Assembly: GCA_965212595.1 (NCBI GenBank)
Contig: CBDBVE010000009.1
Span: 295,939 to 319,938, forward strand
DNA length: 24,000 nucleotides
Direction of reading: 5' to 3'
Origin: Flavobacteriaceae bacterium
GTDB taxonomy: Bacteria > Bacteroidota > Bacteroidia > Flavobacteriales > Flavobacteriaceae
The first letter of the stretch is position 1. Each line of letters opens with the position of its first letter. Below, one piece after another: positions 1 to 24,000 of this stretch. The position numbers and the translations under genes are program-made. The notes beneath the pieces were generated by a model that was given only the letters and a program-made list of their open reading frames with translations, did no database searches and was not told the origin of the DNA.

Positions 1-1
1 T

Positions 2-67
2 GAAGTCCCTGACGAAGAGGAGAAAAAGCTCCAACTCGAAATTTTCTTTACCCAGACCGATAATTAA
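2..67 (+). CDS. 3' end of an unidentified CDS that runs off the left edge
   Basis: Frame 2 is open from the window edge to TAA at 65-67 (...EVPDEEEKKLQLEIFFTQTDN*). Frame 3 is also open, to 69-71, so the frame choice is uncertain. 21 aa is too few to recognise a family. Confidence 0.2.
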   Translation, partial: EVPDEEEKKLQLEIFFTQTDN

Positions 68-143
68 GTAAGGGCCATATACGACCTTAAAGAAATAGGC
101 GTTATATTTTCGGTGACCGCAGAAAAAAGTGGTTTACTTCTTG

Positions 144-151
144 TAAATTTG
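144..151 (+). promoter_or_regulatory. Bacteroidetes-type -7 promoter box (TAAATTTG) for glmS
   Basis: Perfect match to the TAnnTTTG -7 consensus, about 33 nt upstream of the glmS ATG. No SD-like sequence precedes the ATG. Confidence 0.45.
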
Positions 152-183
152 TACATCTTATAAACAAACCCTTATTAGTACCT

Positions 184-2031
184 ATGTGCGGAATAGTAGG
201 ATACATCGGGCACAGAGATGCCTATCCGATCATCATAAAAGGATTACAAAGATTGGAATACCGGGGGTATGACAGCGCCGGAATTGCCATTTATGACGGT
301 ACCTCAATTAACCTTTCAAAAACGAAAGGAAAGGTAGAAGATCTGAAGAACAAGTCTGAAAAGAGTATTTCACTTGACGGGACACTAGGGATTGGGCATA
401 CCAGATGGGCTACTCATGGGGTGCCCAATGATGTAAATTCGCATCCCCACTATTCTAATTCGGGAGATTTAGTGATCATTCACAACGGGATAATCGAGAA
501 TTACGAGTCTATCAAAAAAGAGCTTACAAAACGAGGCTACGTTTTTGAATCAGATACGGATACCGAAGTATTGGTGAACCTGATCGAAGAGGTAAAAAAG
601 AAAGAAAATGTAAAGCTTGGCAAAGCCGTGCAGATTGCTTTGAACCAGGTGGTAGGAGCTTATGCCATTGCTGTTTTTGATAAACAGAAACCCGACGAAA
701 TTGTGGTGGCTAAATTGGGTAGTCCGCTTGCTATTGGAATAGGAGAAAAAGAGTTTTTTATCGCGTCTGACGCCTCTCCGTTTATCGAGTTTACAAACAA
801 TGCCGTATACCTTGAGGATGAGGAAATGGCTATTGTAAGGCTCGGAAAAGAGATAAAGCTGAGAAAAATTAAAGATGACGCTGTTGCTTACCCTTTGGTA
901 CAAGAGCTTCAAATGAACCTCGAGGAAATTGAAAAAGGAGGATACGACCATTTTATGCTCAAAGAAATCTATGAGCAGCCAAGAGCTATAAAAGATACCT
1001 ACAGAGGAAGACTTCTTGCCGATCAGGGGATCATTAAAATGGCAGGGATTGATCAGAACTTAGAGAAATTTATGAATGCCAATAGGATTATTATTGTAGC
1101 CTGTGGTACTTCATGGCATGCCGGTTTGGTAGCCGAATACATTTTTGAAGATCTGGCGAGAATTCCTGTAGAGGTAGAATACGCCTCAGAATTTCGATAT
1201 AGAAATCCGGTCATTACAGATAAAGATGTTCTTATCGCGATTTCGCAATCAGGAGAAACCGCCGATACCTTGGCCGCTATAAAACTGGCAAAAGAACGGG
1301 GGGCTTTCGTGTTTGGAGTCTGTAATGTGGTAGGGTCTTCTATAGCCCGTGAAACCCATGCAGGAGCCTATACACATGCCGGTCCGGAAATTGGGGTGGC
1401 ATCTACGAAAGCATTTACAACACAGATAACAGTGCTCACCTTACTGGCCCTGAAACTAGCTAAAGAAAGAGGCGTGTTTTCAGAATCAAGTTTTCATGAG
1501 TTTTTAAGCGAACTGGAGAATATACCTAACAAAGTCGAAAAAGCGCTGGAGTCTAACCCACTTATCGAAATCATTTCGGAAGCGTATAAAGATTCAGATA
1601 ATTGCCTTTATCTTGGAAGGGGGTATAATTTCCCCGTAGCGCTTGAAGGGGCCTTAAAGCTAAAGGAGATAAGTTATATCCATGCTGAAGGCTACCCCGC
1701 TGCAGAAATGAAACACGGGCCCATCGCCCTGATAGACGAGCAAATGCCGGTTATCGTTATTGCTACCAAAAAAGGACACTACGAAAAGGTAGTTAGCAAC
1801 ATTCAGGAAATAAAAACCAGGAAAGGCAAAATTATCGCCGTGGTAACCGAAGGAGATGAGCAGGTAAGAGACCTGGCAGACCATGTTATTGAAATTCCTG
1901 AGACCATAGAACCCTTAACACCTCTCTTAACTACCATACCACTTCAGTTACTTTCTTATCATATCGCAGTCTTAAGAGGTTGTAATGTAGATCAGCCTAG
2001 AAATCTTGCAAAATCAGTTACCGTAGAATAA
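184..2031 (+). CDS. glmS: glutamine--fructose-6-phosphate aminotransferase (isomerising)
   Basis: 615-aa ORF. It has the N-terminal MCGIVGY nucleophile-Cys glutaminase start, two SIS domains (SQSGETADT, GVASTKAFT) and the canonical C-terminal ...NLAKSVTVE. Confidence 0.97.
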   Translation: MCGIVGYIGHRDAYPIIIKGLQRLEYRGYDSAGIAIYDGTSINLSKTKGKVEDLKNKSEKSISLDGTLGIGHTRWATHGVPNDVNSHPHYSNSGDLVIIHNGIIENYESIKKELTKRGYVFESDTDTEVLVNLIEEVKKKENVKLGKAVQIALNQVVGAYAIAVFDKQKPDEIVVAKLGSPLAIGIGEKEFFIASDASPFIEFTNNAVYLEDEEMAIVRLGKEIKLRKIKDDAVAYPLVQELQMNLEEIEKGGYDHFMLKEIYEQPRAIKDTYRGRLLADQGIIKMAGIDQNLEKFMNANRIIIVACGTSWHAGLVAEYIFEDLARIPVEVEYASEFRYRNPVITDKDVLIAISQSGETADTLAAIKLAKERGAFVFGVCNVVGSSIARETHAGAYTHAGPEIGVASTKAFTTQITVLTLLALKLAKERGVFSESSFHEFLSELENIPNKVEKALESNPLIEIISEAYKDSDNCLYLGRGYNFPVALEGALKLKEISYIHAEGYPAAEMKHGPIALIDEQMPVIVIATKKGHYEKVVSNIQEIKTRKGKIIAVVTEGDEQVRDLADHVIEIPETIEPLTPLLTTIPLQLLSYHIAVLRGCNVDQPRNLAKSVTVE

Positions 2032-2057
2032 CAGAAATAGGCTAAGAAATAGCAAAA

Positions 2058-2088
2058 GGGAAGGTGTTAAAATGCCTGCCCTTTTTTT
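2058..2088 (+). terminator. Probable intrinsic terminator after glmS
   Basis: GGGAAGG (2058-2064) pairs with CCTGCCC (2075-2081) with one mismatch, followed by T7 (2082-2088). Confidence 0.5.
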
Positions 2089-2239
2089 ATTTTATTGCAA
2101 AAATCTAATTTTCTGGCACGCTATTTTATCAATATAATACTATGCATGCATAATTTTTTTTGATTTTGCATACTGGATTTAAAAAAATCGGTATCTTGCC
2201 GGTGACTTGGTAACTAACTTAACTCAAATTAAGACTAGA

Positions 2240-4990
2240 ATGAAAAAGCTAATCTTTTTATCCTTCCTTTTGTTAGGAATGGGTACCTATGCACAGACGG
2301 TAGTCAGCGGAAACGTTGTGGATGAGAATGGAAGTCCGGTTCCTGGAGCTAACATTGTTATCGTAGGAAAAGCTATTGGTGCTACAACTGATTTTGATGG
2401 AAATTTTACATTAGAAACGTCAGAAGTTCCTCCATTTACCTTAAGAATTACAAGTATTGGGTTTTCTGAGGCGACGGCCGAAGTTACAGAAAACAACCAA
2501 ACGCTATCCATTACGATGGCTGAGACTCAGACCTTCCTGGATGAGGTTGTAATTTCAGCTTCCCGAACACCTGAGCGAATTTTCGAATCCCCAGTTTCGG
2601 TAGAACGGTTTGGACTTAAAGAAATTAAAAATACAACAGCAGAATCCTTCTATGGAGGGTTGCAGAACCTGAAGGGGGTTGATATAAACACCAACAGTTT
2701 AACCTTCCAGTCTATAAACACAAGAGGATTTGCCACCTTTGCCAATACGCGTTTTCTACAATTGGTTGACGGGATGGACAATTCTGCTCCTGGACTAAAT
2801 TTTGTTCTAGGTAACCTGGTGGGGATGTCAGAACTTGAAGTTCAGAGTGTTGAGATCTTACCGGGTGCTTCTTCTGCACTTTATGGAGCGGGTGCCTTTA
2901 ACGGGATCTTGTTCATGAACAGTAAAAACCCTTTTGACTATCAGGGAATTAGTGCCTATTTTAAAACTGGAATTACTTCTCAAGAGGCGGCGGGAGACAA
3001 CAACTACTACGATCTGGGGATCAGAGCAGCCCACGCATTTAATGAAAAATTGGCAATTAAAGCTAACTTCTCTTATTTAAAAGGTGAAGATTGGCATGCC
3101 ACTAGTATTGATGATATTCTTAACCCCGGAAGGGATAGATCCAATCCTGCCTATGATGGTTTAAATATCTACGGGGACGAAGTTGGAACACTTTTAAATT
3201 TTGATGCCGCAGCCGGACTGCCATCAGGAACGGTTGGCCAGGCCTTTGTTACAAGAACAGGATATGATGAACGTGACCTGGTTAACTACAATGCCGAAAG
3301 TGTAAAGACAGACTTCTCTATCCATTACAAACCCTTTGCAGACGATTTTGAGATCATTTACAACGGGAGAGTAGGACGTGGTAACACTATATATCAAGGG
3401 GCAAACCGCTATTCGGTTAAAAACTTCATCTTACAGCAACACCGAATAGAACTTAGAAATAACAACTTTTTCTTAAGAGGTTATATCACCACAGAAGGCT
3501 CAGGAGATTCTTATGATACCAGATTTACAGGGATTAACATCAACCGCTCCTGGAAATCAGATACCCAATGGTTTACAGAATATGCTCAGACCTTTATAGG
3601 CGCCAGACTAGGAGTTGGTACTGGAGTAATGCTTCCTGAAGATCAGGCTCATGCCGCTGCCCGTGCAGCAGCTGATACGGGTAGGTTGATTCCGGGGACT
3701 CCACAGTTTCAATCAGCATTTAACCGAGTTACCTCCGATGGCGACCTTAATACAGGATCAAAGTTTATCGACAATACTAAATTTCGTCATGTAGACGCGA
3801 ACTATAATTTTAGCCACCTAACCAGTAATATTGCAGACATTCAGGTAGGAGGTTCTTTCAGAGAATACGAGCTAAATTCCTCGGGGACCATTTTTACTGA
3901 TTTTGACGGCCCAATCACTTATGATGAATTCGGAGCCTATTTGCAGGTCCAAAAGAAGTTACTTGATGAGCGACTTAAATTTACGGGATCTGTAAGGTAT
4001 GATAAGAACGAGTTCTTCGATGGGTTTTTCTCACCAAGACTCTCCTTGCTATATAATTTTGGCGAAAAGCGCAACCAGAATTTCAGGATCTCTGTACAAC
4101 AAGGTTTTAGAAACCCAACAACACAAGATTTATTTATAGGCCTCAATGTTGGTAGGGCAATTCTCGTAGGCTCGGCTCCCGATAATCTGGACAGGGATGT
4201 TAGAACCTACACCTTAAGCCCAACAGGTGCTGCAACAATCGGAGCCTCAACAGTTGATGTTGTAGGTAGGGCGGCATATGAAAATGCCTTTTCACTAGCT
4301 TCGGTAAACGCCGGTACACCAACCGCGGTAACGACTCCCATCGTAAAGCCGGAAGAGATTACCGCCTATGAGGCAGGCTACAGAGCACAATTTGGTAAAG
4401 TGGCTATAGACCTTAGCGGTTACTACAATAGGTATAAGAATTTTATTTCCAATACAACGGTCGTAGTGCCTTTCTATGGACAGGCCGGGGATGGCGCCTT
4501 ATCATTGCTGGCACTTCAAAATGGCGACTTTTTTGCCTATCAAACCTACACCAATTCATTGGCAGACATTGAGTCTTATGGGGGTACTATTGGGATAGAT
4601 GCTAAGATCTTTGGAAACTTCGATATTGGTGCCAATTACACCTATGCTGATTTGGAGTTCAACCAGGCTGCTTTCCCTGATTTCAGAACCAACTTTAACA
4701 CACCTAATCACAAGTTTAAGGCATCTTTTGGAAATACCGAATTGTTTGAGAACTTCGGCTTCAATCTAAATTACAGATGGAGCGATAGCTATTTCTGGCA
4801 AGCTACCTTTGCCGACGGCAATATTGATTCTTATAGCGTGCTGGATGCCCAGATCAACTATTCTGTACCCAGTATTAAATCTGTTTTTAAGGCAGGAGGT
4901 TCTAATATTCTCGGCGAAGAATATTTCTCTGCAGTAGGTACAGGTGCGGTAGGATCAATTTTCTATGTATCATGGACGGTTAATCCTTAA
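2240..4990 (+). CDS. TonB-dependent outer-membrane receptor with N-terminal carboxypeptidase-regulatory-like domain
   Basis: The long ORF starts at TTG 2207 in the track. ATG 2240 gives a clean signal peptide (MKKLIFLSFLLLGMGTYAQ). This is followed by a CarboxypepD_reg-like segment (VSGNVVDENGSPVPGANIVIVG...TDFDGNFTL), a plug (ISASRTPERIFESPVSVERF) and a long beta-barrel rich in aromatic/Gly/Asn repeats. No SusD-like partner lies downstream. Confidence 0.88.
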   Translation: MKKLIFLSFLLLGMGTYAQTVVSGNVVDENGSPVPGANIVIVGKAIGATTDFDGNFTLETSEVPPFTLRITSIGFSEATAEVTENNQTLSITMAETQTFLDEVVISASRTPERIFESPVSVERFGLKEIKNTTAESFYGGLQNLKGVDINTNSLTFQSINTRGFATFANTRFLQLVDGMDNSAPGLNFVLGNLVGMSELEVQSVEILPGASSALYGAGAFNGILFMNSKNPFDYQGISAYFKTGITSQEAAGDNNYYDLGIRAAHAFNEKLAIKANFSYLKGEDWHATSIDDILNPGRDRSNPAYDGLNIYGDEVGTLLNFDAAAGLPSGTVGQAFVTRTGYDERDLVNYNAESVKTDFSIHYKPFADDFEIIYNGRVGRGNTIYQGANRYSVKNFILQQHRIELRNNNFFLRGYITTEGSGDSYDTRFTGININRSWKSDTQWFTEYAQTFIGARLGVGTGVMLPEDQAHAAARAAADTGRLIPGTPQFQSAFNRVTSDGDLNTGSKFIDNTKFRHVDANYNFSHLTSNIADIQVGGSFREYELNSSGTIFTDFDGPITYDEFGAYLQVQKKLLDERLKFTGSVRYDKNEFFDGFFSPRLSLLYNFGEKRNQNFRISVQQGFRNPTTQDLFIGLNVGRAILVGSAPDNLDRDVRTYTLSPTGAATIGASTVDVVGRAAYENAFSLASVNAGTPTAVTTPIVKPEEITAYEAGYRAQFGKVAIDLSGYYNRYKNFISNTTVVVPFYGQAGDGALSLLALQNGDFFAYQTYTNSLADIESYGGTIGIDAKIFGNFDIGANYTYADLEFNQAAFPDFRTNFNTPNHKFKASFGNTELFENFGFNLNYRWSDSYFWQATFADGNIDSYSVLDAQINYSVPSIKSVFKAGGSNILGEEYFSAVGTGAVGSIFYVSWTVNP

Positions 4991-5015
4991 AAACCCTTAG
5001 AAAGACATATAGAAA

Positions 5016-5042
5016 GGCGCCTCAACAGAGGCGCTTTTTTTT
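5016..5042 (+). terminator. Intrinsic terminator after the TonB-dependent receptor
   Basis: GCGCCTC (5017-5023), AACA loop, GAGGCGC (5028-5034), then T8. Confidence 0.8.
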
Positions 5043-5089
5043 ATACAAAAAAACCAGGGGAAAGCATTCTTATTTACAATGTAATCACC

Positions 5090-5097
5090 TATCTTTG
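5090..5097 (+). promoter_or_regulatory. Bacteroidetes-type -7 promoter box (TATCTTTG) for atpDC
   Basis: Perfect TAnnTTTG, downstream of the preceding terminator and about 83 nt upstream of the atpD ATG. Confidence 0.5.
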
Positions 5098-5173
5098 CAG
5101 CCGGAAAAAACAAAGATTATACACTCTTTTTAAGTGTGTTACCAAAAAGCTCGAATCCAAAAAAATAAATTAA

Positions 5174-6688
<1,515 letters not shown>

Positions 6689-6712
6689 TTAGCAATTAAC
6701 AATAAATAATTT

Positions 6713-6991
6713 ATGTACCTAGAGATTGTATCACCAGAAGCCACCTTGTTTGCCGGAGAGGTTAACTCTGTTACCGTGCCAGGTGTTGATGGGGAGTTTC
6801 AAATGCTCAACAATCACGCCCCAATTGTTTCGCTATTGAAGGAAGGTAAAGTGAAATTTGATGGAGAAGTTACGATTGAAGAAGAGTATGAGGACAAGTT
6901 TTCCACCGATGAAAAAGGGAAAAAAGTGCTTGATATTCAGAGCGGCACCGTGGAAATGAATAACAATAAGGTAATTGTATTGGCAGACTAG
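6713..6991 (+). CDS. atpC: F0F1 ATP synthase subunit epsilon (short form, beta-sandwich domain only)
   Basis: 92-aa ORF 24 nt after atpD. The N-terminal pattern (LEIVSPE...F.GEV..V.VPG..GEF..L..HAP) is typical of epsilon. The C-terminal helical hairpin is absent. Confidence 0.85.
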   Translation: MYLEIVSPEATLFAGEVNSVTVPGVDGEFQMLNNHAPIVSLLKEGKVKFDGEVTIEEEYEDKFSTDEKGKKVLDIQSGTVEMNNNKVIVLAD

Positions 6992-7010
6992 CCAATTGAG
7001 ATATTTTTTT

Positions 7011-7040
7011 AACCCTCTGAAGAAATTCAGAGGGTTTTTT
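7011..7040 (+). terminator. Intrinsic terminator after atpC
   Basis: AACCCTCTGA (7011-7020), AGAAAT loop, TCAGAGGGTT (7027-7036), running into a T tract. The T tract overlaps the stop codon of the convergent GNAT gene. Confidence 0.8.
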
Positions 7041-7572
7041 ATTTCATATAGATTAGATGCCAAAGCTTCCCATCCGCTTCATAGGTAAGCAGATCTTCAA
7101 AACCCACAGCATAATGAGCTGCTAGAGAGCGCTTATTGTTAGCGTCAACCTCGGTGATAATACTTGTATATTCTATATTGGTTTCCGCCTTCATAAAAGC
7201 ATAGAGGTTCCTGAAAATGCCTTGCCTCCTATAGGCTTTATCAATGCAAATTTGCCCCATGACAATATAGGATTCGCTTTTCGGAACCTCGCTTTTAATC
7301 TTTGCAAACATTGGCTTTAGCACCTCTATTTCTTTGGCAAAAGACGGATGCATACAAAGCGCATAACCTACTACCTTTCCATCAACTTTGGCAATCACAT
7401 GTGGGCAAAGAGTATTCATTCTAGTCAACAAGGCTTTAGAATGTACTACGGTCAAGAACCCTTCCTTGCTTTTCTCATCCTCGGAAATACTTTCAGGCAA
7501 ATTACGCCTTTGAAGCACTAAAATTTGTTCCAGCTCTTTGTTAGATTTCGCTCTGCTGTAACGGATTTCCAT
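7039..7572 (-). CDS. GNAT family N-acetyltransferase
   Basis: 177 aa. Acetyl-CoA-binding motif region IDKAYRRQGIFRNLY (R/Q-x-x-G-x-G/A type). The start overlaps the upstream gene's stop. Confidence 0.75.
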   Translation of the reverse strand: MEIRYSRAKSNKELEQILVLQRRNLPESISEDEKSKEGFLTVVHSKALLTRMNTLCPHVIAKVDGKVVGYALCMHPSFAKEIEVLKPMFAKIKSEVPKSESYIVMGQICIDKAYRRQGIFRNLYAFMKAETNIEYTSIITEVDANNKRSLAAHYAVGFEDLLTYEADGKLWHLIYMK

Positions 7573-9380
7573 TAGTCCACTTTTAGCCAGGCCCTCCTGC
7601 TTTGCTTTTGTTTTTCGGAGATTTTACTTCCTTCTTTTTCCTGAAGCTCAATCTGGTAGCGTTCGTTTTCACCTAATTTCAAGTTTGTTGTTCGTTCTTC
7701 TTCATAGCGGGTGAAGATGACCTCTATCTGGTCGCCCACTTTAAATTGTTTTATTAAATCTGCGAAATTTTGATCCTTTTTAATCAGCGCTCCATTAATG
7801 CTCTTGATAATGTCTTTCTTGTCTAAGCCTGCCTCATAGGCTGGCCCGCCCAGGGTAGTATTTCGCTGAATTATTGCCTTAGCTTCATCTTCTACAGATA
7901 CAAAAGCCCCAAAATAGGGAACGGATAGATCTTGTTTTAGAACAACCCCAACACTTTGGAAGAGGGCCACATAATCTGGCATTTTACTATTGTAGATGTA
8001 GTCATTGAAAAAACGATCTCCAAAAGCCTTGCCTGCATAAGAATTAAGCGCATTATGCAAATCAGTAATGGAATACGGTTTCTCGTTTTTTCCAAATTCA
8101 TGCCATAGCTTTTTCATATAATCATCAAGATTTAAACCCTTCGCTCTAAGAGATAAGTCTAATGCCAGGCCAAGAACACTCCCATAGGAGTAATACGATA
8201 TAAACGTATTATTGCGGTTAACAGGGTCTACCGAAGTGGCGGCATCCACAAAAGGAGCTTGATAGCTCATTTCTATAGGGTTAAAAAAACGCCTTCCAGG
8301 TGAATTCCATACATAATTAAAAGTTCCTGAAAGCCCTTCCACATATTGTTCAGGTGTTCTAATCCCTGCCCGGCACAGGATCAACCCTGTATAATAGCTG
8401 GTAAAACCTTCGGCAAACCAAAGTTCACCGCTCATATTGGCCTCCGTAAAATCAAATGGCTCTAAAGACCTTGGCCTTATTCGTTCCACGTTCCAGGCAT
8501 GAAAAAACTCGTGTGAAACAGTCCCGATATTCCGCTCCATTCCCCCCTCGGCCAAACTTCTCCTACTAGTGAGAATCGTAGAGTTCCTGTGCTCCATACC
8601 GTCTCCTGAAGCATTTGGGACATAGCAGGCGAGAAATACGTATTTGCCATAGTCAAAATCCGGGAGTTCACCGTAGACCTCTTGTTCGGCCAGAACAATT
8701 TTTTTTACGCTTTCAAAATAAGTGTCCAACTCCTCTTCCGAGCCGTTATGATGCAGTGCAAGCTGAATTTTATAGGTTTTTTGATTTGCAGACGTTACTT
8801 CAAATTCCCTCAGTCCAAAATCACTGATCTCTACCGGACTATCCATAAAATAGAAAAGATCCGGAGCCTTATAGGTAGTGCCACTTACCAGTGGCAATTG
8901 GGTGGCTATTTTCCAGTTTAAGTCTTCTCTGGTCTGGAACTTTACCTCTATGTTTCGCTTACTTAGCGAAGGAGAAAACATAAAGGTGGCAGGAATATTT
9001 AGGTGCGCATGTGTTTCATCTATTTGCGAATAGGTACCATCGCCTCTATTTGCGAAAAGCGTATAACTAAAACTAACGCTTCCATCATGACCCACAACCA
9101 GCCATTGATAGGGGTCAGGACGAAGTACCTCTAAAGAATTTCCTTTGCTGTCATATGCTTTAAAATTGTAAACGTTTTTGGCAAATTCGTGCAGGGCGTA
9201 ACGGCCCGGAGACGTTCTACTCATACGAAGGGCTAAGGTGTCCGATTCCAGTTCCTGAAAAGTGGCTTCAATGCTCGCCTCATGATGAACGGCGTTCTCA
9301 AAAGAGATTTTATAAGTATTGGTCTGACCTGCAAGGGAGATCGAAAAAATCGCCATCAGGAAAAAGATAGAAACACGCAT
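7572..9380 (-). CDS. M61 family (glycyl aminopeptidase-like) zinc metallopeptidase with C-terminal PDZ domain, secreted
   Basis: HEFFHAWNVERIRP carries the HExxH zinc motif. The C-terminus has a PDZ-like segment (GGPAYEAGLDKKDIIKSINGALI). ATG 9380 gives the signal peptide MRVSIFFLMAIFSISLAGQ and removes the overlap with bioF that the track start (9470) would create. Confidence 0.85.
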   Translation of the reverse strand: MRVSIFFLMAIFSISLAGQTNTYKISFENAVHHEASIEATFQELESDTLALRMSRTSPGRYALHEFAKNVYNFKAYDSKGNSLEVLRPDPYQWLVVGHDGSVSFSYTLFANRGDGTYSQIDETHAHLNIPATFMFSPSLSKRNIEVKFQTREDLNWKIATQLPLVSGTTYKAPDLFYFMDSPVEISDFGLREFEVTSANQKTYKIQLALHHNGSEEELDTYFESVKKIVLAEQEVYGELPDFDYGKYVFLACYVPNASGDGMEHRNSTILTSRRSLAEGGMERNIGTVSHEFFHAWNVERIRPRSLEPFDFTEANMSGELWFAEGFTSYYTGLILCRAGIRTPEQYVEGLSGTFNYVWNSPGRRFFNPIEMSYQAPFVDAATSVDPVNRNNTFISYYSYGSVLGLALDLSLRAKGLNLDDYMKKLWHEFGKNEKPYSITDLHNALNSYAGKAFGDRFFNDYIYNSKMPDYVALFQSVGVVLKQDLSVPYFGAFVSVEDEAKAIIQRNTTLGGPAYEAGLDKKDIIKSINGALIKKDQNFADLIKQFKVGDQIEVIFTRYEEERTTNLKLGENERYQIELQEKEGSKISEKQKQSRRAWLKVD

Positions 9381-9431
9381 GATCGTTAAAGGTTTTGAAG
9401 AACCAATATACCATTTAAAAACAGGAAATAC

Positions 9432-9439
9432 TACATTTG
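9432..9439 (+). promoter_or_regulatory. Bacteroidetes-type -7 promoter box (TACATTTG) immediately before the bioF ATG
   Basis: Perfect TAnnTTTG ending 4 nt before ATG 9444. This implies a leaderless or near-leaderless bioF mRNA if the box is used. Confidence 0.4.
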
Positions 9440-9443
9440 CCAT

Positions 9444-10628
9444 ATGGCCAACCTCCCCAGAAAGTTGCAAAAAAAACTTAGCGAACGCGATACGAATAAT
9501 GCGCTTCGAAGGATGTATATTCCCGATGGTTTGGTTGACTTTTCATCAAACGATTATCTGGGATTGGCTCAAAACAAGGCCCTGTTCAAATCCACCTCCG
9601 AGATACTTAAAGCCAGAGGCATTCAACACAACGGAGCTACCGGGTCCAGACTACTATCTGGGAATAGTATGCTATACAGGGAAACCGAAGAGTTTCTAAA
9701 ACAGTTTTACAAAGCCCCTTCTGCCTTGGTCTATAATTCTGGTTATGATGCTAATTTGGGTTTCTTTTCTGCCGTTCCACAGCGAAACGACTATATTTTC
9801 TACGATGAATTGGCACATGCAAGTATCAGAGATGGTATTAAACTGAGTAATGCCAAAAGCTATAAGTTTGAGCATAATAATATTGAGGATCTGGAACGGA
9901 AAATTTCTCGCTCTTTTGGAGCGCAGTCAAGAACTGAGGAGAGCGAGGTATACATTGTTACCGAATCTGTTTTCTCGATGGACGGAGACTCCCCGGAACT
10001 TGCCGACCTTATAAATTTCTGCACAAAAAACAACTTTCACCTCATAGTGGATGAAGCACATGCCGTGGGTGTTTTTGGAGCCCATGGAGAGGGGCTTTTA
10101 CCTCAGTTGCAGTTGGAAAACTCTGTATTCGCGAGGATAGTAACTTTTGGGAAAGCAGCGGGAGTACATGGCGCCGCAATTTTGGGATCAGAAGCCCTTA
10201 TGACTTTTTTAATCAATTTTACCAGAAGCTTTATTTACAGCACCGGCCTACCACCACATTCATTGGCTGCGATTCTAGCGGCTCATGAGGCCCTAAAAGG
10301 AACGGAAGCAGAAGAATTGCGAACAAGGCTTACCGAAAATTGTATGCTTTTTCAGGAACAGCTTAATACCAGAAACCTAAAGCCGTATTTTATTAAAAGC
10401 GATTCGGCCATACAGTCTTGCATAATCCCAACCAACGACCGGGTTAAAAATGTGGCGGAGAAACTCCAAGCGCTGAAATTCGATGTGCGACCCATACTTT
10501 CACCTACAGTTCCCCAGGGTTTTGAACGTCTTCGTTTTTGTCTTCATAGCTTCAATAGCAAGAAGGAAATCAGTGAGGTTTTGGCTATCTTGGCAGTATT
10601 ATTACAAGCCGACTTAAATGGGAAATGA
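9444..10628 (+). CDS. bioF: 8-amino-7-oxononanoate synthase
   Basis: 394 aa. Alpha-oxoamine synthase fold markers are SNDYLGL, DEAHAVGVFG, FSMDGD and the PLP-lysine context TFGKAAG. Sits in a bio gene neighbourhood. Confidence 0.92.
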   Translation: MANLPRKLQKKLSERDTNNALRRMYIPDGLVDFSSNDYLGLAQNKALFKSTSEILKARGIQHNGATGSRLLSGNSMLYRETEEFLKQFYKAPSALVYNSGYDANLGFFSAVPQRNDYIFYDELAHASIRDGIKLSNAKSYKFEHNNIEDLERKISRSFGAQSRTEESEVYIVTESVFSMDGDSPELADLINFCTKNNFHLIVDEAHAVGVFGAHGEGLLPQLQLENSVFARIVTFGKAAGVHGAAILGSEALMTFLINFTRSFIYSTGLPPHSLAAILAAHEALKGTEAEELRTRLTENCMLFQEQLNTRNLKPYFIKSDSAIQSCIIPTNDRVKNVAEKLQALKFDVRPILSPTVPQGFERLRFCLHSFNSKKEISEVLAILAVLLQADLNGK

Positions 10629-10998
10629 ATTCTATACTTTGGGCATTTTTTCACATCTCGCAGATGCACACATCATAAGGGCGAAGCTAGAATCTGAAGG
10701 AGTTCCTACCTTTGTTTTAGAGGAAAATAGAACCTACGCAAACCCCACTCAGGGAACAGCAATTAGCGGAATTAAACTTCAAGTTTATACGCGAGACAAA
10801 GACCTGGCAATTGCGATTTATGATGAGATAAGAAACTATGCTTTAGACAAGGAAGGGAAGCCTGTTGTTTGCCCTAATTGCAAAGCTCAAAAATCTGAAG
10901 TTTATTATAGTAGAAAGGGCCTTATCAATAAGTTGTTTCCCTTTTTTGAAAAGAAAAAATACCGATGTACCAATTGTCAAATGATTACCAAATCTTGA
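10618..10998 (+). CDS. DUF2007-like (putative signal-transducing, PII-like fold) protein with C-terminal CxxC...CxxC zinc ribbon
   Basis: 126 aa. The N-terminal pattern (A.IIRAKLESEGVPTFVLEEN...) resembles DUF2007. The C-terminus carries CPNC (x28) CTNC. The start overlaps the bioF stop by 11 nt and the ORF ends 4 nt before bioD. Confidence 0.6.
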   Translation: MGNEFYTLGIFSHLADAHIIRAKLESEGVPTFVLEENRTYANPTQGTAISGIKLQVYTRDKDLAIAIYDEIRNYALDKEGKPVVCPNCKAQKSEVYYSRKGLINKLFPFFEKKKYRCTNCQMITKS

Positions 10999-11002
10999 GC
11001 TG

Positions 11003-11620
11003 ATGAAGCGAATTTTCGTAACAGGTATATCTACCGAAGTTGGTAAAACTATTGCTTCTGCTATCGTGGTTGAAGCCCTGGAGGCTGATTATTGGAAACC
11101 TATACAGGCAGGAGACCTGGAGAATTCGGATAGTCTCAAAATAAGTGAGTTGGTTTCTAACTCCAAGACGGTAATTTACAAAAACAGCTATGCCTTGCAG
11201 ACTCCCATGAGCCCACATGGAGCGGCCGCTCTTGATGATATTGAAATAAAATTGGATCGTATAGTTGAGCCGGAAACAGATAATCATTTGATCATTGAAG
11301 GAGCTGGCGGATTGATGGTTCCATTGAATGATAATGAAACTATTTTAGACATAATTAAACCTACCTACACGGTTATCGTCGTATCGCGCCACTATCTGGG
11401 AAGTATCAATCATACCTTACTGACTATAGATAGGCTGATAAACCATGGGTTTAAAGTTCATTTGATATTTAGCGGTGATGAACACCCCTCTACAGAATCT
11501 ATCATATTAAAGAAAACAGGAGTCTCGCTTATTGGAAGAATAAATGAAGAAAATGCATTTACCAGGAGACGGGTAAAGGACTATGCCAATTTGTTTCTCC
11601 CGAATTTGATATCAATCTAA
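11003..11620 (+). CDS. bioD: dethiobiotin synthase
   Basis: 205 aa. N-terminal IFVTGISTEVGKT P-loop, then EGAGGLMVPL. Confidence 0.92.
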   Translation: MKRIFVTGISTEVGKTIASAIVVEALEADYWKPIQAGDLENSDSLKISELVSNSKTVIYKNSYALQTPMSPHGAAALDDIEIKLDRIVEPETDNHLIIEGAGGLMVPLNDNETILDIIKPTYTVIVVSRHYLGSINHTLLTIDRLINHGFKVHLIFSGDEHPSTESIILKKTGVSLIGRINEENAFTRRRVKDYANLFLPNLISI

Positions 11621-13111
11621 ACGTTTGTAAACTGTGGCCTTTCCAATTTTCTCTATTAAGCTGTAGTGCTGATTAAGGTAAGCTGCAAAATAGGCGTATA
11701 CCTCCTCCTTATGATCTGCATTAAATGGTATTCTGGCTCCCTTGGTTACAATGATTTTTGGCGCCTTTTCATGTAGGATGTACTTGAGCTCGTCCAGGCT
11801 AGTTTTGCGATCGTTTTCCATATATGTAAAAAGCTGGTCTCTCATCAAATTCGAAGGATGTGTTGTGGCCTTGGTTATAGGTTTTTGGCCCAACACCCAA
11901 TACCCTATATGGAATTCAAGAAACCAAATACTGCCTGAATCTAGTTCGTTTTCCACTAAGTACTTTGGGACATCAATACCTTCTCCATTGAACAGCGTTT
12001 GGTGCTGACTGTAATTTTTGGCTATTGCATAATATTCAAGGTAACTTTCCATAGGGACAAGTAATAGGAGAAAAACCGATATCCTTACAAACCATTTGGA
12101 AGTTGAAATAGGGTAGTGCAGTATAAAGGAAAATAGAAGGAGGATTAAAAAAGGATAAAGCTGAATTAAATAATGCCCATTTATTTTTCCCACCTTGTAG
12201 AAGGAAAATAATATTCCGGCAACTGCTAAAAGCAGTAATGCCAGTTGTTGGTTATTTTGCAATACTGCAGTTCTTTTATTCCAGCGAACAAAACCAACTA
12301 TTAAAAGCGCAATTACGATAATTGGTATTATGGTATCTAGCCGTTCCGAAAAAGGAACCTCTCCATAAGCAAGGGATGCCTGTATGACAGATTGCCACCA
12401 TACTTCACCGAACCCTGAGGATGCATATAACAAGTAGAGCAAGGCAACGGGAATAAGAATGCCAAGCCCAAGTCCTATCATAGAAATTAGGGCGGTACGA
12501 AACCCATTTTTTTTGATCAAAAAATAAAAGAGACCAAGCACGAGTAGTAAGACTGCATAAGACAAATTCAATTTTGTCATGAGGGCACAGCCGAAAAGCG
12601 TACCAGAAACCAGCAAGAGTGGTAATCTTTGCGTATTTATTAGCAGGTAAAGCCCTCCAAGGAAAAAGAACATGGATAAATGCTCAGACATAACCCCTTG
12701 AAGGCTTCCAAATAAACTACTTAGGATTACATAGAAGATGGCAGACCAGATTCCTACTTTTTTAGTATTAATAGTAGTGCCAATTGCATAGAGAAAAAAG
12801 GCTCCTAAAGCAACTACAAGGGTTCCGGCTGCGCGTATGGCTATAAAGCTCTTGCCGAAAACTGCGATTACTCCCGCGAAGAATAGAAAAGCCAAGGGAG
12901 GTTTTAGGTCCCACAAAAGCGTATAAGGCAGGTGGCCATCTAGCCATGACTGGCCAACTAATATGAATGTACTCTCATCTAAATCTACATAATCCCTGAA
13001 AAAAAAGGGAAACCTGATTAATAAGGCTAAAACAAAAAGAAAAAGAAAAACTCTTTTCCTCTTCAATTCATGGTAGTTGGGTATAAGAGATGTTATAACT
13101 TTGTCTAGCAT
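11612..13111 (-). CDS. GT-C fold glycosyltransferase (family 39 / ArnT-PMT-like) integral membrane protein
   Basis: 499 aa and highly hydrophobic, with many predicted TM segments. It has an early-loop acidic motif (YVDLDESTF) like GT-C enzymes and a soluble C-terminal domain. A near-consensus -7 box (TATCTTTC) lies on the minus strand at 13142-13149. Confidence 0.65.
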   Translation of the reverse strand: MLDKVITSLIPNYHELKRKRVFLFLFVLALLIRFPFFFRDYVDLDESTFILVGQSWLDGHLPYTLLWDLKPPLAFLFFAGVIAVFGKSFIAIRAAGTLVVALGAFFLYAIGTTINTKKVGIWSAIFYVILSSLFGSLQGVMSEHLSMFFFLGGLYLLINTQRLPLLLVSGTLFGCALMTKLNLSYAVLLLVLGLFYFLIKKNGFRTALISMIGLGLGILIPVALLYLLYASSGFGEVWWQSVIQASLAYGEVPFSERLDTIIPIIVIALLIVGFVRWNKRTAVLQNNQQLALLLLAVAGILFSFYKVGKINGHYLIQLYPFLILLLFSFILHYPISTSKWFVRISVFLLLLVPMESYLEYYAIAKNYSQHQTLFNGEGIDVPKYLVENELDSGSIWFLEFHIGYWVLGQKPITKATTHPSNLMRDQLFTYMENDRKTSLDELKYILHEKAPKIIVTKGARIPFNADHKEEVYAYFAAYLNQHYSLIEKIGKATVYKRLD

Positions 13112-13178
13112 TTAAGATGAGATCAATACGCGGCAACGCAAGAAAGATAAAAAGGAAATTCCATTTAATTCTATCCAA

Positions 13179-14447
13179 TTGAAAAATCTCTCCGAACGGG
13201 ACCAAAAACACCTATGGCATCCGCTTACTCAGCACAAATTGAGGCCAAAAGCTCTGGGGATTACAAAAGCAAAGGGAGTTTTTATATACGATGAAAATGG
13301 CAAGGAGTACATTGATGGTATTGCTTCATGGTACACCAGTATGTACGGGCATTGTAATGATTATATCCTTGAACGTGTTCAGCAGCAAATGCAAGTACTT
13401 GATCAAGTGGTCTTTAGTGGTTTTACTCATGAGCCTGCCGTACGCTTATCTGAAACCCTTATAGAAATTTTGCCAGACAATCAGGAGAAACTATTTTTTT
13501 CTGATAACGGATCTACGGCTGTAGAAGTTGCCATAAAGATGGCCTTGCAATATCACCACAACAAAGGAGAAAAGAGAAATGTGCTACTGGCCTTTGAAGA
13601 AGGTTTTCACGGAGACACTTTTGGTGCCATGTCTGTTTCAGGCCTTTCTGTCTACAATGGCCCTTTTGAGGATTTTTTCATTTCCGTAGAACGCGTACAA
13701 GTACCCTCAGCAGAGAATATAGAACAACTTCTCCCTCAACTAGAAGAACGCATCAAAATGGGAGACGTTGCAGGATTCATTTATGAACCCCTTGTTCAGG
13801 GTGCAGCTGCGATGAAAATGCACGAGGCCAGATTTTTAGAACAGGTTTTAGATCTGCTACAGTCTTATGGAGTCATTACCATAGCCGATGAGGTAATGAC
13901 AGGTTTTGGAAAGACCGGCAAGTATTTTGCCTCAGATCACCTTGAGATTAAACCAGATATCATTTGTATGTCTAAAGCATTGACTGCGGGTCTGGTACCT
14001 ATGGCTGTTACAAGCTGTTCGCAGAAAATCTACGATGCTTTTTACAGCGATGAATTGGCAAAGGGCCTATTTCACGGGCATACCTATACGGCCAATCCGC
14101 TTGCGTGCACTGCCGCTTTAGCAGGGCTAGAATTGCTAAAGTCTGCAGAAATGCAATCTAATATACAGCGGGTCATAAAGTCTCATATGAAGTTCGATAA
14201 GGAAATACAAAATCATCCGAAGGTAGGTAGTACCAGGCAATGTGGGGTAATATTTGCTCTAGACCTGGACATTGAAATGGAACGCTATGGGAGCTTGCGT
14301 GACCAGCTATTCGATTTTTTCATGGCCGATGGTATTTTCCTGCGGCCTTTAGGGAATACGATTTATATTTTGGCACCGTATATTATTGAAGAGGCCCAAC
14401 TTCAACAGGTTTATGACAGCATTCGTAAAGCTTTGGATTATTTCTAG
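13179..14447 (+). CDS. bioA: adenosylmethionine--8-amino-7-oxononanoate transaminase
   Basis: 422 aa. Class-III aminotransferase markers are HLWHP, GFHGDT, ADEVMTGFGKTG and the PLP-lysine context MSKALTAG. Apparent TTG start, with no in-frame ATG nearby. Confidence 0.93.
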   Translation: MKNLSERDQKHLWHPLTQHKLRPKALGITKAKGVFIYDENGKEYIDGIASWYTSMYGHCNDYILERVQQQMQVLDQVVFSGFTHEPAVRLSETLIEILPDNQEKLFFSDNGSTAVEVAIKMALQYHHNKGEKRNVLLAFEEGFHGDTFGAMSVSGLSVYNGPFEDFFISVERVQVPSAENIEQLLPQLEERIKMGDVAGFIYEPLVQGAAAMKMHEARFLEQVLDLLQSYGVITIADEVMTGFGKTGKYFASDHLEIKPDIICMSKALTAGLVPMAVTSCSQKIYDAFYSDELAKGLFHGHTYTANPLACTAALAGLELLKSAEMQSNIQRVIKSHMKFDKEIQNHPKVGSTRQCGVIFALDLDIEMERYGSLRDQLFDFFMADGIFLRPLGNTIYILAPYIIEEAQLQQVYDSIRKALDYF

Positions 14448-14890
14448 TTTTCCACGGCTGGGCTTTCTTCAGACTTTTCTAGCAAATTAAACTCCTCAGC
14501 ATCAGTGACCTCTAGCCGGATTTCATGATAGACCCATTCATCCTCCTCGCCACTGGCATCGATATATAAAGTTCCCTTTCCTTTTGGGCCGCTGACAGGA
14601 ATACTAAGCTTTGCACTCTTTTTACCGTTTGTCCATTGAATATTGCCCTGTATCATTCCGTCTTTTTCAATAGGAGAACCCATGGTGGCTACGATTTCTT
14701 CATCCTTATTGATTTTTTCTAAAGCGTATTGGTAGGGAGCAGAATCCTCTAGCATTGAAGTAACTCCGAAAAAGATCGATCCCATAAATACAACAAATAA
14801 TACAATAAGTGTCATACAACCACCCAGTGGCACTACCCATTTCCAGTTTCTTTTCCACCAACCTGGCTGTGGGACTAATTCATTATCCAT
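14444..14890 (-). CDS. Coa1-like (cytochrome c oxidase assembly factor Coa1 family) single-pass membrane protein
   Basis: 148 aa. N-terminal WWKRNWKWVVPLGG plus one TM helix, then a soluble domain. Resembles bacterial Coa1-family annotations. Function not established. Confidence 0.5.
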   Translation of the reverse strand: MDNELVPQPGWWKRNWKWVVPLGGCMTLIVLFVVFMGSIFFGVTSMLEDSAPYQYALEKINKDEEIVATMGSPIEKDGMIQGNIQWTNGKKSAKLSIPVSGPKGKGTLYIDASGEEDEWVYHEIRLEVTDAEEFNLLEKSEESPAVEN

Positions 14891-14930
14891 AGTTTTTATT
14901 GGAATATCTTTTTATGAAGATAAGAACTTT

Positions 14931-14938
14931 TATTTTTG
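14931..14938 (+). promoter_or_regulatory. Bacteroidetes-type -7 promoter box (TATTTTTG) for the KAS gene, preceded by TAAGAAC
   Basis: Perfect TAnnTTTG, 15 nt upstream of ATG 14953. The 18-nt block TAAGAAC-TTT-TATTTTTG (14921-14938) recurs upstream of bioB. Confidence 0.5.
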
Positions 14939-14952
14939 CCCAAATTCTTCTG

Positions 14953-16119
14953 ATGATCAATAGCCCAATATCAATTGTAGCCTTTGGATCTGTTTCTGGC
15001 TTAGGAGGTTCCGAAAACACTATTTGGAGCAACTATAAGGAAAATGTACATTTTATTCAACAGAAGTTGATTGGGAATGCCCAAAGCTGGGTTTCTCCTC
15101 TGAATCCTGAACTTGATGAAGAAATTACAAGTTTAAGACAATCTCAGCCTTATTATAGTGATCTGGATGAAAGTGTGCTGTATGCCATTGCCGCGGCAAG
15201 AAGGGCAGTTGCTAAAACCGGATGGGATACTTCAGAGAATTACGGAATCAACATAGGGTCTTCCAGAGGGGCAACCTCATTATTTGAACAATATCACCAG
15301 GAGTTTATTTTAAACAAGCAGATTGCCACTCTAAGCTCACCTACAACCACTTTAGGAAACATTTCATCCTGGGTTGCAAGTGATCTAGGTAGCAATGGCC
15401 CCGAATTTTCCCATTCCATAACCTGCTCCACTGCTTTGCACGCTTTGCTGAATGGGATAGCCTGGATAAATAGTGCCATGGCTTCACGGTTTTTGGTAGG
15501 AGGTAGCGAGGCACCCCTTACACCATTTACCATAGCGCAAATGCAAGCCCTTAAAATTTACTCAAGAGAAGAAAGTGATTATCCCAGCAGGCCACTGGAT
15601 TTTGATAAAACACAGAATACTATGGTTTTAGGAGAAGGCGCCTGTGTTGCCGCTCTGGAAAAAGGAATTTCTAATGAAGCTCTGGCAATTGTAGAAGGCG
15701 TGGGATATGCCACAGAGCCGCTGCAACATCCCGTATCCATTTCGGCCGATGCGGTCTGCTTTCAGAAATCGATGAAAATGGCTTTAGGAAACTTAAGACC
15801 AGAAGAAATCGATGTTGTTGTAATGCACGCACCCGGAACTGTAAAGGGAGATTTGTCTGAATTGAAGGCAATTCAAAAAATCTTCGGTACTCAATTGCCT
15901 GCTCTTACCACCAATAAATGGAAAATTGGACATACGTTTGGAGCTTCCGGAATGTTAAGTGTAGAAATGGCTTGCCTAATGCTAAGGCATCAAGAGTTTG
16001 TCGCTCCTCCCTTTCAGGCTGCCGGAGGAATTCCGGATAAACTCAATCGGATTCTGGTAAATGCAGTAGGTTTTGGAGGAAATGCGGTTAGTGTTCTGCT
16101 AAAAAAACCTCAGTTTTGA
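14953..16119 (+). CDS. stand-alone beta-ketoacyl synthase, KAS I/II (FabB/FabF)-like, Cys-His-His type
   Basis: Active-site Cys context SITCSTALHAL, first His VVMHAPGTVKGD, Lys/second His NKWKIGHTFGASG, and C-terminal GFGGNAVSVLL. The track ORF starts at TTG 14899, but ATG 14953 (MINSPISIVAFGS...) matches KAS N-termini and lies downstream of the -7 box. Confidence 0.85.
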   Translation: MINSPISIVAFGSVSGLGGSENTIWSNYKENVHFIQQKLIGNAQSWVSPLNPELDEEITSLRQSQPYYSDLDESVLYAIAAARRAVAKTGWDTSENYGINIGSSRGATSLFEQYHQEFILNKQIATLSSPTTTLGNISSWVASDLGSNGPEFSHSITCSTALHALLNGIAWINSAMASRFLVGGSEAPLTPFTIAQMQALKIYSREESDYPSRPLDFDKTQNTMVLGEGACVAALEKGISNEALAIVEGVGYATEPLQHPVSISADAVCFQKSMKMALGNLRPEEIDVVVMHAPGTVKGDLSELKAIQKIFGTQLPALTTNKWKIGHTFGASGMLSVEMACLMLRHQEFVAPPFQAAGGIPDKLNRILVNAVGFGGNAVSVLLKKPQF

Positions 16120-16152
16120 TATCAGGACGAAATGTTCTATGAATTTAGAATT

Positions 16153-16166
16153 TGTTCTTAAGAACA
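16153..16166. promoter_or_regulatory. Perfect 14-bp palindrome TGTTCTTAAGAACA abutting the bioB promoter (candidate operator)
   Basis: Self-complementary 14-mer ending 2 nt before the bioB -7 box. A degenerate copy (TGTTCT-N8-AGAATT) lies 20 bp upstream at 16133-16152. Confidence 0.3.
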
Positions 16167-16168
16167 CC

Positions 16169-16176
16169 TATTTTTG
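16169..16176 (+). promoter_or_regulatory. Bacteroidetes-type -7 promoter box (TATTTTTG) for bioB
   Basis: Perfect TAnnTTTG, 23 nt upstream of ATG 16199. It lies inside the block TAAGAAC-ACC-TATTTTTG (16159-16176). Confidence 0.5.
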
Positions 16177-16198
16177 ATTTTTGAATTATCTGAACCCT

Positions 16199-17299
16199 AT
16201 GAGCGAGGTAAAACACAATTGGACAAAAGAGGAGATCCTCGAGATTTATAACAAACCCTTTATGGAGTTGCTTTATGAAGCGGCTAGTGTGCATCGCAAA
16301 TTTCATGACCCTAATACCGTACAGGTTTCTACCTTGCTGTCCATTAAGACGGGAGGTTGCCCCGAAGACTGCGGGTATTGCCCACAGGCGGCCCGATATC
16401 ACACCAATGTGGAAGGGAATGATTTGATGTCTGTTCAGCAGGTAAAAGCCCAGGCTCTAAGAGCGAAAGCTACGGGAAGCTCAAGAGTTTGTATGGGCGC
16501 GGCATGGAGAAATGTAAAAGACGGCCCGGAATTTGACGAAGTTCTTGAAATGGTACGCACCATTAACAAGTTAGACATGGAAGTATGCTGTACTTTAGGA
16601 ATGTTGACCGAGAACCAGGCCAAGCGCTTGGCAGAAGCCGGTTTGTATGCCTACAACCATAACCTCGATACTTCTGAAGATTATTACAAAGATGTGATCT
16701 CTACCCGGGCCTTTGAAGACCGATTAGAGACCATAGATAACGTAAGAAAAAGCAATGTTACAGTCTGTAGCGGCGGAATCATTGGTATGGGAGAAAGACT
16801 CGAAGACAGGGCGGGTATGCTAGTGGCCTTATCTTCCTTAAACCCCCAACCCGAATCCGTACCCATTAATGCGCTCGTAGCTGTTGAAGGAACCCCGATG
16901 GAGGACATTCCACCCATTCCTATTTGGGATATGATAAGGATGGTGGCTACGACCAGGATTATCATGCCAAAGACGCAGGTGAGGCTGTCAGCGGGCCGTA
17001 CAGAGATGAGTAAAGAAGGACAGGCGATGTGTTTTTTCGCAGGAGCCAATTCAATTTTTGCGGGAGATAAATTGCTGACAACCCCAAATCCGGATGTCAA
17101 TGAGGATATGGAACTCTTTGAACTCCTTGGATTAACTCCGCAGAAACCCTTTATTAAAGCGTCCAAACCGCTAACCATTGAGGCAGAAGAATCTCAATAT
17201 AAGGCTTTGGGAGAGCGCCCAAAATGGACACGCCCAGAGCATACCATTTCTCGAAACGAAACTGCAAAAGCCAGCGCAAAAGCTAAGAGGCAATCTTAA
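16199..17299 (+). CDS. bioB: biotin synthase (radical SAM)
   Basis: Radical-SAM CPEDCGYCPQ motif, YNHNLDTS, and auxiliary-cluster Cys residues. ATG 16199 (MSEVKHNWTKEEI...) is preferred over the track's TTG 16181 because of the promoter position and typical BioB N-termini. The C-terminal tail, about 40 aa and K/A/E-rich, is longer than I would expect for BioB. Confidence 0.95.
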   Translation: MSEVKHNWTKEEILEIYNKPFMELLYEAASVHRKFHDPNTVQVSTLLSIKTGGCPEDCGYCPQAARYHTNVEGNDLMSVQQVKAQALRAKATGSSRVCMGAAWRNVKDGPEFDEVLEMVRTINKLDMEVCCTLGMLTENQAKRLAEAGLYAYNHNLDTSEDYYKDVISTRAFEDRLETIDNVRKSNVTVCSGGIIGMGERLEDRAGMLVALSSLNPQPESVPINALVAVEGTPMEDIPPIPIWDMIRMVATTRIIMPKTQVRLSAGRTEMSKEGQAMCFFAGANSIFAGDKLLTTPNPDVNEDMELFELLGLTPQKPFIKASKPLTIEAEESQYKALGERPKWTRPEHTISRNETAKASAKAKRQS

Positions 17300-17339
17300 G
17301 CAAAGGTTAAATTTTGAGAAGACTATTGTAAGGTTTTTT

Positions 17340-17347
17340 TACCTTTG
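17340..17347 (+). promoter_or_regulatory. Bacteroidetes-type -7 promoter box (TACCTTTG) upstream of the cupin gene
   Basis: Perfect TAnnTTTG. Its TTG is the track's start codon (17345), so if this promoter is functional the true start is more likely TTG 17372. Confidence 0.35.
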
Positions 17348-18232
17348 AAGCTTTATTCAACCAGATTTCATTTGCAGTTAAAGGATATTCCCAGAATACC
17401 GACCATCACTAGAGAGGCGTTCTTAAAGAACTATTTTAGACCTCAAAAACCGGTTGTCATTGAGCGGTTTGTAGAGGACTGGCCTGCCTATGCTAAATGG
17501 GATCTTGAATACATCGAAAAGATTGCCGGAGATAAAATAGTACCCCTATATGACAACAGACCGGTAGATTATAGAGACGGATTTAACCAACCTCATGCAA
17601 AGATGAGGATGTCTGAGTATATAGAACTTCTCAGAAGTGAGCCTACCAAATACCGTATTTTCCTTTGGAATGTTTTAAAAGAGGTGCCCGAACTTCAAAG
17701 CGACTTCTCTTTCCCCGATTTTGGGTTACGCCTAATGAAAAACCTCCCAATGCTCTTTTTTGGTGGAAGAGATTCATACACCTTTATGCATTACGATATA
17801 GATCTTGCCAATATTTTCCATTTTCATTTCGAGGGCAAAAAAGAATGTATCTTGTTTCCACAGACAGAAAACAAGTTTTTGTATAAAGTTCCACATTCCT
17901 TGATTACTCATGAAAGTATTGATTTTTCGGACCCGGATTTTGCTAAATGGCCTGGTTTGAAACACGCAAAGGGATATAAAACGCATCTTGAACATGGCGA
18001 AGTTCTTTATATGCCAGAGGGATATTGGCACTATATGCGTTATGTAACTCCCGGATTTTCAATGAGTTTGAGAGCTATCGCCCGAAACCCCAAAAATCTG
18101 GGACGAGCATTATACAATGTGATCATTATGCGACATTATGATAATTTGATGCGCAGGATGCAGGGGCAGCGTTGGATCGATTGGAAAAATGAGCAGGCAA
18201 TTTCAAGGACAAATAAAGCCTTAAAATATTAG
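17345..18232 (+). CDS. JmjC/cupin-8-like Fe(II)/2-oxoglutarate-dependent oxygenase
   Basis: 295 aa. Pattern FFGGRDSYTFMHYDIDLANIFHFHFEGKKECILFP gives the HxD facial-triad residues and 2OG-binding Lys. The distal His lies in PEGYWHYMRY. Alternative start at TTG 17372 (MQLKDIPRIP...). Confidence 0.75.
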   Translation: MKLYSTRFHLQLKDIPRIPTITREAFLKNYFRPQKPVVIERFVEDWPAYAKWDLEYIEKIAGDKIVPLYDNRPVDYRDGFNQPHAKMRMSEYIELLRSEPTKYRIFLWNVLKEVPELQSDFSFPDFGLRLMKNLPMLFFGGRDSYTFMHYDIDLANIFHFHFEGKKECILFPQTENKFLYKVPHSLITHESIDFSDPDFAKWPGLKHAKGYKTHLEHGEVLYMPEGYWHYMRYVTPGFSMSLRAIARNPKNLGRALYNVIIMRHYDNLMRRMQGQRWIDWKNEQAISRTNKALKY

Positions 18233-18238
18233 AAATAG

Positions 18239-18715
18239 TTATTCTGCGATAAGCTCTCTTACTTTTTGATAGACAAGGTGACTTTCCCAGCCCCGATATA
18301 GTAGATAATCTGCCAGTTTTTTTCTTCTTTTTTGCAAATTGCGGTCTTTTATTTGAATTATACGCTTCCTTGCCAATTGGTCTAAAGTTTTTTGATAATC
18401 TTCCTCCTCAATCTCTCTAAGTGCTATTTTGATATTAAATTCTGAAATATGTCGAGCTTTTAAGGCTGAGATTATCCGTTGTTTGCCCCAGTGTTTGACT
18501 CTAAATTTCCCGCGGGTATACACTTTGGCAAAGCGCTCTTCATTGAGATAGTTTTCGGTGATAAGAAGTCCCATAATTTGATCTATTGCATCGGGTATCA
18601 TTCGCATCTCTCTCAGTTTGTCCTTTACTTCTTTATGGCATCGTTCCTGATAGGCACAATAGCGCTTTATTTTTTTGGTTGCCTCGCTGAGGGTATACGT
18701 CTTCTGCGAATTCAT
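18239..18715 (-). CDS. recX: regulatory protein RecX
   Basis: 158 aa, helical-repeat protein. The pattern (YCAYQERCHKEV..KL...........I...L..E.YLNEERFA..Y.R.K....WGK.RI...L) is typical of RecX. Confidence 0.8.
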   Translation of the reverse strand: MNSQKTYTLSEATKKIKRYCAYQERCHKEVKDKLREMRMIPDAIDQIMGLLITENYLNEERFAKVYTRGKFRVKHWGKQRIISALKARHISEFNIKIALREIEEEDYQKTLDQLARKRIIQIKDRNLQKRRKKLADYLLYRGWESHLVYQKVRELIAE

Positions 18716-18773
18716 GGAATGAAAATAATAAAAGGAATTAGATCGTTAAACACGACAATATTATTTTAAAGCC

Positions 18774-18809
18774 AAAAAAAAAGCGACCCCTTTTCTGAAG
18801 TCGCTTTTT
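18774..18809 (-). terminator. Intrinsic terminator after the RNase E/G gene
   Basis: AAGCGAC (18781-18787) pairs with GTCGCTT (18800-18806), with A9 on the left and T5 on the right. On the minus strand the hairpin is followed by U9, directly after the stop at 18815. Confidence 0.8.
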
Positions 18810-18814
18810 AGCTA

Positions 18815-20362
18815 TTATCTTATATTTTTACCGTCCTTATCTTTAAAACGGTACTCGAGATACGTATATGCATCCCTGGGTTGAATTTTTATCCACTTTT
18901 TATGTTCCAAGAACCACTTGGATCTTATGGATGGGAATCCTTTTAAAAGGTAAGCCGCAATAAAGGGGTGTGTATTTAGTATAATTCCTTTATCTCTTGA
19001 ACGCCCTTTCATGATCCTTTCCAGATCGGCGTTTATTTTGTCAATTAAAAGAATAGGAGCATCAATTTCCTGGCCATTGCCACTGGGGTTCTCCTCGGTT
19101 GTTTTAATATTGACTTCGGGCCTAACTCGCTGTCTTGTAATTTGTATAAGACCAAACTTGCTTGGTGGCAATATTTTATGTTTGGCTCTGTCATCTTTCA
19201 TTTCATCTCTAAGATGATCAAAAAGTTTCCTTCTGTGGTCTGGCTTTACCATGTCTATAAAATCTACCACGATAATTCCGCCCATATCACGCAATCTCAA
19301 TTGCCGTGCAATCTCTGAGGCAGCCAGAAGGTTAACTTCTAATGCAGTATCTTCCTGGTTTTTGGCTTTGTTGGAACGGTTACCACTATTTACGTCAATG
19401 ACGTGAAGGGCTTCCGTATGTTCAATGATCAAATAAGCTCCCTTACTCATGGAAGCAGTACGACCAAAGGACGTTTTAATTTGCCGCTCAATTCCGAATT
19501 TTTCAAAAATCGGAACAGAAGAATTATACAATTTTACAATGGATTCCTTAGCGGGTGCAATCTCATGCACATAATCTTTAATTTGGCTATAAAGCGTCTC
19601 GTCATCTACATGAATGCCCGTAAAGCTATCATCAAAGACATCTCTTAGGATGGATGAAGCTCTGTTGAGCTCTACCAGTACTTTAGATGGGGTAGGTGCT
19701 TTATACAATTTCTTACACATTGCTGACCATTTGTTCAGCAAGTTTTGAAGATCTTTATCCAGCTCCGCGACTTTTTTGCCTTCTGCTACTGTCCTAATAA
19801 TTACTCCAAATCCTTTCGGCTTAATACTTTTTACAAGTCTTTTAAGACGGTCTTTTTCTTCTTTGCTTCCTATTTTTTGAGAAACAGAAACTCGATCAGA
19901 AAATGGAACCATAACAAGATATCGTCCGGCTATAGAAAGCTCCGAACTTATTCTAGGTCCTTTGGTAGAAATGGGTTCTTTTACAATTTGTACTAATAAA
20001 GACTGATTGGCCTTGATTACATTATTAATGGAACCATGCTTATCAATGTCTTTTTCAAATGGAAAATTTTTAAGGGAATAGTCTCTTAACCTTCCCGTAC
20101 TTACTTTTTTAATGAATTTTAACATGGAGGACAACTGCGGCCCAAGGTCATGGTAATGAAGAAAGGCATCTTTCTCATAACCTACATTTACAAATGCTGC
20201 ATTAAGACCTGTTACGGGTTTTCGCACTTTGGCGAGTAGAATATCGCCAACATTAAAATTATTATCGTCCTCATCTTTGTGTAATTCAATGAGTTTTCCA
20301 TCCTTTAGCAGGGCAAAATCGACAGTGTCTGAATTAGATCTTACGATTAATTCTCTATTCAC
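18815..20362 (-). CDS. rng: Rne/Rng family ribonuclease (RNase G/E-like)
   Basis: S1 domain (GDILLAKVRKPVTGLNAAFVNVGYEKDAFLH), the catalytic DNase-I-like region (ALHVIDVNSG) and GGIIVVDFIDM. GTG 20362 (VNRELIVRSNS...) matches typical N-termini. The track start at TTG 20410 adds 16 atypical residues. Confidence 0.88.
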   Translation of the reverse strand: MNRELIVRSNSDTVDFALLKDGKLIELHKDEDDNNFNVGDILLAKVRKPVTGLNAAFVNVGYEKDAFLHYHDLGPQLSSMLKFIKKVSTGRLRDYSLKNFPFEKDIDKHGSINNVIKANQSLLVQIVKEPISTKGPRISSELSIAGRYLVMVPFSDRVSVSQKIGSKEEKDRLKRLVKSIKPKGFGVIIRTVAEGKKVAELDKDLQNLLNKWSAMCKKLYKAPTPSKVLVELNRASSILRDVFDDSFTGIHVDDETLYSQIKDYVHEIAPAKESIVKLYNSSVPIFEKFGIERQIKTSFGRTASMSKGAYLIIEHTEALHVIDVNSGNRSNKAKNQEDTALEVNLLAASEIARQLRLRDMGGIIVVDFIDMVKPDHRRKLFDHLRDEMKDDRAKHKILPPSKFGLIQITRQRVRPEVNIKTTEENPSGNGQEIDAPILLIDKINADLERIMKGRSRDKGIILNTHPFIAAYLLKGFPSIRSKWFLEHKKWIKIQPRDAYTYLEYRFKDKDGKNIR

Positions 20363-20473
20363 CTGAATCGATTTATATTCGCCTGATATACAGACGAATG
20401 GATTAAACAATTAATATAACAGGTTGTATAACCTGTCGAAATCCTTTTGTTGAATTTCTATGTCAATGAACGT

Positions 20474-20508
20474 ATAAAACGAAAAAGTAGTTAATGTAAC
20501 TACTTTTT
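20474..20508 (-). terminator. Intrinsic terminator after the bS22-like ORF
   Basis: Perfect 12-bp stem AAAAAGTAGTTA (20482-20493), ATG loop, TAACTACTTTTT (20497-20508). On the minus strand the GC-containing core is followed by UUUUUCGUUUU. The stop codon lies inside the stem. Confidence 0.75.
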
Positions 20509-20589
20509 CTTATGACGGTTAGCTCTCCTTCGCTTTTTTCGCTTGTGGGTAGCTACCTTATGTCTTTTTCTTTTTTTACCACTCGGCAT
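20500..20589 (-). CDS. 29-aa highly basic peptide, bS22-like small ribosomal protein (AURKAIP1/COX24-like family)
   Basis: Hand translation of the minus strand gives ATG at 20589-20587, MPSGKKRKRHKVATHKRKKRRRANRHKKK, and TAG at 20502-20500. It is 21 nt downstream of HU and followed by a strong terminator. It is below the ORF-track length cutoff. Confidence 0.7.
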   Translation of the reverse strand: MPSGKKRKRHKVATHKRKKRRRANRHKKK

Positions 20590-20610
20590 ACAGTATTACT
20601 TTTCCAATTA

Positions 20611-20901
20611 TTATTTTACTTGTACGTTGCTTTTTACGCCTTCAACAAAAACTTTTGCCGGTTTGAATGCTGGAATGTTATGAGCAGGAATTTTAATTGT
20701 GGTATTTTTAGAAATATTTCTACCAGTCTTCTCCGCTCTTGTTTTAATAATAAAACTGCCAAAGCCTCTCAAGTATACATTATCACCATTCTCCAGTGAA
20801 GATTTAACTTCTTCCATAAAAGTTTCAACAGTCGCTTGTACGTCTCCCTTTTCAATTCCCAGTTTTTCTGAGATCTTTGATACAATATCCGCTTTCGTCA
20901 T
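20611..20901 (-). CDS. hup: HU family DNA-binding protein
   Basis: 96 aa. Matches HU/IHF at MTKADIVSKISEK.G..K.DV...VE.F...V...L..G..V.LRGFGSF..K.RA.K.GRN..........IPA...P.FKP. Confidence 0.93.
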   Translation of the reverse strand: MTKADIVSKISEKLGIEKGDVQATVETFMEEVKSSLENGDNVYLRGFGSFIIKTRAEKTGRNISKNTTIKIPAHNIPAFKPAKVFVEGVKSNVQVK

Positions 20902-20938
20902 TTTAAAATTTTAGTTTATTGTAAGTTTTTCAGGCTTG

Positions 20939-20946
20939 CAAATATA
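20939..20946 (-). promoter_or_regulatory. Bacteroidetes-type -7 promoter box (TATATTTG) for HU and the bS22-like ORF
   Basis: Perfect TAnnTTTG on the minus strand, about 37 nt upstream of the HU ATG. Confidence 0.5.
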
Positions 20947-21026
20947 TAAATATTATTCAATCTTTTCTCTTAATGAACTAATTTTAAGTATATAAACTGT
21001 TACTTTTAGCCCTTAGTATTCAGTAT

Positions 21027-22073
21027 ATGTATTTTTCTAAGAAAATTCTGCTCTGGTACGCTGAGCACAAGCGGCAACTTCCCTGGAGAAATACCACAGA
21101 TCCATACAAAATATGGCTATCCGAAATAATGCTGCAACAAACTCGTGTTGCACAGGGAATACCCTATTATCATAAGTTCATAGAAAATTTTCCAGCCGTG
21201 GAAGACCTTGCCGAAGCTAGTGAAGACAAGGTGCTAAAGCTCTGGCAAGGACTGGGATATTACTCCAGAGCGAGAAACCTACACCAAACGGCGAAGGTAA
21301 TCGCCTATGAATATGAGGGAGCTTTTCCTGATACTTATCAAGAGTTATTAAAGCTCAAAGGAATTGGAGATTATACGGCCAGCGCCATTGCTTCAATAAG
21401 TTTTGACCGCCCTGAACCTGTAGTGGATGGAAATGTTTACAGAGTGTTAGCGCGGTATTTTGGAGTAGACCTTCCGATAAATAGCAGCGGCGGAATAAAG
21501 TATTTTAAAGAACTTGCCCGAGAGGTGATGGATAGGAAGAACATCAGAGACTACAATCAGGGCTTAATGGAGTTTGGCGCGCTACAATGTGCCCCAAAGA
21601 AACCGTATTGTCTTCACTGCCCTCTGAATACAAGTTGTGTAGCCCTCCAACAAAATAAAATTGACCGCTTTCCTGTAAAGCTAAAAAAAGCGAAAATCAA
21701 AAATCGCTTTTTTAATTATTTGGTGCTTTTAGATCCGGAGAACAAAACGCTTTTAAGGCAAAGAACCGGAAAGGGAATATGGCAGAATTTATTCGAATTC
21801 CCACTCCTGGAAACCTCATATGAAATTGACAAGACCGAACTGCTAAAGCAGCTTCCCCCAGATGGCATATATCAAAATTGCCTGAATATTACCCAGGCGA
21901 ATGCTAAAACCATAGTTCATAAGCTATCGCATCAACACTTGCATACCCGCTTTTGGATCCTAAAGATTCCTGAGAACCTTAGAGATGGAATAGACCCAGA
22001 AGATCTGGAAAGTTATGCTGTTCCGGTACTGATAGCAGACTTCATTAAAACGCTTAAAAATTCGTATTTTTGA
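21027..22073 (+). CDS. mutY: A/G-specific adenine DNA glycosylase
   Basis: 348 aa. HhH-GPD region (LKGIGDYTASAI), a 4Fe-4S loop (C-x6-C-x2-C-x5-C: CAPKKPYCLHCPLNTSC) and a C-terminal NUDIX-like domain. A near-consensus -7 box (TACTTTTA) lies at 21001-21008. Confidence 0.93.
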   Translation: MYFSKKILLWYAEHKRQLPWRNTTDPYKIWLSEIMLQQTRVAQGIPYYHKFIENFPAVEDLAEASEDKVLKLWQGLGYYSRARNLHQTAKVIAYEYEGAFPDTYQELLKLKGIGDYTASAIASISFDRPEPVVDGNVYRVLARYFGVDLPINSSGGIKYFKELAREVMDRKNIRDYNQGLMEFGALQCAPKKPYCLHCPLNTSCVALQQNKIDRFPVKLKKAKIKNRFFNYLVLLDPENKTLLRQRTGKGIWQNLFEFPLLETSYEIDKTELLKQLPPDGIYQNCLNITQANAKTIVHKLSHQHLHTRFWILKIPENLRDGIDPEDLESYAVPVLIADFIKTLKNSYF

Positions 22074-22088
22074 CCCAACATTAAAGTT

Positions 22089-22565
22089 ATGAGCGGGACA
22101 TTAAATAAAGTGATGCTGATTGGGCATCTTGGAGACGAGGTTAAAATGCACTATTTCGAAGGTGGAAACTGTATCGGGCGCTTTCCTGTCGCCACCAATG
22201 AGACCTATACCAACAGGCAAAGTGGCGAAAAGGTTACAAATACAGAGTGGCATAATGTGGTAGTAAGGAACAAGGCCGCTGAAATATGCGAAAAGTATTT
22301 GAGTAAGGGTGATAAGATATACGTAGAAGGCCGTCTAAAAACAAGGCAATGGCAAGGCGAAGATGGAAATACCCGTTATAGTACGGAAATTCACGTGCAG
22401 GATTTCACCTTTTTATCTACTAAAAAGGAAGGCCAGGTTAGCAATCAACCCCCTGGGCCTACCCCATCATCGGGCACACCCCAGCAAAGCACCCCGCAAC
22501 AGAGCACCCCGCAAGAAGTACAACCTGCAAGCGAAACCGAGCAGGATGATGACCTTCCTTTCTAA
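22089..22565 (+). CDS. ssb: single-stranded DNA-binding protein
   Basis: 158 aa. OB fold (LNKVMLIGHLG.....Y...G..........T......G....TEWH.VV), a P/Q/S/T-rich linker and the acidic tip DDDLPF. Confidence 0.96.
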   Translation: MSGTLNKVMLIGHLGDEVKMHYFEGGNCIGRFPVATNETYTNRQSGEKVTNTEWHNVVVRNKAAEICEKYLSKGDKIYVEGRLKTRQWQGEDGNTRYSTEIHVQDFTFLSTKKEGQVSNQPPGPTPSSGTPQQSTPQQSTPQEVQPASETEQDDDLPF

Positions 22566-22586
22566 GAGTGAAAAAATTTACAACGA

Positions 22587-23915
22587 TTGGACCCTGACCC
22601 CTTTAGTTTTTTATTGAATTTTGCGGTTCCGGATGGTGGTTTTATAGCAAAAATCATTTTCTTGCTGGTGCTTTTAGCCTGCTCTGCAGTGATTTCGGGT
22701 GCTGAGGTGGCCTTTTTTGGACTTTCTCAAACCGATATTAACGAAATTGACGAGGAAAAAACAGTACGTGGGAGTATCGTCGTGAAATTACTGGAACGAC
22801 CCAAAAAGCTACTGGCCACCATACTCATTGCCAATAACGCCATTAATATTGGCATCGTTCTTCTATTTAATACCATAGGGGACACTATTTTTTCTTCAAT
22901 TAACTATAGGCTCTTGGGGTTGGTTTCTGTTCGCTTTCTACTAGAAGTGGTGGTTGCAACTTTCCTCATCTTAATGTTTGGAGAAATACTACCTAAAATT
23001 TACGCAAATAGAAACCGTAAAATGTTCACACATTTTATGGCCTATCCGCTTAAAGTCCTGGACGTATTTTTGACTCCCCTAAGCGGGCCGATGCGCAAGG
23101 TAACCCTGCTCATGCATGAAAGGCTTGGAAGGCAAAAATCTAATCTTAGTGTTGATCATCTCTCACAGGCGCTGGAATTAACTTCTGAAGGAGACACCAC
23201 CAAAGAAGAGCAGAAAATTCTAGAAGGGATTGTCTCATTTGGGAATACGGATACCAAGCAGGTGATGCGCCCGAGAATTGATATTTTTGCTCTAAGTGAA
23301 GACATGAAGTTTCCCGAAGTCTTGGAGGAGATAAGAAATCATGGTTTTTCCCGAATTCCTGTCTTTTCAGAAAATATGGACAATGTGGTTGGTGTATTAT
23401 ATGTAAAAGACTTGTTGCCCTATATTGACAGGAAGACTTTTAATTGGGCATCGCTGATACGAGATCCATACTTCGTCCCAGAAAACAAAAAACTAGATGA
23501 CCTGCTTCTTGAATTTAAGGATAAAAAGAACCACTTGGCGGTGGTTGTTGATGAATACGGCGGAACATCCGGAATTGTTACTCTAGAAGATATCATCGAA
23601 GAGATCGTTGGAGACATTAGCGATGAGTTTGACGATGAGGACCTTATTTTCTCTAAGTTAGATGATCATACCTATGTGTTTGAGGGAAAAACAACATTGA
23701 AGGATTTTTATCGTGTGGCGAAAATTGAAGATGAAGAAGATTTTGAAGAACAAAAAGGGGAGTCAGAAACTATCGCCGGATTCATTCTTGAGATTTCCGG
23801 AAGTTTTCCAAAACGAGGAGAAAATGTGAAGTTTAAGAACTATCAATTCACCGTTGAGAGCCTGGATAAAAAACGCTTAAAGCAAATTAAAATAACACTA
23901 CCACATGCGTCTTAA
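22587..23915 (+). CDS. gldE: gliding motility-associated protein GldE (CNNM/DUF21 + CBS pair + CorC_HlyC domain membrane protein)
   Basis: 442 aa. N-terminal DUF21 TM domain, a CBS pair (VMRPRIDIFAL...GFSRIPVF...VVGVLYVKDLL) and a CorC/HlyC C-terminal domain. It lies immediately upstream of, and overlaps, a gldD-like lipoprotein start. TTG start. Confidence 0.8.
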   Translation: MDPDPFSFLLNFAVPDGGFIAKIIFLLVLLACSAVISGAEVAFFGLSQTDINEIDEEKTVRGSIVVKLLERPKKLLATILIANNAINIGIVLLFNTIGDTIFSSINYRLLGLVSVRFLLEVVVATFLILMFGEILPKIYANRNRKMFTHFMAYPLKVLDVFLTPLSGPMRKVTLLMHERLGRQKSNLSVDHLSQALELTSEGDTTKEEQKILEGIVSFGNTDTKQVMRPRIDIFALSEDMKFPEVLEEIRNHGFSRIPVFSENMDNVVGVLYVKDLLPYIDRKTFNWASLIRDPYFVPENKKLDDLLLEFKDKKNHLAVVVDEYGGTSGIVTLEDIIEEIVGDISDEFDDEDLIFSKLDDHTYVFEGKTTLKDFYRVAKIEDEEDFEEQKGESETIAGFILEISGSFPKRGENVKFKNYQFTVESLDKKRLKQIKITLPHAS

Positions 23916-24000
23916 GCTGAGTTTTCTCTTCCTGATGTTAATTTGTTTCTCCTCCTGTGGAGAAAATTCAATTCCTAAACCTAAGGCGATGTTACGTCTT
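23905..24000 (+). CDS. gldD: gliding motility lipoprotein GldD, 5' end (partial, runs off the right edge)
   Basis: ATG 23905 overlaps the gldE end by 11 nt. MRLKLSFLFLMLICFSSCGENSIPKPKAMLRL has a lipoprotein signal with an FSSC lipobox, and the PKPK..LRL motif is what I recall at GldD N-termini. Confidence 0.65.
   Translation, partial: MRLKLSFLFLMLICFSSCGENSIPKPKAMLRL

Follow-up and report, generated by a model that had tools for sequence, protein, structure and literature searches.

The supply of the pimelate moiety is a variable, and still incomplete, part of bacterial biotin biosynthesis. Four routes to it have been characterised, which are based on BioC plus an esterase, on BioI/BioW, on BioZ, and on BioE; a fifth, encoded by a gene cluster of Desulfovibrio, is known from genetics only. 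BioE, published in December 2025, is a ferritin-like diiron oxygenase (PMC12704756). It constitutes the fourth pimelate route, was reported in the same taxonomic order as the host of the DNA analysed here, and is paired with a repressor, BioL (PMC12704756, PMC12915131).

BioZ is a KAS III/FabH-like 3-ketoacyl-ACP synthase of the alpha-proteobacteria (PMC7645780), also known from the thermophiles Rhodothermus marinus and Marinithermus hydrothermalis, and its hosts lack BioC and BioH. The Desulfovibrio protein DVU2563 is FabF-like and is encoded in an extended bio cluster; a role in biotin synthesis was predicted for it (PMC545781), and transposon fitness data show that it is required for growth without biotin in a host that has neither bioC nor bioH (PMC10102598). 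Clusters of this type have been reported only from anaerobes in a few phyla.

For the most part, the Flavobacteriia possess bioF, bioA, bioD and bioB, and they are regarded as primary producers of biotin in the sea (PMC9561691). No source of pimelate is named for them in the open-access and bioRxiv literature that was searched, and no description of the Bacteroidota ketosynthase reported below was found in open-access papers and bioRxiv.

Biotin genes of the window

The window, by which we mean the whole stretch of 24,000 nucleotides that was analysed, comes from a Flavobacteriaceae bacterium (assembly GCA_965212595.1, contig CBDBVE010000009.1). A preliminary description had read from it the full ring-assembly set, and Pfam and NCBIfam matches bear this out (Table 1). 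The consumer of the pimeloyl thioester, bioF, is the first gene in the conserved order bioF-bioD-bioA-KAS, where KAS is the bio-cluster ketosynthase. An Rfam scan of the window found no known RNA.

Table 1. Positions of the biotin genes, their neighbours and the putative promoter elements in the window
Feature	Position	Strand	Basis or remark
bioF (8-amino-7-oxononanoate synthase)	9444..10628	+	Pfam Aminotran_1_2; best NCBIfam match TIGR00858, 328 bits against a cut-off of 426
orf126	10618..10998	+	small conserved protein in the bioF/bioD interval; C-terminal CxxC...CxxC zinc ribbon
bioD (dethiobiotin synthase)	11003..11620	+	Pfam AAA_26; TIGR00347, 113.8 bits, above cut-off
bioA (adenosylmethionine-8-amino-7-oxononanoate transaminase)	13179..14447	+	TIGR00508, 537 bits
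Putative promoter block AAGAAC-TTT-TATTTTTG before the KAS gene	14922..14938	+	sequence reading; recurs in L020, L047 and L058
Bio-cluster ketosynthase (KAS), FabF clade, 388 aa	14953..16119	+	Pfam ketoacyl-synt N and C domains
79-nt KAS/bioB spacer	16120..16198	+	palindrome GTTCTTAAGAAC at 16154-16165; putative bioB promoter block AAGAAC-ACC-TATTTTTG at 16160-16176
bioB (biotin synthase)	16199..17299	+	ORF from 16181, ATG at 16199; TIGR00433, 399.5 bits; Radical_SAM and BATS domains
Cupin_8/JmjC-like protein, 3' of bioB	17345..18232	+	Pfam Cupin_8, 1e-31

The earlier reading that no known pimelate gene lies here had been made from a list of routes that omitted BioE; it holds with BioE included. 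Pfam and NCBIfam models found no BioC, esterase, BioW, P450 or FabH-like protein among 20 of the larger ORFs of the window, in the bio region and its flanks, nor is there a BioE in the window. In all, the absence of known routes covers the window and the cluster flanks.

The small protein orf126 matches no family at E ≤ 0.001 (its matches to DUF2007 and to a zinc ribbon are both weak and sub-threshold). It occupies the bioF/bioD interval in about 50 of the 80 Flavobacteriaceae loci and is found neither in the annotated distant KAS loci nor in the BioE loci. Downstream, the cupin comes after bioB in many loci from marine Flavobacteriaceae, a synteny that recX shows as well, and it is found in none of the annotated distant KAS-bio operons and in no BioE locus. 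As a partner enzyme, the cupin was rejected on account of this absence from the distant operons together with the equal synteny of recX; its position is probably a matter of lineage synteny, outside the conserved module.

In some clusters, the gaps are filled by genes that are unrelated insertions and whose products, judged from their sequences, resemble a TraB/GumN-like protein, an ECF sigma factor, a membrane protein, an NfeD/flotillin pair and an AI-2E-type transporter.

The ketosynthase and its acyl pocket

As first listed, the ORF of the ketosynthase begins at 14899 because it was extended to a TTG, whereas the ATG at 14953 yields a protein of 388 residues, which is identical to the database entry P0001 and with which homologues align from residue 1-6; the -7 box at 14931-14938 falls within the extension. 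The stop codon occupies 16117-16119 and bioB starts with the ATG at 16199, which makes the spacer exactly 79 nt, and the coordinates agree with the stand-alone KAS I/II-type enzyme originally described.

Both ketoacyl-synthase domains were found (PF00109, 5e-17; PF02801, 4e-16), and no FabH-type (KAS III) family is among the Pfam and NCBIfam matches. Alignment to E. coli FabF places C158 (in ITCSTALHA) at FabF C163, H292 (in MHAPGT) at H303, K322 and H327 (in NKWKIGH) at K335 and H340, and the gate residue F374 at F400, which upholds the Cys-His-His plus Lys active site previously proposed; all five residues are 100% conserved across 137 family representatives. The AlphaFold2 model (pLDDT 95.8) retrieves FabF as top matches in Foldseek (TM-score 0.88-0.90), and the best 50 matches are all of KAS II type, bacterial FabF and the human mitochondrial ketosynthase, at TM-scores of about 0.84-0.90. 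By alignment and model, then, KAS is a genuine FabF-clade enzyme with its predicted catalytic residues intact, and it shares with FabF the thiolase fold, the C-H-H triad, the Lys, the gate Phe and the GFGG loop.

To judge from its sequence, it is nevertheless not the housekeeping FabF, because it scores 132.4 bits on the NCBIfam fabF model TIGR03150, against a cut-off of 493.75, and is only 21-25% identical to the solved FabFs; no other NCBIfam ketosynthase model reached its cut-off. The two also differ in location: housekeeping fabF usually lies in a fab cluster adjoining acpP, whereas the KAS gene lies in bio operons.

A further difference concerns the acyl pocket, the mapping of which draws on sequence alignment and the AlphaFold2 model. 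In FabF, I108 and F202 form a back gate at about C7-C8 of the bound acyl chain, and the mutation I108F limits loading to about C6 (PMC9006962). In KAS, I108 is replaced by Arg (R105) in all of the approximately 390 full-length family proteins, and F202 by Met, Leu or Thr (in the window, Met), so that by alignment the hydrophobic back-gate pocket of FabF is absent. FabF G201 is replaced by Gln in 99% of the family, A160 and A162 are replaced by Ser and Thr, and S129, T132 and T133 of KAS align with FabF residues 134-138. The family signature comprises R105 (in GSSRG), E112, S129-P130-x-T132-T133-x-G135, S155, T157, F192, T193, Q196 and P294-G295-T296. As aligned and modelled, Arg105 and the polar pocket would fit an acyl primer with a free terminal carboxylate.

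Linkage to biotin genes and a possible route to pimeloyl-ACP

The family is spread across the Bacteroidota, with members in no fewer than 584 species genomes. Of 80 species loci from the Flavobacteriaceae, where the order is bioF-(orf126)-bioD-bioA-KAS, 75 have the KAS gene just downstream of bioA and on its strand; the two often overlap or are very close (a gap of ≤ 41 nt in 23 of the 80), and in the genus Flavobacterium, in which bioB is on the opposite strand or distant, KAS is still found behind bioA. The colocalisation with bio genes suggested at the outset does hold in relatives, but the conserved partner is bioA and not bioB.

Eight distant members of the family (37-43% identity) were compared, five of which lie within bio operons that have different gene orders and unrelated flanks: bioF-D-A-KAS-bioB, with a 4-nt overlap, in L082; bioD-KAS-bioB in L083; and bioB-F-D-A-KAS in L084, L090 and L092 (Pontibacter akesuensis). 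The link between KAS and the biotin genes, which spans Flavobacteriales, Cytophagales and unclassified Bacteroidota, persists across deep divergence and varied gene orders, and the check for loss of synteny in relatives thus favours a biotin role. Counting against such a role are the other three distant members, L089, L091 and L093 (Pedobacter sp. P351), which have no nearby bio genes.

These three would be explained if KAS were unrelated to biotin, serving instead in the synthesis of a lipid, a pigment or another secondary metabolite, and if its position were inherited gene order; recX and the cupin, although unrelated to biotin, are likewise syntenic with bioB in the Flavobacteriaceae. This is made highly improbable by a linkage that is kept between orders and through changes in gene order, in unrelated surroundings and with start/stop codons that overlap those of bioA, and by the unlinked members having no consistent alternative neighbourhood.

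The relationship with BioE speaks against it too, since BioE and KAS exclude each other from the same slot. A BioE search motif (about 205 aa, with the diiron pattern E...EXXH...E...EXXH), verified on 72 of 76 metagenome-recovered BioE ORFs, revealed no BioE-like protein near the bio genes of the KAS loci L001-L084; the sole match, an ORF of 326 aa, lay at the far end of L006. Conversely, in 80 metagenomic BioE loci, KAS had no match even at E ≤ 0.01. BioE lies inside the bio clusters of these loci, in the orders bioE-F-D-B-A, bioA-bioE and bioB-F-D-A-bioE, and can therefore occupy the slot equivalent to that of KAS, directly behind bioA. The two are mutually exclusive at the level of the cluster; Pedobacter commonly carries BioE, so a co-occurrence of BioE and KAS in one genome is possible. 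BioE resembles KAS as a bio-cluster gene in equivalent positions that supplies pimelate, in related Bacteroidota (Weeksellaceae, Pedobacter), but it has an unrelated fold and chemistry and cuts long acyl chains oxidatively at C7-C8.

Because KAS sits in the slot taken in other lineages by the enzyme for the C7 precursor, it is a strong candidate for an undescribed start to biotin synthesis. We think it probable, with some reserve, that KAS is a dedicated condensing enzyme of the biotin pathway that supplies the pimelate moiety by making 3-oxopimeloyl-ACP. The original proposal of KAS as the pimelate entry enzyme is carried by the intact enzyme, its linkage to bio genes and a pocket Arg that would fit a dicarboxylic primer; the claims that it belongs to the bioB unit and that it lacks any precedent have had to be weakened.

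The reaction that we infer would start with an acyl thioester that bears an omega-carboxy group, in all likelihood glutaryl-ACP or glutaryl-CoA, acylating Cys158 of an enzyme that is presumably dimeric, like FabF. The invariant Arg105, in place of FabF Ile108, would hold the free terminal carboxylate in a pocket made short and polar by a ring of Thr157, Thr193, Gln196, Ser129, Thr132 and Thr133. His292, His327 and Lys322 would then decarboxylate malonyl-ACP for a Claisen condensation to 3-oxopimeloyl-ACP, which the housekeeping FabG, FabZ and FabI might reduce to pimeloyl-ACP, the substrate for BioF. Such a route would need neither the methyl-ester disguise (BioC plus esterase) nor an oxygenase (BioI/BioE).

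This chemistry recalls BioZ, likewise a condensing enzyme of a bio cluster, for which a C5 dicarboxylic primer and malonyl-ACP are also proposed to give 3-oxopimeloyl-ACP that housekeeping fatty-acid enzymes complete. BioZ, however, is of the FabH type, has a Cys-His-Asn triad and takes a CoA primer, whereas KAS combines both ketoacyl-synt domains (N and C) with the Cys-His-His plus Lys site and the FabF fold, and its family comes from the Bacteroidota. By its published description, DVU2563 is, like KAS, a FabF-type ketosynthase in a bio cluster, with a proposed synthesis of pimeloyl-ACP without methyl esters. The early statement that no FabB/F-clade enzyme has a precedent in biotin synthesis stands for biochemical characterisation, but not for genetics, in view of the evidence on DVU2563 (PMC10102598). 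The Desulfovibrio cluster adds genes for a dedicated ACP, a FabG-like, two FabZ-like and a nitroreductase-like protein, whereas the Bacteroidota KAS stands alone: no ACP, reductase or dehydratase gene was found in the window or in the annotated distant KAS loci.

FabF-type enzymes usually use acyl-ACP primers, and the cluster has no gene that would charge ACP or CoA with glutarate, which counts against the inferred reaction. No gene for supplying glutaryl groups is found in any cluster, which favours an alternative in which the malonyl-ACP primer is kept undecarboxylated and is extended iteratively from C3 to C5 to C7, so that three malonyl units, their carboxylates free at every stage, would make up pimeloyl-ACP. 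A stand-alone ketosynthase, apparently the sole added gene, would suit this, the Desulfovibrio model extends malonyl-ACP without methyl esters (PMC10102598), and a flexible Arg105 in a polar pocket could hold a shorter dicarboxylate. Yet Desulfovibrio depends on an ACP and on FabG and FabZ-like proteins of its own, and KAS is accompanied by none of these; 3-oxoglutaryl-ACP, in which the carboxylate adjoins the reaction centre, would have to be handled by the housekeeping FabG, FabZ and FabI; and a back gate at about C7-C8 suits a C5 diacid better than C3. We regard this alternative as rather unlikely.

KAS might also serve a BioC-type methyl-ester route encoded elsewhere, specialised for malonyl- or glutaryl-ACP methyl ester, at which the host FabH and FabF, tuned to branched-chain lipids, would be poor. 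Other bacteria have some genes of the pathway at separate sites (E. coli bioH, for example, is unlinked to the other biotin genes), and the search for BioC and an esterase covered the window and the cluster flanks. With E. coli BioC as the only phmmer query, however, neither L001-L084 nor the 80 BioE loci gave a BioC-like ORF, and no esterase is conserved in the KAS clusters. Moreover, E. coli handles the methyl esters without a special ketosynthase, and the exchange of a hydrophobic gate for an invariant Arg argues for a charged rather than a neutral ligand. A part in a methyl-ester route is accordingly improbable, even with the alpha/beta-hydrolase of one locus in its favour. That gene, confirmed by Pfam, lies on the opposite strand in the bioF/bioD interval of L052 (Flavobacterium agri).

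To return to KAS as the source of 3-oxopimeloyl-ACP, we see about an even chance that much of the Bacteroidota has a self-sufficient route to the biotin precursor, in which a FabF-derived ketosynthase with an Arg anchor gives free-carboxyl pimeloyl-ACP via ordinary fatty-acid synthesis, without methyl ester, oxygenase or dedicated ACP; the route might even begin with malonyl-ACP alone. If so, KAS would fill the pimelate gap for a large phylum of ecological importance, including the marine Flavobacteriia, major oceanic biotin producers, and genome-based predictions of vitamin auxotrophy would be corrected. A single gate residue would switch a fatty-acid ketosynthase over to dicarboxylic substrates, a change useful for pimelate and biotin engineering, and KAS might offer a narrow-spectrum target in the fish pathogens of Flavobacterium and Tenacibaculum.

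Promoters of the KAS gene and bioB

The near-identical promoter block noted before both genes is real: AAGAAC-N3-TATTTTTG is identical at 14 of 17 bases between its two copies. Its core is what we take to be the Bacteroidetes -7 promoter element (TAnnTTTG), and the blocks would therefore mark two promoters. As previously reported, no terminator-like site is found between KAS and bioB (16120-16198). To describe KAS as a fused part of bioB's transcription unit nevertheless goes too far, because in most related loci the -7 box TATTTTTG is found again upstream of bioB, which has this conserved box of its own.

The spacer also contains GTTCTTAAGAAC, a perfect 12-bp palindrome with relatives, carrying two mismatches, upstream of bioF. 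A shared operator linking the bio promoters was considered and rejected: matches of this type are not above chance in the window (16 observed against 14.7 expected), and in front of bioB in other species, conservation does not extend to the AAGAAC part. Upstream of KAS, the 17-mer of the window is identical in the three loci named in Table 1 and has one change in L035; all four, like the window, have a Coa1-like gene between bioA and KAS.

The bio block and its ketosynthase

The biotin genes of the window lie in one block (see the table), outside which are found genes without a relation to biotin, such as glmS, atpD/atpC and the gene for a TonB-dependent receptor, as well as those for an M61 peptidase, RNase G and HU, along with mutY and ssb. 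No BioC-, esterase-, BioW-, P450- or FabH-like gene was found among the 20 larger ORFs scanned, which agrees with the preliminary description in that none of the pimelate routes it listed is present there. That list left out BioE, a ferritin-like diiron oxygenase that converts long acyl chains into pimeloyl thioesters, and that was described in December 2025 in the Weeksellaceae and reported in several families of Bacteroidota (PMC12704756, PMC12915131). The BioE-type diiron motif is absent from the window ORFs.

Features of the bio block and its promoter regions (genes from the ORF listing and family scans)
Feature	Coordinates	Strand
GTTTTGAAGAAC	9392-9403	
bioF	9444-10628	+
orf126, small conserved ORF	10618-10998	+
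bioD	11003-11620	+
PMT_2 glycosyltransferase-like membrane protein	11612-13111	-
bioA	13179-14447	+
Coa1-like membrane protein	14444-14890	-
AAGAAC-N3-TATTTTTG, ketosynthase side	14922-14938	
Ketosynthase	14953-16119	+
Palindrome GTTCTTAAGAAC	16154-16165	
AAGAAC-N3-TATTTTTG, bioB side	16160-16176	
bioB	16199-17299	+
Cupin_8/JmjC-like putative oxygenase	17345-18232	+
recX	18239-18715	-

The ketosynthase (KAS) has both ketoacyl-synthase domains in the family scan. Its best solved relatives in a sequence search of the PDB are FabF proteins (E about 1e-29), and its high-confidence model (pLDDT 95.8) superposes on FabF with a TM-score of 0.88–0.90 at 21–25% identity. The fabF equivalog score is 132 bits against a cut-off of 494, so KAS is not a housekeeping FabF. 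When KAS is aligned with FabF and FabB of E. coli, its C158, H292, K322, H327 and F374 fall opposite FabF C163, H303, K335, H340 and F400. None of the five varies among 137 cluster representatives or in a further alignment of 65 sequences, which bears out the Cys-His-Lys/His active site read earlier from the sequence.

The acyl pocket and the candidate reaction

Other residues invariant in the family are R105, within a G-S/T-S/A-R-G motif, E112, S129-P130-x-T132-T133-x-G135, S155 and T157 on either side of the catalytic Cys, F192, T193, Q196, and P294-G295-T296. R105, which is found in all of the approximately 390 full-length family proteins retrieved, including those not linked to bio genes, is paired with Ile108 of FabF by MAFFT as well as by two independent HMMER alignments. 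As reviewed for stand-alone ketosynthases, I108 and F202 of FabF form a “back gate” at about C7–C8 of the bound acyl chain, an I108F mutant is limited to loading about C6, and glutaryl-ACP methyl ester is the equivalent of a C7 acid at the gate site (PMC9006962). In KAS, FabF G201, F202, A160, A162, V134 and I138 are replaced by Gln, Met, Ser, Thr, Ser and Thr, respectively. Together with these polar substitutions, an arginine at the back gate predicts a pocket that is short, polar and positively charged, as would be needed to hold a glutaryl group bound to the Cys and carrying a free carboxylate. The biotin-cluster ketosynthases with this predicted arginine-lined pocket form a real and conserved family, apparently not yet described, which specialists should find highly interesting and which is testable at once.

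The reaction catalyzed by KAS is probably a single condensation of a glutaryl thioester with malonyl-ACP. The glutaryl thioester would acylate Cys158 and have its carboxylate held in place by Arg105; behind the gate formed by Phe374, malonyl-ACP would lose CO2 through the action of His292, His327 and Lys322; and condensation would give 3-oxopimeloyl-ACP, which housekeeping enzymes would convert into pimeloyl-ACP for BioF. The broader claim that KAS supplies the pimelate moiety is somewhat more probable. Another explanation is that KAS is iterative and takes malonyl-ACP as its start, which we consider unlikely.

A single condensation on glutaryl would be in keeping with an idea already known, that of a dedicated ketosynthase feeding pimelate into biotin synthesis, of which the Bacteroidota KAS would be a variant. 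In the case of BioZ, a single ketosynthase step suffices when combined with the housekeeping FabG, FabZ and FabI (PMC7645780). In Desulfovibrio vulgaris, an organism that lacks bioC and bioH, the bio cluster contains the FabF-like gene DVU2563 along with genes for a dedicated ACP, a FabG-like protein and FabZ-like proteins, all of which are needed for biotin-free growth (PMC10102598; predicted in PMC545781). There is thus a genetic precedent for a FabF-clade enzyme in biotin synthesis, and the preliminary description's statement that no FabB/F-clade enzyme had been characterized there holds in the biochemical sense but not in the genetic one. KAS differs from DVU2563 in that it stands alone, whereas the Desulfovibrio gene is accompanied by the ACP, FabG-like and FabZ-like genes.

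Linkage to biotin genes and exclusion of BioE

When 1.84 billion cluster representatives were searched exhaustively, 388 had E<=1e-30, of which the best 150 score at least 240 bits, compared with about 100 bits for solved FabFs in a separate PDB search. A scan with one genome per species found a KAS relative in at least 584 species. The best 80 of these loci carry the label Flavobacteriaceae in nearly every case, a few metagenome-assembled genomes being assigned to Bacteroidota only. In 75 of the 80, KAS follows bioA on the same strand, in the order bioF-(orf126)-bioD-bioA-KAS, with no more than 41 nt between bioA and KAS in 23 of those 75. bioB comes next on the same strand in 48 of the 80; in the genus Flavobacterium, KAS stays with bioA, and bioB is inverted or distant.

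Since recX and the cupin gene are also kept nearby in close relatives, synteny at the family level is by itself weak evidence, and eight members with only 37–43% identity were therefore sampled. Five of these lie near bio genes: the order is bioF-D-A-KAS-bioB in L082 (with a 4-nt overlap of the bioA and KAS genes), bioD-KAS-bioB in L083, and bioB-F-D-A-KAS in L084 and L090 (with overlaps) and in L092, from Pontibacter akesuensis. The other three (L089, L091 and L093) are not near bio genes. The family extends to Cytophagales and Sphingobacteriales. The flanking genes of all five bio-linked distant loci are unrelated, which, with the varied gene orders, indicates that the linkage to biotin genes outlasts both rearrangement and divergence into separate orders. 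Such linkage across orders and rearrangements is a signature of functional association. The co-localization expected from the preliminary description is therefore found in relatives, with bioA rather than bioB as the conserved partner. Weighing this signature together with the three unlinked members, we regard a KAS without any part in biotin synthesis as very improbable.

BioE was sought in metagenome contigs using two conserved BioE peptides reconstructed from published mutagenesis primers. This gave 80 BioE loci, 52 of them of at least 15 kb; the protein has about 207 aa, and the diiron motif is present in 72 of the 76 ORFs recovered. Some sources give these proteins the misleading labels “rubrerythrin”, “bacterioferritin” or “YukD”. 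BioE occurs inside bio clusters in at least three arrangements: bioE-F-D-B-A, bioA-bioE (largely Pedobacter, the remaining bio genes being elsewhere) and bioB-F-D-A-bioE. In the latter two, BioE follows bioA, in the slot held elsewhere by KAS. None of the 80 BioE loci has a KAS, orf126 or cupin match, even at E<=0.01, and the ketosynthase loci (L001–L084) contain neither a BioE-like protein near bio genes nor a BioC-like ORF. Mutual exclusion in an equivalent slot is typical of non-orthologous displacement, and this exclusion at the cluster level is the strongest indirect argument for the supply of pimelate by KAS. That KAS is instead a helper in a BioC route, which would have to be unlinked to the cluster, is distinctly unlikely.

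Two distant loci have features of their own. In L083, a single metagenomic case, a 4HBT-family thioesterase (8734-9243, +) lies immediately upstream of bioD-KAS-bioB, and its position beside a pimelate-forming candidate may have meaning. The Pedobacter sp. P351 locus, L093, contains a family member (9658-11242) that retains the complete arginine signature and whose gene overlaps a PTPS/QueD-like gene at the latter's end; BioE being common in Pedobacter, both systems could occur together in this genome.

Promoters and neighbouring genes

The ORF from 14899 is a TTG extension, and the 388-aa protein, identical to database entry P0001, begins at ATG 14953. The KAS stop codon (16117-16119) and the bioB ATG are separated by 79 nt, a spacer without a terminator-like hairpin. 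The “near-identical promoter block” noticed earlier is AAGAAC-N3-TATTTTTG, the core of which matches the Bacteroidetes -7 promoter element. It is kept on the KAS side in relatives with the same arrangement (L020, L047, L058 and, with one change, L035), and the TATTTTTG box is found upstream of bioB in most related species. Reading of the sequence thus confirms what had been described of the gene (length, spacer, promoter block and lack of a terminator). The conclusion that KAS is fused into the bioB transcription unit is only partly retained because, with a block at each gene, KAS and bioB would each have their own promoter; read-through from KAS to bioB is possible, though not the conserved feature.

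Overlapping the presumed bioB promoter is a perfect palindrome of 12 bp, GTTCTTAAGAAC; an AAGAAC half-site is found upstream of the KAS gene, and GTTTTGAAGAAC, a relative with two mismatches, about 40 nt upstream of bioF. Within the window the pattern does not reach significance, nor is it kept ahead of bioB in other species. The 375-nt KAS-bioB spacer of Sediminicola luteus (L002) contains a Flavo-1 RNA motif (11354-11457, +; Rfam RF01705, 52.5 bits, E=1.3e-10), which has no copy in the window; L005 and L010 have similar sequence at this place.

The product of orf126, a gene that overlaps the end of bioF, has 126 aa, a weakly DUF2007-like N-terminus and a CxxC...CxxC zinc ribbon at its C-terminus. 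In about 50 of the 80 Flavobacteriaceae loci, orf126 lies between bioF and bioD; neither the annotated distant KAS-bio operons nor any of the BioE loci contain it, and it could encode an accessory or regulatory protein of the KAS-type cluster. The Cupin_8/JmjC-like gene lies 45 nt 3' of bioB on the same strand, a position kept in many marine Flavobacteriaceae and not in Flavobacterium or distant lineages, and its co-transcription with bioB is possible. Finally, the bio cluster is broken by the two opposite-strand membrane-protein genes, and these PMT_2-like and Coa1-like insertions recur in some genera, most fully in Poritiphilus flavus (L047). The bioB of this species is 90% identical to that of the window, which suggests that the DNA comes from a related marine flavobacterium.
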